In this document: positions 1 through 64,000 of the stretch, in pieces | How the letters are laid out: each line of letters starts with the position of its first letter | Numbering within the stretch: position 1 is the stretch's first letter | Assembly: GCA_964433755.1 (NCBI GenBank) | Contig: CAYSSR010000002.1 | Span: 278,351 to 342,350 of the forward strand | Source: an uncultured Anaerolineales bacterium | GTDB taxonomy: Bacteria > Chloroflexota > Anaerolineae > UBA7937 > B3-Chlor | Reading direction: 5' to 3' | Length of the DNA: 64,000 bases | Position numbers and translations under genes: made by a program | The notes under the pieces: generated by a model | Seen by the model: only the letters and a program-made list of their open reading frames with translations | Databases searched by the model: none | What the model was told of the DNA's origin: nothing

Positions 1-321
1 ACGCCCCTGATCCACGAACTCCCTTTCACCGGCGGTGGTGTCCACGTAGACTTCGAGACACGGCAGGTCAGCGTGGATGGGGAGACCGTGTCGCTCACCG
101 GGACTGAATACCGGCTGCTGTACCACCTGGTACGCAACGCAGGACAGGTATTGACCCACGAAACGCTGCTGGCCCGAGTCTGGGGCCGAGAGTACACAGA
201 CGAGATCGACTACCTCAAGGTCTACATCAGCCGACTTCGCAACAAGATCGAGAAGGACCCACGCAATCCAGAGCGTATCCTCACCGAATATGGCGTAGGC
301 TACTGGTTCACGAAGACGTAG
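1..321 (+). CDS. Response regulator, OmpR/PhoB-type winged-helix DNA-binding domain (C-terminal fragment, gene starts before window)
   Basis: Frame continues from nt 1. The sequence LTGTEYRLLYHLVRNAGQVLTHETLLARVWG...YLKVYISRLRNKIE...GVGYWF is the classic trans_reg_C wing-helix. Confidence 0.8.
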   Translation, partial: TPLIHELPFTGGGVHVDFETRQVSVDGETVSLTGTEYRLLYHLVRNAGQVLTHETLLARVWGREYTDEIDYLKVYISRLRNKIEKDPRNPERILTEYGVGYWFTKT

Positions 322-349
322 CCTGGGTTCGGCCCCCTCGTTAACCAGT

Positions 350-380
350 CTTTTACCTCCTTTACCGCCCCTCTTTACCA
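350..380 (+). promoter_or_regulatory. Three direct repeats (C)TTTACC spaced 9 and 13 nt apart, followed by a TATGAT -10 at ~398-403. Candidate OmpR-family response-regulator binding sites replacing a -35.
   Basis: TTTACC at ~352-357, 361-366 and 374-379. A TATGAT lies 18 nt downstream of the last repeat. The repeats sit directly after the response-regulator gene. Confidence 0.35.
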
Positions 381-441
381 CTGTCTGCTATGATGATAGC
401 GAGGAGTATTCGTTTCTGTTCGTCGATGAACCGGAGATGCT

Positions 442-543
442 ATGTCGCGAGCTGAGTTCCGAAGAATGGCGGTCACAGTGGCATTGGTCCTGGTCGCCGC
501 TGCTGTGTCGGTGACAGTCATGTCGCTGTATCTGGGTCGCTAG
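442..543 (+). CDS. Small hydrophobic single-TM peptide (33 aa), MSRAEFRRMAVTVALVLVAAAVSVTVMSLYLGR
   Basis: ATG is preceded by GGAGA with a 4-nt spacer. It lies between the TTTACC-repeat promoter and the patatin gene. It is absent from the ORF track only because it is shorter than 60 aa. Confidence 0.25.
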   Translation: MSRAEFRRMAVTVALVLVAAAVSVTVMSLYLGR

Positions 544-613
544 GTCTACGCGTCGAGTTCGGAATGTGCCTCCCCGTGCAGGCGTGGAGGTTATCTGGGT
601 AGGTTAATAGGAA

Positions 614-1591
614 ATGCTCGCGTTTGTCCTCAGTGGCGGTGGTAATCGAGGTCCTTTGGAGGTCGGGGCTCTCCAGGTTCTCCTGGAGCACGGCATCGTC
701 CCACAGATGTTGGTGGGTACGTCGGCCGGGGCCATCAATGCCGCCTTCCTGGCTGTCGAACCGACCCTACACACCGCTGCGGAATTGGCCAACCTGTGGC
801 AGAACGTGGAGACGAAGCACGTCTTCCAGGGCAACCGATTCACCATGCTGTGGCGCCTCCTCACTGGGAAGGACAGCCTGTACCGCAATCAGAGCCTCGA
901 GCGACTCATCCTGGAGAACCTGCGGCCAGGGACAGATCTCTTCGGGGACATCGACGCAGTCAAACTGTATATCGTGGCCACCCAACTCGATACCGGGGAG
1001 GCTCGGGTCTTCGGCCAGGACCCGCAGGAGCGCCTAATCGATGCTATCATGGCGAGTACAGCTCTACCACCCTTCCTTCCTCCCTGGCAGTGCGGTGACG
1101 AGCTACTGGTGGACGGGGGCATCTCAGCGGATCTCCCCGTGAGAGTCGCGGTGTCCCACGGCGCCAGAGAGATCTACGCTCTTCACCTTGTGGACGCTCC
1201 GCGAGCAGGCCAGCAGATGCGGGGCTTGTTCAGTATCACTGAGCAGACTATCAACACGGTGCTCTCACGACAACTCCAGATGGACCTGGACGAATCAGAA
1301 AGCATCAAGGGCGTTACGCTCCACCACGTCCCGCTCACCGGTTTCTATGGCCTTCCTCTCTGGGACTTCACCCACACCGACGAGATGATCGAGGGTGGCA
1401 GACGCCAGATGGAGGAGTATCTTCAGGCCACCGAAGGGGTTGCCACTTCCAAGAGACTGTCCTCACTGCGCTCAACGTTGAGGCGAGGCGCGAGGAGAGC
1501 ACGGAGAGCATTATCGCGTGTACCTGCCGGTCGTTGGCTCCTTGGACACAGAATGGAGGAAATCTCAGGGTCCATCAAGATCGAATCGTAG
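614..1591 (+). CDS. Patatin-like phospholipase
   Basis: GGGNRG oxyanion motif, GTSAG (GxSxG) nucleophile and a DGG catalytic Asp motif. Confidence 0.85.
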   Translation: MLAFVLSGGGNRGPLEVGALQVLLEHGIVPQMLVGTSAGAINAAFLAVEPTLHTAAELANLWQNVETKHVFQGNRFTMLWRLLTGKDSLYRNQSLERLILENLRPGTDLFGDIDAVKLYIVATQLDTGEARVFGQDPQERLIDAIMASTALPPFLPPWQCGDELLVDGGISADLPVRVAVSHGAREIYALHLVDAPRAGQQMRGLFSITEQTINTVLSRQLQMDLDESESIKGVTLHHVPLTGFYGLPLWDFTHTDEMIEGGRRQMEEYLQATEGVATSKRLSSLRSTLRRGARRARRALSRVPAGRWLLGHRMEEISGSIKIES

Positions 1592-1605
1592 CAGAGGTAG
1601 CAGCT

Positions 1606-2529
1606 ATGACAAAGATCGCCGTAGTCACCGACAGCGTCGCTTGCGTGCCACCGGAGTTGGTGGAGGAATACGTTATCCACGTGGTGCCCTTCACCGTACT
1701 CTGGGACGGCCAAGCCTACAAGGACGGCGTAGACCTCACTCCGGCCGAGTTCTATCGCCTCTTCGGCCAGAACAACGCCTATCCCACCACCTCTCAGCCT
1801 TCATTGGCAGACTTCGTCAGGACGTATGCCACGCTCAGTGAGACCGCCGACGGAATCGTCTCCATCCACATCCCGGCCGAACTGACCGGAACAATCGGTG
1901 TGGCCCAGACGGCCGCTCGCGAGGCCGCGACAGTACCCGTGGTGGTGCTGGACTCAGGACTGGCCACCATAGCTCAGGGTTTCGTGGTCCTAGCTGCCGC
2001 GCGGGCAGCAGCGGCGGGACAGAGTCTCGATGAGGTAGTGGCAGCGGCGAAGTCGATGATGCAGAAGGTCCACTTCTACGCCACCCTGGACGATCTCAAG
2101 CATCTGCACAGAGGGGGTCGCATCGGAGAAGCGGCCACGCTGCTTGGCTCCAAGCTCAGGATCAACCCCATCCTGACCCTGGAGAATGGGAGCGTCAGGG
2201 TGGTCAGCGTGGTCAGGACGAGGCGAAGCGCCGTCGATTGGATGCTAGACACGATGTGGGAGGACGTTGGCGAGCGTCCCCTGCACGCCTCCGTGTTCCA
2301 TGGGGACGCCCTAGAGGAGGCGGACCGCATTGCGGAGCTCATCGACGCCCGCTTCAACTGTGTGGAGTTCTACGTCAGCGAGTTCACCCCGGTGATGGGT
2401 GCTCATACGGGTCCCGGGGTCATTGGCTTTGCGTACTATGCCGACGAGCCGAAGCAGCCACCAGTGGAGACCACTCAGGACGGGGAGCGGGGGCTTGGGT
2501 TCCTGGCCCGGACGATGTCACTGTTCTGA
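1606..2529 (+). CDS. DegV family fatty-acid-binding protein
   Basis: MTKIAVVTDS...TTSQPS...GTIG pattern typical of DegV/FakB. The start was moved to the internal ATG at 1606, which lies after the patatin stop and is preceded by GGAGGAAA. Confidence 0.8.
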   Translation: MTKIAVVTDSVACVPPELVEEYVIHVVPFTVLWDGQAYKDGVDLTPAEFYRLFGQNNAYPTTSQPSLADFVRTYATLSETADGIVSIHIPAELTGTIGVAQTAAREAATVPVVVLDSGLATIAQGFVVLAAARAAAAGQSLDEVVAAAKSMMQKVHFYATLDDLKHLHRGGRIGEAATLLGSKLRINPILTLENGSVRVVSVVRTRRSAVDWMLDTMWEDVGERPLHASVFHGDALEEADRIAELIDARFNCVEFYVSEFTPVMGAHTGPGVIGFAYYADEPKQPPVETTQDGERGLGFLARTMSLF

Positions 2530-2586
2530 TGTGGCTTCTCAGCCACCTTCGCCCGATAGGCAACGGAGCTATCCCCTTCTCGGCCC

Positions 2587-4731
2587 TTAGGTCTTCTCGA
2601 TCCCGCCATAGGCTGCCAGGCAGCGCTTGATTCCTGCGCTGTCGAAGATGACAGTCACCTCTTCGTCATCACTGAGGGGCCTGCTGCTGAGCACGATTCC
2701 CTCGCCGAACTTCGGATGCCGCACACGGTCCCCATCGTGGAACTGCGTGGTCGTGGGACGCTGGGCCCGGACCACGGCTTCGTCCGTGAACCCCTTTCTC
2801 TCGAACAGGTCCGTCGGGATGTCCGCCAGGAAACGAGACGGCTCGCTGAGCTCGTCTCTACCGAACAGCGTGCGCCGGAAGGTGTGCAGGAGATACAAGC
2901 GTTCCTTGGCCCTCGTGATGCCCACGTAGAACAGGCGCCGCTCCTCCTCCAGTTCCTCGGCCGTATCCATGGAGCGGTTGTGGGGCAATATTCCCTCCTC
3001 CAGACCCACGATAAACACGACTGGGAACTCCAACCCCTTGGCCATGTGCAACGTGAGCAAGCATGGGGCCGAGACCTGCTCGTCCAGGTTGTCCACGTCG
3101 GACACCAGGGCCACCTCCTCCAGGAAGGTGGTCAGGCTCTCCTCCACCGGGAGCGAGGAATACTCCTGGGCCACACTCCTCAACTCGTTGATGTTCTCCC
3201 AGCGCTCCTCGCCCTCATCGGTACCGTCCCGGATGTACTCTCCATAGCCGGTCAAATCGAGCACCAGGTCGAGCAACTCCAGCACGCTCAGTTCTCGCCG
3301 CACGCCGATGAACTCCTCTAGCAGGGCCAGAAAACCCAGAAGACTGGTCCGGCCTCTGTCTCCCACGGGGGAGTCCTCGTGGTCGCGCAACATCCGCAGA
3401 GCGTCGAACAGCGATACACCCTGGCTCTCCGCCCACGATTCCAACTGGCTCATCGTCTTCTGGCCGATAGCCCGCCGAGGCACGTTCACGATGCGAATCA
3501 GGCTGACGCTATCCAGCGGGTTGTGGATGACCCGCAGATAGGCCAGAGCATCCTTGATCTCGCGACGCTCGTAGAAACGTGTCGCCCCCACCAGCCTGTA
3601 GGGAACCCCGCCTCGCACGAACGCCTCTTCCAGCGATCGAGACTGGGCGTTGGTGCGATACATCACCGCCAGATCCCCGGGGAAGCGGCCCTCCTCGGTC
3701 ATCAACCTATCGATCTCCTGAAGCACGTACTGAGCCTCTTCCTGCTCGTCGTAGGCCTCCATGGCGACGACGGGGACCCCCGGTTCGTTCTCCGTCCACA
3801 GCCGTTTCTGGACCCGCTGCACGTTCCGCGAGATGACGTGGTGCGCCGTATCCAAGATCATCTGCGTGGACCGGTAGTTCTGTTCCAGAAGAACGGCTTG
3901 CACCTCCTTGTAGTCATCGCGGAAGCGCTGGACATTGCGGAAATCCGCCCCCCTCCAGGCGTAGATGCTCTGATCCTCGTCGCCCACGACGAACAGGTTC
4001 CTGTGGCGGCGGGCGAGCAGCTTCAGAATGATGTACTGCGCAACGTTGGTATCCTGGAACTCGTCAACAAGAATGTGCTGGTACTGCCTCTGGTACTTGT
4101 CGAGCACTTCCTGGTTCTCGCGCAACAGTCGTACCGTCACCATCAGCAAGTCGTCGAAGTCCAAAGCATTGCTCTGTAGCAGAAGCCGCTGGTAGCGGCG
4201 GTAGACGCGCGAGACGATCTCTTGCTTGTAGCTTCCGGCCACGTACTCTCCTGGCCCGATCAACTGGCTCTTCGCTCTGGAGATGCCATCCAGGATACCG
4301 CGCGGGCCGAGGTCTCCGTCGTCGAGGTTGAGCTCCTTCAGGGATCGACGAACCAGGCTGATCTGATCCGCCGTGTCGTAGATGACGAAGTCCCTGTCGT
4401 AGGGGATGTGAGCGGCCTCGCGGCGGAGGATGCGTACGCACACGGCGTGGAACGTGCCGATGGTGATCTGGCGAAGCACGTGATCACCCAGCAACTGACG
4501 GAGACGCTCTTTCATCTCCCGCGCGGCCTTGTTGGTGAAGGTGACCGCCATGATCCGGTAGGGAGACACACCTCGGTTCTTCACCAGGTAGGCCACGCGA
4601 TGGGTAAGCACCCGGGTCTTGCCGCTGCCAGGCCCGGCTACCACCAGCACCGGTCCGTCTGGAGCTTCTACCGCCTCCCTCTGCGCTGGGTTCATTCGCG
4701 CCAGGATATCTTCCATGCCCGCCTCGATCAC
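2587..4731 (-). CDS. pcrA: ATP-dependent DNA helicase PcrA/UvrD (superfamily 1)
   Basis: Walker A GPGSGKT, the conserved UvrD motifs, and a 714-aa length with the C-terminal tail. Confidence 0.9.
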   Translation of the reverse strand: MIEAGMEDILARMNPAQREAVEAPDGPVLVVAGPGSGKTRVLTHRVAYLVKNRGVSPYRIMAVTFTNKAAREMKERLRQLLGDHVLRQITIGTFHAVCVRILRREAAHIPYDRDFVIYDTADQISLVRRSLKELNLDDGDLGPRGILDGISRAKSQLIGPGEYVAGSYKQEIVSRVYRRYQRLLLQSNALDFDDLLMVTVRLLRENQEVLDKYQRQYQHILVDEFQDTNVAQYIILKLLARRHRNLFVVGDEDQSIYAWRGADFRNVQRFRDDYKEVQAVLLEQNYRSTQMILDTAHHVISRNVQRVQKRLWTENEPGVPVVAMEAYDEQEEAQYVLQEIDRLMTEEGRFPGDLAVMYRTNAQSRSLEEAFVRGGVPYRLVGATRFYERREIKDALAYLRVIHNPLDSVSLIRIVNVPRRAIGQKTMSQLESWAESQGVSLFDALRMLRDHEDSPVGDRGRTSLLGFLALLEEFIGVRRELSVLELLDLVLDLTGYGEYIRDGTDEGEERWENINELRSVAQEYSSLPVEESLTTFLEEVALVSDVDNLDEQVSAPCLLTLHMAKGLEFPVVFIVGLEEGILPHNRSMDTAEELEEERRLFYVGITRAKERLYLLHTFRRTLFGRDELSEPSRFLADIPTDLFERKGFTDEAVVRAQRPTTTQFHDGDRVRHPKFGEGIVLSSRPLSDDEEVTVIFDSAGIKRCLAAYGGIEKT

Positions 4732-5136
4732 CTGGGGATTCTAGCATAGGATGTAGTCCGAGGGGAAGATCGAACCTCACGTAGGCGGTCGCACAGAGAC
4801 AGCACGAACGAGTATCGCTCGTTTCAAAGGAAGCCTGGCTCAGGAATGAAAACCATGGCCCGTGACGAAAGCTTCCCCCCCATCCGTACGCAAGCTGCGC
4901 GACAACACAGACATCGCAGTCTGACACCACCCCATCGTACGCTACCATTGCCGAGTGGGCGGTGAACGAACCAGTGCGGAAGGACTACAGGGGACTGCTA
5001 CTGGGGAGGCTCGTCACCCTCTCAATCAGGCCCCAGGAGATACGGATGCTCGCCGACTGGACCTCTCGCCAGATCCGGGCTTGCCCCTCGCGCGCGGTCC
5101 TCAGCCTGTCACAATGCGCAGGACGTCGTGCGCCAA

Positions 5137-6030
5137 CTACCAGCCATTCCGCCACCGCTGCAAGAACTCCATGGCGTACTCGTCCCACCCCATCAACAGA
5201 TTGCCGGCCGCAACCGTCCTCCGGATCTCGACGTCCAGTGGGTTCAAGAGTGCAGAGGTCAAGCCTGCCGCCATACACATCGCCAGAAAGGATCGATTGA
5301 TCAAGTCGCGCTCGGGCAACCCAAAGGACATGTTGCTGCCACCCAGAGTGGTGTTGACGTCGAGACTTGTGCAGATCGACGTGATAGCCTGCAAAGTCAC
5401 GAGGGCAGCCTGCTGATCCGACGCTATGGCCATGGCAAGAGGATCGATGACCACGTCCTCCACAGGAATGCCGTGTTCGTCGGCGGCCCCAACGATCCTC
5501 TTCGCTATTTCGAGCCGACTAGAGGAATCCTTTGGTATGCCGCCTTCGTCTATACACAGCCCCACCACCGCACAATCGCGGTCCTTGACCAACGGGAGAA
5601 CGACCTCAAGGGATGCCTTCTCACCGGTCACGGAGTTCACCAGAGGCCTGCCCGGACAGACATCTAGCGCCGTGGCGAGCGCACGGTGATCGCTGGTATC
5701 GATGCAAATGGGGACATCGACGATCCCTGCCACCTCCTTCACCGCCAATGGCAGGATTCGTTCCTCGTCGACATCCAACGCGCTCACGTTCACGTCTATG
5801 ACCTGAGCACCCGCCGCAGACTGTGCCAGGGCTTCCTCCCGCACCAGCGACATATCGCCTTTCACGAGCAATTCGGCCAGCACCTCCCGACCGCTGGGGT
5901 TGATTCGCTCGCCAATGACAACAAAAGGTCCCCCACTATCGATCGTTACGGTCTGTCCAGCACCCTCTAAAACGGTCCGCACTCTTATGACCCTCCGACA
6001 TGCTTGAACGCATTCATCGAGCAGATGCAC
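5137..6030 (-). CDS. Methyltetrahydrofolate:corrinoid methyltransferase (pterin-binding domain, MetH/AcsE/MtrH-like)
   Basis: IGERINPSG, VIDVN, ICIDTS, NSV, DPL and GGSNMSFG are the DHPS-like pterin-binding motifs. Confidence 0.75.
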   Translation of the reverse strand: MHLLDECVQACRRVIRVRTVLEGAGQTVTIDSGGPFVVIGERINPSGREVLAELLVKGDMSLVREEALAQSAAGAQVIDVNVSALDVDEERILPLAVKEVAGIVDVPICIDTSDHRALATALDVCPGRPLVNSVTGEKASLEVVLPLVKDRDCAVVGLCIDEGGIPKDSSSRLEIAKRIVGAADEHGIPVEDVVIDPLAMAIASDQQAALVTLQAITSICTSLDVNTTLGGSNMSFGLPERDLINRSFLAMCMAAGLTSALLNPLDVEIRRTVAAGNLLMGWDEYAMEFLQRWRNGW

Positions 6031-6186
6031 CGCTCATATCGATTTGATGTTGCTGGCCCCTGAGCACCGACCCACCACGCTGACGGCTCACCCGAGCAGC
6101 GGCGACGAGCCGCCAAGCCCAGCGCTTTCCACACCGGTAACACGCTCCGAGTCGGCTGCCCCATCGCAGGTCGGCACCTGGAATCG

Positions 6187-6822
6187 TCAGGAAAGACCCA
6201 GCAACTCCTTGCCCCTTCTCGCAGCCGCTGCTGCATCTGGCGCGTAACCGTCTGCGCCGACCCGGTCCGCATACGCCTGCGTCACGGGAGCGCCTCCCAC
6301 CAACACCTTGACGTTGTCACGGACCCCGGCCTTCACCAGTGCCTCGATGGTGGTGCCCACGGCCGGCAAGGTGGTTGTAAGCAGAGCCGACATTCCCACG
6401 ATATCGGGGTTGTTCTCTTTCACAGCTCCGACGAACGCCTCAGCCGACACATCTATGCCGATGTCGATCACATCAAAACCTGCCGCCTCGAACATCATCC
6501 GGACCAGGTTCTTGCCTATGTCATGCAGGTCACCTTTGACTGTCCCGATGACCATCCGGCCCACCTTCTCGATCTCGCTGCCCGTCAGAAACGGCTCGAG
6601 TACAGACACGCCTGTCTGCATCGCCCGCGCGGCAAGCAGCATCTCCGGGACAAAGATCTCGCCTCGCTCGAAACGATCCCCCACTTCCGCCAGTGCAGGA
6701 ATGAGGTATCCAGAGATGATCTCACCCGCTGGAACGCCTTCCTCCACGGCCTGTCCCACCAACTGCTCCACAGCGTTTCTGTCTCCAACAACAGTCTTGT
6801 CGCGAATGTCCTGTAAGTCCAT
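6187..6822 (-). CDS. Corrinoid (cobalamin-binding) protein
   Basis: A B12-binding-2 helical cap plus the GDLHDIGKN (DxHxxG) motif and a Rossmann-like B12 domain. The start was taken at MDLQDIRD. Confidence 0.8.
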   Translation of the reverse strand: MDLQDIRDKTVVGDRNAVEQLVGQAVEEGVPAGEIISGYLIPALAEVGDRFERGEIFVPEMLLAARAMQTGVSVLEPFLTGSEIEKVGRMVIGTVKGDLHDIGKNLVRMMFEAAGFDVIDIGIDVSAEAFVGAVKENNPDIVGMSALLTTTLPAVGTTIEALVKAGVRDNVKVLVGGAPVTQAYADRVGADGYAPDAAAAARRGKELLGLS

Positions 6823-6854
6823 GCTGCCTCCCAAAATCTCACATGGCGTGAGAA

Positions 6855-7766
6855 TCAATCAGCTTCAGCGCTGGCCGAACCAGCGTGCTCCGCACCCAGA
6901 AGAAGGCGCGGATTGGCCCTCGTCATGACTGCCAGTTCCTCTTCTTCGAATCCTTCGCCACCCAGCGCCTCACAGAAGATCCTCAGCCCGTCCACCGGCG
7001 CAGGATTCTGGATTTGGCCCAGGTCGCTGGAGATCACGTTGCGCTCTATGCCAGTTGCTCGTATCGCCGCGCCGATCTCTGCCACCGGCACTCCGTACTG
7101 CTCATCCACTATGGAGTAGGCGCAGCGCTCAAAGTAGATCCCCTGGCGGCTCAGATCGACCTGCTCGTGTATGAGCATACCTACCAGAGGTGAGTCGGGA
7201 TGGGTGACGAGTATCTTCGTGACCCCCGCGCGGATGGCCAGTTCCACCAACCCCCGCACAGCGGCGGGCGCCAGATGACCCGTGGCCAGGACCGCATCCG
7301 CGTCGCCAATGCAACCCAATATCCTGTGCATGCACGCCACAGTCTCGGGATCCCCCAGATCCACCGTCGTCTGACTCACCAGGTCTTGGTACCGTTGAGC
7401 CGTCCCGGACACCGCTGCCCCATTCTCATCAACAGGCACCATGGTAGGCATCCATATCACCTTCGCCCCCAGGGCAAGATTGGCCTGCACCGCCTCAGCA
7501 TTGAGACCCCCCGTCGCGCCCTGGTTGAGGACCACACCGCCGAACACCCGCACCCCGGTCACCATCTTGTCCACGAGCCAGGCTCGGCCGACCGTGGAGA
7601 ACAGATGGTTCTTCAAGACCACCGCCTCCATTCCCGCCGTCTCCGCCTGACGGGCCACCTGCACATCGTCCACCAACCTGGGCATCACGTCCGGGGCGCT
7701 ATGCACGTGCATGTCGATGGCCCCTGTGAGATCGTAGTCTCTGCCAGTCGAACTGCGCACTTTCAC
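6855..7766 (-). CDS. TIM-barrel metal-dependent hydrolase-like protein (amidohydrolase/PHP-like HxH motif), function unknown
   Basis: IDMHVHS metal-binding motif near the N-terminus. It is embedded in the corrinoid methyltransferase operon. Confidence 0.4.
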   Translation of the reverse strand: MKVRSSTGRDYDLTGAIDMHVHSAPDVMPRLVDDVQVARQAETAGMEAVVLKNHLFSTVGRAWLVDKMVTGVRVFGGVVLNQGATGGLNAEAVQANLALGAKVIWMPTMVPVDENGAAVSGTAQRYQDLVSQTTVDLGDPETVACMHRILGCIGDADAVLATGHLAPAAVRGLVELAIRAGVTKILVTHPDSPLVGMLIHEQVDLSRQGIYFERCAYSIVDEQYGVPVAEIGAAIRATGIERNVISSDLGQIQNPAPVDGLRIFCEALGGEGFEEEELAVMTRANPRLLLGAEHAGSASAEAD

Positions 7767-8341
7767 CCTCTCGTGATCCTACGGCCCCAGCTCCCGTCCC
7801 CTCAGGTGGCCCTTCTGCGCGAGAGGGCGAAGCTGCCGATCCGTCGCGGCCCCTGTGCTGCAAGCGATCAAAGCTCAGACCACAGACCCTGAGCGCAACC
7901 TGTCAACGATCCCCGGCAACATGGATAGCCAGGCCGCATCTCACCACGAGACAACCCCGAACCTTGCCATGAGTCGGGCTTCGATCCCCGGCATCAGCAG
8001 CAACGCACCCTTCCACGATCCAAGGGACTGAATCCCGGAACGACACAGCCGCCGCTCACACAGGCGCTGAGTTTACACCACAAGCGGACGACATGCCAGC
8101 CATTCTACCTGATGATCGAGTGAGGTACGCAAGCGAGGCATCAAACACTCGTGCCACGAGGCCTGATCCTGACGGCACGAGCCTTGCGACTGCGACAAGC
8201 GGCCCGTCTCCAGAGTGGCGCGGCCAAACAGAAGAGCAAGGATGTGCACTTGGGTGTTGATTCGCCAGTGGAGTCCCGATCCTCATGCGCCTGGCCGTGA
8301 GTGGGGCAGCAGCCAGGATCGTGCCCATGTCCCACGTCACA

Positions 8342-9499
8342 TCAAGCGTATGTGCCCTGTTCAGCAAGTGTGTCCGCCAGAACCGCGAAATTCTCCCTCT
8401 TCGCCTCCATGATCTGCCCGGCTGCATAGAGCACGTATCCCCCGCCCTCCTTGGCGGCCTCCAGGCAACGTATCACCTCCTGGCGGACAGCCTCCGGATC
8501 GTCACCCACCAGCACCCTCTCGTTGAATCCCCCCATCAAGGCGACCTTGTCCCCTACTCGCCTCTTGGCATCCACAAGCTCGATGTCACCACCACCCGAA
8601 GCCGCAGGCGGAGTCAGCGTCTCGATTGCGTCCGGCTCGGCGGCAGCCATCCTCTCCAGCAGATGATCGGTCTTTCCGCAGTTGTGGAAGTCGGCGATGG
8701 CGCCGTGCTCCTTGACGACATCGATCATCCGTCGATCGTTGTCTGCCACGAACTGGTCGTACATCTCTGATGACATGATCCCGATGAAGCTATCATTGTG
8801 CATGACCGAGTGAAGACCGGTGGTGCGGCATATGTGCGCCAGGATTCGCACGCTGTAGTCAGTCAGGATCTCCAGAAGCTCTTTCACCCACTCGGGCCGA
8901 TCGTAGACGTCGAACAGGAGATCATTCATGCCTCTCAGATGAAGAGCCTCGTCCCAGGCACCGGGATAGATGAGATTGACGATGCCCCGATCCCCCAACT
9001 TGTCGACCATGTCCTCGAGGAGCCGGGTGTTCAAGGACTCCGGGTCCGGCCGGTAACGCAGGAGCTCGATGTCTTCCGGTTCTTTGATCATAAAATCCAT
9101 CGCCCACTTCTGGTAGCGCTCGTACTTGCACGTCGTCGTCAAGCGCCCCTTCGGGGTCGTGACGGTGAATACTATCTGGGATTCCTCCGGATCGCTCTCC
9201 TTGGAGACTTGCCAGTCCTTGCACGCTTCCTCCGGCCAGGAGAAGATGGCGGAAGGCCAACTGGAGATGAACATCCCGTGCCACCAATGGGGATACAGCA
9301 CGGGATCGAGGCCCAGCTCCTCCTGAACCTCAATCACACGTTCGAGGAGATCGGTCTGGAGGTGGGTAGACGGATTCCCGTCGATCGGTCCAATCAGCTC
9401 GTGCTCCAGGTACTCTAGGCCGAGCCGCAATACGACGGGCACCCTGTCCACCGGCTCTCTGCGCAGAGCAGCCAGCAGTCTTCCTCGGCTATTCATCAT
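8342..9499 (-). CDS. Uroporphyrinogen-decarboxylase (URO-D) family methyltransferase (MtaA/CmuA-like, putative substrate:corrinoid methyltransferase)
   Basis: N-terminal RGRLLAALRREPVDRVPV is the URO-D/MtaA signature. Length 385 aa. Confidence 0.65.
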   Translation of the reverse strand: MMNSRGRLLAALRREPVDRVPVVLRLGLEYLEHELIGPIDGNPSTHLQTDLLERVIEVQEELGLDPVLYPHWWHGMFISSWPSAIFSWPEEACKDWQVSKESDPEESQIVFTVTTPKGRLTTTCKYERYQKWAMDFMIKEPEDIELLRYRPDPESLNTRLLEDMVDKLGDRGIVNLIYPGAWDEALHLRGMNDLLFDVYDRPEWVKELLEILTDYSVRILAHICRTTGLHSVMHNDSFIGIMSSEMYDQFVADNDRRMIDVVKEHGAIADFHNCGKTDHLLERMAAAEPDAIETLTPPAASGGGDIELVDAKRRVGDKVALMGGFNERVLVGDDPEAVRQEVIRCLEAAKEGGGYVLYAAGQIMEAKRENFAVLADTLAEQGTYA

Positions 9500-9530
9500 T
9501 CATCCATCCTTCGTTCCGCCAGCGATCGTG

Positions 9531-10625
9531 CTAGGCGGCATCGTGCACCCAGCCTTCGCTCAATTCCCTCAAAGTCGTGGCTGCATCCTCCGCCGAGTCT
9601 ACGATTACTTGGAGGGCCAACCCTCGGGGCGACAGTGACTCCTTCATCTCGTCCAGTTCCCCGGAAGTGAACTCCCCCCAAACCAGCAGAGGTTTGTGTT
9701 CCTGGATTCTTCTGAGAACAGGTATGAGTTCCCCTAGCGCCGGCCCGCTGGCATCGTAGTTCACCTCCACTACGGCTAGGTGCTTCTCGGCCAGAAGGTG
9801 ATCGAGAGGATACATGCACGGTGAGTGTAGGTGAAAACCAGCATACTCGAACGAGCTCGCGATCTGCCTCTCCCCATCCTCCAGAAACCGACTGTACAGT
9901 TCAGGAGACCAGGACGCCACCGAGTCTTCCTGAGACCAACCAGCAGAGCCAGGAGTCCACAATTGATACAGGCCCAGTGCACATCCTCCGTGGAACTCAG
10001 GGATGCGCTCCAACTGAGCCTTGGCTACATCGACCCAGATCTGGGTGCATCTGTCCATGAAGCGCCGAACCTGCTCAGGGTGGTCATAGAGGTCATAGAT
10101 CGCCTGAGAGTGGCCTCGTGCGGCCGACAGGAGATCAGCAAGGCCTCTCATCAGGGTGACCCCCACGGGATAGCGCCCTCGTGAGGCCGACGCCAACGAC
10201 TCCGTGAACTCGAGCAGCTTCACGAACCATGGGTTGTCCTCGGTCAGATTGATCTCTTCCAGCTTGGCCCAGTCATCGAGAAAGGGCTCAGACCAGATAG
10301 TCCCCTCTGAGCACCTCACCTCGCAACCCAGGATGGCCTCCATCCAGCACATGCCCCAAAAAGGTATGGCCACCCAGGGCACATCTCCGCCGGCCCTGGC
10401 GTGCAACTCGAAGAGCCGGTCGTAATCCGGCAAGAAACGCTCGACATCGACCATCTCCGGTGTCAGGCGTCCCGCCGAAAGTTGCTGTACCCCGGAGGAA
10501 TAGCTATCGAACGGTATTTGCGTGCCGACCCAGATGGAAACGAGAGGGCGGTCCACCTCGTCGCGGTTCCAGAAGCGCAGACTCCGCGATCTCATCGAGT
10601 CCAGGTCGAAGTCCGGTGTCAACAC
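9531..10625 (-). CDS. Second URO-D-like (methyltransferase-fold) protein
   Basis: 364 aa with a weak URO-D-like central motif (AIPFWGMCWMEAILGCEV). It is adjacent to the paralogous methyltransferase. Confidence 0.4.
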   Translation of the reverse strand: MLTPDFDLDSMRSRSLRFWNRDEVDRPLVSIWVGTQIPFDSYSSGVQQLSAGRLTPEMVDVERFLPDYDRLFELHARAGGDVPWVAIPFWGMCWMEAILGCEVRCSEGTIWSEPFLDDWAKLEEINLTEDNPWFVKLLEFTESLASASRGRYPVGVTLMRGLADLLSAARGHSQAIYDLYDHPEQVRRFMDRCTQIWVDVAKAQLERIPEFHGGCALGLYQLWTPGSAGWSQEDSVASWSPELYSRFLEDGERQIASSFEYAGFHLHSPCMYPLDHLLAEKHLAVVEVNYDASGPALGELIPVLRRIQEHKPLLVWGEFTSGELDEMKESLSPRGLALQVIVDSAEDAATTLRELSEGWVHDAA

Positions 10626-10631
10626 TGCCTC

Positions 10632-12191
10632 CTACGTCTCGTTGCTGGGGGCCGCGCCCTGCAATGCGCTCCGCATGATATCCTCAGATAGGGCCTCTGT
10701 CCAGGGGTACTCACCCACGATTCGACCTTCCTTCATCACCAGCAAACGGTCGGAGAGAGCCAGCAGTTCCGGAAGCTCCGAGGAAATCAGAATAATACCC
10801 ATCCCTTGAGCGGCCAGGTCCGATATGATGTCATGTATCTCTGCCTTCGCCCCCACATCAATGCCCTGGGTCGGTTCATCGAGAATCAGTACCTTGGGGC
10901 GCATGGCTAGCCAGCGAGACATGACCACCTTCTGCTGGTTTCCTCCACTCAGGTTTGCGACCGTCTGTTCAATGCTTGGAGTCTGAACGTGCAGGCGGTC
11001 CACGTACTCGGAGACCAAGGATCGTTCCTTGTCCCGGCTGAGGAAGCCAAGGCGGGCCAGATCCCGCAAAATGGCCATACTCACGTTCTCCCGCACCGAC
11101 ATGCTCAGAAACAACCCCTGGAGCTTCTTGTCTTCGGGTACGAATCCAATGCGCCGTCGCACCGCATCCCTGGGTGAGGAGATGTCAGTCCGTTCTCCTT
11201 CAACGTACACCTCTCCCCCGCTTGCCCGCAGTGCCCCAAAGAGCGTCATTGCCATGGCGGTCCGCCCTGCTCCCACAAGCCCAGCAAAACCAAGGATCTC
11301 GCCCGCGTGTAGGGTGAAACTCACGCCATTCACTTCGTTGTCGTGCTCCAGCCCTCTCACCTCCAGGATCGGCTCACCGCTCACCGGAGCCCGCTCACGG
11401 GGCTGGACTCGCATCTCCCTACCTACCATCATCTGGATAACCGAATCAACGCTCGTAGCCTCGGTGTCAACCGTGGCAATCCGTCTGCCATCACGAAGGA
11501 CGGTTATCTTGTCACAGATATGAAACACCTCGCTGAGTCGATGCGAAACGAATACTACTGCTATCCCCTCCCCTCTCAGCCGTTCGATAGTCTTGAACAA
11601 CCGGTCAGTCTCCATCGAGGCCAGGGAGGAATTGGGCTCGTCCATCATCACCAGTCGCGCCTTGTACGAGAGTGCTTTGGCGATCTCCACCAATTGCTGC
11701 TCGGACGCCGTCAAGCGCTCGACGCTCTGTCGAACGTCCATCTCGACGCCTAGTGAAGCAAGCAGTCTGTGGGCTTCGTCATCCACCTGTTCCTGCCTGA
11801 TGAAGCCCAGACTACCCGATGGCATATGTCCCAGGAAGATGTTGTCCGCGACGCTCAGGTTGGGGGCAAGGGCCGCCTCTTGATGAACCACCGCTATTCC
11901 CAGCCGGGCCGCCTCATGTGGGTTCCGAAGATCGACGTCCTGTCCACCGTAGTAGATGTGACCAGCGTCGCGCCTGTGCGCCCCACTCAGCACGTGCACC
12001 AGAGTGGTCTTGCCAGCACCGTTCTCTCCAACAAGACCATGCACCTCTCCTTCGTACACTTCGAAGGAGACCTCGTTGAGCGCCTGAACCCCTGGGAAGC
12101 CCTTGCTGATGTTCTCGGCTCTAAGCAACACCCCGTCCGTCACTTCGGCCCTTGCCCCCTTCCTAGGCTCACATTGAGTCCGGCAGAACAC
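10632..12191 (-). CDS. Sugar ABC transporter ATP-binding protein with two fused ATPase domains (CUT2/RbsA-type)
   Basis: Two Walker A boxes (GENGAGKTT, GLVGAGRT) and two LSGG signatures. The N-terminal start is uncertain. Confidence 0.9.
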   Translation of the reverse strand: MFCRTQCEPRKGARAEVTDGVLLRAENISKGFPGVQALNEVSFEVYEGEVHGLVGENGAGKTTLVHVLSGAHRRDAGHIYYGGQDVDLRNPHEAARLGIAVVHQEAALAPNLSVADNIFLGHMPSGSLGFIRQEQVDDEAHRLLASLGVEMDVRQSVERLTASEQQLVEIAKALSYKARLVMMDEPNSSLASMETDRLFKTIERLRGEGIAVVFVSHRLSEVFHICDKITVLRDGRRIATVDTEATSVDSVIQMMVGREMRVQPRERAPVSGEPILEVRGLEHDNEVNGVSFTLHAGEILGFAGLVGAGRTAMAMTLFGALRASGGEVYVEGERTDISSPRDAVRRRIGFVPEDKKLQGLFLSMSVRENVSMAILRDLARLGFLSRDKERSLVSEYVDRLHVQTPSIEQTVANLSGGNQQKVVMSRWLAMRPKVLILDEPTQGIDVGAKAEIHDIISDLAAQGMGIILISSELPELLALSDRLLVMKEGRIVGEYPWTEALSEDIMRSALQGAAPSNET

Positions 12192-12194
12192 CCC

Positions 12195-13367
12195 CTAGTC
12201 GGGTGTCCAGGTGGTCTCACCCCTGCCGGCCACCTCGTCCACGTTATCTGCGTTGGCGATCTCAGACCTTACCGGGAAGAACCCATGCTCCAACGGCTCC
12301 TCGCCCGTGGCGGTGTTGACCGTCGGTACTTCACCCGTGACCAGATAGTTGTAGAGCATGATGGTGGCGTCATGGCCCTGACCCCACAGGTCCTGACCGA
12401 TGGTAGCTCGTATGGCGCCCTCGCGGATCAGGTCTACCGTCTCCGCCACGAAGTCGAAACACAGCACCGTGATCTGGTCACTGAGGCCTTCTTCCAAGAC
12501 GGCTTGCCCAGCCCCGAAAGGACCCCCAGCCGTGACGTAGATACCGGCCAGATCCGGATTGGCCGTGATCATGTCTTTCGCCAGTGTGTATGCTGTGTCG
12601 CCCTTGTCCTCGTTCTCATATCGGCCAACGATCTCGACGTTGGGGCAGTTCTCAGCCAGAGCATCCTCGAACCCCATGCGCCTCAGCTCATGCGAGGTGA
12701 CACCGAAATACCCGGTGATGATGCCCACCTTGCCCTCGCCTCCGATCTCCTGGCACATCATCTCGCCCAGTTGCGCCCCGGCACCGTAAAGGTCCTGAGC
12801 CAGATAGAAGACACGTCCTGTCTCCCAGGTGGTCTCTCCCTCCGTCAGGTAGGTGGCCACTGTGACACCTGAGTCCATGGCGTCCTTGATGATCGGGTTG
12901 ACACCATCGTTAAGTGCCAACAGCAGCGCACCGTCGTACCCCTTGGCGATGACCGTCTCCATCGCCGAGATCATGGAATCGGTATCCAGCACCTCTGCCA
13001 CGGTGATGCAGTCCACATCGGCCACATCTGCCAGCTCGGCCTTGGCGGACTCGCAGCCCGAGAAGGTCACCGCGATAGCCGGGTTCGTGATATACCCCAG
13101 GAAGGCGATCTGGAACCGCTCGGGAGGCGCTTCATCTACCGGCTCTGGACGCGGAACTTGATACACAGGGGGCAGCTCCACCGTCGGCGCCGGCGTGGGG
13201 CTTGCCTCCTCTACGACCGACTCCTGCGTAGGCTCAGTCGCCGCTCCCGTGGTCTCCTCTGGCTCGGCCGCCGGGGTTGCCCCCGTCCCGCAACCGCCCA
13301 GCGCTCCTGCCAGTAGCGCCACAATCGCGAACCAACACAGTATGCGCACTCCTAACTTCGTCGACAT
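12195..13367 (-). CDS. ABC transporter periplasmic sugar-binding lipoprotein (type I PBP, RbsB-like) with long Pro/Glu-rich linker
   Basis: Lipobox LLAGALGGC, followed by a low-complexity linker and a PBP1 fold. Confidence 0.8.
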   Translation of the reverse strand: MSTKLGVRILCWFAIVALLAGALGGCGTGATPAAEPEETTGAATEPTQESVVEEASPTPAPTVELPPVYQVPRPEPVDEAPPERFQIAFLGYITNPAIAVTFSGCESAKAELADVADVDCITVAEVLDTDSMISAMETVIAKGYDGALLLALNDGVNPIIKDAMDSGVTVATYLTEGETTWETGRVFYLAQDLYGAGAQLGEMMCQEIGGEGKVGIITGYFGVTSHELRRMGFEDALAENCPNVEIVGRYENEDKGDTAYTLAKDMITANPDLAGIYVTAGGPFGAGQAVLEEGLSDQITVLCFDFVAETVDLIREGAIRATIGQDLWGQGHDATIMLYNYLVTGEVPTVNTATGEEPLEHGFFPVRSEIANADNVDEVAGRGETTWTPD

Positions 13368-13591
13368 CTTGATTCCCTCCTTGACATGGCTTGTTGGAGA
13401 CCCTCAGCCTCCATCTAGAAACTGTCGCTCCTCACCCACTTGCCCTTCACATGACCGCATGCCCTCCTCATCAGTCATACTCCCCGCCGTGCCCTCACAG
13501 ATCGGGGCACAAACATCCGCTGCCAAGAACCGACCCGTGGCCCACCGATCACCGATGCACTTCCCACATTCGGTTGTCGTGACGGCGCAGA

Positions 13592-14587
13592 TCAACGCCG
13601 TCTGAGTTGATCGATGGCCACAGCAAGTATGATGACGACGCCTATCGTGACCACCTGCCAGAAGGTCGAAACCCCCAGCAGAACGAACCCATTGCGCAGC
13701 ACGCCCATCAGCCCAGCGCCCAGAATCGACCCCAGGATGGTCCCCGCTCCACCACTCAGGCTAGCGCCCCCGATTACTGCTGCGGCAATCACGTCCAACT
13801 CGAACCCCTCACCCATGACTGGATCGGCCATCGAGAGGTTGCCGGACAACATGATGCCTCCGATGGCCGCACAGAGACCCTGCGCGACGAAAGCCAGCCT
13901 CTTGATGCGCTCGACACCGATGCCCGATAGCCTGGCCGCGCGGGGATTGCTGCCCACGGCGTAGATCTGTCGACCTAGCACCGTACGGGACAGGAATATG
14001 TGGGCAACCACAGCCAAGCACAGCAGCAGTATGCCTGGGATTGGCACCGGACCAATGTAACCACGGCCTAGAAAGGCCAGCGTCTCAGGCATCGACAGGG
14101 GGAGCCCTCCGGTAAGGAGAAGTGCGAAGCCCCTGGCGACGCTCAGCGTGCCCAGAGTGGTTATCAGAGAGTTTACTCGCAGCTTGGTCACTATGAGCCC
14201 ATTCACCACCCCCATCACGGCCCCGATGGCCAGTGCCCCGAGTAGTGAAGGCCAGGGCGGCACCCCGTGACGCATCAACGTGGCCATAGCCGCGGCGCTA
14301 AGCCCCAGCACCTGCCCAACAGACAGGTCTACCTCACCGGACGCCATGAGGATCGTACAGCCGACCGTCATCACGCCCACGACCGATATCTGACGCACTA
14401 CGTTGAAGATGTTGCGCGTCGTGAAGAAGTATGGGCTGAGGAGACCCAGCAGAAGGCATACTACGACGAAGGCGGAGAGGACCCCGATCTCCTTCATCTG
14501 GAGCAGGCCACCAAGCCTCGTCACCAGCCTCTGTGGACCCGTCCCCCTGCCCTCCGTGGCACGACTGTCTTCAGGTCGGTCAGACAC
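13592..14587 (-). CDS. ABC transporter permease (RbsC/branched-chain sugar type)
   Basis: Polytopic membrane protein with the typical CUT2 permease length and pattern. Confidence 0.85.
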   Translation of the reverse strand: MSDRPEDSRATEGRGTGPQRLVTRLGGLLQMKEIGVLSAFVVVCLLLGLLSPYFFTTRNIFNVVRQISVVGVMTVGCTILMASGEVDLSVGQVLGLSAAAMATLMRHGVPPWPSLLGALAIGAVMGVVNGLIVTKLRVNSLITTLGTLSVARGFALLLTGGLPLSMPETLAFLGRGYIGPVPIPGILLLCLAVVAHIFLSRTVLGRQIYAVGSNPRAARLSGIGVERIKRLAFVAQGLCAAIGGIMLSGNLSMADPVMGEGFELDVIAAAVIGGASLSGGAGTILGSILGAGLMGVLRNGFVLLGVSTFWQVVTIGVVIILAVAIDQLRRR

Positions 14588-14634
14588 GTCTCCCCTCCCC
14601 GCTACCGCGATTCAAAGTGTGCAAGCACCAGCAA

Positions 14635-15732
14635 TCAGTTGCCAGGGCTTCTAACGACAGTACCATCTGGCCGGATCTCTCTCACGCGTTCACGCCCGGT
14701 GTACACCAGTGCCTTCAATGCGACCTTCTGAGATGCACCTGGACCGAGCTTCAGCGACGAACCTCGCTCCACGGCGTCAGCGATCCCGTCGCCTGGGTAG
14801 CCGGTCCACGGCTCCAGCGCCATGTTGTACGTCCGTCCATACCATGGATAACCATAGGATCCCCTACACACCTGCCACATCCAGACGCTGGTGAAAACCT
14901 CCTTGGGCCACACCAGGCCAAAGCCCACCTCTTTCTCCGTGTTGGTGATCCCGTACCAACCTTGCTCCAAGTCGGTCAGGAATAAGACATCAGCCGTCTT
15001 GTTGGCAGGCGATGGCACCTTACTCAGGTCCACTTCTCCGCCTTTGCGGGCGGGCGCCAAAGGCCACGCAAAACTAATGCCCGTATCCACCCGCTGGCTG
15101 GGGAAGTACTCCGCTTCCCCAGTGAGGCCCGTCCTCGCCGGTACGTCAATGACGCAGTGCTCGTCGAGGAAGTTGGCTCCCAGGGCAGGATGGTGACCCC
15201 ACATCAACTCCATCTCTTCCTCAGCCTCGTTGACCAGCGTCTCTTCGATCTCAAGGACAGGCGCTTCTGCCGAGAGTGACAGAGTCTTCTCGAGGTAGAA
15301 AGGGGATCGATAGGTACGAACCCAGAACTTGACACTCACTCTCTCCGGGGAATCCTCAACCACTGCGAAGTCCCAAGGGATGGTGCTGCTCTCGCCATGC
15401 AGGCCGAACTCGGCACCCTTGTAGGTGGACGAAGGGCCCCCGCTTGGCATGATCTCCTGCCACCCTCCCTCGTAGAAGTCGTACCAGAAACCCAGCGAAC
15501 CGCTTGAAGAGGGAACTGTCGTGGCAGGGTTCCGCAAGCCCATGGGCGATCGCCACATGAAGTCGATGTCCAAAGGTTTGTAGAGGAACTCGTAGATGTC
15601 AGTACCTTTGTCGGCAAGCACGGTAACCCTCAGACACGGGTTCTCGAGAACGACAGTACGCATTCCCAACAGCGTGCCCTGGGTGACCAATCGACAGCCG
15701 TAATTCCTACTTGGCAACATCGTGTTCGCCAT
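14635..15732 (-). CDS. Aldose-1-epimerase-like (galactose-mutarotase fold) protein
   Basis: 365 aa, rich in beta strands, with a mutarotase-like pattern. Assignment is weak. Confidence 0.35.
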   Translation of the reverse strand: MANTMLPSRNYGCRLVTQGTLLGMRTVVLENPCLRVTVLADKGTDIYEFLYKPLDIDFMWRSPMGLRNPATTVPSSSGSLGFWYDFYEGGWQEIMPSGGPSSTYKGAEFGLHGESSTIPWDFAVVEDSPERVSVKFWVRTYRSPFYLEKTLSLSAEAPVLEIEETLVNEAEEEMELMWGHHPALGANFLDEHCVIDVPARTGLTGEAEYFPSQRVDTGISFAWPLAPARKGGEVDLSKVPSPANKTADVLFLTDLEQGWYGITNTEKEVGFGLVWPKEVFTSVWMWQVCRGSYGYPWYGRTYNMALEPWTGYPGDGIADAVERGSSLKLGPGASQKVALKALVYTGRERVREIRPDGTVVRSPGN

Positions 15733-15839
15733 TTGCCTCCCTCACTTCACCATGCTACGGCTCGGAGAGCATCTCCCTACAGCGTTTCACGCTCCCGTGG
15801 TGCTCCCCGCACGCCCCCCGTGCTCCTCATCCACAGCAC

Positions 15840-16802
15840 CTACACGATCTGCGCGCGCGGACGCTCTGCAAGCCGCCACCCGGCTTGCACTTGACCCTCG
15901 GCCCTCATGCTGCGAAGATGCGCCGTCGTGACGCCCACGGACTGCAACGACACCCCACCGGCGCTGATCAGTTGGCTGCCTATCCCGTCAGCGATCTCGC
16001 TGATGCTGAGTGGCTCGCGGGCCTCGGAAAGGGCCTTCTCGATGAATGCCTGGGCGTCCTCCGTGTAGGCTATGCTCTCCCGAACCAGATCCTTGGCTTC
16101 CTCTCCCCGGAGAACTGGGCAGTGCGCCCCCAGCAAGTAGTCAATCTCCAGGTCGAGGAGACGCTCCAGTCCCTCCACGTAGGGGTCCAACTCGGTGTAC
16201 AGAGGCCCAACCACCGTCTCCTGACCTACCATTGGGATGCCATGCCCCTGCACCGTGTCGCCTGTGAGCACGACCTTGTGCTTGGCGTCGTAGAAACTCA
16301 CGTGGCCTGGGCTGTGGCCTGGAGTCGGCACCACCTCCAGAGTGTGCTCACGACCCAACTTGATCCTATCCCCGTTACGAAAGACCTCATCCACTTTGGT
16401 GTCGGGGCCACAGTAGATGTTCATGATGGCGTCCTTTGTGGCCGCATCGAAGGTCAGGTCTCCTGGGAACCCTTCCCACAGCTCCCGCCAGTGCAGTTCG
16501 TGATCCTCGACCCAGGCCGCATCTGCTAGCGGTGCGAGGATCCGCGCACCGGACGCCTCCTTCACCTCATGATTGCCTCCGAAGTGATCTGGATGTCCGT
16601 GCGTGTGAAGAATCATGGTGATATCGGACGGCTTGAGCCCTATGGACGCCAGATATGGCTCCACAACACTGGAGAGCATGCCAGGCACGCCCGTATCCAC
16701 CAAGGCGATCTCGTCGTCCTTGATGAGGTACAGGTACAACGGTATGCCAGCCAACTCCGGGTAATTCGTCTCAATCCGATGAATGCCTCTCACCACTTGC
16801 AT
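15840..16802 (-). CDS. MBL-fold metallo-hydrolase
   Basis: HTHGHPDHFGG (HxHxDH) motif. The start was moved to MQVVRGIHRIE to avoid an overlap with the upstream SDR gene. Confidence 0.8.
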   Translation of the reverse strand: MQVVRGIHRIETNYPELAGIPLYLYLIKDDEIALVDTGVPGMLSSVVEPYLASIGLKPSDITMILHTHGHPDHFGGNHEVKEASGARILAPLADAAWVEDHELHWRELWEGFPGDLTFDAATKDAIMNIYCGPDTKVDEVFRNGDRIKLGREHTLEVVPTPGHSPGHVSFYDAKHKVVLTGDTVQGHGIPMVGQETVVGPLYTELDPYVEGLERLLDLEIDYLLGAHCPVLRGEEAKDLVRESIAYTEDAQAFIEKALSEAREPLSISEIADGIGSQLISAGGVSLQSVGVTTAHLRSMRAEGQVQAGWRLAERPRAQIV

Positions 16803-16822
16803 AGCGTCATCCTCCTTGGTGG

Positions 16823-17569
16823 CTAGTGCATTATCCAACCACCGTCGATCTCGATGGTCTGCCCGGTGATGAAATCGCTCTCGTCGCTGGCCAGGAAGCA
16901 TACCAGGTTGCCGATGTCATCGGGCGTGCCCCTACGCTTGATGCACTGTTTCTCGATCACACTCAGGCTGTATGCTTCGGGGTCAGGAAGTGTCTGTTCT
17001 GCGTCCGTGGGGAATGCTCCTGGAGAGATGGCATTCACGTTGATGTTGTCAGGTCCCAGTTCGCGTGCCAAAGTCCGCGTGAAACCCACAACCGCCCCCT
17101 TGGTCGATGCGTAGTGCAAGAAGTTCTCGAAACCCAAGAAGAACGTGATCGAGGCCAGATTCACGATCTTCCCCTTGCCCACCGCCTTCATGTGTGGGGC
17201 GACGGCCTTCGCGCACAGGAAATAGCCCCTGATGTTGACGGCGAAGACTTTGTCCCACTCCTCCCTGCTTATTTCGTCCCAGGGGCGGTAGGGATAGATG
17301 GCGGCGTTATTGACCAGGACGTCGATCCGCCCGAACTCCTCGACCGTCTTGGCAACCATTTGCGCTATGCTCTCTTCGCTGGAGACGTCAGTTTGCACGT
17401 ACAAGCATCTCGGGCCGGCTTTGGAGGCCTTCTCCGCTGCTGTGCGCCCGTACTCCTCGATCTCCGCGATGACCACGTTCGCACCGACCTTCGCCAACCC
17501 TATGGCCTCTGCCTCGCCTAATCCGCGACCGCCTCCGGTCACGATGGCAACCCTTCCCTCGAGTTTCAT
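16823..17569 (-). CDS. SDR family oxidoreductase
   Basis: TGGGRGLG Rossmann motif, NNAA, and a YxxxK region. Confidence 0.85.
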   Translation of the reverse strand: MKLEGRVAIVTGGGRGLGEAEAIGLAKVGANVVIAEIEEYGRTAAEKASKAGPRCLYVQTDVSSEESIAQMVAKTVEEFGRIDVLVNNAAIYPYRPWDEISREEWDKVFAVNIRGYFLCAKAVAPHMKAVGKGKIVNLASITFFLGFENFLHYASTKGAVVGFTRTLARELGPDNINVNAISPGAFPTDAEQTLPDPEAYSLSVIEKQCIKRRGTPDDIGNLVCFLASDESDFITGQTIEIDGGWIMH

Positions 17570-17627
17570 CGCCTATGTCCTTTCCTTGATAGATGCCACT
17601 GACGAATGCTACTGTCCCTGCGCCCGT

Positions 17628-18584
17628 CTACAAATCCCACACCTTGGGATTCGCCACGCACTCGACCCTCTCGCCTCGCAGCACCGCCAACACCGCCTCG
17701 ACCACCTGGACGGACATTCTCTCCAGAGCCTCCCCTGTGCTGGAAGCTATGTGAGGCGACAGGATGATCTTCTCGGACGTCAGTAGCGGTGAGTTCGCGG
17801 CAGGCGGCTCCTCAGAGAACACGTCGAGGGCCGCCCCGGCCAACTTCCCAGTGCGTACTGCGTCGGCCAACGAGGACTCATCCACCACGGCTCCTCTCGA
17901 GGTGTTGACCAGGTACGCAGTCGGCTTCATCATCGCCAGGTGTGCCGGGCCAATCATCCCTCTCGTCTCCTCCGTCAACAGCGCATTGACACTCACGAAG
18001 TCCGAGGCGACGACCAGCGACTCCAGGTCTGCGACGATCTCCACCCCATCAGAGCCAGGTGACTCGGGCACGTAGGGATCATAGGCAAGAACCGACATCC
18101 CCAGGCCCTTCCCGCAGATGTCAGCCACCCGTCGACCCACTCTCCCCAAACCAACAATCCCCAGGGTCTTCTCCCGCAACTCAGTACCGGTCAGTTCGCC
18201 CCGGCGACTAAACTGCCCGTCCCTGACGTACCTGTCGGCCAGGTGAAGGTTCCGCGCAACCGCCAGCATGAGGGCCACCACATACTCCGCAACCGAGTCA
18301 GCATTGGCATCGGGAGTATAGACGACGGGTATCCCCCGCTGAGTGGCACAATCCAAGTCGACGTTGTCGACCCCAGTACCGTGGCGCCCGATCACTTTGA
18401 GCCTTGGGGCACTCTGCATCAACTGCTGACCCACGGGGAAGAGTCGTACGATGATTCCATCCACATCTCCAATGAGAGAATCGGCCGTCTGCCCTGCCGC
18501 CGGACTGACAACCTCCGTCTCTGAGCGAAGCAGTTCCAGCCCTCGTGGATGAATCTGTTCAGTGACAAGCATTCTCAGGGTCAT
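17628..18584 (-). CDS. D-isomer-specific 2-hydroxyacid dehydrogenase (PGDH/GyaR-like)
   Basis: GIVGLGRVGRRVA NAD-binding motif and 2-Hacid_dh catalytic domain pattern. Confidence 0.85.
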   Translation of the reverse strand: MTLRMLVTEQIHPRGLELLRSETEVVSPAAGQTADSLIGDVDGIIVRLFPVGQQLMQSAPRLKVIGRHGTGVDNVDLDCATQRGIPVVYTPDANADSVAEYVVALMLAVARNLHLADRYVRDGQFSRRGELTGTELREKTLGIVGLGRVGRRVADICGKGLGMSVLAYDPYVPESPGSDGVEIVADLESLVVASDFVSVNALLTEETRGMIGPAHLAMMKPTAYLVNTSRGAVVDESSLADAVRTGKLAGAALDVFSEEPPAANSPLLTSEKIILSPHIASSTGEALERMSVQVVEAVLAVLRGERVECVANPKVWDL

Positions 18585-18610
18585 GTGCTGGATACCTATG
18601 ACGTCGTCTC

Positions 18611-19372
18611 TCAGGCTCTCACGCCTTGCAGAAACGCCCTGGACGCACTCCCGAGGAGGCCCTCCGTACCTATGACCAGGTACCGGTAACCTTCCTCCAC
18701 GCGCGCCTTGGCCGAGTCGACGTCACGAACAATGGTCCCCAGCACTCGCCCTCGGTCTCTGATCTCCTGTGCCGCGGCTGCGACTGCCTCTTGAACTCTT
18801 GGATCACCGGTTTGTCCGGGTATGCCGAGCGAGTTGGAAAGGTCCACCGGACCCATGTAGAGGACATCGAGACCCTGCACTTCCAGGATCTCGCCTATGT
18901 TTCTCACTCCCACTATGTTCTCAATGTGAGCAACCACCATGCTCTCCGCGTTGGCGACCCTCACGTAGTCGCTTAGCGGCTCGAGTTGCCCGTAGCCAGA
19001 GGCCCGCACTCCGGCCAGGCCCCGCTGGCCCTCGGGCTGATACTTGACTCCACTCACCGCCGCTACCGCGTCTTCCTTCGTGTTGACGTCTGGCACGTGT
19101 ACTCCTATGGCGCCTGTATCCATGAAGCGCAGTATCGTACTCGGCACGATATTGGGAACCCGAACCAAAGCCGGAATCCCGGATACCTCGGCCGCACGGA
19201 CGAGGTGCTCGACAGTCTCTTCGCCCAGCGGACCGTGCTCCGCGTCCAGTACGACGAAGTCGAATCCGTTATATGCACATATCTCCACCAGTGCTGGGGC
19301 CGCGACGCGCACGAAGGCACCGATCACCGTCTGCCCCTGGGCCAGCTTCTCCTTCAAGGGGTTCTTTCTCAT
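18611..19372 (-). CDS. HpcH/HpaI family aldolase (2-keto-3-deoxy-acid aldolase)
   Basis: GAFVRV...FDFVVLDAEHGP pattern. The start was taken at MRKN (codon 8 of the ORF). Confidence 0.75.
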   Translation of the reverse strand: MRKNPLKEKLAQGQTVIGAFVRVAAPALVEICAYNGFDFVVLDAEHGPLGEETVEHLVRAAEVSGIPALVRVPNIVPSTILRFMDTGAIGVHVPDVNTKEDAVAAVSGVKYQPEGQRGLAGVRASGYGQLEPLSDYVRVANAESMVVAHIENIVGVRNIGEILEVQGLDVLYMGPVDLSNSLGIPGQTGDPRVQEAVAAAAQEIRDRGRVLGTIVRDVDSAKARVEEGYRYLVIGTEGLLGSASRAFLQGVRA

Positions 19373-19393
19373 TACCTCACTCCATCCAACCAA

Positions 19394-20368
19394 CTATGGG
19401 ATCACCTTTGACTGTCGCAGGCGCTGCAACTGTCGAGCTATCTCCTCATTCCTCGCCGCTTCCACCTCGGTTGGGTCTCGACGTGACCAGTCGTAGAAGC
19501 CCCTGCCCGTCTTGACGCCCAACTCGCCGCTGGCTACCGAGTCGGCCAACAGTGAATTGGGTGACTCGGAGTGCTCGAGCTCCGGTAGCAGATAGCGATG
19601 AATAGAGAGAATCAGATCAAGGCCAACAAGGTCCATATTCTCCAAGGGCCCGATGGCTGGCGAACGTAGCCCGAAGGTTAGCTTGGCCACTGTGTCGACG
19701 TCTGCCGGATCCGCTATTCCTCTCTCCACAATCGAAATCGCCTCACGCCACAGGGCGTGAAGCATCCTGTTGCCGATGAAGCCAGGCACGTCTTTGTAGA
19801 CTGTGACCGGCACTTTGTCGATCCGCCGAACGAGGTCGCTGGCCACTTGCACGGCCTGCTCGGATGTCTGTGCACCCTTCACAACCTCCACCAAGGGCAT
19901 CAGCTCTGGCGGGTTCCAGAAGTGGGTGCCCACAACGAGATCAGGCCTGCCCGTAGCACGACCAAGCTCGGTGATGCTCAGACCTGACGTCTGAGTCGCC
20001 AGGATCGTATGACGGGGGGCGGCCGCATCGACAATGGACAGCAGTTCACATTTGAGGGCTAGATCCTCCCCGACTGATTCCAGTGCGAAATCGCACTTCT
20101 CAGCGGCTCCTGCCAGGTCTGTAGAGTAGCTTATCCTGCCAGCGATACGAGCAGCATCGTCCTCAGACAGCCCTAACATCGCAGACAGAGTACCCAGGCT
20201 CTTCAACACTCTATCCGCGCCACGCTTCAGGCTGTCCTCGCTACGACCCCAGACATCGACGTGGAACCCCACCCGCGCGCAGGCGACGGCCGTCCCGGCG
20301 CCCATCACCCCTGGCCCCAGGATGAGAATCCGTTTCAGCTTGTCCAGATCTGGCGAGTCCGCCGTCAT
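19394..20368 (-). CDS. 3-hydroxyacyl-CoA dehydrogenase family protein (L-gulonate 3-dehydrogenase-like)
   Basis: ILILGPGVMGAG N-terminal NAD fold and a 3HCDH C-terminal domain. Confidence 0.75.
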   Translation of the reverse strand: MTADSPDLDKLKRILILGPGVMGAGTAVACARVGFHVDVWGRSEDSLKRGADRVLKSLGTLSAMLGLSEDDAARIAGRISYSTDLAGAAEKCDFALESVGEDLALKCELLSIVDAAAPRHTILATQTSGLSITELGRATGRPDLVVGTHFWNPPELMPLVEVVKGAQTSEQAVQVASDLVRRIDKVPVTVYKDVPGFIGNRMLHALWREAISIVERGIADPADVDTVAKLTFGLRSPAIGPLENMDLVGLDLILSIHRYLLPELEHSESPNSLLADSVASGELGVKTGRGFYDWSRRDPTEVEAARNEEIARQLQRLRQSKVIP

Positions 20369-21174
20369 GATTGCTTCCTCTTGGCCACTACTCCTGACAC
20401 CCCACTCAGGCCGCCGGAGACGGACAGTACCTCCCCGGTGATGTGAGAAGACTCGTCGCTGACGAGGAAGATGACCGCCTTCGCAACATCATCCGGCTCC
20501 ACCCACCGTCCCAGAGGAATCGATGCCGCGACCGCCTCCACCATCTGTGCCTCGTCGGTTCCCGCCCAAGCCGCCCGCTGGCTCATCACCTTGCGGTTAA
20601 AGTCCGTGTACACCGGTCCCGGACAGATCGTATTGACGTTGACGTGATACGGAGCCAACTCGTAGGCCATGCTCTTGGTCAGACTGATGACGCCGGCCTT
20701 CGAAACGTTGTATGCGATACACAGCGGTGCTGGGCTGAGACCGTTGATGGATGAGATGTTGAGAATCTTGCCAGACCCCTTCTCCATGAAGTGTTTGGCC
20801 GCCTGTTGGCAACAGAGCAGAGTTCCCGTGAGGTTTACGGCCATGATCTTGTTCCACTCTTGGAGCGAAAGATCGACGGCCGGCATGATGGTCTGCCCTA
20901 TCCCCGCGTTGTTCACCAAGATGTCCAGGCCACCGAACGTAGCGACCGTTTCCTCTACCATGGAGGCAACAGACTGGGGATCGCTCACGTCTATGCCGAG
21001 CGCCAAGGCCCGTCCCCCAGCTTGCTCGATCACCCGCGCGGCACGTGTCGCCGACTCCAGGTTGAGGTCAGCCACCACTACCGATGCTCCCTCGCCTGCG
21101 ATTCGGGCGGCAATCGCCTCTCCTATCCCCTGTCCGGATCCTGTGACTACTGCTATCTTTCCTTCTAACGACAT
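20365..21174 (-). CDS. SDR family oxidoreductase
   Basis: MSLEGKIAVVTGSGQGIGEA. The start was taken at MSLEGK, which leaves room for the upstream promoter. Confidence 0.85.
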   Translation of the reverse strand: MSLEGKIAVVTGSGQGIGEAIAARIAGEGASVVVADLNLESATRAARVIEQAGGRALALGIDVSDPQSVASMVEETVATFGGLDILVNNAGIGQTIMPAVDLSLQEWNKIMAVNLTGTLLCCQQAAKHFMEKGSGKILNISSINGLSPAPLCIAYNVSKAGVISLTKSMAYELAPYHVNVNTICPGPVYTDFNRKVMSQRAAWAGTDEAQMVEAVAASIPLGRWVEPDDVAKAVIFLVSDESSHITGEVLSVSGGLSGVSGVVAKRKQS

Positions 21175-21261
21175 CCGAACCTCCGTGAAGGTACCCGTGC
21201 GATGCGAACCTCGCACGGGGCCGCGATGACCGCAACAGGTCAGGCGGCCTGACCAATTACC

Positions 21262-21290
21262 AGTATAGCACAACCTCTACCACTTGTCAA
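21262..21290 (-). promoter_or_regulatory. Sigma70-type promoter (minus strand): TTGACA-17-TATACT with TGC extended -10, driving the SDR/dehydrogenase operon
   Basis: Reverse complement reads cTTGACAAGTggtagaggTTGTGCTATACTg. The same CTTGACAAGT...TGTGCTATACT module recurs at the TPP and tRNA-His promoters. Confidence 0.6.
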
Positions 21291-21314
21291 GTACCCAAAT
21301 CCGTCAAACTGACC

Positions 21315-21344
21315 TTGACAAAACCACCCTCCGCGTAGTATAAT
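21315..21344 (+). promoter_or_regulatory. Sigma70-type promoter TTGACA-18-TATAAT for the GntR regulator gene, divergent from the previous promoter
   Basis: The sequence ccTTGACAaaaccaccctccgcgtagTATAATgg lies ~75 nt upstream of the GTG start. Confidence 0.6.
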
Positions 21345-21422
21345 GGATAGAGTTCACTCCAGAATCTGCCAGGTGGCCTGTCCACCACCGCCTGCTGCTG
21401 CCACGTCGGAAGGAGGGATGCC

Positions 21423-22157
21423 GTGCCGCTACAGCGCATCAGTAAGGACAAGTTGTATGTACAGATCATCAAACAGATCCTCCACATGATTAACGAAGAT
21501 GGGTATGACGTTGGACAGCGCTTACCCTCCGAGCGTGATCTGGCAGAGCAACTCGGGGTGAGCCGGCCCTCTGTACGAGAAGCCATAGCAGGTCTGGAAG
21601 TCCTTGGAATCGTGGAGACACGGATCGGCTCCGGCATCGTGGTCCGAGATCTGGCTGCCTTGGACCGAGACCAAGCATCTCCCGCGTTCGCCGAAATAGA
21701 GTTCGCAGAGGATGAGAGCCCCTATGAGATCATGGCCGTCAGGGAGATACTGGAGACCGGCGCGATCAGAATGGCTGTCGAGCGGGCCACCGAGCAGGAC
21801 CTGGAGGACATCAGAGTCGCTCTGGAGGCTATGATCGCCGCGGCCCAGTCGTCACAGCAGTATCGCATAGAGCTCGATTTCGACTTCCACCTTGCAGTTG
21901 TCAGGGCATCCCACAACAGTATACTGATCAGGATCATGGAGAGCCTGGGCGAACTCGTTAACCAACGCCTCTACCGTGCTATGATAGACCTCCTACGTCG
22001 TGATCCGGTCCGGGCCGCCATCCAGACAGAGGATCATAGACTAATCTACGAAGCGGTCAAAGAGAGAGACCTCGACAAGGCAGTGGCAAGTATCCAGCGC
22101 CACTCCGATCACTGGTCTCTGCCAGAGTTGGAGGATGTCCCACCGCCAGAGCTCTGA
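21423..22157 (+). CDS. GntR family transcriptional regulator (FadR/FCD subfamily)
   Basis: RLPSERDLAEQLGVSRPSVREAIAGLEVLGIV helix-turn-helix and an FCD C-terminal domain. GTG start with a GGAGGG ribosome-binding site. Confidence 0.85.
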   Translation: MPLQRISKDKLYVQIIKQILHMINEDGYDVGQRLPSERDLAEQLGVSRPSVREAIAGLEVLGIVETRIGSGIVVRDLAALDRDQASPAFAEIEFAEDESPYEIMAVREILETGAIRMAVERATEQDLEDIRVALEAMIAAAQSSQQYRIELDFDFHLAVVRASHNSILIRIMESLGELVNQRLYRAMIDLLRRDPVRAAIQTEDHRLIYEAVKERDLDKAVASIQRHSDHWSLPELEDVPPPEL

Positions 22158-22409
22158 CTGCCGAACCGCATGACTCCTTCCACTACACCGTCCGAGCCCG
22201 GGACGTTTGGTCTGACCCCAAGCTAGTGCCAGCGGCGGAAAGGTAACCCATTGACCATGGAAAACGCAAGATCGCCGCAGTGGATGCAGCGAAGCGCGGC
22301 GAGCCATCTCCGCCGATACGATTCTTGCCCCCAGGTTCAAGGAGATTGCGCGAACTGACTGGCAGGAGGCCGTGGTACGGAGCCCCGATAGGGAGAAGAG
22401 GAACGAAGA

Positions 22410-23444
22410 ATGAAAGCCGTAGTGCTGTACGACCGCAAGGACGGCTGTGTGGAGCTAAGAGACGTCCCCCGTCCTCAGATCAAAGAGGACGAGGTCCTGG
22501 TCCAGGTCAGCTTCGTAGGTGTATGTGGCAGTGATATCCACATCTACCACAATGAGGTCACGTACCAAGTCCTTCCACCTCTGATTCTGGGCCACGAATT
22601 CTCTGGAGTCGTGATCGAGAAGGGGAAGCGAGTGACCACCGTTGACCTAGGGGACAAGGTGACCGCAGAGACACACGCCTACATCTGTGGCTCCTGCCAG
22701 TACTGCCACTCGGGGCAGTACAACCTGTGCCCGTCCCGACGAGGGTACGGCTTCGGCGAAGACGGGGCCTTCGCCGAGTACGTGACCGTCCCGGAGAGGA
22801 TCCTCCATCGCATCCCCGATGGCGTCACCATGGAAGAGGCTGCCGTGACCGAGCCAGCGTGTGTAGCCTACAACGCACTAGTCGAAAAGACGACGATCCG
22901 GCCGGGTGACCTGGTCGTCATCCTGGGTCCCGGCCCTATTGGCCTCCTGTGCCTCGAAATGGCGCAGCTCGCCGGCGCCGGCAGGACCGTGGTCTCGGGA
23001 GTATCTCGGGACGCGGCGCGCCTCGAACTGGCGAGTGATCTCGGTGCCGATCACGTCGTTGATGCAGAGACGGCCGATCCCGTGGCCCTCGTTCGTGAAC
23101 TGAGCAGCGGGGCAGGGGCCGACATCGTCGTCGACGCCGCCGGACCCTCCCACACGCTTCGTCAGAGCCTCGATATGGTTCGCAGAAACGGGCAGATCAC
23201 GAAGATCGGGTGGGGACCCGATCCAGTCAACTTCAGCTTGGATCCTATCATCGAGAAGTGCATTACGCTGCAAGGGTCGTTCAGCCACACGTGGCCCACC
23301 TGGGAGCGCTGTTTGCAGCTCATGGCGCTGGGCAAGCTGAGGACCAGGCCGCTCATCAGTCACCAGTTGCCGCTGACACAATGGCGAGAAGCTTTCCAAA
23401 TGGTCGAGGACGCCACGGCGGTCAAGGTACTGCTACAGCCATGA
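22410..23444 (+). CDS. Zinc-dependent medium-chain dehydrogenase (sorbitol/threonine dehydrogenase-like)
   Basis: GVCGSDIH, GHEFSG, and GPGPIGL Rossmann motif. Confidence 0.85.
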   Translation: MKAVVLYDRKDGCVELRDVPRPQIKEDEVLVQVSFVGVCGSDIHIYHNEVTYQVLPPLILGHEFSGVVIEKGKRVTTVDLGDKVTAETHAYICGSCQYCHSGQYNLCPSRRGYGFGEDGAFAEYVTVPERILHRIPDGVTMEEAAVTEPACVAYNALVEKTTIRPGDLVVILGPGPIGLLCLEMAQLAGAGRTVVSGVSRDAARLELASDLGADHVVDAETADPVALVRELSSGAGADIVVDAAGPSHTLRQSLDMVRRNGQITKIGWGPDPVNFSLDPIIEKCITLQGSFSHTWPTWERCLQLMALGKLRTRPLISHQLPLTQWREAFQMVEDATAVKVLLQP

Positions 23445-23546
23445 CAGCCCTGTCGTGAGGAGCCGCACATCAGGCCCCTGCCGGCAGGCGCGCAACGAGG
23501 CAAACCGGTACATGAGCCGTCAGGCGCACGGGAAGGAAGTCACCAC

Positions 23547-24152
23547 GTGATTGAGGAAAGAGAGCGTATCGCCAAAGAGATCTGTGCCATATCCGGAAGG
23601 TTGGCTCAACGAGGGTGGTGCCCAGCCGCCAGCGGCAACATCAGCGCTCGACTTCCGGGCACGGCTCACATCCTCACGAAGATCACCGGCAGGAGCATGT
23701 ACGGGCTGGAGGCGTGCGATCTGGTGGAGATCGATCTGGACGGCAATCAACTGGACGGGGAAGGTCCTCCCACCAAAGAGTGGCGCTTTCACGCCGGGAT
23801 CTACCGGTGCCGGCCAGAGGTGAATGCAGTCGTCCACGTTCACTCACCAGCCGCAACGGGCTTCGCGGTGGCGGGAGTGGAGCCGCCTCTCGTGACGGCC
23901 CCAGCGAAGGCCCAGTTCGGCCGTATCGCTATCCTTCCCCCCGCTGCTCCCGGCTCGGTAGAGCTGGCACGAAGCGTCACCGATGCCTTCGAGGATGTGT
24001 CCACAAAGGCCGTCTTACTGGCAGGCCATGGCGTCGTGGTCGTCGGAAAGACGTTGTTCGACGCGTGGTGCCTGGCGGAGCTGGTGGAAGACAACGCCAA
24101 GGTCGCCGTGCTCGCTGATTGGCTTGAGGCCCGACGAGCGAAGAAGGGATAG
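23547..24152 (+). CDS. Class II aldolase/adducin family protein (fuculose-phosphate aldolase / ribulose-5-P 4-epimerase-like)
   Basis: SGNISAR...H.H pattern. Length 201 aa. Confidence 0.75.
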   Translation: MIEERERIAKEICAISGRLAQRGWCPAASGNISARLPGTAHILTKITGRSMYGLEACDLVEIDLDGNQLDGEGPPTKEWRFHAGIYRCRPEVNAVVHVHSPAATGFAVAGVEPPLVTAPAKAQFGRIAILPPAAPGSVELARSVTDAFEDVSTKAVLLAGHGVVVVGKTLFDAWCLAELVEDNAKVAVLADWLEARRAKKG

Positions 24153-24155
24153 GCA

Positions 24156-25694
24156 ATGGCGGACAAGTATCTATTGGGCGTTGACGTTGGGTCCATGGGC
24201 ATGAAGACGGCTCTCGTCGATCTCTCCGGCCAGATCGTGGCACGTACGACCTACGAGTATCCTATTCTTCACCCGGAGCCCGGAGCAGCCGTGCACGATG
24301 TGCACACCTGGCTGAGAGCACTGAAGAAGACCATCGGCGCAGTGCTCCGCACGGCAGGGATTTCGCCCCGCAGCATCCTGGGTGTAGGCATAGACTGTCT
24401 TTGTCCGTCTCTCATCTGCATGGACAGAAACGGGGAGCCCCTTCATCCCTCCATCTTCTTCATGGACCGACGAAGCATCCAACACGCCGCCATGCTCGAG
24501 CAACTGATTGGTGAAGAGGATCTGTTTCGTATCACGGGGAATCGTGTCGCACCCTCAGCGTTCTCTGCCCCCATTCTGCTCTGGCTCATGGACAGCAGGC
24601 CCAAGGTGTTCGCCCGCACTCACAAGTTCGTTCACGCCAATGGCTTCATAGCCCACTACTTGACCGGTCGGTACACGATGGACTGGACGAACGCCTCTCT
24701 CACTCAACTGTTCGACGTCGGGAACCGCAGTTGGGACACCACAATCGTGGACCGCCTGGGAGTGTCTGTGGACAAGCTCCCAGATCTGGTAGCGCCCTGG
24801 GAACCCATAGGAGAGGTGCACGAGCAAGCCGCAGCAGAAACAGGGCTGGCCCCGGGCACAGTCGTTGTGGGCGGAGGGGCAGACACAGCCTGCGCTGCCC
24901 TGGGACTTGGATGTGTCGGCCCTGGGGACAGCATAGATGATGCGGGCACTGCCACCAAGCTGGCGGTCACCATCGACGCACCCCGTTTCATCAAAGAGAC
25001 GATGAATCGGTGCCACGTGGTCCCCGACCGCTGGCTACTGGTGGCGCCCTCGAGCGCCACTGGGGCAGCGCTACGATGGTTCCGAGAACAATTCGGTGAT
25101 CGAGAGGAGGAGGCAGCCCGCAACAACTCGACCACTCCCTACGCATTGATGGCGCAAGAGGCTGGCGAGTCCGCCATCGGCGCCAATGGGCTCGTCTTTC
25201 TGCCCTATCTGGCCCCCGGGGGCGAGCGCTCGCCGATATGGGACCCATCAGCGCGCGGTGTGCTCTTTGGCCTCACTCTTGCCCATACGCGGCAGGACGT
25301 GCTGCGCGCGGTCTTCGAAGCCTCGGCCTACGCCCTGCGAGACAACGTGGACACGATCGAGTCCCAAGGCATCCATGTGGACAAGCTGCGGGTATCGGGA
25401 GGTCAAAACAAGAGTGAATTCTGGAGGCAGCTCAAGGCCAACGTGACCGGCAAGCCAATCGAACTGACGCAGTACGCCGAAGACGCAACTGCGTTTGGAG
25501 CATCGATACTGGCACGGGTCGGTGTGGGAGAGTTCTCCAGCCCTGAGGATGTGACTTCGCTGATCAGAGTCGTTGAGTCAGTCACGCCAGAGCCGCATCA
25601 GCACGACCAATACACGGCGTATTTCCACCTGTATAGAGAAGTGTACCAGAACCTCCGCGGTAGTTACGAGTACCTGTCGGAGCTTCGAAGCTAG
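24156..25694 (+). CDS. FGGY-family carbohydrate kinase (xylulokinase-like)
   Basis: LGVDVGSMGMKTALVD N-terminus, the FGGY_N/C architecture, and a length of 512 aa. Confidence 0.85.
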   Translation: MADKYLLGVDVGSMGMKTALVDLSGQIVARTTYEYPILHPEPGAAVHDVHTWLRALKKTIGAVLRTAGISPRSILGVGIDCLCPSLICMDRNGEPLHPSIFFMDRRSIQHAAMLEQLIGEEDLFRITGNRVAPSAFSAPILLWLMDSRPKVFARTHKFVHANGFIAHYLTGRYTMDWTNASLTQLFDVGNRSWDTTIVDRLGVSVDKLPDLVAPWEPIGEVHEQAAAETGLAPGTVVVGGGADTACAALGLGCVGPGDSIDDAGTATKLAVTIDAPRFIKETMNRCHVVPDRWLLVAPSSATGAALRWFREQFGDREEEAARNNSTTPYALMAQEAGESAIGANGLVFLPYLAPGGERSPIWDPSARGVLFGLTLAHTRQDVLRAVFEASAYALRDNVDTIESQGIHVDKLRVSGGQNKSEFWRQLKANVTGKPIELTQYAEDATAFGASILARVGVGEFSSPEDVTSLIRVVESVTPEPHQHDQYTAYFHLYREVYQNLRGSYEYLSELRS

Positions 25695-25971
25695 AGCGAG
25701 CAGAACGGGATCACCATTCCTGCACGCGACTCTGCAGTTCGGAGCATGACGGAGACCTTCCCATCCGGCGGGCCTGCACTGGTCCGGTCCGCGCCAACCT
25801 CGCTCGCGAGACAGCAGGAGTGGAACAGTCTGCGCTTCAAGAGCGCCTCTCTCCCCTGACCACTTGCGAAGCAGCCATCTGCTTGTCCCGTGCTCCGGTC
25901 GTCTTTCCACCCATAGATCGGGACCCGAGCCAGTGCTTGCGGTGTCCAGACTCCTGAACTGAGCGCTTGAC

Positions 25972-26000
25972 TTGACCCTCGCCGCAAAACGCCCTATAAT
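25972..26000 (+). promoter_or_regulatory. Sigma70-type promoter TTGACC-17-TATAAT upstream of the FAD-oxidase/GlcF-like pair
   Basis: The sequence gcgcTTGACTTGACCctcgccgcaaaacgcccTATAATc. Confidence 0.55.
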
Positions 26001-26040
26001 CTTGCGCGTGTCCGATGGCCTTCGTCGAGATGAGGGCAAC

Positions 26041-27510
26041 ATGATCGACAACGAGAAGTCCGAGCAGGCTTTTCAGCAACTGCAAGCGGTCCTCGGGCAG
26101 AGAGCCACCAGAGAGAAGACTCACCGCCTCGGCTACAGCCGCGATTGGAGCCCCCGCCACCGATCCCACGTCGACCTACCCGACGTCGTGGTCGCGCCCA
26201 AGACCACCGACGAGGTGGTGGAGATCGTGAAGATCGCCTACCGTCACCGGATCCCCATCGTGCCCTTCGCAGGCGGCACGGGCATGGGTGGAGGCGTAGC
26301 GGCCTGGAAGGGCGGCATCGTTATCGAGACCAAGGGCCTCAACCAGATCCTGGAGCTGGACGAGGCCAACATGATGATCACCGTGCAAGCTGGTCTCAGC
26401 ATCTGGGAGCTTAACGAGGCACTGGCCCGCAGTGGCCTGTGGTTTCCCCACCAGCCAGAGAGCAAGAGGGTCTGCACCATAGGTGCCTCCATCGGCTGCG
26501 ACAACGATTCCACCTTCGGCTTGCGCTACGGGAAGATCCTCGACGTCTTGAGCAACGTGGTGATGGTCACCGGAGAGGGAGAGGCTGTGCGTTTCGGCCG
26601 ACGCAAAGCCGCCTTCACCTCCAGTGGCTACAAGCTGCTGGACCTCATCGTCGGCTCCGAAGGGACCTTGGGGGTAGTCACAGAGGCCACGTTGAGGGTA
26701 TTCCCCTTGCCCGAGACGAGACTGGTGAGGGGCTTCGTTTGCCGCAGTCTCGAAGACGGCATCAGAGCCCTGGAGCGGATGCTGGCGTCGGGCCTGGGCA
26801 TCGAGAGCGCCCACCTCAACTGCCGGCAGCGGCTGCGCTTCTACACCCACGCCTATCGCGAGAAGTACCAGCGCGAACCCGAAATCCCCGATTGGGCCGA
26901 GGCTATTCTGTTCCTCTCCTTTGCCGGCGACAGGGACGTGGTCGACTTCAGCACCGACAAAGCGACGTCCATCCTCCTGAAGCAGTACTCCGCCGTGCCG
27001 GTCAGGGAGCAGGAGATGGTCGATGGCTGGTGGGCTTCCAAACACAGCCTCGAGTTCATCCCCTTCAAGCAGAAGTGGCCCGACAGCCAGCGCCAGAAGA
27101 AGTTCGGGGCCGCGGACATTGGACTGCCCATCGGCCGGGTGGAGGAAGCCTACCAGCGCTTCCTCGAGATCGCAGCGAAATGGCACCAGGACATCCTGGG
27201 CATGACCGTCTACAACGAATCGCCCAACAAGCCCACGGCGAGCATCAGCTTCGCCCTTTTCGTGGACGACTCCACCGAGGAGAGTGTCGCCGACTTCTAC
27301 AACTACGTGCGAGAGATGAGCGCCATGGCGGTGGAGATGGAAGGCACCATGAGTTCGTATATCGGTGACGGGGACCGCCTGGGTGGTTTCAACGAACTGG
27401 AGCACGGCGCGAGCTACGCATACATGAAGCGGATCAAGGAGATGTTCGATCCCGGGGGCATCTTCAACCCAGGCAAGAAGTTCGAATCCAGATGGATAAC
27501 CACACCCTAG
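26041..27510 (+). CDS. FAD-linked oxidase (GlcD/D-lactate dehydrogenase-like)
   Basis: FAD_binding_4 motifs (VPFAGGTGMGGG...GGIVIETKGLN). The start was taken at MIDNEK. Confidence 0.8.
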   Translation: MIDNEKSEQAFQQLQAVLGQRATREKTHRLGYSRDWSPRHRSHVDLPDVVVAPKTTDEVVEIVKIAYRHRIPIVPFAGGTGMGGGVAAWKGGIVIETKGLNQILELDEANMMITVQAGLSIWELNEALARSGLWFPHQPESKRVCTIGASIGCDNDSTFGLRYGKILDVLSNVVMVTGEGEAVRFGRRKAAFTSSGYKLLDLIVGSEGTLGVVTEATLRVFPLPETRLVRGFVCRSLEDGIRALERMLASGLGIESAHLNCRQRLRFYTHAYREKYQREPEIPDWAEAILFLSFAGDRDVVDFSTDKATSILLKQYSAVPVREQEMVDGWWASKHSLEFIPFKQKWPDSQRQKKFGAADIGLPIGRVEEAYQRFLEIAAKWHQDILGMTVYNESPNKPTASISFALFVDDSTEESVADFYNYVREMSAMAVEMEGTMSSYIGDGDRLGGFNELEHGASYAYMKRIKEMFDPGGIFNPGKKFESRWITTP

Positions 27511-28571
27511 AGCAGTACGCCGAGGAGATCTACACCTGTAACCGCAGCCGCTGTGGCTTCTGCGTCAGCGACTGCCCGGTCTACCGGGTCAAGGGCTTCG
27601 AGGCCTACACCAGCCGGGGCAAGATGATGATCGCCAGGGGTCTGTTAGAAGGACTCGTCGAGCCTACGGCGGAGATGCAGGAGATCCTGGAAGGCTGCCT
27701 GCTCTGCGGCTACTGCCAGGCTCGCTGTGCTCTCACCAACGTGGAGATCTTCACCCTCTTGAGACAGCGCCTGGCGGAGCAAGGACTCGCTGCCCCTGAG
27801 CACGAAGAAAAGGTAGCCAGGATAGTGGAGCGGGGCCTGCTCTTCGACCGCCCAGCTCCCATCAAGCGAGACGGCACGGTGCCCCTCTACCTGGGATGCC
27901 TCTACCAGAGCAAGCCGGTCGAGACACGGACCATCATCTCCGTCCTGGAGCGGTGCGGACTTGACCCCCTGGTCGTCGATGAGACCTGCTGTGGCTACTT
28001 CGCCGAGGCCACCGGCTTCGGCACCCAGTTCGAGCGTATCCAGGAGCGCTTCAGAGAAGGCTACGGAGACCACGCCGATCAGGAGATCCTGACCCTGTGC
28101 CCCACCTGCACGGTCACCCTGCGGGAGAAGTACGGTCTGAACGTCAAGCACGCCATCGTCGCCGTGGCGGAGAGGATAGACCGGCTGAGCCCGCGCCAGC
28201 TGGAATTGAAGGCCGCTTACCACGACCCGTGCCACCTGGGCCGGATGCTGGGCATCTTCGAGGAACCCAGAGCCATTCTGCGCGCGCTGGGAGTGGACTT
28301 GGTGGAGATGGAACACAACCGCTTCTTCTCCACCTGTTGCGGCGGAGGCGGTGGCGTGGCGGATACCGACCCGTCCCTGGCCCTGGAGGTCTCCAAGAAC
28401 CGCGTTCGCGATGCTCTACAAGTGGGAGTGGAGAGCATAGTCACGGTCTGCCCTACCTGCGAGCCCACCCTGCTGCGAGGGGCAAGCCGGCTGGCCAACG
28501 AGGCAGACGTGTTCGTCGATGTGCGCGGCCTCTGGGACCTGCTAGACGAGGCCCTCCCTCCTTCGGAGTAG
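27492..28571 (+). CDS. Fe-S oxidoreductase with two CCG (cysteine-rich) domains, GlcF/HdrD-like
   Basis: CxxCxxCxxxCP ferredoxin motifs and two CCG domains. It overlaps the upstream gene by 19 nt, which suggests translational coupling. Confidence 0.8.
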   Translation: MDNHTLEQYAEEIYTCNRSRCGFCVSDCPVYRVKGFEAYTSRGKMMIARGLLEGLVEPTAEMQEILEGCLLCGYCQARCALTNVEIFTLLRQRLAEQGLAAPEHEEKVARIVERGLLFDRPAPIKRDGTVPLYLGCLYQSKPVETRTIISVLERCGLDPLVVDETCCGYFAEATGFGTQFERIQERFREGYGDHADQEILTLCPTCTVTLREKYGLNVKHAIVAVAERIDRLSPRQLELKAAYHDPCHLGRMLGIFEEPRAILRALGVDLVEMEHNRFFSTCCGGGGGVADTDPSLALEVSKNRVRDALQVGVESIVTVCPTCEPTLLRGASRLANEADVFVDVRGLWDLLDEALPPSE

Positions 28572-28734
28572 CCTCTGCCCCCCTCCCGCCAGATAGCCGG
28601 ACCAGGTACAGCCAGCCGCACCTAGGCTTGTCTTGCTTGCGTCCTTTGGGCGAGGACAGAGCTTGAGAGAGTCAACTCGACCCCACGGCCGCAAGTGAGG
28701 AGGTCAAGAGGCTGGCCCTACGTGACAACCCCTC

Positions 28735-29136
28735 TCACTCGTCGTCTTCGCTTGGTTCCTGTGCAGGCTTCCCTTGTTTGCCCCAGTAGTCTTCTATCGC
28801 CGCTCGGACGGCGTCGGCGGCCAGATTAGAGCAATGCATCTTCTGCGCGGGCAACCCTCCCAGTGCTTCAGCCACCGCCTTGTTGGAGAGCTTGACCGCT
28901 TCCTCGACGGGTTTCCCTTTGATCATCTCCGTGGCGATGCTGCTGGTGGCAATGGCGGCGCCGCAGCCGAACGTGCGGAACTTGACGTCGTCGATACGGT
29001 CGTCCTTCACCTTGATGAACATCTCCATCACGTCGCCGCACATGGGGTTCCCGACCTTACCCACTCCGTCGGCGTCCTCGATGACACCCACATTGTGGGG
29101 ATTGCTGAAATGCTGCATGACCAGTTCGGAATACAT
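28735..29136 (-). CDS. iscU: Fe-S cluster assembly scaffold NifU/IscU N-terminal domain
   Basis: NPHNVG...GNPMCGDVMEM...FRTFGCGAAIA motif. Confidence 0.85.
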   Translation of the reverse strand: MYSELVMQHFSNPHNVGVIEDADGVGKVGNPMCGDVMEMFIKVKDDRIDDVKFRTFGCGAAIATSSIATEMIKGKPVEEAVKLSNKAVAEALGGLPAQKMHCSNLAADAVRAAIEDYWGKQGKPAQEPSEDDE

Positions 29137-29170
29137 CTCTGCCTTTCTCTCCTTGCTAGCAAGAAGCCCG

Positions 29171-30346
29171 TCAGCCCTCATACAGAGGTGACATGGCCCG
29201 TAGTCGTTCTATGATGCCAGGGAGGACCTTCAACACCCGGTCCACGTCCTCTTCGGTGTTCTCGTGCCCCAGAGTCAGACGGACGGTGCCTCGCGCCATA
29301 CCTGGCTCCACTCCCATCGCCAACAGCACGTGGGACGGATCGGAGGAGCCAGTCGCGCACGCGGAGCCGCTGGAAGCTGCAATACCCTCCATGTCCAGTC
29401 CTAGCAGTATGCCCTCGCCCTCTACGTGCTCGAAAGCGATGTTGACGTTATTGGGCAGACGATTCTCAGGGTGGCCCATCAAGGCACAGTGGTCCACCTC
29501 GGAAAGCACGCCCTCTATCAGACGGTCTCGAAGCCCCGCCAGCCGCCGCGTTTCTTCGCACCTCCACCCCTCAACCAGCTTCAATGCGGTCGCCAGTCCC
29601 ACAATCTCGGCCACGTTCTCCGTGCCTGAGCGGCGGCCGCTCTCGTGCCCGCCGCCCGTCTGGCACGGCAGCAGGTCCACACCCTCTCGCACGTACAACA
29701 CCCCCACCCCTTTCGGCGCGTAGAACTTGTGGCCCGAGAGGCTGAGGAGGTCAACGTTCAACTCGTCTACATCCAGGCTCAGAGAGCCCGCGGCTTGTAC
29801 CGCATCCGTGTGGAAAGGGATACCGTGGCTACGAGCGATCCTTCCTATCTCAGAGATCGGCTCGACCGTGCCCATCTCGTTGTTCGCGTACATAACACTG
29901 ATCAGAATGGTGGTATCGGTGATCGCCCGCTCCACGTCCGCCGGATCTACCTGTCCATACTGATCCACGGGCAGATAGGTGACCTCAAAGCCGAACTGTC
30001 TCTCCATTTGCTCCAGTGTGTGGCTCACGGCGTGGTGCTCGATGGATGAAGTAATGATGTGATCGCCCCGGCGCCGGTTCTGCCACGCCACACCTCTGAG
30101 GGCCAGATTGTCGCTTTCCGTCCCACAACTGGTGAAGACTATCTCTCGAGGGCTACAGCAAAGCATCCCGGCCACGTCCGCGCGTGCCTGCTCCAACGCC
30201 TGGTGTGCCTCCCGCCCCAGACTGTGCAGGCTGGAGGCGTTGCCATAGCGCTCACCGAAGTAGGGAAGCATGGCCTCCACCACTTGGGGGTGCACAGACG
30301 TCGTCGCGGCGTGGTCGAGATACAGCACTCTCCTCTCATCCATCAT
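29171..30346 (-). CDS. nifS: Cysteine desulfurase NifS/IscS
   Basis: Aminotransferase class V with the SGHK PLP-Lys and the SSGSACAT catalytic Cys loop. Confidence 0.9.
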   Translation of the reverse strand: MMDERRVLYLDHAATTSVHPQVVEAMLPYFGERYGNASSLHSLGREAHQALEQARADVAGMLCCSPREIVFTSCGTESDNLALRGVAWQNRRRGDHIITSSIEHHAVSHTLEQMERQFGFEVTYLPVDQYGQVDPADVERAITDTTILISVMYANNEMGTVEPISEIGRIARSHGIPFHTDAVQAAGSLSLDVDELNVDLLSLSGHKFYAPKGVGVLYVREGVDLLPCQTGGGHESGRRSGTENVAEIVGLATALKLVEGWRCEETRRLAGLRDRLIEGVLSEVDHCALMGHPENRLPNNVNIAFEHVEGEGILLGLDMEGIAASSGSACATGSSDPSHVLLAMGVEPGMARGTVRLTLGHENTEEDVDRVLKVLPGIIERLRAMSPLYEG

Positions 30347-30396
30347 CGTTCCGCTTCTCCCAGGCTACGAGCCTGCTCCACGAACCTGTGTCTGCC

Positions 30397-30825
30397 TCAC
30401 CTGCCTGTGGCGACAGGCTCTATCAAATCCTCTAGCGTGGTGGAATCGAGCACCTCGACGATCCCATCGTGCATCTTCCTCCACACATCCCTGGCCGCAC
30501 AGATGCCCTGCCGGCCGCACGATTCCTCGGTTCTCTCGTGAGGAATACACTTCAGGGGCATGATGTACCCCTCTTCCAGCGCCCTCACCACGTCACCGAC
30601 CGTGATCTGGCGCGGGGCGCGACAAAGCTCGTAGCCGCCACGCGCGCCCCGAGTGCTCTCCACCAGGTTCGCTTCCTTCAGCAACGGGATGATCTGTTCC
30701 AGATAGCCCAAGGAGACGCCCTGGGCCTCAGCCACGTCGCCCAGCGACATGGGGCCCTGGCCGTGGCGCCTGCCAAGCTCGATCATCGCTCTGAGACCGT
30801 ACTGTTCTCTGGCAGATAGCTTCAT
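30397..30825 (-). CDS. iscR: Rrf2 family transcriptional regulator (IscR-like, with C-terminal Cys cluster)
   Basis: MKLSAREQYGLRAMIELG helix-turn-helix, with C-terminal cysteines for [Fe-S] binding. Confidence 0.8.
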   Translation of the reverse strand: MKLSAREQYGLRAMIELGRRHGQGPMSLGDVAEAQGVSLGYLEQIIPLLKEANLVESTRGARGGYELCRAPRQITVGDVVRALEEGYIMPLKCIPHERTEESCGRQGICAARDVWRKMHDGIVEVLDSTTLEDLIEPVATGR

Positions 30826-30854
30826 GAGGTAATTCCAAGCATAAACTAAGAATT

Positions 30855-30883
30855 ATCATACCACACATCTCTCCAGCAGTCAA
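30855..30883 (-). promoter_or_regulatory. Sigma70-type promoter (minus) TTGACT-17-TATGAT for iscR-nifS-nifU
   Basis: Reverse complement reads cgacTTGACTgctggagagatgtgtggTATGATaattc, ~30 nt before the iscR ATG. Confidence 0.5.
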
Positions 30884-30960
30884 GTCGGCGCTTGCACCGT
30901 GTTGGCGGGCGGTGAATGAGATGCAGCTGAAGGAGTCCCGAGCGACGGGCGGAGAAAGGT

Positions 30961-30993
30961 GAGGGAGTGGACAGCGGGGCTGTCCACTCCCTC
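30961..30993 (-). terminator. Perfect 14-15 bp GC-rich hairpin (gagggagtggacag/ctgtccactccctc) downstream of the C1 protease gene. Likely a terminator insulating the isc operon.
   Basis: Seen directly in the sequence. On the minus strand it is followed by CCTTTCTCC. Confidence 0.45.
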
Positions 30994-31049
30994 AGCGGTA
31001 TGTTCGCGTGGGGCCAGCAGAAGCACTGGCCCCACAGGCATTGGGGGAC

Positions 31050-32357
31050 CTACCCTGTTACGAAGGGTACGAAGGTCCTAAGATCCAGACCACCAGTGGT
31101 AAGGACGAATCGGGCGGTCACCGTTTTGTCGGAGTCCACGATGACACTTATCGACTCGCTGTCGCCAGCTACGTCACCATCCCATCCAGCGAACTCGTAG
31201 CCGTCCACGGGTACCGCAGTAAGCATCACCTCGGTGCCCGACTCACACCCGTCCACCACGCAGGCCAGGGGCTCGGAGAGGATGGCGCCGCCACCTGTGG
31301 GTGCTACGCTGGGGTAGAGGTGGTAGGAGGGCAAAGGTACCTCGACGATGGGAACGTAGGCGTAGTCGTCGATCCCACACTCACCGTACGCTATCTTGAA
31401 CCAACCGTTCTCGCCCCAACCTCTGCCCCAGCTATTCTTCGCGATCCAGTAGCCCTCCTCATCGTCGTAACCAACCACGGTGACAGCGTGGCCACCTTCC
31501 AGCGTGCCTGTGGTGTGCCGGTAGACGCCTCCCTCGTAAGTCCAGAAATCCGAGTAGACCAGCATGGTCGCCTCGAAAGGTCCACTATCAGCCAGTGCCT
31601 GCTTCATATCGTCCGAGTTGGTCAGCCCGACCCACTCAGTGAGGCGTGTGACCCGATTCTGCCAGTCGGGACACAACCTGCACGTCTGATCAGACGTGTC
31701 GTAGGGGTAGCATGGCTCCTCAGTGATGCCTACGTCACGAGCGGCATTCAGCGCTGCAAAGGGGGTCCAGCCGGTAGCGCAGCTACTGCCTGAGTTACAG
31801 AAGAACAGGTGCGCCTCCGAAAGGTCGGGGTTGAGAGCGGGACTGCCCAATGCAATCTCCAGACGGGACTCGATGGCCCCGACGGTGGCGAAGGCCACGC
31901 AGGATCCGCAGGCACTCTGGTTCCGGATGCCAGTCGTCCAGTTTTCACCATCCACGTCCCGCCAATCGAGCCTGGCCGGATAGCCGTAGCTGGCAGAGAG
32001 CTTCACGCCAGCCTCGCTGGCCTGCTCCTTCTCCCACTCCGTCACCTCCATCGGCACACCCAGCAGCCCAACCAGGTCTTCAGGACCCGATTCCAGCAGC
32101 GGGGGCTCGGTGGAGGGCAAAGAGTCTTCGTCGCCGAGTGAGATGGTCTGGGTGACGGTGGTGCCGACAGTATCCGTCGGGGTAGACGAGGCGAAGAGGG
32201 TAGTGGTAATGGTTTCCGGTTGCCAGAGCGTATCCTCGGGGCACCCGGTCGGCTCAGGCGACTCCGTCTGCGCCATAGCAGGAACCTGCAAGACCACACT
32301 GACGCCTGTAGCCAGCAGAACCGCCACGACTAGAACTAGAGTTGACTTGATTCTCAC
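31050..32357 (-). CDS. Secreted papain-family (C1A) cysteine protease with C-terminal InlB-B-repeat-like domain
   Basis: Signal peptide. Catalytic Cys in CGSCVAF, and His/Asn in GGHAV...NSWG. The C-terminal repeat is GYEFAGWDGD. Confidence 0.85.
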   Translation of the reverse strand: MRIKSTLVLVVAVLLATGVSVVLQVPAMAQTESPEPTGCPEDTLWQPETITTTLFASSTPTDTVGTTVTQTISLGDEDSLPSTEPPLLESGPEDLVGLLGVPMEVTEWEKEQASEAGVKLSASYGYPARLDWRDVDGENWTTGIRNQSACGSCVAFATVGAIESRLEIALGSPALNPDLSEAHLFFCNSGSSCATGWTPFAALNAARDVGITEEPCYPYDTSDQTCRLCPDWQNRVTRLTEWVGLTNSDDMKQALADSGPFEATMLVYSDFWTYEGGVYRHTTGTLEGGHAVTVVGYDDEEGYWIAKNSWGRGWGENGWFKIAYGECGIDDYAYVPIVEVPLPSYHLYPSVAPTGGGAILSEPLACVVDGCESGTEVMLTAVPVDGYEFAGWDGDVAGDSESISVIVDSDKTVTARFVLTTGGLDLRTFVPFVTG

Positions 32358-32391
32358 TTTCGCCCCACCCCCGTCGAGACAATGGTGGGGA

Positions 32392-32440
32392 CGAAAGAAA
32401 ACGCGCTCTCAACCACGGTGCCAAAGGGAAAAAGAGCGCG
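32392..32440 (-). terminator. Intrinsic terminator/attenuator in the leader between riboswitch A and the protease gene (CGCGCUCU...AGAGCGCG + UUUUCUUUCG)
   Basis: A perfect 8-bp stem with a 23-nt loop and a U tract on the minus strand. Confidence 0.5.
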
Positions 32441-32454
32441 CTGAATAGCTAGCT

Positions 32455-32550
32455 TTTCTTCGGAGGCAACCCGGCCACCATAGTTCGCTCAGAACCGTAG
32501 GCCCGTGGCTTTGCGTCCCCACCTTTCGATGGGTTTGCCTTTATCACCGA
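32455..32550 (-). promoter_or_regulatory. c-di-GMP-I (GEMM-I) riboswitch aptamer A, in the leader of the C1 protease gene
   Basis: Minus-strand RNA reads GGUGAUAAAGGCAAACCCAUCGAAAGGUGGGGACGCAAAGCCACGGGCCUACGG...GGCCGGGUUGCCUCCGAAG. It matches the GEMM-I core (GGCAAACC, GAAA-capped P2, GGGACGCAAAGCC, a long P3, and P1 closure). Confidence 0.8.
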
Positions 32551-32618
32551 CTTACTGTTAAGGTCTTGCCTGTGAACTGATCCGCGTCAGCACCCCGTAA
32601 AGGACGCCGACTGGTATC

Positions 32619-33896
32619 TCACGCTTGAGCTCTCGTCGTCAACGGCACGTGGCTCTGCTGCAGCGATCCACTGGTCACGGAGAGGATCACCTGCACATCG
32701 ACAGACATGCCCCCGGCGTCTACGGTTATCGTCCCTGCGTGAATCCCTTCAGCGGTCGGGAAGCCCTCCAAGTAGACCACCACGGTCGATTGGCCGGATC
32801 CGGCAGCCTGGCTCAGCTTGATCCAGTCTTGATCGGCGCTGGCAGTCCAGTTGGCCCAGGTGTCGATGTGCACCCCGTTCCCGGCCGGCACCGTGGGCGC
32901 AGAACCCTGCATAGAGAGAAACACCAACGAATCGGGCGACACCCTCAAAGGCAGATCGAGGTAGATGCTGTCGCGGCTCTCGAGCACGGTCGAGCCCCGC
33001 CTGATCTGAGCAAGCACCGTAGCGGGTGATCCATCGCCGGTGGACAACGTCCATGCCTTGTCAGAGGAGAAGGGTTCCCAGGCCGACCAAGTCTCGCCTG
33101 CGTTGCGGAACCTCATCTCCGTCGCCCAGTCCTGGCCATACACGTACAGGTCAACGGAGAGGCTGGCCGTTGACCACGCCTCTCCGTCGACCACCACAGG
33201 GTAGAAGGCATTTCCTTGTACGCCGTTCCGAGCCCCAAGATCAAGGGTCCAGTAGTGGTAGTAATACGCGCTGCCAGAGAAGGCATAGCCCCCTCCCGCC
33301 TCGCGGAAATCCACACTCAGCATGTTGTCCCTGTGACCGGGGCTATTCATCCAGGCATCGACCACCGCCCCAGACGACGTGTACCCCGCTGCGACGTTCT
33401 CGCCAAGATACGTATGGTTCAGGTACCCTGCATTCTCGATCCTGGTGACCCAGTCTGGTTCGCCAGAGCACGTGTGGGCGAAGCAGTCGTGGTTGGCCAT
33501 CCAGTCGCTGTGAAACTGCGCAGAGTCCATCAACTCTGAGGCCGCCTTCAGGGGCGGCAGCCCCCGACTCAGCCGTCTCACGTTTGTGAGACGGACCAGT
33601 GCGTGCCCCTGAGGCTCGTCGGGCGCCCCTGCACCCGCACTGACACTGACCAAACCTTCGTCCGAGTCACTGAGAGTGGATTCCGTGATGGAAGTGGTTC
33701 CGTCGGCGCCAATGAACCCGATGGCAACCGGGTTCCCGTCTCCATCGGCGCCTCCCACCGTGGCCAAGCTGGCCGACGCCAGCAAGAGCAGCAGGAGCGT
33801 ACAGGCAACAATACGATTCCTGGAGACTTCTCTACCTATCCGCAACATCCCGTTACTCGATAACATCTTGCGTTCGCTACGCTGTGCCAATCCCAT
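32619..33896 (-). CDS. Secreted CAP/SCP (YkwD-like) domain protein with C-terminal Ig-like/beta-sandwich domains
   Basis: Signal peptide (the true start is probably an internal ATG, MLRIG...). The SPGHRDNMLSVDFREAGGGYA motif is CAP-type. Confidence 0.75.
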   Translation of the reverse strand: MGLAQRSERKMLSSNGMLRIGREVSRNRIVACTLLLLLLASASLATVGGADGDGNPVAIGFIGADGTTSITESTLSDSDEGLVSVSAGAGAPDEPQGHALVRLTNVRRLSRGLPPLKAASELMDSAQFHSDWMANHDCFAHTCSGEPDWVTRIENAGYLNHTYLGENVAAGYTSSGAVVDAWMNSPGHRDNMLSVDFREAGGGYAFSGSAYYYHYWTLDLGARNGVQGNAFYPVVVDGEAWSTASLSVDLYVYGQDWATEMRFRNAGETWSAWEPFSSDKAWTLSTGDGSPATVLAQIRRGSTVLESRDSIYLDLPLRVSPDSLVFLSMQGSAPTVPAGNGVHIDTWANWTASADQDWIKLSQAAGSGQSTVVVYLEGFPTAEGIHAGTITVDAGGMSVDVQVILSVTSGSLQQSHVPLTTRAQA

Positions 33897-33906
33897 TAAC
33901 TAAGAA

Positions 33907-33942
33907 GCGCCCTTCGCCACATGCCGTTGGTTCGAAGAGCGC
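33907..33942 (-). terminator. Hairpin (GCGCUCUUCG/CGAAGGGCGC) in the leader between riboswitch B and the CAP-protein gene. Candidate attenuator.
   Basis: 10-bp stem with one G-U pair, followed by a weak U tract that overlaps the annotated start region. Confidence 0.35.
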
Positions 33943-33959
33943 TGCGTCTATGCTAGTTG

Positions 33960-34055
33960 TCCTTCGGAGGCAACCCGGCGACCGTAGTTCGACTGAACCG
34001 TAGGCCCGTGGCTTTGCGTCCCCACCTTTCGATGGGTTTGCCTTTGTCACCGCTC
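33960..34055 (-). promoter_or_regulatory. c-di-GMP-I (GEMM-I) riboswitch aptamer B, in the leader of the CAP-protein gene
   Basis: ~93% identical to aptamer A over ~90 nt, with the same GEMM-I core. Confidence 0.8.
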
Positions 34056-34088
34056 GATTGTCAAGGTAAGACCCTCAATGCCATTCCA

Positions 34089-34117
34089 AGTATACAGCAA
34101 GCAGCGCAGACAATCAA
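34089..34117 (-). promoter_or_regulatory. Sigma70-type promoter (minus) TTGATT-17-TATACT driving riboswitch B
   Basis: Reverse complement reads ccaTTGATTgtctgcgctgcttgctgTATACTtgg. Confidence 0.5.
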
Positions 34118-34240
34118 TGGTAAGATGGTACCATACCCAGCAACAACGAGCGGGGGGCTAGGCCGTCCTCTGGAACTTTGGCCTTATGCGAAGCCGCCGT
34201 CAGGGCGCTCTTGTCCAAAGCATGGACGTGCCTATGCGCC

Positions 34241-34269
34241 TTGACACCACCCGGACGGTTGTCTATAAT
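34241..34269 (+). promoter_or_regulatory. Consensus sigma70 promoter TTGACA-17-TATAAT driving riboswitch C and the PEP-CTERM operon
   Basis: The sequence ccTTGACAccacccggacggttgtcTATAATtc is a perfect consensus. Confidence 0.7.
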
Positions 34270-34299
34270 TCGTGATGCCTCTACATCGACTGATCAACG

Positions 34300-34395
34300 C
34301 AGGGTAACGAAAAGGCAACCTTCCTGCGAGGGAAGGAACGCAAAGCCTCGGATCTAGGCTGAACGCGCTCTGACGCCCAGATAGCCGAGCTGCCG
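34300..34395 (+). promoter_or_regulatory. GEMM-I-class (c-di-GMP-I or related cyclic dinucleotide) riboswitch aptamer C
   Basis: AAAAGGCAACC-UUCCUGCGAGGGAAGG (GNRA-capped P2)-AACGCAAAGCC-long P3-GCUGCC. It deviates from consensus at GCAA(A)CC and GGAACGC, so the call is less certain than A and B. Confidence 0.55.
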
Positions 34396-34425
34396 AACTA
34401 CTCAGGCGGCTCGGCGTTTTTTGTT
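34384..34425 (+). terminator. Intrinsic terminator (GCCGAGCUGCC...GGCGGCUCGGC + GUUUUUUGUU) forming the expression platform of riboswitch C
   Basis: 11-bp stem plus a U tract. The 5' arm is shared with the aptamer P3/P1 3' side, which implies a ligand-dependent antitermination (ON) switch. Confidence 0.7.
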
Positions 34426-34549
34426 GCCAAGGACTTTAAAACGCTTTTAAGGCCCGCTTAATGGCTGTTTAAGCTCCGCATGGTAGAGTCGGTAGTTGGT
34501 GACGTCGGCGTTCGGCCCGTGAGTCGACTCGCAGGGAGGAGATAGGAGT

Positions 34550-36130
34550 ATGCTTACTGGAAATGGTCGCATCTCATCGTGGGCGCGCGGCGTCAGTGTT
34601 GTCACTGTCGCCCTTCTTATGCTGATCGCACCCGGGTTGGCGCAGGCTCAGGGACCCGGGGCATGGGAGGAATACTCCGGCAACCCCATCATCGATCCCC
34701 CGGAAGAGGACGCCTACTACCCCAGCGTGCTCTACGACTCTTCCCCGACACCCTTTAGTGGCCACGGGGAAGCAAGCGCCTTCAAGATGTGGCACGACAA
34801 CGGTCTCCAGTACAGAGTCTCCGACGACGGTCTGTCGTGGACCAAAGTAGGAGACATGGATGACGGCACCATCACCGGCCTGCCCGCTGGAGAGGTGCGC
34901 CATCCTCTCGTGGAGTACTACGCGGCTGGGTTCACTGGCAGGAACGATGGCGACAACCCCAGCTCCGCTACCATGTACTATCGTCTCTGGTTCTGGCACC
35001 TGGGCCAGGACCTGTACAGTGTAGCTGCCATCCACTACGCCGAGTCGCCCGATGGAAAGGCCTGGTACAACGTGCAGCCGCTCCAGAACGGCACAGTGCC
35101 CATCGTCACGGGCACCTGGCCTGACTGGAATAGAGGATCGTACGGACCTTGCGATGTCCTCTTCTTTCCGGGAGCCAGCAACTCCGGAACTGACTGGACC
35201 TTCTGGATGTACTATGACGGCACCACCGGCGGAGACGAAGCCATAGGTCTCGGCTTCTCGGCCGATGGCGTGACCTGGACCGGGTACGATCCCGGCGGAG
35301 ACGGCCAGGCTGATGCCGTGATGAACGGCACCTACGTCTCCGGAGACTGGGACTACAACTACCTATCGCGCGCCACCATCTGGAGAGAGGCACCCGGCGA
35401 CTACCGCATGTGGTACAGCGCCGGCGTCGACACCATGAACCATGGCCTCGGATACGCCACCTCCTCCGACGGACTGAGCTGGACACGAGACCCCAACAAC
35501 CCCATCTTCTACAAGGACGATACCGGCTATCCTGGGTATCCCTGGCGCGAGAACCGTAGCTACACCCCCGTGGTGTTGCGTGCCGGGAACCTCTGGTTCA
35601 TGTGGTATTCCGGCGAGAACGGCGGGGGCAAGTGCATCGGTGTAGCCTATTCCAGCGCAGGACTTCCGGAGCAACTCCTGGAGATCGAGAAGAGCGCCCA
35701 TCCAGCGCAGATCGCTGTGGGTGAGAAGACTCTGTTCACCATCACCGTGACCAACGCCTCGATGGACGCCGCCGATGACGTAGTGGTCACGGACGAGATC
35801 GACGCGGGCCTGGAGATCGTGAACGTCCAGACCTCGAAGGGATTGATCTCCACGGCTGGGCAACAAGTGACGGTGGACGTGGGGTCCATGGCCCCAGATG
35901 AGACCGTGGTGATCGAGATTCGGGTGCTGGCGCTGGAGATCGGACAAATCGAGAACGTAGCGGTCGTGACCACGCCGCGAGTCGTCGCCGACGCTGGAGC
36001 GACGCTCGACGTGGTCAGCGCAGCAGCCGTGGAAGAGGAGTTCGTGCCCGAGCCGGGAAGCCTGCTTCTGATGGGCAGCGGCCTGCTCACCATGGCTGGA
36101 TACGCCATCAAGCGAGGTCGAAGACACTAG
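34550..36130 (+). CDS. Secreted BNR/Asp-box beta-propeller (glycoside-hydrolase-like) + DUF11 domain protein with PEP-CTERM sorting signal
   Basis: Signal peptide. Repeated SDDGLSWT / SADGVTWT / SSDGLSWT Asp-boxes and a DUF11 region (TITVTNASMDAADDVVVTDEID). The C-terminus VPEPGSLLLMGSGLLTMAGYAIKRGRRH is PEP-CTERM. Confidence 0.8.
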   Translation: MLTGNGRISSWARGVSVVTVALLMLIAPGLAQAQGPGAWEEYSGNPIIDPPEEDAYYPSVLYDSSPTPFSGHGEASAFKMWHDNGLQYRVSDDGLSWTKVGDMDDGTITGLPAGEVRHPLVEYYAAGFTGRNDGDNPSSATMYYRLWFWHLGQDLYSVAAIHYAESPDGKAWYNVQPLQNGTVPIVTGTWPDWNRGSYGPCDVLFFPGASNSGTDWTFWMYYDGTTGGDEAIGLGFSADGVTWTGYDPGGDGQADAVMNGTYVSGDWDYNYLSRATIWREAPGDYRMWYSAGVDTMNHGLGYATSSDGLSWTRDPNNPIFYKDDTGYPGYPWRENRSYTPVVLRAGNLWFMWYSGENGGGKCIGVAYSSAGLPEQLLEIEKSAHPAQIAVGEKTLFTITVTNASMDAADDVVVTDEIDAGLEIVNVQTSKGLISTAGQQVTVDVGSMAPDETVVIEIRVLALEIGQIENVAVVTTPRVVADAGATLDVVSAAAVEEEFVPEPGSLLLMGSGLLTMAGYAIKRGRRH

Positions 36131-36184
36131 GTCTGTTTCTGTTCGCGCCGGGAGGCACCTGAGGATGCTGGCAAGGAGAAAGAC

Positions 36185-37756
36185 GTGAGTCGAGGCCATT
36201 TCACACTGATTGCTGTGTTGCTCCCCACACTTCTGCTCGGGCTGGCCGCGTCGGGCGCCGCCTTCGCCGACGGTACGACGCATTACGTGAGTCCCGGACA
36301 AGACATCCAGGGGATCATCGACACCGCCAGTCCAGGGGACACTATCCAGTTCGCCCCAGGCACCTACACGCTGGCCTCGACCCTCTGCGTGAGCAAACCG
36401 CTTACTCTCACCTCTGCCGACCCCTACGCAGAAGTCAAACCCCTTCTCGACGGTGGAGGGAGTCTGGAGACCATCGTCTACGTGAACTCGGACAGCGTGG
36501 TCATCGATGGGCTGGAGATCGCCAATGGCACCGGCGATCTCGTCCTCCAGAGCGGGGCGTACGCAGAAACCGTGGTCCGGAACAACACTGTCCACGATTC
36601 GACCGGAGACGAGGGCATCCAGTTGAAGCAGTGCACGGATTGCGTTGTCGAATTCAACCTCATCTACGACGTCGCTCAGGATGGCATCTGCATAGCGGAC
36701 GCCTCGCACGACTGCCTGATCAGCAACAACGAGATCTACAACTCGTACAGCGAGAACGCCGTCATCTACGTCTACGATTCATACAACATCACTGTGGAAA
36801 GCAACTACATCCACGATACGCAGGGAGCCAACGGCATCACGTTCTACAAGAACTACGGCGCCACCCACACCATCACCAACAACCTCATCGTCAGCAACGA
36901 GTGGCGGGGTGGCAAGCACTGCTACGACGAAGCCGACGGAAATGCGGTGAGCATCTACAAGCCCCGGACGTCCAGCACCTACGTGGTCACTCACAATACC
37001 ATCGATGACAACACGCCGGCCAACGGTTGCGCCCAGCCGGGAAACGCCATCTACGTCAACGATGGCTCCGGGGTGGGCTTCAGCACCGACGTGCAGAGCA
37101 ACATCGTGACCAATCACAGCGGCTACGGCATCCGCACCTACTGTGAGGCTCTGGTGGGCTATGGCTGCAACGACCTGTGGCAGAATGCTCTCGGCGCCAC
37201 GGACGGCAACCCCGTAGATGCCGGCGGCAACATCTCCGCTGATCCCCTCTTCGATACCGACCACTCCTTGCTGGAAGGAAGCCCCGCCATCGACATGGCC
37301 TGCGACGGGAAAGACATGGGGGTCGACTTCTCGTTGTGGGGATACGAGCCCGCACTCCAGATCACGAAGGCCGTGAATCCGCTCTCGGTGGAAGAGGGAG
37401 CGGGGGCGACGTTCACCATCACTGTAACGAACGACGGCCCTGGGGCGGCACAGGACGTGGTGCTCACCGACGAGATAGACGCAGACCTTCAGATCTCCTC
37501 CGTGGAGACTACTCAGGGCACCCCACTCCAGGTAGGCCAGACGATCACTGTCGATATCGGGATGCTCGAGCGTAACGAAACCGTGACCGTCACCATCGCC
37601 GTGACAGCAACCGAGATGGGCACCCAGGTCAACGTCGCCCATCTGCGCTCCCTCACAGTCGAGGGGATGGATTCCAACAGTGTGCCGCTGGAGGTAGGGC
37701 CGCCCGCCCAACCACCACCCAACTTCTACTTTCCGCTCGTGCTCTGTGCTTTCTGA
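36185..37756 (+). CDS. Secreted right-handed parallel beta-helix (pectate-lyase-fold, PbH1 repeats) + DUF11 domain protein
   Basis: Signal peptide. Repeated NNT/NNE...I.N/D beta-helix rungs and a DUF11 region (TFTITVTNDGPGAAQDVVLTDEID). It has a hydrophobic C-terminus but no PEP motif. Confidence 0.7.
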   Translation: MSRGHFTLIAVLLPTLLLGLAASGAAFADGTTHYVSPGQDIQGIIDTASPGDTIQFAPGTYTLASTLCVSKPLTLTSADPYAEVKPLLDGGGSLETIVYVNSDSVVIDGLEIANGTGDLVLQSGAYAETVVRNNTVHDSTGDEGIQLKQCTDCVVEFNLIYDVAQDGICIADASHDCLISNNEIYNSYSENAVIYVYDSYNITVESNYIHDTQGANGITFYKNYGATHTITNNLIVSNEWRGGKHCYDEADGNAVSIYKPRTSSTYVVTHNTIDDNTPANGCAQPGNAIYVNDGSGVGFSTDVQSNIVTNHSGYGIRTYCEALVGYGCNDLWQNALGATDGNPVDAGGNISADPLFDTDHSLLEGSPAIDMACDGKDMGVDFSLWGYEPALQITKAVNPLSVEEGAGATFTITVTNDGPGAAQDVVLTDEIDADLQISSVETTQGTPLQVGQTITVDIGMLERNETVTVTIAVTATEMGTQVNVAHLRSLTVEGMDSNSVPLEVGPPAQPPPNFYFPLVLCAF

Positions 37757-37873
37757 GGGCTACTCTCGCGGCCCCTCAGACCATGACTTGCCTCTTCGGC
37801 AAGCCAGAATAGGAAATGGTGGTGACTCAATAGTTGAAGGCGACGACTCGAGACATCGGGAGGAGGAAAGACA

Positions 37874-39451
37874 ATGAAGCATAGACAGGGTAGGGTCTCA
37901 CTGCGCACAGCGGGTGCTTGTATGGCGATCGTCATCTCCCTTCTGCTGCTCGTTCCAGGGCTGGCGCAGGCCCAGGGACCCGGCACCTGGGAAGAGTACT
38001 CGGGCAACCCCATCATCGGTCCCACCACCGACGCCGACGGTTTGTATCCCTCCATACTCTACGATCCGTCCCCGACCCCCTTCGGTGGTCACGGGGAAGC
38101 GAGCCACTTCAAGATGTGGCACAACATGAATCTCCAGTATCGAACCTCAGACGATGGCATCTCGTGGACCAAAGTAGGCGATATGCTGGACGGCACCATC
38201 ACAGGCTTGCCAGCAGGCCACGTGAGTCACCCGTTGGTGGAGTACTATGCAGACGGGTTCCCGGGTCGCAACGATGGCACCAATCCCAGCGCAAGCACGA
38301 TGTACTACCGGCTGTGGTTCTGGCACACCAGCTACCTCTACACCGTTATGTCTACCCACTACGCCGAATCAGCCGATGGCAAGGCCTGGTACAACCTGCA
38401 GCCCCTTCAGAATGGCGCTGTGCCCATCGTCACGGGGGTGTATGGCGATTGGAACCGAGGGTCGTACGGACCTTGCGACGTGCTCTATGACCCTGGTGCC
38501 AGCAACAGCGGCACCGACTGGACCTTCCGGCTGTACTACGATGGCACTACGGGCGGTGACGAAGCTGTAGGACTTGGCTTCTCGGCAGACGGAGTCACCT
38601 GGACCGGCTACGATCCCGACAATGATGGAGACGCCGATGACGTCATGAACGGCACCTACGTGGCCGGGGACTGGGACTACAACTACGTATCGCGCGCGAC
38701 CGTCTGGAGAGAGGGTCCAGGGGACTACCGCATGTGGTACAGCGCCGGCCCCGGGGAGATGCGCCAGGGCATAGGCTACGCCACGTCTCCCGACGGGTTG
38801 ACCTGGACCCGCGACCCCGGCAACCCCATCTTCCACAAGACCGATACCGGATATCCTGGCTATCCCTGGCGACAGAACTGGTCTTACACGCCCATGGTCT
38901 TGCGCGCCGAGAACCTCTGGCTGATGTGGTACTCTGGTGAGGGCGGAGAAGGGCAGTGCCTGGGTCTCGCCTACGCCAGCGCGGGACTGCCGATCACACT
39001 GATAGAGATCGAGAAGAGCGCCCACCCGCCCGAGGTGAGCGTGGGGGAGGAAGCCCTGTTCAACATCACCGTGACTAACGCCTCGCTGGACATCGTTGAT
39101 GACGTGATGGTCAAAGACAAGATCGACGCCAGCCTGGAGATATTGGACGTTCAGACCACCAAGGGATCGATCTCCACAACCGGGCAATTGGTGACGGTGA
39201 ACATAGGGGCCATGGACCCAGACGAGAGCGTGGAGATAACCATTCGAGTGCTGGCTACAGAACCAGGGACGATCGAGAACGTGGCCACCGTGGTCGCTCC
39301 GCGCGTCGAAGATACCGCCGAAGCCGTTCTCACCGTGATTCCCGCTGTCGCCGAGGAGTATGTGCCCGAGGCTGGGTCGCTGCTGCTGCTGGCCAGCGGA
39401 CTCGCCAGCATGGTCGGATTCGCCCGCGGCCGCCGCGGAAGGGCCAGATAA
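37874..39451 (+). CDS. Paralog of 34550..36130: BNR-propeller + DUF11 protein with PEP-CTERM-like signal (VPEAGSLLLLASGLASMVGFARGRRGRAR)
   Basis: ~65-70% identical to the first copy, with the same domain order. Confidence 0.8.
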   Translation: MKHRQGRVSLRTAGACMAIVISLLLLVPGLAQAQGPGTWEEYSGNPIIGPTTDADGLYPSILYDPSPTPFGGHGEASHFKMWHNMNLQYRTSDDGISWTKVGDMLDGTITGLPAGHVSHPLVEYYADGFPGRNDGTNPSASTMYYRLWFWHTSYLYTVMSTHYAESADGKAWYNLQPLQNGAVPIVTGVYGDWNRGSYGPCDVLYDPGASNSGTDWTFRLYYDGTTGGDEAVGLGFSADGVTWTGYDPDNDGDADDVMNGTYVAGDWDYNYVSRATVWREGPGDYRMWYSAGPGEMRQGIGYATSPDGLTWTRDPGNPIFHKTDTGYPGYPWRQNWSYTPMVLRAENLWLMWYSGEGGEGQCLGLAYASAGLPITLIEIEKSAHPPEVSVGEEALFNITVTNASLDIVDDVMVKDKIDASLEILDVQTTKGSISTTGQLVTVNIGAMDPDESVEITIRVLATEPGTIENVATVVAPRVEDTAEAVLTVIPAVAEEYVPEAGSLLLLASGLASMVGFARGRRGRAR

Positions 39452-39470
39452 GCCAGAATCTCTGCGACTG

Positions 39471-40229
39471 CTAGTCGACTTCGAGCGCGGACAGGAGCTG
39501 CCCTTTCAAGGATGCGAACGCACCCGAGGTGATCATGTCTCGCTGCCGCGGGCGCGCCAGTGGAATGCTGAGCTCCAGCTTGATCCTTCCGGGCCGAGGA
39601 CTCATGACGTAGACGCGGTCGGCGAGGTAGATGGCCTCGTCTACGTCGTGGGTCACGAAGATGATCGTTTGCCCAAACTGGCTCCACACCTCGAGCAACC
39701 ACTGCTGTAGCTGCCGCCTGGTTAGGGCATCCAGGGCACCGAAGGGTTCGTCCAGCAGCATCACGTCCCTCCGGCAGAGGAACGTCCGCAACAGAGCAGC
39801 CCTTTGCCTCATACCTCCTGACAACGTTGCCGGGTAACTCCCCTCGAACCCTTCCAGGCCGAAGAGAGGAAGCAGGCCCACAGCTTCCTGCCGCGCCTCC
39901 TTCCTGCTCGCGCCGCTGATCTCGGGACCGAGGATCACGTTGTCCAGGACCTTCCGCCAGGGGAGCAGCAAGTCCTTCTGTAGCATGTAGCCCACCAGAC
40001 CGGTGCGATCCACGACCGGCTGGCCGTCCAGGAGCACCTCTCCCCGGTCAGGTTGCACCAGGCCGCAGATGATGTTCAGCAGCGTGCTCTTTCCGCAGCC
40101 GCTCGGCCCGATGAGGACCACGAACTCCCCGTCTTTGGCAGAGAGACTGACCCCGTCCAGCGTGGTGACCAGCCTGCCATCCACGTGGTAGTCCTTGAAG
40201 ACCTGCCGTACCTCGACCTCGCTGACCAT
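39471..40229 (-). CDS. ABC transporter ATP-binding protein (NitT/TauT family)
   Basis: GPSGCGKST Walker A and LSGGMRQR signature. Confidence 0.9.
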   Translation of the reverse strand: MVSEVEVRQVFKDYHVDGRLVTTLDGVSLSAKDGEFVVLIGPSGCGKSTLLNIICGLVQPDRGEVLLDGQPVVDRTGLVGYMLQKDLLLPWRKVLDNVILGPEISGASRKEARQEAVGLLPLFGLEGFEGSYPATLSGGMRQRAALLRTFLCRRDVMLLDEPFGALDALTRRQLQQWLLEVWSQFGQTIIFVTHDVDEAIYLADRVYVMSPRPGRIKLELSIPLARPRQRDMITSGAFASLKGQLLSALEVD

Positions 40230-40230
40230 G

Positions 40231-41226
40231 CTACGGCAAGAACTCGTTGGTAAAGGCAGCCCCGGCGTCGATGTGGCTGGGCAGCAGTTCTCTATCGGCC
40301 ATCCAATCGGCGTAGCCCTTCCAGATCTCCAGCTTCTGCTCTCCCCACCTGGCGGCGTCCTCCTGGTAGTGAGCGCTCAGCCACTCCTGGCTACGCTCGA
40401 CCAGTTCCGCGTTGCTCTCGGGCGCATACTCCAGGAGGATCTGAGCCGCCTCGGACGGGTTGGATATGGCGAACTCGTACCCCCGGGAGGTGGCCGCCAT
40501 GAAGCCGCGCACTAGCTCCGGGTCCTCGGCGATGTTCTCCTCGCTGGTGATGATCACCGGCGTGTAGTAGTCGGGTACACAGTCAGCCCAGTCGCTCAAC
40601 ATCACGATATCGACGGGGCTCCCTCGCAACTCCGCCTCCATCCCCGTCCAGCCATAGAAGATCCACGCGAAGTCCACGTCCCGCTCGACGACGGTGAAGT
40701 AGTCGGCCCAACCGATATCGATGAACTCCACCTCGTTCACATCGCCGCCGTCACAGGTCATCAGCACGTCCAGCACAGCCCGCTCGATGGGAGAACCCCA
40801 ACTGCCATATCGTTTCCCTTCGAAATCCTTGGGCCGCTCGATGCCCCGATCCTGCGGGCTGGCAAACCCAGACGTGTTGTGCTGGATGACAGCCGCCACT
40901 GACACGATGGGGATTTCCTCAGCCCGAGCATAGGACACCTCTTCCTGATAGCTGATGCCGAAATCTGCCTGCCCCGCCGCCACCACCTGAACGAGGGTGC
41001 TGCCCTCCGCTGGCTCGATGATCTCCACGGCCAGTCCTTCGTCGCTGTACCAACCCTTGTCCAGCGCCACGTAGAGACCAGTATGATTGGTGTTGGGGAA
41101 CCAGTCCAACATCACCACCACCGGCTCAGGGGGCTCCGTGGCCACGGGCTGGGCGCCCTGGCAGCCGATCACCGTCACCAACAGAACAGCCAGGAATACG
41201 ACTCGTCTCCACTTGCAGGCCAACAT
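40231..41226 (-). CDS. ABC transporter substrate-binding lipoprotein, NMT1/THI5-like (thiamine-precursor binding)
   Basis: Start reset to MLACKWRR (lipobox VIGC). The 220-aa N-terminal extension in the ORF track overlaps the permease gene and was rejected. Confidence 0.75.
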   Translation of the reverse strand: MLACKWRRVVFLAVLLVTVIGCQGAQPVATEPPEPVVVMLDWFPNTNHTGLYVALDKGWYSDEGLAVEIIEPAEGSTLVQVVAAGQADFGISYQEEVSYARAEEIPIVSVAAVIQHNTSGFASPQDRGIERPKDFEGKRYGSWGSPIERAVLDVLMTCDGGDVNEVEFIDIGWADYFTVVERDVDFAWIFYGWTGMEAELRGSPVDIVMLSDWADCVPDYYTPVIITSEENIAEDPELVRGFMAATSRGYEFAISNPSEAAQILLEYAPESNAELVERSQEWLSAHYQEDAARWGEQKLEIWKGYADWMADRELLPSHIDAGAAFTNEFLP

Positions 41227-41285
41227 CGTCTTTCTCCTTTGGTCGATACGGTGCCCTGACCTTTGAGGGTCACGCCACCGCCGAC

Positions 41286-42152
41286 TCATGCCTCCTCCCA
41301 GACTTCCTCCCGCTGCGCGTAGTACCACGGTAGCACCGAGCGCTCCAGCAACATCACTACGGCAAACATGAGAATGCTCAGCAACGACGTCACGGCGATG
41401 GCGGCGAACACTCGATCTGTCAAGAAGTTCTTGGACGACCGGATCATGAAGATGCCCAGGCCTCGGCTCGCCCCCACCCATTCGCCGATGACAGCACCGA
41501 CCACACTGTACGTGATGGCGATCTTGAGACCAGAGAAGAACGAGGGAAGCGCTCCGGGCACCCGCACCTTGAGGAATATCTGACGTCTGTTCGCCCCCAT
41601 GGCCCTGAGCAGAGCGATCAGATCCGGGTCGGCCACCCTCAGTCCATCTGCGGTGCTGACGGCGATAGGGAAAAAGCAGACCAGGGCCACCACGATGACC
41701 TTGGGCAAGATTCCATATCCGAACCAGATGATGAGCAGAGGAGCAAGGGCCAGCACCGGCACAGTCTGGGAGGTCACCAACAATGGGTAGACCGTCCGGC
41801 GCAGCAGGCTCGACGAGTCGACCACCACGGCCAGGCAGAGGCCGACCATCAGAGCAAGGCCCAGCCCCAGCCACGTCTCCTTGAGAGTCTGCCACGTATG
41901 CGGACCCAGCAACTCACGCGCTTCATAGCCAGCCCTGACGATCTGTGTAGGGGACGGCAACAGCCACTTCGGGATCTGCATCAGCGAGGTGCCGAGCTGC
42001 CAGGCAAACAACAGCAGCAGAATGAGTATCAGCGGCGGCGCGTACAACCGAACCAGGCGGAGTGCTCCTACCAGTCGCGCTGGCCCCCCACGGGTATCAA
42101 GCGAAGAATCCCGACTCGGACCGGACTTCCGTCGAGCTCCCTCAGACTTCAT
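41286..42152 (-). CDS. ABC transporter permease (NitT/TauT family)
   Basis: Six predicted TM helices and an EAA-like loop. Confidence 0.85.
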   Translation of the reverse strand: MKSEGARRKSGPSRDSSLDTRGGPARLVGALRLVRLYAPPLILILLLLFAWQLGTSLMQIPKWLLPSPTQIVRAGYEARELLGPHTWQTLKETWLGLGLALMVGLCLAVVVDSSSLLRRTVYPLLVTSQTVPVLALAPLLIIWFGYGILPKVIVVALVCFFPIAVSTADGLRVADPDLIALLRAMGANRRQIFLKVRVPGALPSFFSGLKIAITYSVVGAVIGEWVGASRGLGIFMIRSSKNFLTDRVFAAIAVTSLLSILMFAVVMLLERSVLPWYYAQREEVWEEA

Positions 42153-42436
42153 GGTTCCCTGTACTTGGCCACCTTCTCGGCGATGGTAGTGCCCCCTACC
42201 ACGTCCACGATCTTGACGAAGGTCACGACGCGCTCCGCCCCTGCCTCGAAGCAGGCCCGATGTCCTCCCTTCACGATCTCCAGGAGGTCATCAAGTTCCC
42301 CTTGCATGGTCGTTTCGTGGGGCCCGACCTCATACTCCACGCCCGAGTGTTGCACCACTTCGATCGCCTTGTCCACTACGGGATAGGGATCGTCGCAGAT
42401 CGGTATCACCTGGAAGCTAACCGTGATCTCGCTCAT
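42149..42436 (-). CDS. YkoF/MTH1187 family thiamine/HMP-binding protein
   Basis: MSEITVSFQVIP...VEYEVGPHETTMQGELDDLLEIVK pattern. Start taken at MSEITV. Confidence 0.7.
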   Translation of the reverse strand: MSEITVSFQVIPICDDPYPVVDKAIEVVQHSGVEYEVGPHETTMQGELDDLLEIVKGGHRACFEAGAERVVTFVKIVDVVGGTTIAEKVAKYREP

Positions 42437-43109
42437 GCTCACCTTCTTTCGCGTGTGCTCCGTTGTCGTCCAAGGGCCGATGGTGATGAACCAGCAGCAG
42501 GAGTCCATCCCGTACCCGTACCCTGGCTCGAGAGGCAACCAGCACGTTGCTCACTCCTCGACTGGCGCCAAACTGGAGTGACTCATCGGTCAGAGGATAC
42601 TCCAGACCCTCTGTGTGAACGCCCACGGCGTCCCCGCCAATCGGCAGCAGAGAGACGGTGTCGCCAGGCCGACCCTCGATCAGGATCTCGTCCCTCAGCA
42701 ACGCCAACTCCTGGTTACCATCTATCATTCTCGCTGAAACAGAACTCAATTCCGGTATGGCCAGCAGCATGACGTTGGCGAGGGTGTGGTCTATACGACC
42801 TCCAAGGGCTGCGAGTATGAGTAGCTCTGTTGCCCCCTCTGACAAGGCGTACCTCACGGCCAGTTCGGAGTCGGTCTCATCCTTGCGCGATGGGTACTCC
42901 ACGAACAGACAGCCCTCTCCCTCCAGATGGCGGCGCAGTTCAGGGTCGATGGAATCCATGTCGCCAATCACGACGCTGGGTTCCAGTCCCAGTGCCAGCG
43001 CATTTCCAGCTCCGCCATCCACGCACACCACCAGGTCCTCGCTCGTGATTCGAGGTCGTGGAATGGGCGGCCTCGGCAGGGGTCCATTGGCTACGATCAC
43101 CGCACGCAT
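42417..43109 (-). CDS. Thiamine pyrophosphokinase
   Basis: DGGA, IGDMDS, KDETDSE and GGRIDHTLAN motifs. Start taken at MRAVIVANG, which is preceded by GGGGAGGAG. Confidence 0.75.
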   Translation of the reverse strand: MRAVIVANGPLPRPPIPRPRITSEDLVVCVDGGAGNALALGLEPSVVIGDMDSIDPELRRHLEGEGCLFVEYPSRKDETDSELAVRYALSEGATELLILAALGGRIDHTLANVMLLAIPELSSVSARMIDGNQELALLRDEILIEGRPGDTVSLLPIGGDAVGVHTEGLEYPLTDESLQFGASRGVSNVLVASRARVRVRDGLLLLVHHHRPLDDNGAHAKEGEHERDHG

Positions 43110-43120
43110 GGCTCCTCCCC

Positions 43121-43158
43121 AACAAAAGAGAGCCGCCTCCCTCGCAGGGCTGCGGCTC
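43121..43158 (-). terminator. Intrinsic terminator (GAGCCGC...GCGGCUC + UCUUUUGUU) forming the expression platform of the TPP riboswitch
   Basis: 7-bp GC stem plus a U tract, immediately upstream of the thiamine pyrophosphokinase ribosome-binding site. Confidence 0.6.
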
Positions 43159-43177
43159 GAAACAAGCTCTTCAGCAA

Positions 43178-43280
43178 CCTTCCCTACGCTGGCATTACCC
43201 ATGTCAGGTTCGTGGGGTCGAGGGCATTGCGGGCCCTCCTCTCAGCCTGGCTCACCAAGCTCCCCTGGGTGCTTCCATTC
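43178..43280 (-). promoter_or_regulatory. TPP (thiamine pyrophosphate) riboswitch
   Basis: Minus-strand RNA reads ...GGGGAGC...GCUGAGAGG...ACCCCACGAACCUGACAUGGGUAAUGCCAGCGUAGGGAAGG. It matches the conserved TPP aptamer blocks. Confidence 0.85.
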
Positions 43281-43293
43281 AATTGTCAGGACT

Positions 43294-43322
43294 AGTATAG
43301 CACAAGCCCCTTTACTTGTCAA
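43294..43322 (-). promoter_or_regulatory. Sigma70-type promoter (minus) TTGACA-17-TATACT (TGC extended -10) driving the TPP riboswitch and thiamine operon
   Basis: Reverse complement reads cTTGACAAGTaaaggggcTTGTGCTATACTagt. Confidence 0.65.
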
Positions 43323-43668
43323 GAAGCGATTGTGTAGCGACAGATCTGAGACCCACCCACGGCACCGTAGTTGGTCGGTCGACGGCGCTGGGGAAAGACC
43401 CCCGTTGCCCCCGAAGCCTCATCTGGTGCGCTCGATGCCGTCAGCGGGTTGGGCGCTTCCGACCCGCTGCCAGGACCAAAGCCAGCTCATGGAGTGGTGC
43501 GAGTCGAGGACTTTGCAGAATGGTCATCGCGCGACCGAAGTCCGGGGCCGGAAGATGGGAGGCAGGCTCCAGCCGGTTCCGAGATGGGGGGTGAACAAAC
43601 GCTGATCGGTGGCCCACACGTCCGGCCGGCGCGCCATGCCCACACGCACAACGTGCCGGACCGCCCTC

Positions 43669-44292
43669 CTAGTCTGGCGGGGCGTCGTCTTGGACTGCAG
43701 CCACTTCCGTGTCGCTCCGGGCAAGCTCCCCCTCGAGTTGTCTCGAGACCAAAAACGTGCACGAGTCGTCACCCCGCGCAACACACTCCGTCTCAATGAC
43801 ACGGAAACCCTCTTCCTCAGTGAGCCAGTGGAGTACTTCGTCTACCATGCCAGCAATGCCGAAGCAGACAGGTGCCTCCGAGACTCTGCCCCAGCACTCG
43901 GGACAGTGCTCGATCATCAGAAGAAGATCGCCGGCCCGCTCCTCGAGATGGGCATCCACGTCGCTGAACTTGCCCAAGACGTCGGCCAGAGTGTTCAACC
44001 CCACCTTGACCTTGGCTCCGACGGGCAAGAGCTTGAAGGCAGGGTCCGGGAGGTCCGCCATCAGCCCACCCTCAGTGACCGCTTGTCGAAGAGTCGCCCT
44101 GCCCGCCCGCCGGCAGAGTCCCTTCGCCCCTTGCGGCCCGCACATCTCCAGGACGGACTGGTTGAGCGCGGCGAAATCCTCGAAGGGGACCTCGCTGTCG
44201 AGCGTGTCCGGTGGGTAGTCGCCAATCAGGTGGTCGAGCCTCGCCAGACGCAGAACGGCAGCAACACCGTTGCTGCCCATTATGTCCTCCAT
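43669..44292 (-). CDS. V4R (4-vinyl reductase) domain protein
   Basis: C-terminal HCPECWG...C motif typical of V4R small-molecule-binding domains. Confidence 0.6.
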   Translation of the reverse strand: MEDIMGSNGVAAVLRLARLDHLIGDYPPDTLDSEVPFEDFAALNQSVLEMCGPQGAKGLCRRAGRATLRQAVTEGGLMADLPDPAFKLLPVGAKVKVGLNTLADVLGKFSDVDAHLEERAGDLLLMIEHCPECWGRVSEAPVCFGIAGMVDEVLHWLTEEEGFRVIETECVARGDDSCTFLVSRQLEGELARSDTEVAAVQDDAPPD

Positions 44293-44479
44293 GGCCGTCA
44301 GATAGAGACGAGCCAGCTCATTGGAGTAGTATCTTCTTTCGCCGTTCCATACCTCTGACAGGGCCCACCTCCGCCCACGGCATCACAGGTACTGCTTTCG
44401 AGCCCACCAACTGACTCCCCTCTGCCAATCCACACCTCTCCGTATCGCGGCAGATGTGTTCAGGCCATCGACGAACAGC

Positions 44480-44854
44480 TCACACGATCTGGGCCAGATC
44501 CTCCGCGGCGCGCTTCATATCCAGAAGCAGCAACCCCAGCCGAGCATCACTGCGAGCCAGCACTGTCAGCACTGCCTCCTCCCCCACGGCTCGCAGAATG
44601 ACGTAGCCGTCCTCGCCCTTGATGTGAACCTGCTCCAACACCCCGCGCCCCAGCTCTCCCGCTATGCGCTCCCCGAGAGAGAGCATGGCGGCGGACATGG
44701 CCGAGACCCGATCCTCTTCCACTCCAGGGGGAAGCGAGGAGGCCATGATCAGTCCATCAAGACTGACCACTGCCGAGGCTTCGATATCGGGGGTGGTCAC
44801 CTGGAGGTCCCTCAGGCGCTCCACCATCTGCACCGTCCTCGGTTTGGCCATCAC
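44480..44854 (-). CDS. Roadblock/LC7 (MglB-like) domain protein
   Basis: 124 aa with the Robl_LC7 pattern (SAVVSLDGLIMASS). Confidence 0.8.
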   Translation of the reverse strand: MMAKPRTVQMVERLRDLQVTTPDIEASAVVSLDGLIMASSLPPGVEEDRVSAMSAAMLSLGERIAGELGRGVLEQVHIKGEDGYVILRAVGEEAVLTVLARSDARLGLLLLDMKRAAEDLAQIV

Positions 44855-44971
44855 ACTTCCTCCTCAGGCAAGTCCAGGGCCCTCATCTCGAAGGCCCGTG
44901 TTGTGGCACTGGCCACACGCAGTCGCCCCTGGCTGTGATTCTGGCAAGCTTGCTCAACCTCTGGATCCCCC

Positions 44972-45505
44972 CTATCCTTCGCTGATCGACTCCAGTATCG
45001 AGTAGAGCAGCTCAAGGAGTACCCCCTTCACGCTTTCACGGTCGGTGGCCACGCACGAGAGGACCTTTGCGTCCGAGGAGGCCCTCAGTGCGATTCGCAT
45101 ATCCTCCGGGGGCCACGCATCCTCCACGTCTTGCTTGTTAGCCGCTATCACGAAGGGTGTCGGAGAGTACCGGCGGAAGCGGTCCAGTATCATCTTTGCC
45201 TCGCGGAAGGTCTCCGGGCGAGCGCTATCCACCAGTACCACGAAGCCCAGCATCCCCTCCGAGAGAATGTCCCACATGAAGTCGAAGCGCTTTTGGCCCG
45301 GCGTCCCGAACAGGTACAGAGTGAGGTCGTTGTCCACTGTAATGCGGCCGAAGTCCATGGCCACGGTGGTCTTTCCCTTCACCACCCGTGACCCGTCGGT
45401 GATCTTCTGCTCGGTGGATACGACGTCTATCTCGCTGACGCTACTGATGAACTCGGTCTTGCCTGCATTGAAAGGTCCTGTGACCACCACCTTCACAGTC
45501 TGCAT
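44972..45505 (-). CDS. Small Ras-like GTPase (MglA/CvnD-like, COG2229)
   Basis: P-loop GPFNAGKT and NKQD G4 motif. Start taken at MQTVKVVV. Confidence 0.8.
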   Translation of the reverse strand: MQTVKVVVTGPFNAGKTEFISSVSEIDVVSTEQKITDGSRVVKGKTTVAMDFGRITVDNDLTLYLFGTPGQKRFDFMWDILSEGMLGFVVLVDSARPETFREAKMILDRFRRYSPTPFVIAANKQDVEDAWPPEDMRIALRASSDAKVLSCVATDRESVKGVLLELLYSILESISEG

Positions 45506-45563
45506 ATGGACAGCACACTCCTCGAACACCCTACGGCGATCTCAGGGTACGGAAGAGATCCGA

Positions 45564-46379
45564 CTACATCCTCTTGACCCTATCTATGAGGCGAAGAATC
45601 AAGCTCCGCTTCACCGGTGGAGGCGCACTGACTGCCTCCGACGCAGGAGGCGCCTGCTTGGGCCCCTCCGGCAGGACCAGCTCGACGAGACCGGCGGACA
45701 ACAACCCATACACGATCCTCCGTATCTTGAAGTCAGCCATCGAGTTGGCCTTGGCTATCTGCCTGATGGTGTTGCGTGGATTGATGAAGGAAATGACCCG
45801 CCACTCCTCCACGGTGAGGTTGATGTCACGAAGCCTGGCATCCGGCCGTTCGGTGAACTTCAGGGCCATGTTCAGGTCGGGCAGCTCATTCTGGAGCTTC
45901 TCGTACTCCTTGACGCGCCGGCTGCCCTCCATGATGATGTTCTCGAGATTGATGGGTACAGTGATCGCCCCCTCGGCGGGGAGTCTGTTCGGTTCGAAGC
46001 GAAACGACCCATCAGTCCACGTGAACAGCAGATAGACCACATCCAGAGTGTGTGAGCGCACACTCTGGACGATGTCGTCCTGTGTCACGTAGCCAGCGTT
46101 GATCAGGAGCAGACCCAGTTCTTTGTCGGCGTCGGTCTTGGACCTCGCTCGAATGACTCGTGATTGTTCCGAGCTGATCTTGCCTGCCCTCTCGAGCATC
46201 CCGATCAGCCCATCGTCCTGGACATTGAGGGACGCATACACAAGCCTGCCTTCCTTGAAGCAGACCTCTGCCTTCCTGCCGCTTCCTTCAATGGTCAGGG
46301 AGCCGGTCTTCCGAGCAAGGTTGATGAGATTGAAGAGCTGAGTGACGTTGAAGTCCTTCAGATTACCTTTCAAGGCCAT
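45564..46379 (-). CDS. DUF4388 domain protein
   Basis: The N-terminal LKGNLKDFNVTQLFNLINLARKTGSL is the DUF4388 signature. Confidence 0.7.
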   Translation of the reverse strand: MALKGNLKDFNVTQLFNLINLARKTGSLTIEGSGRKAEVCFKEGRLVYASLNVQDDGLIGMLERAGKISSEQSRVIRARSKTDADKELGLLLINAGYVTQDDIVQSVRSHTLDVVYLLFTWTDGSFRFEPNRLPAEGAITVPINLENIIMEGSRRVKEYEKLQNELPDLNMALKFTERPDARLRDINLTVEEWRVISFINPRNTIRQIAKANSMADFKIRRIVYGLLSAGLVELVLPEGPKQAPPASEAVSAPPPVKRSLILRLIDRVKRM

Positions 46380-46903
46380 CTTCTGCTCCTCTACGCGCTA
46401 CCACGAGCCAGGACTTGAGGTGGTGGTCCAGGAACAAGATCTCTCGGCGCCGCACCCCGCGCCAGGCAGGCGCCACCCCAGGGTCCGGCCAGAACAGGCA
46501 GACTGGTATTATACATTTACACTCCAGCATAGTCAACTGCATGCGGCAGGGTAGGGAACAAGGGTTCTCACAACCTTCTGCGTTGGGCCAGAGAAGCTGA
46601 CGACGCAGCGAAGCGCCTATTCGAGCCGGCTTCGCCGACGTTCGACCAGATCAGGGACTGGCGCCGAAACGAACCGTGGAAGCGATCGCCTCGTTTCGCC
46701 CACGTCGTACTGCGTTGCTGGCCGCGCACACATCAGTGAGTTCGCCAGGCCCCTCACGGATACGCCGTGCAGCCCTGCCGGAGGAGCGACACGGCGTGCG
46801 GCGGGAATCACTACCCCGCCGCCCATGACTCTAAGCGCTCTTAAACACACCTAGATTCTAGTGTAGCTTTCGACGACATGTCAATAGTCCAATGGTACCG
46901 CCG

Positions 46904-46932
46904 TTGACTTTGCGACTACATCGGACTAGAAT
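46904..46932 (+). promoter_or_regulatory. Sigma70-type promoter TTGACT-17-TAGAAT for the E1 alpha/beta operon
   Basis: The sequence ccgTTGACTttgcgactacatcggacTAGAATcg. Confidence 0.45.
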
Positions 46933-46952
46933 CGTGCGGGAGGGATACTCTG

Positions 46953-47912
46953 GTGGAACTGGAACGAGACCTCTGCGTAGACATGCTCAGCACGATGTAC
47001 AAGATCCGCTTCTTCGAAGAGACCGTGGATGATCTCTTCGCGCGCGGGCTGGTCCATGGCACGATGCACCTTTCCATCGGCCAGGAGGCGTCGGCTGTGG
47101 GCAGCGTTTTCGCTTTGGGAACTGAGGACTACATCCTGAGCACTCATCGTGGGCACGGCCATTGTATCGCCAAGGGCGCAGACATCAACCTGATGATGGC
47201 CGAGTTTCAGGGGAAGGAGACCGGCTACTGCCGAGGCAGAGGGGGCTCCATGCACATCGCCGACATGCAGGGCCGGAATCTAGGCGCCAATGGGGTCGTC
47301 GGTGGAGGTATCCCTCTCGCCGTGGGCGTCGGACTCAGCCTCCAGATGCGGGCCACCGGCGAGGTTATCATGTGCTTCTTTGGAGACGGGGCCGCCAACC
47401 AGGGCTCTTTCCACGAGGCGCTGAACATGGCCGCCATCTGGTCCCTCCCTGTGGTCTACATCTGTGAGAACAACCAGTACGGGATGTCGATGTCTACACA
47501 GCGCGCACTCAACATCGACCGTGTCTCCTTGCGGGCAGACAGTTACGGAATGCCGGGGGTGACCGTGGACGGCAACGACGTAGTCGCCGTGTACGACGCA
47601 GCGTCGGAAGCGGTGGAGCGCGCCAGGTCCGCCGGAGGTCCCACTCTCGTCGAGTGCATGACGTACCGTTGGAAGGGGCACTCCAAGAGCGACCAGGAGC
47701 GATACCGTACCAAGGAGGAGATCGCGGCCTGGAAGGAAAAGGACCCCATCAAGAGGTTCCGGGAGTTGCTCGTCAGTAAGGGGACGATCAACGAGGAGGA
47801 AGCGGCAGGGATCGAGGAAGAGGCCAGGCGCACCATCGCGGCAGCGCTGGAGTTCGCGAAATCCAGTCCGGAGCCAGACGTGGACACGATACTCGAAGGG
47901 GTGTACGCCTAG
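46953..47912 (+). CDS. 2-oxoacid (pyruvate/acetoin) dehydrogenase E1 component alpha subunit, TPP-dependent
   Basis: GQEA...G, GDGA.NQG and YR TPP-binding motifs. GTG start. Confidence 0.85.
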
Positions 47913-48890
47913 ATGAGGGAGTTAACGTATGCAGAGGCCATACGAGAGGCGCTGCGCCAGGAGATGGTCCGTGACGAGTCAGTCTTTCTTATCGGCGAGG
48001 ACATAGGCAGGTACGGAGGTGCCTTTGGCGTATCCTATGGCCTGGTGGACGAATTCGGAGAGGAGCGCGTGCGCGACACCCCCATCTCGGAGGCCGGGAT
48101 CGCCGGCGCAGCCACAGGCGCGGCCCTCACTGGCATGCGACCCATCGCCGAGATCATGTTCATGGATCTCACTACCATCGCCATGGACCAGTTGGTCAAC
48201 CAGGCGGCCAAGCTGCGGTTCATGTTTGGCGGCAAGGCGAAGGTGCCCCTGGTCTTGCGCACGCCCGGCGGTTCTGGCACGGGAGCATCTGCCCACCATT
48301 CCCAGAGCCTCGAGGCCTGGTTCGTCCATGTACCCGGCCTCAAGGTAGTCATGCCCAGCACTCCTTATGATGCCAAGGGGCTCCTCCTCGCTTCGATTCG
48401 CGACGACAATCCGGTCGTCTTCGTCGAGCACAAGCTACTGTACAAGACGAAGGGGCCGGTGCCCGAAGACGACTACACCATTCCCCTGGGAGTCGGGGAC
48501 GTCAAGCGGCCAGGCAGGGACCTCACCATCGTCGCTACTTCCATCATGGTCCCCCGCGCCTTGGAGGCAGCGGAAACCCTCGCCCAGGAAGGGATCGAGA
48601 TGGAGGTAGTGGATCCACGGACTCTCAAGCCACTGGACGACGGGATCATCGTCGAATCGGTGATCAAGACCGGCAGAGTCCTCGTTGCCCACGAAGCCTG
48701 CAAGACGGGAGGCGTGGGAGCGGAGATCGTAGCCCGCATCGCAGAGAGTGAAGCGTTCGACTACCTAGACGCTCCCATCAAGCGGCTTGCCGGCCTGGAC
48801 ATACCGGTGCCTTACAACCGCAACCTCGAGCGGCACATGGTGCCCCAGGTGGAGAACATCGTCGCAGCCGCCAGGGAACTGGTGGGCTGA
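47913..48890 (+). CDS. 2-oxoacid dehydrogenase E1 component beta subunit
   Basis: Transketolase-like pyrimidine-binding and C-terminal domains. Start abuts the alpha-subunit stop. Confidence 0.9.
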
Positions 48891-48952
48891 CCCCGCAGCC
48901 ACGACACATTTCCGCACGTGGCAGTCGCCCGCGCTTTGCCCGGAAGGAATCA

Positions 48953-50422
48953 ATGACAAACAAGACCGTGACTCACGGTTTCGAGCAAGACGCCGAAGCC
49001 TTCCACCAGGAGCTGCACCGGGAATACTACCTGGCGGAGGCCGGACTGAAGGACGAACTAGACATCACACCCATCTACGATCGTTGGGCGCACCTCTTCA
49101 CCGAGGAAGCTGCCAGGCGATGGCTGGGTGCGGCCCACGACCGCGAGGGTAGGTACGTGGCCGAGTGGGTCACCCTTGAATATCTGGAGAACATGGTCAA
49201 GGGGCTGACCGAGCGCGTCAGCAATGCGATGAGGACCGCGACCGTGGAGTGGGACGGCGAGCAGGTGCCCTATCACAACTTGAGGCCGATGATGGGCAAC
49301 GAGACAGACATGACCCGCCGTCATCGACTCGAGGAGCTAGAACGAGGGGTCACGGCCAGCGCCAATGGAGAGCGAGTCGAGCGTCTCAGGACCTTTCACC
49401 AGGCGGCTCTGGATCTGGGGTTCGATAGCTACGTCACCATGTGTGACGATCTGCGTGCGCTACGACTCGACCCTCTCACGGAGCAAATGCAGTTTCTGCT
49501 AGACGAGACGCGGGAGCTGTTCCCGCACATCCTCGAGGAGTACCTTTCAGATATCCACGTGCCCATCGAGGCGGCTAGCACCTGCGACATTCTGGCGCTC
49601 TTCCGCGCCAGGAGATTCGATGCGCTCTTCCCCGAAGAGCAGTTGCTCGCCGCCCTCCACACTACCCTGGCAGGAATGGGCATCGATCTGGCCAAACAGT
49701 CGAACCTGCAATTGGATACCGAAGCTCGGCCCCTCAAGACGCCCCGGGCGTTCTGCGTGCCCATTCGCGTCCCAGAAGAGGTCAAACTGGTGATCAAGCC
49801 TGCGGGCGGTCCAGATGACTACGGGAGCCTCTTCCACGAAGCGGGGCACGCCGAGCACTTCGCCCACGTAGATCCTGGGCAACCGTTTCCTTTCCGCAGG
49901 CTGGGAGACAACTCGGTCACCGAAGGATATGCCTTCCTTTTCGAGTACCTGCTGCTCAGCGATTCGTGGATGGAGCAAGTGCTGGGCATCGACGATGCTC
50001 GGGACTACCTCAGGTTCGCTCGCTTCCAGAAGCTATGGTTTCTGCGACGCTACGGCAGCAAGCTCATCTATGAGCAGGAATTGCACAACGAGGTCGAGGG
50101 AGCGGATCGGAGATACGTGAGCATCCTCACCGACGCGTTGAATGTAACCATTTCCGCCGAGAACTACCTGGCCGACACCGACGACGCGTTCTATTGCGCT
50201 CAGTACCTACGGGCGTGGATCTTCGAGGCGCAGTTGAGACGCTTCCTGGAGGATCGCTTCGGAACTGAGTGGTTCGCCAGCCACGATGCAGGCGACCACC
50301 TCATCTCTCTCTGGAGACGAGGGCAGGAGCTGCCCGTCGAGGAAATGGCTAGAGACATGGGCTACGATGGGTTGGACGCCAGGTACCTCACGCAGGAACT
50401 CATGGACTTGGGGGAGCATTAG
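48953..50422 (+). CDS. HExxH zinc metallopeptidase (M3/M32-like)
   Basis: LFHEAGHAEH motif. Length 489 aa. The family cannot be resolved by eye. Confidence 0.45.
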   Translation: MTNKTVTHGFEQDAEAFHQELHREYYLAEAGLKDELDITPIYDRWAHLFTEEAARRWLGAAHDREGRYVAEWVTLEYLENMVKGLTERVSNAMRTATVEWDGEQVPYHNLRPMMGNETDMTRRHRLEELERGVTASANGERVERLRTFHQAALDLGFDSYVTMCDDLRALRLDPLTEQMQFLLDETRELFPHILEEYLSDIHVPIEAASTCDILALFRARRFDALFPEEQLLAALHTTLAGMGIDLAKQSNLQLDTEARPLKTPRAFCVPIRVPEEVKLVIKPAGGPDDYGSLFHEAGHAEHFAHVDPGQPFPFRRLGDNSVTEGYAFLFEYLLLSDSWMEQVLGIDDARDYLRFARFQKLWFLRRYGSKLIYEQELHNEVEGADRRYVSILTDALNVTISAENYLADTDDAFYCAQYLRAWIFEAQLRRFLEDRFGTEWFASHDAGDHLISLWRRGQELPVEEMARDMGYDGLDARYLTQELMDLGEH

Positions 50423-50473
50423 ACGGCCGGTGGAGCTATGTCGGACCGTGGACAGTGACTCAGAGAGAAGCTA

Positions 50474-51865
50474 GTGAAGATCACCTTCTGGGGTGCAGCC
50501 CGAGCGGTGACGGGCTCTCAGCACCTGATTCAGGCCAACGGTAAACGCGTCCTCCTGGATTGCGGCCTCTTCCAGGGCCATCGTGCTGAGGCCCTCGAAC
50601 GAAACCGCAACCTGCCCTTCGACGCTGCGAGCCTCGACGCCCTCGTCCTCTCGCACGCCCACATAGACCACTGCGGCAACATCCCCACACTGGTCAAGGG
50701 CGGCTTCCAAGGAGACATCCATTGCACGATGGCTACGTCCGACCTGGTCTCCATCATGCTTCGGGACAGCGCCCACATCAACAGCAAGGACGTAGAGTAC
50801 GTCAACAAGAAGCACCGGCGCAAGGGCCTTCCTCTGGTGGAGCCTCTCTACACGATCGAGGAGGCAGAGCAGGCCCTGGATTATCTCGTGGCCCACAAGT
50901 ACAACCGCTGGTTCCCGGTGACCAAGGGTGTGCAGGCCATCCTGCTCGATGCGGGCCACATCCTGGGATCGGCCATCACCGTACTGCGCATCAGCGAGAA
51001 CGGTCAGACGGTGAGGCTAGGCTTCACAGGCGACCTGGGACGCAAGGATCTCCCCATCCTGCGCGACCCCACCGTGGTGCGAGACCTCGATTACCTGATC
51101 ACGGAGAGCACCTACGGGAATCGGCTCCACGAAGACATCAACCGGGTGGAACAAGAGCTCGCCGAGACCGTGACGGAGACCTACTCCCGAGGAGGCAAGC
51201 TCATCATCCCCGCCTTCGCCGTGGAAAGAACCCAGGAAGTGATCTACACCCTGCACCGTCTGCGGTTGGCCGGTAGGATACCACCCCTTCCCGTCTACGT
51301 GGACAGTCCCCTGGCCATCGACGCCACCGAGATCTTCCGCCTCCATCCCGAGTGTTTCGACGAGGAGACGAACGAGTTTCTCCTACGGGAGCAGGACCCG
51401 TTTGGATTCCGAGGGCTGCACTACACCAGAAACGTCGATGAGTCGAAGGCACTCAACGAGATGGATGGCCCCATGATCATCATCTCGGCCTCCGGCATGT
51501 GTGAGGCCGGGAGGATCCTGCATCACCTTAAGAACAACGTCGAGGACTCTCGAAACACCGTGCTCATCGTCAGCTTTCAGGCCGAGCACACTCTGGGGCG
51601 TCGTATCGCGGAGAAGAGGGAGAAGGTCCGCATTTTTGGCGACGAGTACCGGCTTCGGGCGCGGGTGAAGGTCATCGAAGCCTTCAGCGCTCACGCGGAC
51701 CGGGACGAGTTGCTGTGGTGGGTAGGCTTCGCCAAGCCCGGTTTGAAGAAGCTCTTCGTGGTGCACGGAGAGGAGGACGAGTCCCTGGCCCTCGCAGAGG
51801 CCATCGAAGACCGGACGACCCCGGACGTCTTGGTGCCGCGCCGAGGAGACAGGGTCACCCTCTGA
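50474..51865 (+). CDS. MBL-fold beta-CASP family ribonuclease
   Basis: HAHIDHCG (HxHxDH) motif and beta-CASP motifs. GTG start. Confidence 0.8.
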   Translation: MKITFWGAARAVTGSQHLIQANGKRVLLDCGLFQGHRAEALERNRNLPFDAASLDALVLSHAHIDHCGNIPTLVKGGFQGDIHCTMATSDLVSIMLRDSAHINSKDVEYVNKKHRRKGLPLVEPLYTIEEAEQALDYLVAHKYNRWFPVTKGVQAILLDAGHILGSAITVLRISENGQTVRLGFTGDLGRKDLPILRDPTVVRDLDYLITESTYGNRLHEDINRVEQELAETVTETYSRGGKLIIPAFAVERTQEVIYTLHRLRLAGRIPPLPVYVDSPLAIDATEIFRLHPECFDEETNEFLLREQDPFGFRGLHYTRNVDESKALNEMDGPMIIISASGMCEAGRILHHLKNNVEDSRNTVLIVSFQAEHTLGRRIAEKREKVRIFGDEYRLRARVKVIEAFSAHADRDELLWWVGFAKPGLKKLFVVHGEEDESLALAEAIEDRTTPDVLVPRRGDRVTL

Positions 51866-51922
51866 ACATCGCCGCGCCGGGCGGCTCCCCAATCGGGGCG
51901 CTGGAGGTCGCGACCAGCCCCA

Positions 51923-52591
51923 CTAGCCGCTGTGATACCGGATCACGTCACCCACCGGCAGTCTCTCCGGAGCCTCCACCTCGGTGGTCTCGGGCACGCC
52001 CATGGGGATCACCATCACCATCTCCAGATCATCTTCGATGTCCAGCATCTCCCGAAGAGCGTCCTTCACGGCAATAGGACCATCCATGGCACAGGTCCCG
52101 TAGCCCAGAGAGTGGGCCTTGAGGAGCATGTTCTGCACAGCCATAGCCACGCTCTTCTGCACCGTGTCCAAGACGATGGGCTTCACGTCCAGACCCGTCT
52201 CCCCCAGCGCTGTGGTCTTCTCGATGACAGTGCTCATGGGCATCTTGAGCACGGGGTTCTCGTAGGGTTTGGTGCAAGCCACTATCACCAGCGGCGCGTC
52301 GGTGAAGAAGCTGGTGTAGCTGCGCAGAAACCTGCAAAACGCAGCAACCCTCTTCTCGCCCTGCTGGAGGGCTTCCTTGGAAAGCGCCTGGAACTTGTCG
52401 TAGACGACCTTGGCCATCGCGGCAATCGTCTCCCGGTTCTCTACGACGATGAAGCGCCACGGCTGGATGTTGGTGCTGCTCGGTGCCCAACATCCGGCCT
52501 CGATGATGGCTTCGATGTCCTTTCGCGGGATGGGCGCATCCTTGTACTTCCTGATGCTGCGTCGCTGCTTGATGGCTTCATCCAGATCCAT
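51923..52591 (-). CDS. Nitroreductase family protein
   Basis: RRSIRKY...PSSTNIQPWRF pattern. Confidence 0.85.
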   Translation of the reverse strand: MDLDEAIKQRRSIRKYKDAPIPRKDIEAIIEAGCWAPSSTNIQPWRFIVVENRETIAAMAKVVYDKFQALSKEALQQGEKRVAAFCRFLRSYTSFFTDAPLVIVACTKPYENPVLKMPMSTVIEKTTALGETGLDVKPIVLDTVQKSVAMAVQNMLLKAHSLGYGTCAMDGPIAVKDALREMLDIEDDLEMVMVIPMGVPETTEVEAPERLPVGDVIRYHSG

Positions 52592-52659
52592 GGCTCCCTG
52601 CCCTCCTCATTTCTCTGCCCCATACAACACCCTTCACCGTCGGAGGTGACGAGTGTTGC

Positions 52660-53295
52660 CTAGCCAGGCTTCTTCACGGCTACTACGACACCCACTACAC
52701 TCCACTCGTCGACCACCTCTCGACGCTCGACCGAGAACGGTGAATGCGCGAACAGCTCCCGTGCCGCCTCCCAGGTCCGTGGCGAGACGGTGACCCGAAA
52801 GGCCCAGTTGAGAAGCCTGCTCCAGAGGTCCTCTCTCAACAGGCGCCCGCCTTCCACCACGACCAACCGTCCTCCAGGTACGAGCACGCGCGCCATCTCC
52901 TCCTGCGCCACGCGATCCAAGATGAAGTAATCGGGAAAGGTGGCCACCGCGGAGTCGAAAGCCCCATCAGGGAAAGGCAACTCCTGGGCCCGAGCGCGAC
53001 AGATGGGTGCTTCCCTTCCTCGGCGGCGAAACTTGCGAGTGGTGACCCAAACCATGTACGGAGACAGGTCCACGCCGACGCAGTGATAGCCTTCGGTCAC
53101 CAGGTCCCACAACAGATTCCCCGTGCCGAAGGCCACCTCCAGCACCCGGTCGCCTCGCAGCTCCCGCAAGGCTGCCCGTTGCCAGTCATGCCACTTGCCG
53201 CGCGAGACCACGCGGCTCACCAGATCGTAGGTCCAGGCGAACTCGTTGTAGAAATGAAAGAACGCGAACCTGACGAACCTGTACCAGAGAGACAA
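52660..53295 (-). CDS. Class I SAM-dependent methyltransferase
   Basis: VLEVAFGTGN motif I. Confidence 0.75.
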   Translation of the reverse strand: MSLWYRFVRFAFFHFYNEFAWTYDLVSRVVSRGKWHDWQRAALRELRGDRVLEVAFGTGNLLWDLVTEGYHCVGVDLSPYMVWVTTRKFRRRGREAPICRARAQELPFPDGAFDSAVATFPDYFILDRVAQEEMARVLVPGGRLVVVEGGRLLREDLWSRLLNWAFRVTVSPRTWEAARELFAHSPFSVERREVVDEWSVVGVVVAVKKPG

Positions 53296-53424
53296 GAGTC
53301 GAGTCTCCTTCGGGCGCTATTGTACGTGGTTGACTGTACCTGGGCAAACCATGGGCTGGGCGTGGCAGCGCAAACAAACCCGCGCTATAATCGAAACGGA
53401 CATTAGCCAGTTGGAGGTGGCATC

Positions 53425-55071
53425 ATGAGGACAAACGTGCACGCCCCTCGCGGTACGGAACTCACCTGCAAGGGTTGGGGACAGGAAGCAGCGATGCGCA
53501 TGCTGATGAACAACCTGGACCCGGAGGTGGCTGAGAAGCCCGAAGAGCTGATCGTCTACGGTGGAGGCGGGAAGGCAGCCAGGAACTGGGAGGCCTTCGA
53601 AGCCATCGTAGCCACCTTGAAGGAGCTGGAGAACGACGAGACCCTGCTGGTCCAATCGGGCAAGCCGGTGGGCGTCTTCACCACCCACCGCGACGCACCG
53701 CGCGTCCTCCTGGCCAACGCCAACCTCGTACCGGCTTGGGCCAACCAGCCATACTTCGACGAACTGGACGCCCAGGGCCTCATCATGTACGGCCAGATGA
53801 CGGCGGGAAGCTGGATCTACATAGGCACCCAGGGCATCCTTCAGGGGACGTACGAGACCCTGGGAACCCTGGCTCAGAAGCACTTCGGATCGAGCCTGAA
53901 GGGGAAGTTCATCCTCACCGCGGGACTCGGCGGCATGGGCGGCGCCCAGCCGTTAGCCATCACCATGAACGAGGGTGTCGGCCTCATCGTCGAGGTGGAC
54001 CCCGTACGCGCCCAACGTCGCCTGGAGACCGCCTACGTGGATGAGGTGGTGGATGACCTGGAGGAGGCGATGACGCTGGTGGAGGAAGCGCTATCCCAGG
54101 AGATGCCGAAATCCGTCGGCCTCATCGCCAACGCCGCCGACGTCTACCCGGAACTGGTGATTCGAGGCGTGGTGCCCGACGTGGTCACCGACCAGACACC
54201 GGCCCACGATCCCCACAACTACATACCCCAGGGGCTATCGGTCCAGGAGGCGGAGAAGCTGTGGGAGAAGGACCCGGAGGAGTACAAGCGCCGCTCCATC
54301 GAATCCATAGGACGACACGTCAGGGCCATGCTCGATTTCCAGACGAAGGGTTCGGTGGTCTTCGACTACGGCAACAACATCCGCCAGAGGGCCTACGAGG
54401 CGGGAGTCAAGAACGCCTTCGACTTCCCTGGCTTCGTGCCCGCTTACATCAGGCCGCTCTTCTGCGAGGGCAAGGGGCCTTTCCGCTGGGTGGCCCTGTC
54501 TGGTGATCCTGAGGACATCTACAAGACCGACGAAGTGGTGATGAGAGAGTTCTCCTACGACGAGCACCTCGTGCGCTGGATCAAGATGGCCCAGGAGAGG
54601 GTCAAGTTCCAGGGATTGCCATCGCGCATCTGCTGGCTGGGCTACGGCGAGCGGGCCAAGTTCGGGCTCATCATCAACGACATGGTAGGCAGCGGTGAGA
54701 TCTCGGCCCCTATCGTCATCGGTCGGGACCATCTGGACGGCGGCTCGGTAGCCTCACCCTATCGAGAGACCGAGGGGATGAAGGACGGAAGCGACGCAGT
54801 CGCCGACTGGCCGCTGTTGAACGCCCTCCTCAACGCGGTGGGTGGCGCTACCTGGATCTCCATCCACCACGGCGGCGGCGTGGGCATCGGCTACTCCATC
54901 CACGCTGGACAGGTCATCGTCGCGGACGGCACTCCCGAGGCGGCGCGGCGGCTGGAACGTGTGCTGACCACGGACCCCGGGACCGCCATCATGCGCCACG
55001 TGGATGCCGGATACGAAGAGGCCGTAGACGCGGCCAAGCGTCACGGGATCAAGATCCCCATGATGAGGTAG
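53425..55071 (+). CDS. hutU: Urocanate hydratase
   Basis: 548 aa with GGGGK NAD-binding and the conserved HutU blocks. GGAGGTGG ribosome-binding site. Confidence 0.9.
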
Positions 55072-55165
55072 TGGCCGGGCTTCCGCACATTATCCCGCCC
55101 GCTAGGAGATCGAGCTCTCCGTTTGACAATCACTTGAGATTCCGGTAGACTGTAAGTAATACGAT

Positions 55166-55684
55166 ATGACTTTCCAGCAGGGAGATTGTAAGGAGCTGCC
55201 CATGCCTGGGGTGATGCTGGCCAAACTAACCACAAAAGGACAGATGACCATTCCTCAGGACCTTCGGTCCTCGCTGAACCTTGCACCAGGCGACTATGTC
55301 GTCTTGCGCCCAGTCCTGGGCGGCATATTCCTCTCGAAAGCCTCCGTCGAGCCGGAGGTCAGTCCGGATGCCGCTCTCAAGACGTTGGCCTCTGCTCTGC
55401 TTGACACTCGACGGGCGAAAGAACCGGAGGGCTCGACCGGCGGTGGGCCTGCCACGAGCGGCAGCACACGGCCCGATGGGACCAACGAGGAACTGCCGGA
55501 GAGCGCCGGAAGACGAATAGCCGAGTTGACGCTTGCCTATCTGGGACGGGAACCCGAGGAACTGGAGGATGCCGATCAGATAGAGATAGACTCGGACAGG
55601 ATTGCCCAGGCTATTGCGGAGAAGTACGGGACAGACGACATCGTCGAGATCATCGACAGAGTGCGAGGCCGCGGAGGGACCTAG
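55166..55684 (+). CDS. AbrB/MazE/SpoVT-type antitoxin-like protein with long acidic C-terminal tail
   Basis: KGQMTIPQDLRSSLNLAPGDYVVL swapped-hairpin motif. The stop lies 4 nt before the PIN gene. Confidence 0.55.
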   Translation: MTFQQGDCKELPMPGVMLAKLTTKGQMTIPQDLRSSLNLAPGDYVVLRPVLGGIFLSKASVEPEVSPDAALKTLASALLDTRRAKEPEGSTGGGPATSGSTRPDGTNEELPESAGRRIAELTLAYLGREPEELEDADQIEIDSDRIAQAIAEKYGTDDIVEIIDRVRGRGGT

Positions 55685-55687
55685 GAC

Positions 55688-56149
55688 TTGATCGCCGTTG
55701 ACACCGATGTCTTGGCCATCCACTACATCTTCACCCGCGACAAGCGGCAACCCGTTACCACGCGTTTCCTGGAGCGCGCTTCGGAGTCGGGCTACGGCGT
55801 ACCCATCTTCAGCCTCCTGGAACTGTGTGGGCTGATGGTCACCGCGTCCCAGTCGAAGGACGCTATGAAGCTTTTCGATCTGTACCTCGCCTCTCGGCGC
55901 ACAGGCATCCTGTACCCTCCTGTCGCACTACGTTCCGGCGATGATTTCTGGGCCGTGCAGAACGCAGCACTGCTGAATCGCATCCAGCGAGGGATGAGGC
56001 TGGGGGACGCGGCCATCCTGTGGACGGTAGAGGCCACAGGATGTGACACCATCGTGACCTGGAACACCAGACACTACCAGGGCAAGACTCACATCCCCGT
56101 TCAATCTCCTGACGCCTGGCTCGCGGAGACGACTAGCCGTGGAATGTGA
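55688..56149 (+). CDS. PIN-domain (VapC-like) toxin
   Basis: IAVDTDVL N-terminal acidic motif. 153 aa, TTG start. Overlaps hutI by 11 nt. Confidence 0.6.
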   Translation: MIAVDTDVLAIHYIFTRDKRQPVTTRFLERASESGYGVPIFSLLELCGLMVTASQSKDAMKLFDLYLASRRTGILYPPVALRSGDDFWAVQNAALLNRIQRGMRLGDAAILWTVEATGCDTIVTWNTRHYQGKTHIPVQSPDAWLAETTSRGM

Positions 56150-57401
56150 TCTTGTCATCTATGGCGCCGCGCAACTGCTCACTCTAGCCGGACCAGATGG
56201 TCCCAGAAAGGGACCCAGCTTGAAACAACTGGAGTTCATCGAGGACGGTGCCGTGGCCATCCAGGGTGACCGCATCGCCCTGGTGGGAAGAACCGGCGAT
56301 GTCCTGGCCCAGGCCGGAGACACCGCCAGGCTCATAGACGCCTCCGGCAAGGTCATTCTACCCGGCTTCGTGGACCCCCACACCCACCTCGTGTTCGCCG
56401 GGGATCGCGCTGGGGAGTTCGAGAAACGACTCCAGGGCACCCCCTACATGGAGATCCTGGCCGCCGGGGGCGGGATCATGAACACCGTGCGGGCCACCAG
56501 AGAAGCCAGCCTCGAGGATCTAGTAGGTCAGAGCCGCGCAAGACTGGACAGGATGCTGGCCTACGGCACCACCACCGTGGAGGCCAAGACCGGTTACGGC
56601 CTCGACACGGACAACGAGTTGAAGATGCTGGAGGCTATCCGGCTGCTGGATCAGAGCCACCCCGTGGACCTGGTCCCCACCTTCCTTGGAGCACACGCTG
56701 TCCCCGTGGAGTACCAGGGCCGGGCAGACGAATACGTCGACCTCGTGATCGAGGAGATGCTGCCGGCCCTCGAGAGAGAAGGCTATCTGGCGGCGGAGAA
56801 ACCACTTTTCTGCGACGTCTTCTGCGAGGAGGGAGCGTTCTCCGTCGAAGAGAGCCGGCGTATCCTGAAAAGGGCCAAGGATCTGGGCCTGGGCCTGAAG
56901 ATCCACACCGACGAATTCAAGTCTCTGGGCGGAACGACCCTGGCCGTGGAGCTGGGGGCCACCTCCGCCGACCATCTGGCCTGCACGACGGACGAAGAGA
57001 TCGCACTCCTGGCCGGCTCTAACACCATCGGCGTGCTCCTCCCCGGCACCCCCTTTGGCCTGGCTGAGGATCACTACTCCCCCGCTAGAAAGATGATCGA
57101 CGCGGGGGTGGCCGTGGCCCTGGCGACGGATCTCAACCCAGGGACCTGCTACTGCGAATCCATGCCCTTCATCCAGGCTCTCGCCTGCCGGCAGATGGGG
57201 ATGACGCCCACGGAGGCCATCGTGGCCTCCACCATCAACGCCGCCTTCGCCATCGGCCGTGGTCACGAGACGGGAAGCCTGGAGGTGGGCAAGAAGGCGG
57301 ATCTTGTCATCCTGGACGTCGCAGACTATCGCCACCTGGCCTACCGCTTCGGCACCAATCCCGTGCAGGCCGTGATCAAAGCTGGACGCCTGATCCCATG
57401 A
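56139..57401 (+). CDS. hutI: Imidazolonepropionase
   Basis: Amidohydrolase HTHLVFAGDR motif and the HutI pattern. GTG start. Confidence 0.85.
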   Translation: MECDLVIYGAAQLLTLAGPDGPRKGPSLKQLEFIEDGAVAIQGDRIALVGRTGDVLAQAGDTARLIDASGKVILPGFVDPHTHLVFAGDRAGEFEKRLQGTPYMEILAAGGGIMNTVRATREASLEDLVGQSRARLDRMLAYGTTTVEAKTGYGLDTDNELKMLEAIRLLDQSHPVDLVPTFLGAHAVPVEYQGRADEYVDLVIEEMLPALEREGYLAAEKPLFCDVFCEEGAFSVEESRRILKRAKDLGLGLKIHTDEFKSLGGTTLAVELGATSADHLACTTDEEIALLAGSNTIGVLLPGTPFGLAEDHYSPARKMIDAGVAVALATDLNPGTCYCESMPFIQALACRQMGMTPTEAIVASTINAAFAIGRGHETGSLEVGKKADLVILDVADYRHLAYRFGTNPVQAVIKAGRLIP

Positions 57402-57419
57402 GCAGAGGGAGGCACGCAG

Positions 57420-57926
57420 TTGGAGCTCTACGACATCAGTGACGCCGACAAGGTCAAGATGCTACGCAAGCTGGCTCTCTTCTGGGATGGCCAGTGGTTC
57501 CTGCGCAGCGTAGAGAAGTTCAGTCTGGAGGAGGCGGTCGAGCTCAACGCGGCGGTGCGCGAGTCCTTCGGCCGCATCGAGATGCGCACCATACTCAAGG
57601 CCGTGCACAAGAAGGCAGCCGACGACCTCACAGATGCCGTAAGGATGATCGCGACCCACAGCGACCTGCTGCTCGGACCGGGAGTCAGGGCCACCTACGA
57701 GACCGGCGACAACAAAGCGCGCATCATCGTGCGCCGCTGTGCAGCCTTCGAGGGCGCCAAGAGAGCGAACCTGCCCCGGCAAGACCAGTCCTGTGTCGCG
57801 TGTGAAGCTTTGTGGGACGCCTGGTTCAAAGCCCTCTTGCCTGGTGCCGACATCAGTGTCGCGTACCCCCAACGACAGGGCATGGGCGACCCCGTGTGTG
57901 AGTTTCTCGTCGTACAGCACTCATAG
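57420..57926 (+). CDS. Hypothetical Cys-containing protein (168 aa) inside the hut cluster
   Basis: No motif recognised. Cysteines at CAAFEG, CVACEALW and CEF. Confidence 0.4.
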   Translation: MELYDISDADKVKMLRKLALFWDGQWFLRSVEKFSLEEAVELNAAVRESFGRIEMRTILKAVHKKAADDLTDAVRMIATHSDLLLGPGVRATYETGDNKARIIVRRCAAFEGAKRANLPRQDQSCVACEALWDAWFKALLPGADISVAYPQRQGMGDPVCEFLVVQHS

Positions 57927-57929
57927 TCC

Positions 57930-57958
57930 TTGCAATCCTCGCCCCGGTGTGCTATACT
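57930..57958 (+). promoter_or_regulatory. Sigma70-type promoter TTGCAA-17-TATACT (TGC extended -10) for tRNA-His
   Basis: The sequence cTTGCAatcctcgccccggtgTGCTATACTagg lies ~24 nt before the tRNA. Confidence 0.55.
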
Positions 57959-57981
57959 AGGATGTCATCTTTGGACGCTGT

Positions 57982-58055
57982 GGTGGACGTAGCTCAACTG
58001 GCAGAGCACTGGACTGTGGATCCTGAGGTTGCGGGTTCGATCCCCGTCGTCCACC
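57982..58055 (+). tRNA. tRNA-His (anticodon GTG) with encoded G-1. No encoded CCA.
   Basis: Manual fold: 7-bp acceptor stem plus G-1, D arm GCUC/GAGC, anticodon loop CUGUGGA, T arm GCGGG-UUCGAUC-CCCGU, discriminator C. Confidence 0.85.
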
Positions 58056-58169
58056 CTTGTAGCCGTTGGAGGAGCCGCAGGTACTCGACCCGGGCTCCTC
58101 TTTTTTACCCCCGTGGCCAACCCACCGTCGAGCCAAACGCACTTCGTTGACGTTACAGGAGGCCAACTG

Positions 58170-59885
58170 ATGGAGCAGCACAAGGATGACCCTCACCACT
58201 CCAGTACGCTCCTCATCGACGGAGAAGCTCTGTCCGTCGATGAGGTGGTGGATGTGGCTCGCCACGGCAGAACAGTCCAGTTGTCTTCTCAGGCGATGGA
58301 ACGCGTCGAGGATTGCCGGCAGTGGGTGGACGAGATCGTGAACGAGGGAAAGCTCACGGTGTATGGGTTGACGACTGGCTACGGCTCGCTGGCGGAGGTC
58401 AAGATCCCAGCGACTGACGTCGAGACCCTGACCCGAAACATGATCATGAGCCACTCTGCAGGAGTCGGCCAACCCCTCGATACCGAGACGGTGCGAGCCA
58501 CGATGTTGATTCGCGCCAATACGCTAGCCAAGGGGTATTCGGGTGTCAGAGTGGAGGTTCTGGAGACGCTCCTAGCCATGCTCAACAGGGGTGTACACCC
58601 TGTCTTGCCGGAGAAAGGCTCTCTGGGCGCCAGCGGAGACCTGGCCCCGCTGTCCCACCTGGCTCTGGCGCTGAGCGAGGACACGGAGGGAGGCGAAGCC
58701 TTCTACCAGGGTAGGTGGATGACCGCCAAGGAGGCCATGGAGAGGGCCGGCCTCCAGCAGGTGGAACTGAAGGCCAAGGAGGGCCTGGCCCTCAACAACG
58801 GGGCCACAGTCAGCGCGGCCATCGCAGCGCTGGCTCTGCACGACGCGGAGATGCTGGTCAAGAACTCTGAGATCGCCCTGGCCATGAGCCTGGAGGCTCT
58901 GCGCGGGGTATCCGACGCGTTTCACCATAGAGTGCATGCGGCACGCGGCCACGACGGGCAGATCCGCTGCGCCGCCAACGTTCTGCGTCTGGTCGAAGGG
59001 AGCGAGCTGATCGATTCCACCTCACGGGTCCAGGACGCCTACTCCCTACGCTGTGCGCCTCAGGTCATCGGTGCGGCGCGAGACGTCCTGTCCTTCGTAC
59101 GCTACGTCGTCGACAGGGAGATCAACGCCGCCACAGACAATCCGCTCATCTTCCTGGACCTGCCGGAGAGCAGGGAGAACAAAGCCATCTCGGCCGGCAA
59201 CTTCCATGGAGAGCCCCTGGCCCTGGCCATGGACATGCTGGGCATGGCCGTCGCCGAGATAGGAAGTATCTCCGAGCGCAGGGTCTTCCGTCTCCTCGAC
59301 AACACGCTCAGCGCCGGCCTGCCCGCCATGCTCATCGAAGACAGCGGGCTCAACAATGGGCTGATGATGGCGCAGTACACGGCGGCTGCGCTCGTCTCCG
59401 ACGACAAGACCCTGGCCCATCCGGATAGCGTGGACTCGATACCCACGTGCGCCAACCAGGAAGACCACGTCAGTATGAGCACCAACGCCGCCCGGCACGC
59501 CAGAGAGATCGTGCGCAACGTGGAGCACATCGTGGGGATCGAGATGGTCTGCGCGGCCCAGGCCCTCGACTTCCGACGAAGTGGACTCGAGTTCTGCGCC
59601 ACGTCGTGGCAACGGGACGACGACTTGCGGCAGTGCCGCAAGACTGTAGAATACGAGTTGAGAAAGGGAAGAGCGGTGAGCAAGGCCCGTCTCGGCGTGG
59701 GCACTGAGGCCGCGCACCAGGCTATCAGAGCACAGATCGAGCATCTGAGTCAGGACAGGCCCATCTACCCTGACCTCGGCCGTGCTGCTGCCATGGTGCA
59801 TAGTGGTGACATCGTCAGGACGGTCGAAACGTCTCTGGGGGAGCCTCTGGCCGGCCTGGCAGAACTCACGATCAAAGGGAACTAG
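58170..59885 (+). CDS. hutH: Histidine ammonia-lyase
   Basis: ASGDLAPLSHLAL (MIO-forming Ala-Ser-Gly). Start taken at MEQHK, preceded by AGGAGG. Confidence 0.9.
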   Translation: MEQHKDDPHHSSTLLIDGEALSVDEVVDVARHGRTVQLSSQAMERVEDCRQWVDEIVNEGKLTVYGLTTGYGSLAEVKIPATDVETLTRNMIMSHSAGVGQPLDTETVRATMLIRANTLAKGYSGVRVEVLETLLAMLNRGVHPVLPEKGSLGASGDLAPLSHLALALSEDTEGGEAFYQGRWMTAKEAMERAGLQQVELKAKEGLALNNGATVSAAIAALALHDAEMLVKNSEIALAMSLEALRGVSDAFHHRVHAARGHDGQIRCAANVLRLVEGSELIDSTSRVQDAYSLRCAPQVIGAARDVLSFVRYVVDREINAATDNPLIFLDLPESRENKAISAGNFHGEPLALAMDMLGMAVAEIGSISERRVFRLLDNTLSAGLPAMLIEDSGLNNGLMMAQYTAAALVSDDKTLAHPDSVDSIPTCANQEDHVSMSTNAARHAREIVRNVEHIVGIEMVCAAQALDFRRSGLEFCATSWQRDDDLRQCRKTVEYELRKGRAVSKARLGVGTEAAHQAIRAQIEHLSQDRPIYPDLGRAAAMVHSGDIVRTVETSLGEPLAGLAELTIKGN

Positions 59886-59964
59886 CCGACCATCTCGCAC
59901 CAAACCAGACGGTGACGGAAGACCTAGAGGCAGACAGAACAAAGCAGAGAAAGGGCAAAGCAGA

Positions 59965-61302
59965 GTGGCTACTACAGTGACACCCAAGCTTCCCAGAGGG
60001 ATGAGGGACTTCCTGCCCCGGCAGATGATCCTTCGCCAGTACGTGATCGACGTCATCCGAGAGGTATTCGAGAGCTTCGGATACGAGCCTCTCAGCACTC
60101 CCTCTGTGGAACTCCACGAGACCCTGACCGGAAAGTACGGCCCCGACGCCGAGCGTATGATCTACAACGTCTCGCGGAGAGGTGGCAAGGAGAAGCTGGC
60201 GCTGCGGTACGACCTCTCGGTACCCCTCTCGCGCGTCGCAGCCATGTATCCAGATCTCCAGAAGCCCTTCAAACGATACCAGATCTCCCCCGTCTGGCGA
60301 GGGGAGCGTCCAGGCAAGGGTCGCTATCGCGAGTTCTATCAGTGCGACGTGGATACGGTGGGCAGCGCCAGCATGCTCGCCGACGCCGAGATGGTTGACA
60401 TCATGCACGAGGTCCTGAGCCGCCTCGGTTTCCAGCAGTTCGTGGTGAGGATCAACAACCGCAAGATCTTGACGGGCATCGGCCAATTCGCCGGGGTGCC
60501 GCAGGAGTTGCTGGGCGGTCTGTACCGCTCTATCGACAAGCTGGACAAGATCGGCCTGGACGGGGTCAAGGAAGAGCTCAGGTCCAATCAGATCCCTGAG
60601 GACGTGATCGCTCGACTCGTGGAGCTGCTTCAGGTCACCGGTGACGGCAAGGCCATCCCCGACGAGCTCAGACGGACGCTGGGTGACTATCCAGCAGCCC
60701 TGGAAGGCATCGAGGAACTGGAAGAGATCGTCGCATACCTGGAAGCTCTGGAAGTCCCTCGCGAGCGATACCAGGTCGATTTCGCCATGGTGAGGGGCCT
60801 CGACTACTACACCGGCCCCATCTACGAGACAGTGGTGGAGGAGCCCCGCATCGGCAGCATCTGCGGAGGCGGTCGGTACGACGAACTGATCGGCACCTTC
60901 ACCGACAGGAGCTACCCCGCGACGGGCACTAGCTTCGGTATCGAGCGCATCATCGACGTGATGGAAGAGCTCCACATGTTCCCCCCTGAGGTGGGCACGA
61001 CCAACACGCAAGTTCTGGTCACCATCTTCGACGAGACCCACACCGGCGCCTCGCTCAGAACGAGCAACCGCCTACGTGGGGGTGGTCTGAACGTGGATCT
61101 GTACTTCGAGAACGATCCCCTGGGAGATCAGATACGCCACGCCCTGAAAAAGGGCATCCCCTACGTGGTCATCGTAGGGCCTGACGAACTTGCCTCGGGG
61201 CAGGTCACTATCCGCAACCTGTCCCTGAAAGAGCAGCGGACCGTTGCCGAATCCGAGGTCGTCGCAAACATCAACGATTGGGAGGCTGCCTCGGACACAT
61301 GA
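59965..61302 (+). CDS. hisS: Histidine--tRNA ligase (class IIa, with anticodon-binding domain)
   Basis: PRGMRDFLP N-terminus, motif 2 GRYREFYQCDVD, motif 3, and a C-terminal anticodon-binding domain. The GTG start is uncertain (the ORF track begins at 59782). Confidence 0.75.
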   Translation: MATTVTPKLPRGMRDFLPRQMILRQYVIDVIREVFESFGYEPLSTPSVELHETLTGKYGPDAERMIYNVSRRGGKEKLALRYDLSVPLSRVAAMYPDLQKPFKRYQISPVWRGERPGKGRYREFYQCDVDTVGSASMLADAEMVDIMHEVLSRLGFQQFVVRINNRKILTGIGQFAGVPQELLGGLYRSIDKLDKIGLDGVKEELRSNQIPEDVIARLVELLQVTGDGKAIPDELRRTLGDYPAALEGIEELEEIVAYLEALEVPRERYQVDFAMVRGLDYYTGPIYETVVEEPRIGSICGGGRYDELIGTFTDRSYPATGTSFGIERIIDVMEELHMFPPEVGTTNTQVLVTIFDETHTGASLRTSNRLRGGGLNVDLYFENDPLGDQIRHALKKGIPYVVIVGPDELASGQVTIRNLSLKEQRTVAESEVVANINDWEAASDT

Positions 61303-62063
61303 GTGGCATCAAAGGCATCATCTTCGACCTCGGCAACACGCTGATGTACCTGGACGATGAATGGGAAAACGTAGGGCTCCGAGGAGCCCAGGACCTGGTG
61401 AGCTTTCTCACGGCGCATGGGCTAGACGTCGATCCCCATCGCTTCGGCGACGACTACCTCTCCGCCCGCCAGGCGCTGTATGCCAGGGCGGTGGAGGAGC
61501 GGGTCGAATACACGGCGGAATACTCGCTGAGAGCTTTGCTCGCCGAGCACGGCCACGAAGACGTTGGCCCAGAGTTGATCGAGATGGCGCTGCGCTCCTT
61601 CTTCTCCTTCGAGGAGGAGAAGTGGACAGCCTACCCGGAGGCCCAGGCCACGTTGCGCCAGTTATCCGACTCGGGCTACAGACTGGCTCTCATCTCCAAC
61701 GCCACAGATGATCGCCTCATCCAGGGTCTGGTGGACCGGTTCGACTTCAGGAAGTGGTTCGACGTAGCCATCACCTCTGCGGGGGTCGGGCTACGCAAGC
61801 CACATCCGGGCATCTTCGAGAAGGTGCTGAGCCAATGGGATTGTCCACCCTCCCAGGTGGTGATGGTCGGGGACACTCTCGGCTTCGACGTCCTGGGTGC
61901 TCACAACTCCGGCGTCAAGGGCGTCCTGGCTGCCTGGGACCTCTACCCTGACTACGCCGCAGGGGGCGACCACGTCGTCCCTGACGCGACCGCCCGCAGC
62001 CTCTCCGACCTGCCGGGAGTCATAGCCACCCTCTCCCGGCCGAACTCCACAGTGACGAAGTAG
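61299..62063 (+). CDS. HAD-superfamily hydrolase
   Basis: IIFDLGNTL motif I. 4-nt overlap with the hisS stop. Confidence 0.8.
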   Translation: MSGIKGIIFDLGNTLMYLDDEWENVGLRGAQDLVSFLTAHGLDVDPHRFGDDYLSARQALYARAVEERVEYTAEYSLRALLAEHGHEDVGPELIEMALRSFFSFEEEKWTAYPEAQATLRQLSDSGYRLALISNATDDRLIQGLVDRFDFRKWFDVAITSAGVGLRKPHPGIFEKVLSQWDCPPSQVVMVGDTLGFDVLGAHNSGVKGVLAAWDLYPDYAAGGDHVVPDATARSLSDLPGVIATLSRPNSTVTK

Positions 62064-62067
62064 CCGC

Positions 62068-62697
62068 ATGGAGATCAAGGCCGTCATCTTCGACCTGGGT
62101 GGGGTGCTGGTGCGCACTGAGTTTCCCCAGGCTCGTCGTGAGCTGGCCCGGCAGCTGGGTCAGGACCTCGAGACCCTGGACCGCCTCATCTGGGGCCGCG
62201 AGGACTGGGAGCTGGCCCAGATAGGCGCAATCACCTACGACGAGTATTGGAGCCGCGTGGCGGCCGACCTGGGCTTGACCACACCTGAGGAGTTGTCCGA
62301 TTTCCGCCGGGAGTACTTCTCGGGCGATCGAGTCAACCAGGAACTGGTGGCTCTGATCAAGAACCTGCGGAAAGACTACAAGATCGGCCTCCTCAGCAAC
62401 GCTCCCGACAGGCTGGACGTCTGGCTGGAGGAGCACTGGGGGATCAAGGAGCTCTTCGACGCCATCGTCTACTCGGCGAAGGTAGGTATGGCCAAACCTG
62501 ACCTCGCCATATACCGACTGGTCCTCGACCGGCTCGACGTGCTGCCCTCCGAGGCCGTCTTCATCGACGACTATCCCCGCAACGTCAACGCCGCCCTCGA
62601 ACTGGGCATGAAGGCCATTCGTTTCACCGGTACCGGGGCGTTACTGGAGGAACTCCCACGGTACGTCCAATGGAGCGCCCAGGACCCCAGCGCTTGA
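62068..62697 (+). CDS. HAD-superfamily hydrolase
   Basis: VIFDLGGVL motif I. Confidence 0.8.
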   Translation: MEIKAVIFDLGGVLVRTEFPQARRELARQLGQDLETLDRLIWGREDWELAQIGAITYDEYWSRVAADLGLTTPEELSDFRREYFSGDRVNQELVALIKNLRKDYKIGLLSNAPDRLDVWLEEHWGIKELFDAIVYSAKVGMAKPDLAIYRLVLDRLDVLPSEAVFIDDYPRNVNAALELGMKAIRFTGTGALLEELPRYVQWSAQDPSA

Positions 62698-63383
62698 GGA
62701 TAGACCTTCACGTCCACACGGCGTGCTCCGAGGACTGCTGGGTTCCCCTCGATGCTGTCATCGAGGCAGTGCTGAAAAGCTCCGCAGACGCCATCGCCGT
62801 CATCGACCACAACGAGATCGACGGTGCCCTCCAGCTCGCGAGCCAGGCGCCCTTTCCCGTCATCGTGGGCGAGGAGATCGCGTCGCAGCAAGGGGAGATC
62901 GCGGGGCTGCTCCTCTCGGAGTGTATTCCACCAGGTCTTTCCGCGCAGGAGACCATAGACCGCATCAAGGAGCAGGGTGGCCTGGTCTACGTCCCACGCC
63001 CGCTTGCCAGGGACGTGCCGACCGCCCTCGGTCGCAAGAACCTCGAAGCCATCATCGACCGTGTCGACATCATGGGGGGCTTCAACGCCAGGATTCTGCG
63101 TCACGCGGACAACCTCTCCGCACAAGAGATAGCCCGGCAGTACGACGTTCCCATGGCCGCCGGCAGCGATGCCCACTTCGCCAGGGAGATCGGTCGCGCG
63201 GGGGTAGAGCTCGATCCGTTCACCGGTCCGGCGGAATTCCTGGAAAAGCTGCGCGGCGGCACCATCTTTGGACGTCGCACTCCCTACTTCTACAGCCTGG
63301 TGACGTGCGGCTTGTGGTACGTGGACAAGGGCCGAGAGCTGGCACACAGGGCCAGGAAGCTTGGCCGCCGCGATGGGCAGTAG
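62670..63383 (+). CDS. PHP-domain metal-dependent phosphoesterase
   Basis: LHVHTACSED and IDHNEIDG motifs. The true start may be the TTG at ~62694 overlapping the upstream stop. Confidence 0.7.
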   Translation: MERPGPQRLRIDLHVHTACSEDCWVPLDAVIEAVLKSSADAIAVIDHNEIDGALQLASQAPFPVIVGEEIASQQGEIAGLLLSECIPPGLSAQETIDRIKEQGGLVYVPRPLARDVPTALGRKNLEAIIDRVDIMGGFNARILRHADNLSAQEIARQYDVPMAAGSDAHFAREIGRAGVELDPFTGPAEFLEKLRGGTIFGRRTPYFYSLVTCGLWYVDKGRELAHRARKLGRRDGQ

Positions 63384-63434
63384 CGGGAGTTGGTGAGAGA
63401 GACGTGGTGTGCCAGCCTGGCCCGGGCGACAGAG

Positions 63435-63998
63435 CTACCGGATAATCCCCGTCGCCCTTCCATGACCCTCCTCGAGCACCAGAGTCTCTATGGTCATAGG
63501 CAGGCGTTCGGCTTGGCCCAACTGTTTGTCGATCTCCGCCTGAATGCGCTGCCGAACGAAGCCGGGGACGGACACTCCCCCCATACCCAGATGCTCCACG
63601 ACGATGATCGGGACCCCGTCGCGGAGGGAGACGCTGGCCCGCCCCTCCAGGCCCACACGTAGCCCCGCTATGTGGGCCTCGCCCCAGACCTCCACTCCAT
63701 CAGGATGGATCTCGACCCGCGGATAGCGGAAGGGCATGCTGGGATGCCGGTTCAGGAACCAGGTGATACCCTCCTCGGCCTCCAGGTTGGTGAGCCTCAG
63801 CTCGAAGGGCTCTCCATGGTGCGTCCCCTCGATGATACGCTCCCGCAGATCGGCCAGATCGGGATCGAGCCTGGGCTCCACGACGTGCTGTGGCTCCCTG
63901 GCCGAGAAGGCCAATGTCCAGGCCACACCATTCGCGGCCAGCAGCGCAACCGCGATCCACAGGCTGGCGTTCGTCAGAGAGCGACGAACTACATGCAT
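63435..63998 (-). CDS. Hypothetical membrane-anchored protein
   Basis: N-terminal TM helix. No recognisable motif. Confidence 0.4.
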   Translation of the reverse strand: MHVVRRSLTNASLWIAVALLAANGVAWTLAFSAREPQHVVEPRLDPDLADLRERIIEGTHHGEPFELRLTNLEAEEGITWFLNRHPSMPFRYPRVEIHPDGVEVWGEAHIAGLRVGLEGRASVSLRDGVPIIVVEHLGMGGVSVPGFVRQRIQAEIDKQLGQAERLPMTIETLVLEEGHGRATGIIR

Positions 63999-64000
63999 GG

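Follow-up and report, generated by a model that had tools for sequence, protein, structure and literature searches.

We propose that riboswitches A and B, two c-di-GMP-I leaders found in the DNA of an uncultured Anaerolineales bacterium, descend from an old duplication of the leader alone, that their aptamers have since been held under strong purifying selection, and that both leaders function as OFF switches. We consider this combination to be the best explanation of the data and give it a probability of about 0.72. The duplicated unit would be a leader cassette of about 200 nt, with a linker between the c-di-GMP-I aptamer and an intrinsic-terminator hairpin and an upstream motif ahead of them, and it appears to be confined to one clade of the Anaerolineae (Chloroflexota). 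This unit, without any gene, would have been copied before the lineage of the window parted from those of at least three other species, and its two copies would now precede unrelated secreted-protein genes (the window is the whole stretch of 64,000 nucleotides that was analysed). Under this proposal, the 93% identity of the two aptamers would reflect very strong purifying selection on the aptamer, with the free sites and the flanks near saturation.

Aptamers A and B

Three c-di-GMP-I (RF01051) aptamers were found in the window with Rfam cmscan (gathering score 35), each of which matches the full model (Table 1). Aptamer A scores 83.9 bits (model positions 1-87 of 87, match at 32462-32549 on the minus strand) and aptamer B scores 82.9 bits (again 1-87 of 87, match at 33966-34052 on the minus strand), which bears out the existence and the position of riboswitch B as given in a preliminary description of this DNA. 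That description had also put the identity of the two aptamers at about 93%, variable helix positions included, and the global pairwise alignment returns the same figure: 82 of 88 positions agree (93.2%), stems P2 and P3 are identical, and the differences are confined to the P3 loop, two positions in the P3 internal loop, and position 7. The likeness is not limited to the universal GEMM nucleotides: it also covers the first part of the linker and the 3′ strand of P1. It reaches about 20 nt upstream of the aptamer (ACCTTRACART) and runs downstream via CCGAAG and CTAGC into a homologous hairpin that is far more diverged than the aptamers, with the shared pattern GCGCTCTT...GGCA..GTGG...AG.GCGC. 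On the strength of these shared elements outside the aptamer, we agree that A and B are homologous copies of one leader rather than a case of independent conservation. Aptamer C can be aligned with A or B only locally, with a score of 24; for A and B the score is 94.

The consensus fold of 28 leaders recovers P1 (CGGUG/CCUCCG), P2 (CCCAUC-GAAA-GGUGGG) and P3. In aptamer B, P2 carries a GAAA tetraloop and P3 a receptor-like internal loop; this loop, CCUACG...UAYGG, is one change off the canonical tetraloop receptor, CCUAAG/UAUGG. In the cmscan alignment, A and B each show the consensus G (model position 11), the core ACGCAAAG and, at the 3′ junction, GCC; we take the equivalents of Vc2 A47 and C92 to map onto the two aptamers as well. 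Judged by the features that can be read from sequence, namely the model score, three helices with a GNRA loop and a receptor-like loop, and the specificity G, both A and B are c-di-GMP-I aptamers. The Vc2 G20 position sets selectivity, with G rather than A favoring c-di-GMP over cGAMP (PMC9262584, PMC9481103).

Table 1. Features of the locus, with window coordinates
Feature	Coordinates	Strand	Sequence or content	Basis
Riboswitch B aptamer (c-di-GMP-I)	33965..34052	minus		RF01051
Riboswitch A aptamer (c-di-GMP-I), paralogue of B	32461..32549	minus		RF01051
Leader B, predicted sigma-70-type promoter	34089..34117	minus	TTGATT-17-TATACT	consensus scan, 9/12 matches
Leader B, upstream motif	34057..34067	minus	ACCTTGACAAT; 5 nt before P1, in duplicated unit	
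Leader B, terminator-like hairpin	33895..33942	minus		folding, 28-leader alignment
Leader B, terminator 5′ strand	33933-33942	minus	GCGCUCUUCG	
Leader B, terminator apical motif	33915-33925	minus	GGCAUGUGGCG	
Leader B, terminator 3′ strand	33907-33916	minus	CGAAGGGCGC	
Leader B, terminator U-rich tail	33895-33906	minus	UUCUUAGUUAAU	
Leader A, upstream motif	32554..32565	minus	GACCTTAACAGT	
Leader A, terminator-like hairpin	32384..32440	minus		
Leader A, terminator 5′ strand	32433-32440	minus	CGCGCUCU	
Leader A, terminator apex	32411-32422	minus	GGCACCGUGGUU	
Leader A, terminator 3′ strand	32402-32409	minus	AGAGCGCG	
Leader A, U-tail and anti-SD segment	32384-32401	minus	UUUUCUUUCGUCCCCACC	
SD region of the peptidase gene	32358..32372	minus	GGGGGUGGGGCGAAA; predicted to be sequestered by anti-SD	
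Predicted A-controlled gene	31050..32357	minus	secreted papain-family (C1) cysteine peptidase with InlB B-repeat domain	Pfam
Predicted B-controlled gene	32619..33896	minus	secreted CAP-domain protein with BACON-like C-terminal domain	Pfam
Leader C, divergent third leader	34241..34425	plus	promoter, aptamer, terminator	
Leader C, promoter	34241-34269	plus	perfect TTGACA-17-TATAAT	
Aptamer C (c-di-GMP-I)	34304-34397	plus	52 bits	Rfam cmscan
Leader C, terminator strands	34384-34394 / 34405-34415	plus	GCCGAGCUGCC / GGCGGCUCGGC	
Leader C, terminator U run	34416-34425	plus		

Orthologous loci and the age of the duplication

Full-length aptamers that are 91-98% identical to A or B occur in a small group of Anaerolineae MAGs, where the DNA flanking them is 68-87% identical and the loci share their gene neighbourhood with the window (tblastn and blastn). 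The closest of these relatives carry the labels Anaerolineae or Anaerolineales. In N9_380 (L030 and L037), which shares about 86% nucleotide identity with the window over 7.5 kb, the layout is NifS-IscR-pepC1 <- A <- CAP <- B, then C -> DUF11/PEP-CTERM, beta-helix, DUF11/PEP-CTERM. The co228_446 locus (L068), at 83-87% nucleotide identity, has the window layout without the CAP gene, and SMAG_U8425 (L025), whose proteins are only 47-73% identical to the window's, reads pepC1 <- RS1 <- RS2 <- CAP <- RS3. All the aptamers of these three loci are confirmed by Rfam at 84-90 bits. A search of metagenomes with a pattern specific to the subfamily yielded 17 further contigs bearing the related locus in several variants; the pepC1 <- A <- CAP <- B layout is found in other GTDB species representatives and in at least 10 metagenome contigs, and true doublets of the A/B subfamily are present among the relatives in L068, L025 and L098.

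We compared 28 distinct leaders in an alignment that covers the aptamer with 30 nt on its upstream side and 105 nt on its downstream side. Here the window's A and B are identical at 82/89 aptamer positions (92%) and at 49/104 flanking positions (47%), and the paralogue pairs in N9_380, co228, U8425 and L109 give 86-94% for the aptamer and 45-53% for the flanks. The window's A and its N9_380 orthologue, on the other hand, agree at 95.5% of aptamer and 96% of flank positions, and the corresponding values for the window's B are 94.3% and 84% with N9_380 and 97.7% and 88% with co228. In its aptamer, B is accordingly nearer to the B of co228 (97.7%) than to the A of its own genome (92%). Four informative aptamer columns (36, 89, 91 and 92) split A-position from B-position copies across the three close genomes, and only column 82 groups the copies by genome. 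This position-wise grouping, together with the diverged flanks, indicates that the two-copy state is ancestral to the group and that the leader duplication is old.

The same alignment shows how little the aptamer has changed. Of the 90 columns that the aptamer occupies, 66 show no variation among the 28 leaders, and 20 of its 27 base pairs are the same in every leader; the terminator stem varies, with its pairing kept. Because all seven of the seven A/B differences fall within the roughly ten columns that vary freely, the two copies are likely to be near saturation at their free sites. Aptamer C provides an internal control: its orthologues in those three close genomes are only 84-86% identical, equal to the locus-wide nucleotide identity, so the A/B subfamily evolves several times more slowly than this neighbouring RF01051 member.

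These comparisons bear on three other histories that could have made A and B alike. The preliminary description had favored a recent duplication of the leader together with its secreted gene, that is, a tandem duplication of a riboswitch-plus-secreted-gene module within the window genome, a history suited to two leaders 1.5 kb apart on the same strand whose identity takes in variable stem positions and runs on into the linker. We judge it to be highly improbable. The downstream proteins, one with Peptidase_C1 and InlB B-repeat domains and the other with CAP and BACON-like domains, show no homology by BLASTP (best E = 0.16), so the module was not duplicated as a unit and the leader alone is shared. 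The claim of recency fares no better, given that in equal columns the A and B flanks agree at 47% as compared with 84-96% for orthologous leaders, that both copies recur in sister species as position-specific orthologues, a comparison in which two copies come out as ancestral, and that the differences between A and B all sit in the freely varying columns, which are near saturation. A separate origin of each copy, with convergence towards an optimal, near-consensus c-di-GMP-I sequence, has next to no probability in our estimation, even though the Rfam model gives very high scores to both (83-84 bits) and their 5′ half fits a widespread pattern. A scan of one genome per GTDB species for the aptamer 5′ half, with six positions left free, found this pattern in 94 stretches across many phyla, which places the 5′ half near the universal consensus; nevertheless, the median best identity to A or B among these 94 other-genome aptamers, all sharing 39 fixed 5′-half bases, is only about 73% overall, whereas the elements common to A and B also include the P1 sequence, distal P3, the upstream motif, parts of the linker and homologous terminators whose apex is conserved.

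Old copies could also have been kept alike by continuing gene conversion from one to the other, rather than by purifying selection alone, and the near-identical 55-nt stretches that they share would be good conversion substrates. In the tetraloop-receptor loop, column 82 reads C in both riboswitches of the window, whereas N9_380 and co228 have the base A in each of their two copies; conversion would predict this pattern, but the column is recurrently polymorphic, with C also in U8425_RS1, L031 and L096. L105a, which sits in the B position, bears the A-type T at column 36, yet columns 36, 89, 91 and 92 tell the A-type and the B-type apart in the same way in three genomes. Since paralogues within a genome (86-94%) are no more alike than orthologues between species (91-98%), since the window's B lies nearer to its co228 counterpart than to A, and since conversion cannot account for conservation between species, we consider this history quite improbable. 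Limited A/B conversion could underlie the state of column 82, but it is not needed. We therefore retain an old, leader-only duplication followed by strong purifying selection.

Leader anatomy and downstream genes

The promoter hexamers predicted for leader B are kept in N9_380 and co228, and the alignment gives TTGACT-17-TATAAT in SMAG_U8425. A promoter scan upstream of A detected no sigma-70-like site, although this crude scan could miss a weak promoter, and no terminator-like site was found after the CAP stop codon. On these two grounds, B, the CAP gene, A and the peptidase gene probably form one transcript. The upstream motif is present as ACCTTRACA in most of the 28 leaders. Three roles considered for this motif were rejected: for pairing of ACCUURACA with the 3′ strand of P2, duplex energies resemble those of shuffled sequences (z about 0); P3 is a weak and inconsistent partner in a general scan, and the pairing is broken in the window copies; and as a promoter element (TTGACA/TTAACA as -35, GACAAT as -10) the motif has, by eye, no partner hexamer at proper spacing, the conserved promoter of B being situated farther upstream.

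Each leader carries a G+C-rich hairpin 20-25 nt past P1, followed by a U-rich tail, which in the A/B-type leaders is only moderately U-rich. The downstream hairpins of A and B had been described as different; they have indeed diverged, and they are nonetheless homologues of one terminator hairpin in which pairing is maintained. That the two copies may be tuned differently, as had also been suggested, is plausible: leader A has an SD-sequestering hairpin, which leader B lacks, and the predicted energetics differ. The anti-SD of leader A (CGUCCCCACC, UUUCGUCCCCACC) complements both the SD region and the aptamer strand GGUGGGGACGCAAAG, and the two duplexes are equally good, each at -20 to -25 kcal/mol; the anti-SD/SD duplex, at -23.7 kcal/mol, is kept in 11 peptidase-linked leaders. 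In leader B, a candidate hairpin of the aptamer 3′ strand GUUGCC with the linker GGACAAC was discarded, as this linker is not conserved among B orthologues.

The gene predicted to be controlled by A encodes 435 aa with Pfam matches to Peptidase_C1 (2.6e-49) and Flg_new_2 (3.7e-10). The one predicted to be controlled by B encodes 425 aa with a match to CAP (1.4e-19) and a weak one to BACON_2 that is under the cut-off. Both N-termini, read by eye, are signal-peptide-like. The CAP gene probably starts at ATG 33866 or 33848 and not at 33896, going by the sequence of N9_380, the closest orthologue, in which ATG 33896 is not kept. In the related loci, CAP orthologues are 55-82% identical, and an exact-protein search with the CAP protein matched only a 1.5-kb Logan contig.

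Predicted switching of leaders A and B

We lean toward the view that A and B are OFF switches, with read-through in the ligand-free state and ligand-promoted termination, because in the folding models the terminator coexists with the folded aptamer and its apex complements the P3 5′ strand. When c-di-GMP is bound, the aptamer would stay folded, and the downstream hairpin and U-tract would end transcription, turning the gene off. In the ligand-free transcript, the P3 5′ strand AGCCACGGGCC is proposed to pair with the terminator apex, GGC-N(1-4)-GUGGC, and the aptamer 3′ strand thereby freed would pair with the terminator 5′ strand, block termination and leave the gene on. Expression of the peptidase would pass two c-di-GMP checkpoints, with A as an internal second checkpoint to which the ribosome-binding-site-sequestering hairpin of leader A would be added.

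With the aptamer enforced, the terminator hairpin forms in 28/28 leaders. Its apex motif is conserved and is complementary to the P3 5′ strand, which is invariant; the duplex between them has an energy of -16 to -24 kcal/mol (z = -2.5 to -4.7) in 24 of the 28 leaders and of -16.6 kcal/mol (z = -2.5) in leader B. In nascent transcripts that stop just short of the terminator 3′ strand, the minimum-free-energy fold is this alternative helix in 22/28 leaders, B included; the helix lies 9-19 kcal/mol below the aptamer state. As read from the sequences, it frees GGUU...CGAAG for the terminator 5′ strand CUUCGAACC. The ligand-free fold predicted for leader A differs somewhat: CGGUG.UAAAGG is paired to CCUUUG.CACCG, a GAAGAA...UUUUUC hairpin is formed in addition, and the whole lies 12 kcal/mol below the state with aptamer and terminator. 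A simple antiterminator, in which the P1 3′ strand pairs through CGAAGG with UCUUCG, was tried and found insufficient alone, with only about 6 bp and registers that vary. The pairing of the P1 3′ strand with UCUUCG is retained only within the larger strand swap.

The ON/OFF direction is drawn from secondary-structure energetics computed without ligand or tertiary terms, and the opposite assignment deserves to be weighed: A and B could be ON switches, or could act mainly at the level of translation, the downstream hairpin not being a ligand-promoted terminator. The full-length minimum-free-energy fold of leader B keeps the terminator even when the aptamer is not constrained, which leaves thermodynamic switching unclear and means that any regulation by B must be kinetic. 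One class I riboswitch of C. difficile is positively regulated (PMC6200980), and leader A has a clear SD-sequestering hairpin. Against these points, the A and B terminators do not overlap the aptamer, whereas ON-type c-di-GMP-I or cGAMP switches, such as pilM and the window's own C, place the terminator 5′ strand inside it, and the conserved apex complementarity supplies a ligand-free antiterminator in the 22 nascent transcripts noted above. We regard the ON or translational assignment as unlikely and continue with the OFF model. Two features of the proposed antiterminator limit what it can explain. Its aptamer side is invariant, so covariation cannot support this helix; and four leaders (L072, L093a, L097 and L103) have no apex complementarity, with the aptamer unchanged, so apex pairing cannot alone explain the frozen aptamer.

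Leader C and predicted reciprocal outputs

The divergent leader C is kept in N9_380 and co228. The 5′ strand of its terminator, GCCGAGCUGCC, is the aptamer 3′ strand itself. As a result of this overlap, terminator and aptamer are mutually exclusive, which is the classical ON design, and from its sequence riboswitch C is predicted to switch on with c-di-GMP. At high c-di-GMP, DUF11/PEP-CTERM surface proteins would be on, and the secreted C1 peptidase and the CAP protein would be off. No c-di-GMP-I aptamer was detected upstream of the second DUF11/PEP-CTERM paralogue with Rfam down to E = 1. The c-di-GMP-I-GGC model of Rfam competes with RF01051 for riboswitch C, under threshold, and outscores it for L093a and L019; a change of specificity on this account was set aside, as the core nucleotides looked unaltered.

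Discussion

A general lesson for annotation is that two near-identical aptamers do not prove that a duplication was recent, since their flanks and the orthologous loci may say otherwise. Clustered, highly similar c-di-GMP-I riboswitches are already well documented. The case of A and B is essentially ordinary, and knowledge of the c-di-GMP-I class itself is unchanged. Mildly unusual are the sequence freezing of the A/B subfamily, the platform that mimics aptamer strands, and the predicted opposite logic within one intergenic region. With this locus, an uncultured Chloroflexota lineage joins the users of several c-di-GMP-I riboswitches for secreted and surface proteins, with predicted opposite riboswitch outputs within 2.5 kb. 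Should the predicted strand-swap antiterminator and the control of leader A at both transcription and translation hold true, the locus would be a compact example of platform constraints freezing an aptamer.

A wider reading, which we offer tentatively and consider possible rather than probable, would combine a frozen Anaerolineae cassette re-used before varied cargo, a strand-mimic platform, freezing through multiple pairing partners, and a reciprocal locus built from class I switches. The cargo of the cassette would then include the C1 peptidase, the CAP protein and a PAS-GGDEF cyclase. Its platform would consist of mimics or complements of aptamer strands, with the apex pairing to the P3 5′ strand, and in the peptidase copies the anti-SD would pair with the P2 3′ strand and J2/3 or with the ribosome-binding site. 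Such multi-partner constraints would help to explain why the A and B aptamers are slow relative to aptamer C.

Among characterized systems, the Cd1 OFF switch of C. difficile, in which aptamer and terminator coexist, has its counterpart in the pilM ON switch, in which the two are mutually exclusive (PMC9262584). Leaders A and B resemble Cd1 (Cdi-1-3) in aptamer class and, in the folding models, in a compatible downstream terminator and an antiterminator that competes in the ligand-free state (PMC9262584). Unlike in Cd1, the antiterminator proposed for A and B is formed by the P3 5′ strand and the terminator apex, so that the whole aptamer would unfold and not mainly P1; A and B also differ in coming from an uncultured member of the Anaerolineae. 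In C. difficile, c-di-GMP represses the secreted protease ZmpI (PPEP-1) through the class I riboswitch Cdi-1-12, and adhesins are induced through class II (PMC6200980). The predicted arrangement of the window, with A and B turning off the protease and the CAP protein and C turning on DUF11/PEP-CTERM, is similar to this pair, but both of its arms are class I and share one divergent intergenic region of about 350 bp, and its protease is of the papain family (C1) where ZmpI is a zinc metalloprotease.

Surveys have listed 347 c-di-GMP-I doublets and 12 triplets, a triplet is known from Bacillus thuringiensis, and clusters of highly similar c-di-GMP-I aptamers are described in Desulfuromonas acetoxidans (PMC9481103). 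As in such tandem or clustered switches, the window's highly similar aptamers lie close together and each has its own terminator; unlike in 5′-UTR doublets, a whole gene stands between A and B, making an in-operon series. Paralogous riboswitch copies within one genome are also seen in C. difficile 630, where the c-di-GMP-I regions Cdi-1-4, -5 and -7 are duplicated (PMC6200980). Those copies are strain-specific, recent and without downstream genes, whereas A and B are old, found across species and each linked to a gene.

A putative translational layer in leader A, and sequence features of leaders A and B

In leader A, the c-di-GMP-I riboswitch leader of the C1 peptidase gene, the anti-SD segment UUUCGUCCCCACC has two complementary partners: the SD region, where the ribosome binds, and the invariant aptamer strand GGUGGGGACGCAAAG. 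Each of the two alternative duplexes is worth approximately -20 to -25 kcal/mol. This dual complementarity is conserved in 11 peptidase-linked leaders and suggests that leader A has a second, translational layer of control.

Most of the 28 aligned leaders of the A/B type also carry the motif (G)ACCTTRACA 5-10 nt 5' of aptamer helix P1, and the motif of B (the leader of the CAP gene) falls within the predicted B transcript. A pairing partner and a promoter role for this motif were sought in the leaders, and nothing convincing was found. Within the aptamer, alignment column 82 (window positions 34001 and 32498, minus strand), where the receptor-like loop CCUAAG has its second A, is C in both window copies; it is A in both copies of the related genome N9_380 and in both of co228_446. 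The shared C could stem from a parallel change, from selection that favours altered docking, or from gene conversion on a small scale.

Features of the riboswitch leaders and of the genes beside riboswitch C
Feature	Position	Strand	Remark
Anti-SD segment/SD region of leader A	32358-32401	-	sequence complementarity
Aptamer strand GGUGGGGACGCAAAG of A	32509-32523	-	complementary to anti-SD segment
Motif (G)ACCTTRACA	34057-34067 (B), 32554-32565 (A)	-	conserved in most of 28 leaders
Riboswitch C leader	34241-34425	+	third c-di-GMP-I riboswitch; transcribed divergently from B
DUF11/PEP-CTERM protein gene	34550-36130	+	controlled by riboswitch C
Beta-helix/DUF11 gene	36185-37756	+	between the two DUF11 paralogues
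Second DUF11-domain paralogue gene	37874-39451	+	

Riboswitch C as a predicted ON switch

Riboswitch C has a promoter that is a perfect match to TTGACA-17-TATAAT. Since the 5' strand of its terminator is the aptamer's own 3' strand, C is predicted to act as an ON switch. Orthologues of C reach only 84-86% identity; in some of them the normally invariant ACGCAAAG core is altered, to CCGCAAAG in N9 and to ACGUAAAG in co228. The two DUF11-domain proteins encoded downstream are paralogues that share 72% identity; the first has a detected PEP-CTERM motif, and the second a similar C-terminus. Because a riboswitch precedes only the first of the three DUF11/beta-helix genes, all three may form a single operon governed by C. 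Elsewhere in the window, Rfam matches mark a TPP riboswitch (43163-43276, minus strand; 61.2 bits against a gathering score of 54.3) and a tRNA gene (57983-58055, plus strand).

Re-use of the leader in relatives

In co228_446 (locus L068, 5217-5485) the CAP gene has been cleanly deleted (~1146 bp, equivalent to window span 32663-33808), leaving remnants of both gene ends, and leaders B and A have become a genuine c-di-GMP-I tandem doublet ahead of the peptidase gene; locus L099 has the same deletion. This doublet looks like a natural case of a tandem riboswitch born from gene loss.

More distant relatives (L025, 780-2729; L109, L110 and L102) have three subfamily copies in the order RS3 - CAP - RS2 - RS1 - peptidase. 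In L098 two copies are 235 nt apart. L103 and L111 have an RS2-type copy downstream of CAP but no peptidase gene, and IscR comes next. Another more distant relative, L108, has a PAS-PAS-GGDEF diguanylate cyclase gene (2494-4239; Pfam GGDEF, 4e-52) between two subfamily riboswitches, an arrangement in which a c-di-GMP riboswitch would control a c-di-GMP synthase in a feedback loop. One and the same leader cassette is re-used with differing cargo genes.

Some aptamers very close to the A/B subfamily (L093, 4838-4926; L019, 7728-7810) score best with the variant model c-di-GMP-I-GGC (RF03167), at 72-78 bits, which exceeds its gathering score; riboswitch C (34305-34398) reaches 49 bits with this model, under the threshold. 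These scores may stem from a changed ligand specificity or just from overlap between the models.

Follow-up and report, generated by a model that had tools for sequence, protein, structure and literature searches.

Two divergent sigma-70-type promoters lie between positions 34089 and 34425 of the window, the whole 64-kb stretch of DNA analyzed here, and each of them would fire into a class I c-di-GMP riboswitch. It is quite probable that the plus-strand riboswitch (C) is a c-di-GMP-dependent ON switch that shares control of its operon with a second promoter input, and that riboswitches B and A on the minus strand work with separate terminators (Table 1). Within this explanation the assignment of riboswitch C, by design, as a transcriptional ON switch is well supported: the predicted terminator and the ligand-bound aptamer are mutually exclusive in the manner of the Bc2 riboswitch, as judged from their overlap, the minimum free energy (MFE) folds, the conserved pairing and the U-tract. 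The design itself is not new, and the locus extends the known ON-switch logic of c-di-GMP-I riboswitches to uncultured Anaerolineae.

Table 1. Positions of promoters, RNA elements and genes at the riboswitch locus.
Feature	Position	Strand	Description
Promoter P_C	34241-34269	+	TTGACA-17-TATAAT, 12/12 consensus; predicted start ~34275-34277
Promoter P_B	34117-34089	-	TTGATT (34117-34112), 17-bp spacer, TATACT (34094-34089); 9/12 consensus
Perfect palindrome ATGGTACCAT	34125-34134		7 bp upstream of the -35 hexamer of P_B
Riboswitch C aptamer, c-di-GMP-I	34304-34397	+	RF01051, 52.0 bits
Aptamer C, P1b	34319-34336	+	GCGA tetraloop at 34326-34329
Aptamer C, P2	34344-34391	+	AG bulge kept
Equivalent of Vc2 G20	34314	+	G
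Equivalent of Vc2 C44	34339	+	C
Equivalent of Vc2 A47	34342	+	A
Equivalent of Vc2 G83	34384	+	G
Equivalent of Vc2 C92	34393	+	C
Intrinsic terminator of riboswitch C	34384-34425	+	Overlaps the aptamer by 11 nt (34384-34394)
Conserved TTAA block	34436-34489	+	Between terminator and gene 1
Riboswitch B aptamer, c-di-GMP-I	33966-34052	-	RF01051, 82.9 bits, E = 8e-15
Riboswitch B expression-platform hairpin	33943-33895	-	AGCGCUCUUCG (33943-33933) pairs with CGAAGGGCGCU (33916-33906)
Riboswitch A aptamer, c-di-GMP-I	32462-32549	-	RF01051, 83.9 bits
Riboswitch A terminator	32440-32394	-	CGCGCUCU (32440-32433) / AGAGCGCG (32409-32402), then UUUUCUUU
Gene 1	34550-36130	+	Secreted; N-terminal glycoside-hydrolase-like propeller, DUF11, PEP-CTERM tail
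Gene 2	36185-37756	+	Right-handed beta-helix and DUF11
Gene 3	37874-39451	+	Paralogue of gene 1; PEP-CTERM-like tail VPEAGSLLLL...RGRRGRAR
Gene downstream of riboswitch B	32619-33848	-	Secreted CAP/YkwD-domain protein, BACON-like C-terminus; PF00188, 1.4e-19
Gene downstream of riboswitch A	31050-32357	-	Papain-family protease; PF00112, 2.6e-49

Homologous loci were obtained by protein-anchored look-ups and then scanned with Rfam models. The exact gene 1 protein is recorded on a single short SRA-assembly contig only. Its relatives come from Anaerolineae/Chloroflexota MAGs, and six distinct loci carry the whole riboswitch C module, namely the window itself, L002, L003, L136, L139 and L140-L142 (L002 is identical to L127 in the aligned region, and L136 is the same as L138). 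The module is missing in L005, L006, L147, and L148, and the sequence of L004 begins inside the TTAA block, past the place where the module would lie. In L006 and L147 remnants of the terminator hairpin persist although aptamer C is gone, and aptamer B is degraded in both (44.9 bits for L006, under the threshold for L147), which suggests that the riboswitches were lost in this lineage.

A consensus scan of positions 31500-35500 finds only two sigma-70-like sites, where shuffled sequences give 0.7 on average, and these two are P_C and P_B. They face outward with their -35 hexamers 123 bp apart, and their predicted starts (~34276 and ~34082, respectively) each lie roughly 30 nt 5' of the aptamer that follows. 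This is the arrangement put forward in the preliminary description of the DNA, a divergent promoter pair with a minus-strand TTGATT-17-TATACT site driving riboswitch B and a perfect-consensus plus-strand site driving riboswitch C, and it holds: both promoters are present, both are conserved in relatives, and each is followed by an RF01051 match. P_C is kept in six loci, always with a 17-bp spacer; its -10 hexamer is TATAAT in three of them, and the others have TACAAT, TATAGT or the combination TTGCCA/TGTAAT. P_B retains both hexamers and an ungapped 17-bp spacer in eight loci, the sequence of the spacer being variable. The two sites combine the hexamers, spacing, conservation and position 5' of a transcribed element that mark sigma-70-type promoters. 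Sites matching TTGACA-N17-TATAAT with at most one mismatch occur five times in the window (0.01 expected), and one site of this type (43294-43322, minus strand) lies directly 5' of a TPP riboswitch, which indicates that this genome uses consensus-type sigma-70 promoters.

Three matches to the c-di-GMP-I (GEMM-I) model RF01051 exceed the Rfam gathering threshold of 35 bits, those of A, B, and C. The covariance-model match on which the preliminary description had made aptamer C depend is consequently present, and the homologues of aptamer C score 41.5-59.6 bits. The two-hairpin layout of the class is found in C, with a GNRA-capped P1b and a P2 that contains the AG bulge, and 92% of 138 cells of the alignment are paired. 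The P1b tetraloop of the homologues is GCGA, GAGA or GAAA; covariation in the aptamer is limited to one pair with a double change. For the assignment of individual bases, Vc2 numbering was fixed on the P1b side by G20, which precedes the G21-C22/G45-C46 helix, and A47, which follows C46, and on the P2 side by G83, the bulged G that precedes the 3' strand of lower P2, and C92, the base next after it. The U60-A78 and A61-U77 pairs of PMC11705072 fit this numbering, and A47 was cross-checked by the base after ACGC, exactly where the RF03167 consensus departs from RF01051; RF03167 has G at this position and aptamer C has A. In Vc2, G20, A47, and C92 contact the ligand (PMC6140456), and C44 and G83 form a tertiary base pair between the helices (PMC11705072). 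Aptamer C has the canonical base at all five positions; they are invariant in the six homologues, and adjacent positions vary.

Aptamer C lacks the canonical tetraloop receptor in P2 (the A61/A62 platform, of the CCUAAG...UAUGG type) and has UCUAGG...CCCAGA instead. It has G at the A62 equivalent, and the base before this one differs between homologues. GEMM-I members without a tetraloop receptor exist, so that its absence does not exclude C from the class. Four of the six homologues have a C.A mismatch in lower P2, and the apical P2 loop of C, in contrast to Vc2, A, and B, is longer and variable. The missing canonical receptor, the mismatch and the longer, variable loop account for the lower score of C, and these differences may lower its affinity for the ligand. 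Two helices related to this region were considered and set aside. A P1a closing helix GGGUA/UACUC fits the window, L002, L003, and L136, and CGCAG/CUGCG fits L139 and L141 in another register, so that no single pairing is conserved; a minus-strand "terminator" at 34336-34319 is the mirror image of the P1b hairpin.

The preliminary description pointed to two deviations from the GEMM-I consensus, GCAACC and GGAACGC, as possible signs of a specificity variant. Both are present in aptamer C, and jointly they amount to one additional C-G pair that lengthens P1b: C replaces the third A of CAAA and is paired to an additional G. This extension is lineage-specific. In L141 the two positions have returned to A...C, the canonical unpaired state. 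Since every specificity-determining base is canonical, the predicted ligand of C is c-di-GMP, not cGAMP.

The terminator of riboswitch C consists of the 5' arm GCCGAGCUGCC (34384-34394), a 10-nt loop (34395-34404) and the 3' arm GGCGGCUCGGC (34405-34415), followed by GUUUUUUGUU; the stem has 11 bp and the U-tract spans 34417-34425. A consensus terminator scan, which accepts loops of 3-8 nt, missed this hairpin because its loop exceeds the limit. The 5' arm had earlier been described as part of the 3' side of the aptamer, which is right in substance; it was placed one base off (34385-95), and the strand is made up of the G83 equivalent, the seven-base P2 3' strand and the equivalents of G91, C92, and C93. 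The hairpin has a predicted energy of -23 to -24.7 kcal/mol, which shifts with the flanking bases included, and of -23 to -28 kcal/mol over the folding calculations as a whole, and the RNA at 34300-34425 folds better than 200/200 shuffles (z = -2.9). All 11 terminator pairs form in the MFE structure of the full leader in 6/6 homologues, in which the terminator fold is more stable than the aptamer-enforced fold by 10-17 kcal/mol, and a nascent RNA that ends before the 3' arm adopts the aptamer fold in 5/6.

Comparative evidence is consistent with the ON model and not compelling. The terminator stem is paired in 66/66 cells across the six homologues. The A-U pair 34388/34411 is replaced by G-C, a compensatory change, in L139 and by G-U in L141, a U.G pair changes to U-A, and the A that is mismatched with C in lower P2 finds a Watson-Crick partner in the terminator. 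Compared to shuffles, the covariation of the terminator is not significant (174/500 reach its score), and its power is weak because the homologues are only six and fairly close. The logic proposed in the preliminary description, in which ligand binding prevents the terminator, agrees with the shared arm, with the terminator as default fold in the six homologues and with the complete pairing of its stem, and on this computational footing it is the predicted mode of action of riboswitch C.

The conserved block between the terminator and gene 1 contains four TTAA cores at 34436, 34447, 34458, and 34469, an 11-bp phase, inside cTTTAAg-like units, and 3' of them an extended -10-like element TGgTAGAGT (TGnTAGnnT) at 34481-34489. 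The array is unique in the 64-kb window (0 expected). The block precedes the orthologous gene in 15/15 loci whose sequence spans all of it, among them L005, L006, L147, and L148, which have no riboswitch C; in the alignments the block is more conserved than riboswitch C. A role at the DNA level is preferred since the RNA of the block has no more structure than its shuffles and rather less (z = +1.4), and on the same value an RNA-level role was rejected. A sigma-54 reading (GG-N10-GC) was also rejected, as the spacing does not fit. TTAA is itself palindromic, so that the array can be read as direct repeats or as dyads. The block is probably a second promoter, here called promoter P2, which would have no -35 element, depend on a factor at the phased sites and start near 34496; this reading draws on the conservation and the -10-like box.

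Because this block survives in relatives without riboswitch C, the riboswitch probably gates an extra strong promoter as one of two inputs of the operon. Induction of a PEP-CTERM operon by riboswitch C, as suggested in the preliminary description, consequently has to be qualified on two sides: the ON design fits, with C probably not the only input, and the term PEP-CTERM applies in full to gene 1 (PF07589, 22.9 bits with a cutoff of 20.7; TIGR02595, 18.9 bits with a cutoff of 16). The tail of gene 3 is similar but escapes the PEP-CTERM models, and gene 2 has no such tail. The DUF11 domain of gene 1 matches PF01345 at 1.7e-17, and some homologues of gene 1 carry PF04041/PF22847. Among 19 neighboring ORFs scanned there is no GGDEF/EAL protein, response regulator or exosortase.

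In the proposed mechanism, RNA polymerase would leave the strong promoter P_C and the nascent RNA would, according to the folding calculations, form the aptamer. When no ligand is bound, the 3' arm GGCGGCUCGGC would invade lower helix P2 and capture GCCGAGCUGCC with its G83-, C92-, and C93-equivalents, and the resulting 11-bp hairpin with its U-tract would, on thermodynamic grounds, stop transcription at ~34420. Bound c-di-GMP would lock the shared strand in the aptamer and presumably allow read-through into the three-gene DUF11/PEP-CTERM operon, for which ligand binding together with kinetics must overcome the energetic advantage of the terminator. Read-through would add to the output of the second promoter 3' of the terminator, whose probable dependence on a regulator is suggested by its conservation.

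Three other explanations bear on parts of this mechanism. Aptamer C could be a specificity variant, either for 3'3'-cGAMP (GEMM-Ib, as the preliminary description had considered) or for another ligand of the GGC type, and its modest score next to the roughly 83 bits of A and B, its unusual internal-loop bases and the missing canonical receptor would suit such a variant, as would the c-di-GMP-I-GGC model (RF03167), which is the best clan member for C in E-value mode. However, cGAMP riboswitches carry A in place of G20 (PMC6140456), and the equivalent base is G, the c-di-GMP state, in the window and the five other homologues, which leaves the GEMM-Ib idea unsupported; RF03167 reaches 49.4 bits against a threshold of 59, with ACGCAAA instead of ACGCGAA, its diagnostic G47 being A; and the equivalents of C92, C44, and G83 are canonical and invariant. 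A change of ligand is, on these grounds, very unlikely. The low score, the C.A mismatch in P2 and the missing receptor could also belong to a decaying relic that binds no ligand, in which case the hairpin would be a constitutive attenuator or terminator after P_C, and the loss of aptamer C in the sister lineages L006, L147, and L148, with decay of aptamer B, points the same way. Against this, the ligand- and tertiary-contact bases have stayed invariant in six homologues in which the apical P2 loop and the promoter spacer diverged freely, the GNRA identity of the P1b loop is kept despite changes of the closing pair, and a constitutive terminator behind a strong promoter would be purposeless. 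A relic is hardly to be expected, about as little as a change of ligand.

The remaining explanation accepts the aptamer and moves control elsewhere: the operon would be driven mainly by promoter P2, and P_C would make an abundant terminated RNA of ~145 nt that serves as a c-di-GMP sponge, as a trans-acting RNA or in transcriptional interference with promoter P2. The wider conservation of the TTAA block, which would suffice in relatives that have no riboswitch C, speaks for it, and a perfect P_C in front of a very stable terminator would be expected to yield abundant terminated RNA at low c-di-GMP. Yet the terminator arm coincides exactly with the strand that binds the ligand, the hallmark of control in cis, there is no sign of a trans target, and the C module always occurs in cis, in the sense direction and at a distance of about 150 nt from the one gene that it precedes. 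We regard this arrangement as improbable, though less so than a relic or a variant ligand, and prefer riboswitch C as a cis-acting ON switch.

Riboswitches B and A have a different organization, with separate terminators that do not overlap their aptamers; B would control the secreted CAP-domain protein and A the papain-like protease. Aptamer B has a GAAA tetraloop and a receptor-like CCUACGG...CUACGG, and its orthologues score 83-90 bits. The consensus of its expression-platform hairpin comes from RNAalifold on eight sequences and includes one AU/GC compensatory pair; the U-rich tail is weak, and most relatives have a UUUU tail. In both B and A the 3' strand of P2 could pair with the 5' arm and loop of the terminator, giving a candidate antiterminator of 14 bp and -15 to -17 kcal/mol, which would account for a GGC that never varies in the terminator loop. 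In energy this pairing does not surpass shuffled arms (z from about -0.9 to +0.7 in B and in most cases about -1 in A), covariation is absent from the candidate antiterminator of both, and a competing relay, "hairpin X" (GUUGCC/GGACAAC), is just as invariant. A reading of B and A as classical OFF switches that use the candidate antiterminator is slightly favored, OFF being a slightly better fit than ON. The start of the CAP gene downstream of B, at 33848, agrees with the gene calls in L136, L139, and L141.

The closest known system is Bc2, the c-di-GMP-I riboswitch that precedes cap, the gene of a collagen adhesion protein, in Bacillus thuringiensis BMB171, for which default termination and c-di-GMP-dependent read-through were shown experimentally in a repression/de-repression ON model (PMC4933901). 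Riboswitch C shares with Bc2 the class I aptamer, the intrinsic terminator as default and a surface or adhesion protein as cargo. It differs in its host phylum (Chloroflexota instead of Bacillota), in being known from sequence alone, in a terminator 5' arm that is the P2 3' strand itself, in an aptamer without the canonical tetraloop receptor, in its DUF11/PEP-CTERM cargo and in the promoter-like block 3' of the terminator. Many GEMM-Ib cGAMP riboswitches of Geobacter are terminator-based ON switches; those riboswitches (e.g., Gs1761) have the same fold as C, and C has G where they have the defining A at position 20. With Vc2 of Vibrio cholerae, C has in common G20, A47, C92, the C44-G83 pair, the GNRA loop on P1b and the two hairpins (PMC6140456; PMC11705072). 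Unlike Vc2, C has a P1b longer by one C-G pair (loop AAA/GAC changed to AA/AAC), a GCGA instead of a GAAA tetraloop, a variable G at the receptor A62 equivalent and the C.A mismatch in lower P2.

In Clostridioides difficile, zmpI has a class I riboswitch and is repressed by c-di-GMP, and the adhesins CD2831 and CD3246 have class II riboswitches and are induced (PMC6366702). The present locus is similar in that genes for a secreted protease and for surface proteins lie at neighboring loci, each with its own c-di-GMP riboswitch; it differs in that all three switches are class I, that opposite polarity of A/B and C is a possibility only, and that no protease-substrate relation like that of ZmpI and the adhesins is known. 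Should B and A prove to be OFF switches, the locus would look much like the C. difficile one, where c-di-GMP acts in opposite directions on ZmpI and on the adhesins that are its substrates (PMC6366702). As a speculative extension, which we consider rather unlikely, the whole locus may form a two-sided class I toggle in which high c-di-GMP opens riboswitch C and the PEP-CTERM operon, in an OR gate with the promoter of the four TTAA cores, and shuts B and A with their CAP protein and papain-like protease; such a toggle, if true, would give Chloroflexota an analogue of the circuit known from C. difficile. The receptor-less aptamer C may also be tuned to another c-di-GMP threshold than A and B.

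The locus leaves the understanding of riboswitches unchanged, and its value lies in annotation and in inferring c-di-GMP-controlled surface functions in Chloroflexota. It would link c-di-GMP to exosortase-sorted (PEP-CTERM) DUF11 surface proteins, a direct connection for which a full-text literature search found no paper, and it offers a compact example from nature in which three class I switches, with two kinds of platform, and a dual-promoter arrangement share 2.5 kb. A metagenome DNA-pattern scan for GGCAACC-N13-19-GGAMCGYAAAGC with a hairpin filter returned, among the matches listed, GEMM-I riboswitches in L038, L044, L051, and L127, the rest being chance matches. The palindrome ATGGTACCAT near P_B occurs as a single copy and is by itself not significant; L002, L003, L005, L006, and L147 retain it with no more than one mismatch, and it is possibly the site of a regulator.

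Riboswitch A, one of the two c-di-GMP-I riboswitches on the minus strand, is placed together with its own terminator between the gene for the secreted CAP/YkwD-domain protein and the gene for the papain-family protease, so that the minus-strand unit carries two riboswitches in series, one for each gene. In three relatives from the Anaerolineae/Chloroflexota (L002, L005, and L147), two complete c-di-GMP-I riboswitches are found in tandem ahead of the protease gene. The tandem in L002 exists because the CAP gene between riboswitches B and A is missing, while L005 carries a duplicate of the A unit. Riboswitch decay seems to be under way in a sister clade (L006 and L147), where P1b of the B aptamer no longer has its 5′ strand and only a hairpin remnant is left of the plus-strand riboswitch C.

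Further conserved elements are found in and around the leader of riboswitch B. RNAalifold predicts that AUGGCAUU, at the extreme 5′ end of the B transcript, forms a conserved 8-bp pairing (34084-34077 with 33860-33853, minus strand), several G·U pairs included, with GAUGUUAU, which lies shortly before the start codon of the CAP gene. Apart from one change in L006, the motif CUUGACAAU is invariant across all eight B leaders, and GACAA occurs three times around aptamer B. The perfect palindrome ATGGTACCAT, located close to P_B (the minus-strand promoter of riboswitch B), is also kept in L002, L003, L005, L006, and L147, where it differs at no more than one position, and could serve as a binding site for an activator or repressor of this promoter.

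On the plus strand, the region between riboswitch C and gene 1 of the putative operon for secreted DUF11/PEP-CTERM-type proteins contains TTAA cores phased at exactly 11 bp. This block is kept even in relatives without riboswitch C and probably represents a second, factor-dependent promoter. Further downstream, genes 2 and 3 are separated by a spacer (37757-37873) with two short hairpins, CUGAGGG...CCCUCAG and CUUGCC...GGCAAG, neither followed by a U-tract.

Positions of the regulatory and neighboring features in the window and in related loci
Feature	Locus	Position	Strand	Remarks
Rrf2-family regulator and NifS-type cysteine desulfurase	window	29171-30825	-	just past protease gene
Riboswitch A with own terminator	window	32394-32549	-	c-di-GMP-I, 83.9 bits
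CUUGACAAU	window	34066-34058	-	just 5′ of aptamer B
Palindrome ATGGTACCAT	window	34125-34134		10 bp; 7 bp upstream of P_B -35
TTAA block	window	34436-34489		after riboswitch C terminator; four TTAA cores, then TGnTAGnnT box
TPP riboswitch with promoter	window	43163-43322	-	riboswitch 61.2 bits
Tandem riboswitches	L002	3054-3497	-	~360 nt apart
Tandem riboswitches	L005	1570-2019	-	~360 nt apart
Tandem riboswitches	L147	50-686	-	~550 nt apart
Degraded B aptamer	L006	689-775	-	44.9 bits
Degraded B aptamer	L147	about 2080-2165	-	below RF01051 gathering score (35 bits)

The Rrf2-family regulator and the NifS-type cysteine desulfurase look unrelated to the c-di-GMP locus. The window also contains a TPP riboswitch whose directly preceding promoter, TTGACA-17-TATACT, is close to consensus. 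The riboswitch is followed by an ABC-transporter operon that encodes, among other products, an ATPase (39471-40229) and a binding protein of the NMT1/THI5-like type (40231-41895).

Follow-up and report, generated by a model that had tools for sequence, protein, structure and literature searches.

The three genes described here, A, B and C, lie on the + strand of a 64-kb stretch of DNA (the window, 64,000 nucleotides analysed as a whole), and their open reading frames were confirmed: A at 34550-36130 (526 aa), B at 36185-37756 (523 aa) and C at 37874-39451 (525 aa). The gaps between A and B and between B and C measure 54 and 117 bp, an SD sequence precedes each gene, and pattern scans between A, B and C yielded no promoter-like or terminator-like sites. 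Spacing and scans suggest that the genes form a single transcription unit. Direct reading of the N-termini indicates a signal peptide on each product, with a basic n-region, a hydrophobic core and AQA|QG or AFA|DG, followed by a head domain, a single DUF11 domain and a C-terminal tail. This is the common architecture that an initial annotation of this DNA had described for A and C, and its view of the two as paralogues agrees with their 72% identity over 502 aa. In A, the signal peptide (residues 1-34) is followed by a five-bladed GH130-like propeller (residues 35-372; 34652-35665), DUF11 (residues 377-476; 35678-35977) and a PEP-CTERM tail (residues 499-526; 36044-36127). The corresponding parts of C are the propeller (37976-38989), DUF11 (39002-39316) and a PEA-variant PEP-CTERM-like tail (39362-39448). 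B consists of a signal peptide (residues 1-28), a Pel9A/PL6-like right-handed beta-helix (residues 30-385; 36272-37339), DUF11 (residues 391-498; 37355-37678), a Pro-rich linker and a short conserved tail, NFYFPLVLCAF (37721-37753).

Upstream of A, a sigma-70-type promoter with the sequence TTGACA-17-TATAAT (34241-34269, + strand) matches the consensus at 12/12 positions; its -35 hexamer is invariant across five related loci, and the -10 hexamer reads TATAAT in four related loci and TATAGT in L002. It is followed by a c-di-GMP-I riboswitch aptamer (34304-34397, + strand), which was matched by the full-length RF01051 model with 52.0 bits (gathering score 35) and is also present upstream of A in L002, L004, L005, L084 and L085. 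The aptamer retains the canonical ACGCAAAGCC, without the G of the GGC variant; by E-value the GGC variant is the best model, yet the match lies under that model's own cutoff. The GG in AAAGGCAA and the A in ACGCAAAGCC hint at c-di-GMP, rather than cGAMP or another molecule, as the predicted ligand. The expression platform is an intrinsic terminator (34384-34422, + strand) with an 11-bp stem (34384-34394 pairing with 34405-34415) followed by G and T6. It is coupled to the aptamer by overlap, as the terminator 5' arm (34384-34394) shares nucleotides 34385-34391, which are paired in the aptamer 3' helix. In the minimum free energy fold of the leader the terminator is formed; once its 3' arm is blocked, the leader folds into the aptamer instead, a structure 19.4 kcal/mol less stable. 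In L002, the terminator carries a compensatory A-U to G-C change. The combination of promoter, aptamer and overlapping terminator predicts an ON switch through which c-di-GMP, a biofilm signal, would turn on A, B and C together. This regulatory region (34241-34422), without which the locus cannot be properly interpreted, lies outside the coordinates given in the initial annotation, which had also missed the c-di-GMP riboswitches that link the genes of the locus.

In total, three RF01051 matches exceed the gathering score, one before each transcription unit (83.9, 82.9 and 52.0 bits against 35), and all span model positions 1-87. Orthologous matches were found in six related loci, and the set of three aptamers is conserved in L002, L004/L085 and L005/L084. 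The score of the A leader is far below those of the other two, which counts against the interpretation that we favour below. Both of the other leaders lie on the - strand. One belongs to a gene for a secreted CAP/YkwD-domain protein (32619-33896; PF00188, 71.5 bits) with a BACON-like C-terminal module (weak BACON_2 match; TIGR02909); a promoter-like site at 34117-34089 precedes its aptamer (33966-34052; 82.9 bits, E = 7e-17), and a conserved terminator hairpin lies downstream of the aptamer and does not overlap it. The other belongs to a gene for a secreted papain-family (C1) cysteine protease (31050-32357; PF00112, 168.7 bits) with an InlB B-repeat-like module (PF18998, 40.1 bits). Its aptamer (32462-32549; 83.9 bits) is kept in L002, L004, L007 and L166 and is followed by a hairpin that sequesters the SD sequence and, like the CAP leader, by a conserved terminator.

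PF01345 (DUF11) was matched once in each of A, B and C, with 64.2, 66.0 and 58.0 bits, respectively, against a gathering score of 24.6. TIGR01451 was matched in A (33.1 bits) and B (31.3 bits) above its cutoff of 24, and in C slightly under it (21.7 bits). The DUF11 domain of B and those of A and C are reciprocal best matches. DUF11, now named CLIPPER, forms the stalks of surface proteins and is stabilised by an isopeptide bond (PMC12617251), which upholds the earlier proposal of a common display or stalk module. A profile of the domain (A4) matched the crystal structure 9IFR with E = 1.5e-5, and in this comparison Lys715 and Asn806 of 9IFR align with K381 and N469 in A and C and with K395 and N483 in B, and the catalytic Asp aligns with D415 (A, C) or D429 (B); the columns of this Lys/Asp/Asn triad are invariant or nearly so. 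As the required triad is present, an intramolecular isopeptide bond is predicted in all three domains. The proteins resemble CLIPPER fibrillar adhesins such as that represented by 9IFR in their PF01345 scores far above the gathering score, in the aligned triad and in the layout of signal peptide, head and sorting signal. Unlike those adhesins, they carry one copy per protein instead of tandem arrays, and enzyme-like heads instead of classical adhesion domains, and here the bond is a prediction from the triad.

The heads of A and C had initially been described as BNR propellers. Each contains four copies of the motif S-x-D-G-x-x-W, one residue short of the canonical Asp-box, and by E-value the top Foldseek match is a Micromonospora sialidase, likewise a propeller plus an Ig domain. 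A BNR/sialidase assignment combines an HMM match with a six-bladed propeller bearing canonical S-x-D-x-G-x-T-W boxes; neither A nor C matched BNR (PF02012) or BNR_2 (PF13088) at E<=1, and the propeller in the AF2 model of A (pLDDT 87.3) has five blades, not six. Profile searches matched GH130 and GH43 structures only (7fip at E = 1.5e-5), and the best domain-level fold matches in Foldseek were GH130 enzymes, with rmsd values of 4.5-5.9 Å and TM scores of 0.61-0.68 (target-normalised: 9gph 0.68, 7fip 0.64, 4udk 0.63, 1vkd 0.61). The sialidase matches have a TM score of about 0.35 and an rmsd of about 14 Å. A reading in which A and C are BNR/Asp-box proteins of sialidase type that both end in true PEP-CTERM signals, with a degenerate signal on B, is in our judgement very improbable; the part that concerns the tails is taken up below.

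The propeller shares its five-bladed fold and profile-level matches with the mannoside phosphorylases and hydrolases of GH130 (7fip, 9gph, 4udk, 1vkd, 5a7v), a family that belongs with GH43, GH32 and GH117 in a wider five-bladed beta-fructosidase superfamily, and a Y-A-x-S-x-D-G-x-x-W hairpin in each blade is a further likeness to this superfamily. It differs from GH130 in several ways. Neither A nor C matched PF04041 (GH130) at E<=1 or any glycoside hydrolase family in Pfam, and homologues score 21.5-26.9 against the PF04041 gathering score of 26. The proteins are secreted and predicted to be surface-anchored, and they have an invariant set of their own, H118, R145, D223 and R333, together with further conserved charged residues. 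In GH130, GH43 and GH32, an inner-strand D-P motif holds the catalytic Asp directly before a Pro (EDPR in GH130), and the motif was also observed in the comparisons made here. The inner strands of the five blades of the propeller read Y-Y-P, (R/Y)-H-(P/A), Y-G-P, Y-(V/L)-S and Y-(C/T)-P; the D-P motif is absent from all five, and none of 69 sequences has an acidic residue before the Pro. This propeller may therefore be a binding and not a cleaving domain. Its dN/dS lies between 0.07 and 0.16. According to its model, the propeller of A and C is a five-bladed, GH130/GH43-like domain; its family is uncurated and, in contrast to GH130 and GH43, has no catalytic D-P motif.

For B, the pectate-lyase-like beta-helix of the initial annotation was borne out. 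PF13229 (Beta_helix) was matched with 74.9 bits, and a precomputed match to the Pel9A-like PF22842 exists for P0121, which is identical to B, and for its orthologue P0125. The AF2 model (pLDDT 84.1 overall, >90 over residues 31-380, <50 in the tail) has Pel9A (1ru4, TM 0.56), alginate lyase 6kfn (TM 0.64) and PL6 lyases as its best domain-level fold matches. TM scores range from 0.44 to 0.64, and the best matches (Pel9A, PL6, alginate lyases, GH87 and AlgG) are all polysaccharide-active. Residues D118, D142, D166, E183 and H210 are invariant in the B family, and the last four lie on successive coils. B can thus be likened to Pel9A/PL9, PL6 chondroitinase B and alginate lyases, GH87, AlgG, RbmB and phage tailspikes in its family matches, its fold and its conserved acidic residues and His on the coils. 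It differs from such beta-helix enzymes in its marginal CAZy sequence matches (PL6 at E = 1.8e-4), its fused CLIPPER domain and its unusual short tail. Among the families of this fold, PL6 and PL9 are characterised by a Lys/Arg base with Ca ligands, and GH28 and GH87 by an Asp triad. Fold and conserved residues are consistent with a polysaccharide lyase- or hydrolase-like beta-helix, and B may be catalytically active.

Of 28 metagenome loci, 9 also have beta-helix and propeller genes side by side, as does L003, and the two heads are fused in frame in L115, L123 and P0093, the last of which shares 38% identity with B (E = 4e-37). Adjacency or fusion of the two extends to distant lineages. In other lineages, propeller and beta-helix proteins both end in one common 45-aa module. 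Adjacency, fusions and the common module point to a functional link between the two heads. The beta-helix neighbour is missing at most propeller loci, L007 and L166, the nearest relatives with a single copy, also lack it, and the gene contexts in distant lineages gave no pointer to a substrate.

The heads could also be non-catalytic, and A, B and C would then be short proteins resembling fibrillar adhesins that serve in attachment, in the bundling of filaments or in aggregation when c-di-GMP is high and cleave nothing, with regulation and display unchanged. The order of domains fits that of CLIPPER proteins, in which a signal peptide, an adhesion domain, a stalk and a sorting domain follow each other (PMC12617251), the propeller has neither the D-P motif in any blade nor a GH match in Pfam, and c-di-GMP riboswitches are known to control surface adhesins of C. 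difficile and B. thuringiensis. We regard this as possible, though not as the likely explanation, in view of the good structural matches of B, every one of which is an enzyme, the invariant Asp, Glu and His on consecutive coils in the B family, and the invariant His/Arg/Asp/Arg set of the propeller, a combination typically found in active or anion-binding sites. The single stalk domain also contrasts with the usually many such domains of fibrillar adhesins.

PEP/PEA-CTERM tails had been proposed for both A and C, and the result differs between the two. The tail of A exceeds both curated cutoffs (PF07589, 22.9 against 20.7; TIGR02595, 18.9 against 16), and that of C falls below them (PF07589, 12.0 against 20.7; no TIGR02595 match). 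A score below the PEP-CTERM cutoff was the outcome that the initial annotation had itself named as speaking against its proposal. The tripartite layout of motif, TM helix and basic cluster is found at the extreme C-terminus of both A FVPEPGSLLLMGSGLLTMAGYAIKRGRRH and C YVPEAGSLLLLASGLASMVGFARGRRGRAR; in C, PEA replaces PEP, with the Arg cluster and the TM helix retained. The AF2 model has a helix at residues 502-525 of A. The clade consensus is EEEFVPE[AP]GSL...RRR, and VPEA is its commonest form. The pair resembles PEP-CTERM/exosortase substrates in the scores of A, in the three-part end of A and C (motif, TM helix, Arg-rich terminus), and in the presence of two such proteins at one locus, and it departs from them in the prevalence of VPEA over VPEP in the clade, in the sub-cutoff score of VPEA tails such as that of C, and in its lineage, Chloroflexota.

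The tails of A and C might instead be plain TM anchors that undergo no exosortase cleavage, and the PEP/PEA motif would then be a conserved element next to the membrane that plays no part in sorting. Classical PEP-CTERM systems usually go with an outer membrane, which Anaerolineae may lack, no exosortase candidate (EpsH/Xrt family) was noticed in the open reading frame list of the window, which covers 64 kb of a 722-kb contig, our literature search found no work on exosortase or PEP-CTERM systems in Chloroflexi, and C is below the HMM cutoffs. We nevertheless hold a plain anchor to be rather unlikely, because the clade strictly retains the motif, the helix and the Arg cluster, including the acidic EEEFVPE[AP]GS stretch, A exceeds two independent curated cutoffs, and exosortase-family signals of another kind (IPTL-CTERM) are found on related propeller proteins. 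A and C are probably held at the surface by a PEP-CTERM-type tail with exosortase processing. Surface display is also supported by the tails with which the propeller head occurs, namely PEP-CTERM, IPTL-CTERM (34.5 bits against 20.5), T9SS (32.1 against 27) and LPxTG-like tails.

B, as had been noted earlier, has no such sorting tail, and neither a TM helix nor a basic cluster was found at its C-terminus. The suggestion of a degenerate sorting signal did not hold, since the tail is conserved in its own right: it is a short Y[FL]PL[VA]L tag that is common to the unrelated C1 protease and CAP protein next door, whose ends (...TFVPFVTG and ...SHVPLTTRAQA, respectively) are kept in orthologues.

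We interpret the locus, with moderate confidence, as a c-di-GMP-induced set of surface-displayed, glycan-directed proteins of an uncultured Anaerolineae bacterium, with A, B and C as one transcription unit. Transcription would run from the consensus sigma-70 promoter into the c-di-GMP-I riboswitch; when c-di-GMP is absent, the terminator would form, and when it is bound, the aptamer would keep the shared arm and allow read-through into A, B and C. The three products would be exported by Sec, A and C being retained at the surface through PEP/PEA motif, TM helix and Arg cluster, with probable exosortase processing, and B bearing the different short tag found on the riboswitch-controlled protease and CAP protein. 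Each head would be carried by a single Ig-like CLIPPER domain whose triad may form a stabilising isopeptide bond. The heads, which in A and C are propellers whose charged pocket is conserved and in B a lyase- or hydrolase-like helix, may bind or process the same polymer. The likeliest target would be an extracellular matrix polysaccharide of the cell itself or of a neighbour, in a sessile state with high c-di-GMP.

Comparable control by c-di-GMP riboswitches is known for CD2831, CD3246 and ZmpI/PPEP-1 of C. difficile and for CbpA of B. thuringiensis (PMC6200980, PMC7423583, PMC6447587). As in those organisms, surface proteins with Ig-like stalks and a C-terminal sorting signal lie directly under such riboswitches, and, as in C. 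difficile, a secreted protease of the same regulon has a riboswitch of its own. The present locus differs in its lineage (Chloroflexota/Anaerolineae), in its PEP-CTERM-type anchor in place of LPXTG/sortase, and in its GH130-like propeller and lyase-like beta-helix heads in place of collagen-binding domains. In contrast to C. difficile, the protease is of the papain family and not a zinc metalloprotease, and all three riboswitches are of class I; that the protease switch works with opposite polarity is no more than a suspicion for this locus.

We propose more speculatively, and with considerable doubt, that the locus may show both an undescribed short C-terminal tag and a three-riboswitch c-di-GMP circuit of opposite polarity. 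The tag may be Chloroflexota-specific, with the pattern h-Y-L-P-L-V-h-[RK], ending 0-11 residues before the stop and lacking a TM helix, and it may mark secreted proteins of unrelated families, namely B, the C1 protease, the CAP protein and several proteins at other loci. It would then work alongside PEP-CTERM as a new signal for sorting, processing or retention, and the circuit would be ON for the anchored propeller and beta-helix proteins and OFF for the protease and the CAP protein, a parallel to the adhesin/protease logic of C. difficile in a deep-branching, uncultured, filamentous lineage. The cargo of such a circuit would be an uncurated 'choice-of-anchor' propeller family.

Genes A (34550-36130, 526 aa), B (36185-37756, 523 aa) and C (37874-39451, 525 aa), all on the plus strand, are open reading frames at the positions the initial annotation had assigned to them, and Sec signal peptides were read at their N-termini. 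A and C are paralogues, 72% identical across 502 residues, and the one name given to the three proteins in public sources is 'uncharacterized repeat protein (TIGR01451 family)'. Two further secreted proteins belong to the locus, a C1 (papain-family) protease (31050-32357, minus strand) and a CAP/YkwD-domain protein (CAP; 32619-33896, minus strand). The five proteins share one plan: a signal peptide, a functional head, an Ig-like or β-sandwich module, and a short C-terminal tag.

The nearest loci come from uncultured Anaerolineae/Anaerolineales metagenome-assembled genomes (L004, 86%; L005, 88%), and in relatives at about 80-90% identity (L002) the neighbourhood is intact, running from NifU-NifS-Rrf2 through the C1 peptidase, the CAP protein and the divergent A, B and C to a thiamine ABC/TPK operon. 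In two relatives at about 70% (L007 and L166), the protease and CAP genes are accompanied by a single propeller-DUF11 gene, the β-helix gene is absent, and a gene for an unrelated FG-GAP-like protein follows instead. The A/C duplication and the gain of B are therefore specific to a sub-clade. Purifying selection acts on the two paralogues, with dN/dS of 0.07-0.16 in the propeller and 0.29-0.39 in the DUF11 domain.

The heads of A and C had been annotated as BNR propellers, a label that did not hold. Residues 1-370 of both proteins matched no BNR or glycoside-hydrolase model of Pfam at E<=1. In the AlphaFold model of A (pLDDT 87.3), a propeller of five blades with four strands each precedes a β-sandwich and a C-terminal helix. 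In Foldseek searches, a sialidase with a propeller plus Ig layout gave the lowest E-values, yet superposed poorly (TM-score about 0.35, rmsd about 14 Å), and a sialidase identity was rejected; good superpositions were obtained with GH130 enzymes (target TM-score 0.61-0.68, rmsd 4.5-5.9 Å). A profile of 69 family members matched GH130 structures (7fip, E=1.5e-5; 9fj8, 5a7v, 3qc2, 1vkd) and also the GH43 structure 4qqs, and remoter relatives from Lachnospiraceae and Hungatella match GH32N, GH130 and GH43 models simultaneously. The propeller therefore belongs to the five-bladed β-fructosidase superfamily, outside every curated family; the precomputed family, PF22847 (Glyco_hydro_43_rel), is faint. 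The Asp-boxes reported earlier do exist, as four S-x-D-G-x-x-W hairpins, and represent a blade motif of the superfamily, not BNR repeats. The family, although uncurated, is widespread, with more than 1000 bacterial and archaeal relatives; the gene surroundings of its distant homologues, archaeal and other, were uninformative.

In GH130, GH43 and GH32 enzymes, the catalytic Asp immediately precedes Pro in a D-P motif of an inner strand; in the alignments to GH130 it is visible as EDPR. Placing catalytic residues by HMM alignment to GH130 structures, directly or through the Lachnospiraceae and Hungatella sequences as bridges, was abandoned, since these alignments match at blade level with ambiguous register. 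For this reason, a register-free search for D-P was the only catalytic-motif test used. None of the five inner strands carries the motif in any of the 69 sequences; the strands read Y-Y-P, H-(A/P), Y-G-P, Y-V-S and Y-(C/T)-P. H118, R145, D223 and R333 are invariant in the family, and D63, D202, D268, R274 and R336 nearly so, a conserved His/Arg/Asp set that looks like a candidate charged pocket, whether for catalysis or only for binding.

The head of B matched Beta_helix (PF13229, 74.9 bits) in Pfam, and its model exceeds pLDDT 90 over residues 31-380. The best superpositions were with polysaccharide-active right-handed β-helices, namely Pel9A (1ru4, TM-score 0.56), a Paenibacillus alginate lyase (6kfn, TM-score 0.64), PL6 lyases and chondroitinase B, a GH87 α-1,3-glucanase, the AlgG epimerase, RbmB and phage tailspike depolymerases. 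Links at the sequence level are weak (PL6, E=1.8e-4). Among the residues invariant in the family (D118, D142, D166, E183 and H210), the last four lie on successive coils, which fits a predicted in-line active site. B is a probable polysaccharide lyase or hydrolase.

Each protein carries one copy of DUF11 (PF01345), scoring 64.2, 66.0 and 58.0 bits in A, B and C against a gathering score of 24.6. Pfam has renamed this domain CLIPPER, a CnaA-like Ig domain with an intramolecular isopeptide bond, which typically serves as a stalk in surface proteins (PMC12617251). A profile of 14 DUF11 domains aligned to the crystal structure 9IFR (E=1.5e-5), whose isopeptide-forming Lys715 and Asn806 and catalytic Asp fall on invariant or nearly invariant columns; the corresponding triads are K381/D415/N469 in A and C and K395/D429/N483 in B. 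The best-supported model places each head on a stalk that would be stabilised by such a bond. Beyond their own orthologues, the DUF11 domains of B and of the A/C clade are mutual best matches (76-84 bits), and any other DUF11 in the match set scores at most 62 bits to them, which fits a spread of the module within the locus.

The C-terminal tails differ among the three proteins. Of the PEP-CTERM signals annotated on A and C, that of A was recovered (PF07589, 22.9 against a cutoff of 20.7; TIGR02595, 18.9 against 16), and that of C fell short (PF07589, 12.0; no TIGR02595 match). The A/C clade ends in EEEFVPE[AP]GSL, a transmembrane helix and RRR, and PEA is commoner there than PEP; the low score of C therefore marks a clade-typical variant and not a decayed signal. 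Display of A and C may depend on an exosortase; our literature search on PEP-CTERM and exosortases in Chloroflexi found nothing relevant. Elsewhere the same propeller head is joined to IPTL-CTERM tails (34.5 and 24.9 bits against 20.5), T9SS tails (32.1 against 27) and, by eye, LPxTG-like tails, a variety typical of a surface-displayed 'choice-of-anchor' head that connects the family with anchoring systems of at least four kinds, confirmed or likely. An unnamed tripartite tail was also seen (L007 9890-11161; proteins P0025, P0033, P0037, P0039, P0073 and P0086), composed of [AV]-[VI]-x-L-x-S-F-x-A-R, about 10 residues, a transmembrane helix and an Arg-rich end; it is borne by propeller homologues and by one FG-GAP-like protein and had no NCBIfam match.

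The tail of B has no transmembrane helix. All B orthologues keep Y[FL]PL[VA]L 3-11 residues before the end, with varying flanks. It had been proposed to be a degenerate PEP-CTERM signal, a reading we discarded because the same motif terminates the unrelated protease (F[VIL]PF[VA]), the CAP protein (HVPL[TML]) and other families; in the protease and CAP it is kept down to 54-58% identity. In the window it lies at 37721-37753 (+) in B, 31050-31076 (-) in the protease and 32619-32654 (-) in CAP; cases in other loci are L023 7743-9455, L108 4341-5399, L117 7-1056 and L118 7078-10014. Written as [FYH][VILF]P[LF][VALTM], with the distant consensus h-Y-L-P-L-V-h-[RK], the motif stands 0-11 residues before the stop and without a transmembrane helix. 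Of 1089 ORFs from the window and fetched loci, 1.9% have it within their last 14 residues, compared with 0.09% of internal windows. Many of these 21 matches come from orthologues; independent cases end in ...LVYLPLVLRNR, ...YTYLPLVLRQK and ...VFLPLVFRGY. Neither a Pfam or NCBIfam model nor a paper describing it was found. The motif recurs on unrelated secreted proteins and is a candidate tag for sorting or processing in Chloroflexota.

A search with Rfam at gathering thresholds (35 for RF01051) found three c-di-GMP-I riboswitches, one upstream of each transcription unit: at 32462-32549 (-, 83.9 bits) ahead of the protease, 33966-34052 (-, 82.9 bits) ahead of CAP, and 34304-34397 (+, 52.0 bits) ahead of A. 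All five proteins are wired to c-di-GMP, with a predicted response to the ligand. The aptamer ahead of A was considered as a GGC variant and rejected, having A at the class-defining position, falling under the variant cutoff and passing RF01051.

Upstream of this aptamer lies a perfect TTGACA-17-TATAAT promoter (34241-34269), whose hexamers are conserved in relatives. Downstream of the aptamer, an 11-bp GC-rich stem (34384-34394 / 34405-34415) is followed by G and T6, and its 5' arm consists of nucleotides that are paired within the aptamer. The minimum-energy fold is the terminator; blocking its 3' arm shifts the RNA to the aptamer fold with two hairpins, which costs 19.4 kcal/mol, and compensatory changes in L002 keep both alternative helices. 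This geometry is that of a ligand-induced anti-termination (ON) switch, on which c-di-GMP would be expected to act. Since the gaps between A, B and C are short (54 and 117 bp), each gene has its own SD and no promoter-like or terminator-like sites lie between them, the three are likely co-transcribed.

Both minus-strand leaders have a conserved terminator that does not overlap the aptamer, and no convincing anti-terminator was found in either. Their layout is compatible with OFF switches, a polarity that, if correct, would match the adhesin/protease logic known from C. difficile. The protease leader (32357-32462, -) also holds a conserved hairpin in which CUUUCGUCCCCACC pairs with the SD region GGUGGGGCGAAAG; its C-rich arm is also perfectly complementary, over 10 nt, to the aptamer segment GGUGGGGACG, and this double complementarity suggests a three-way translational switch.

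The riboswitch trio recurs in L002, L004/L085 and L005/L084. L007 and L166 have riboswitches only on the protease/CAP side, even at E<=0.1, and none was found with distant propeller/β-helix pairs. Tandem same-strand c-di-GMP-I riboswitches precede the protease gene in relatives (L004 7054-7141 and 7411-7497; L085 3977-4064 and 4334-4420; L007 5570-5656 and 5932-6019; L166 7456-7542 and 7772-7858). No CAP match lies between them in L004 and L085, so the CAP riboswitch seems to have remained there without its gene. Our search for literature on c-di-GMP riboswitches in Chloroflexi found nothing relevant.

The two heads also meet outside this clade. A propeller homologue, usually in the adjacent gene, is present in 9 of the 28 metagenome loci whose β-helix is at least 45% identical to B, and in the distant L003 the propeller gene lies directly 3' of the β-helix gene. 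In L115 and L123, propeller and β-helix matches directly adjoin each other in one reading frame, P0093 is a fusion of the two (helix 38% identical to B, E=4e-37), and in several Actinomycetota loci a weak β-helix directly follows the propeller. The association is recurrent, not obligatory. In lineages that lack DUF11, propeller (P0022-P0063) and β-helix proteins (P0127-P0161) share a C-terminal module of about 45 residues, D-x-D-L-L-F-H-F-K-T-Q-E-L...G-T-D-x-V-x-I-V-P, which is unannotated and has no Pfam match. The pair thus tends to carry a common C-terminal module, whichever that is, here DUF11.

The best-supported reading of the locus is a set of surface-displayed, glycan-directed proteins that c-di-GMP would induce. 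B would act as a lyase or hydrolase on a polysaccharide, and A and C, as anchored propellers, would bind this polymer or process it. Sorted surface proteins of the head-stalk-anchor type and surface display under riboswitch control are both known kinds, and the locus is a variant of both; the YLPLV-type tag and the uncurated propeller family may be new leads. Anaerolineae are filamentous bacteria that abound in sediments, digesters and activated sludge and give shape to the flocs and granules there; to our knowledge, almost nothing is known of how their surface is built or remodelled. The locus offers a concrete, testable module, in which an RNA sensor of c-di-GMP is expected to switch on surface-anchored, glycan-directed proteins, as well as a candidate new C-terminal tag, and would add Chloroflexota to the Firmicutes as a phylum with surface display under riboswitch control.

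Further downstream, an ordinary TPP riboswitch (RF00059, 43163-43276, -, 61.2 bits) precedes the operon for thiamine pyrophosphokinase, a thiamine-binding protein and an NMT1 ABC transporter; this riboswitch is conserved in L002, L007, L083, L085 and L166. Beyond this operon, L002 encodes V4R, Roadblock/LC7, small Ras/Arf-like GTPase and PatA_N proteins (17163-19838), a set that in relatives is an MglA/MglB-like polarity module; the window is probably syntenic to it at about 43.6-46 kb. A tRNA gene (RF00005, 64.7 bits) lies at 57983-58055 (+).
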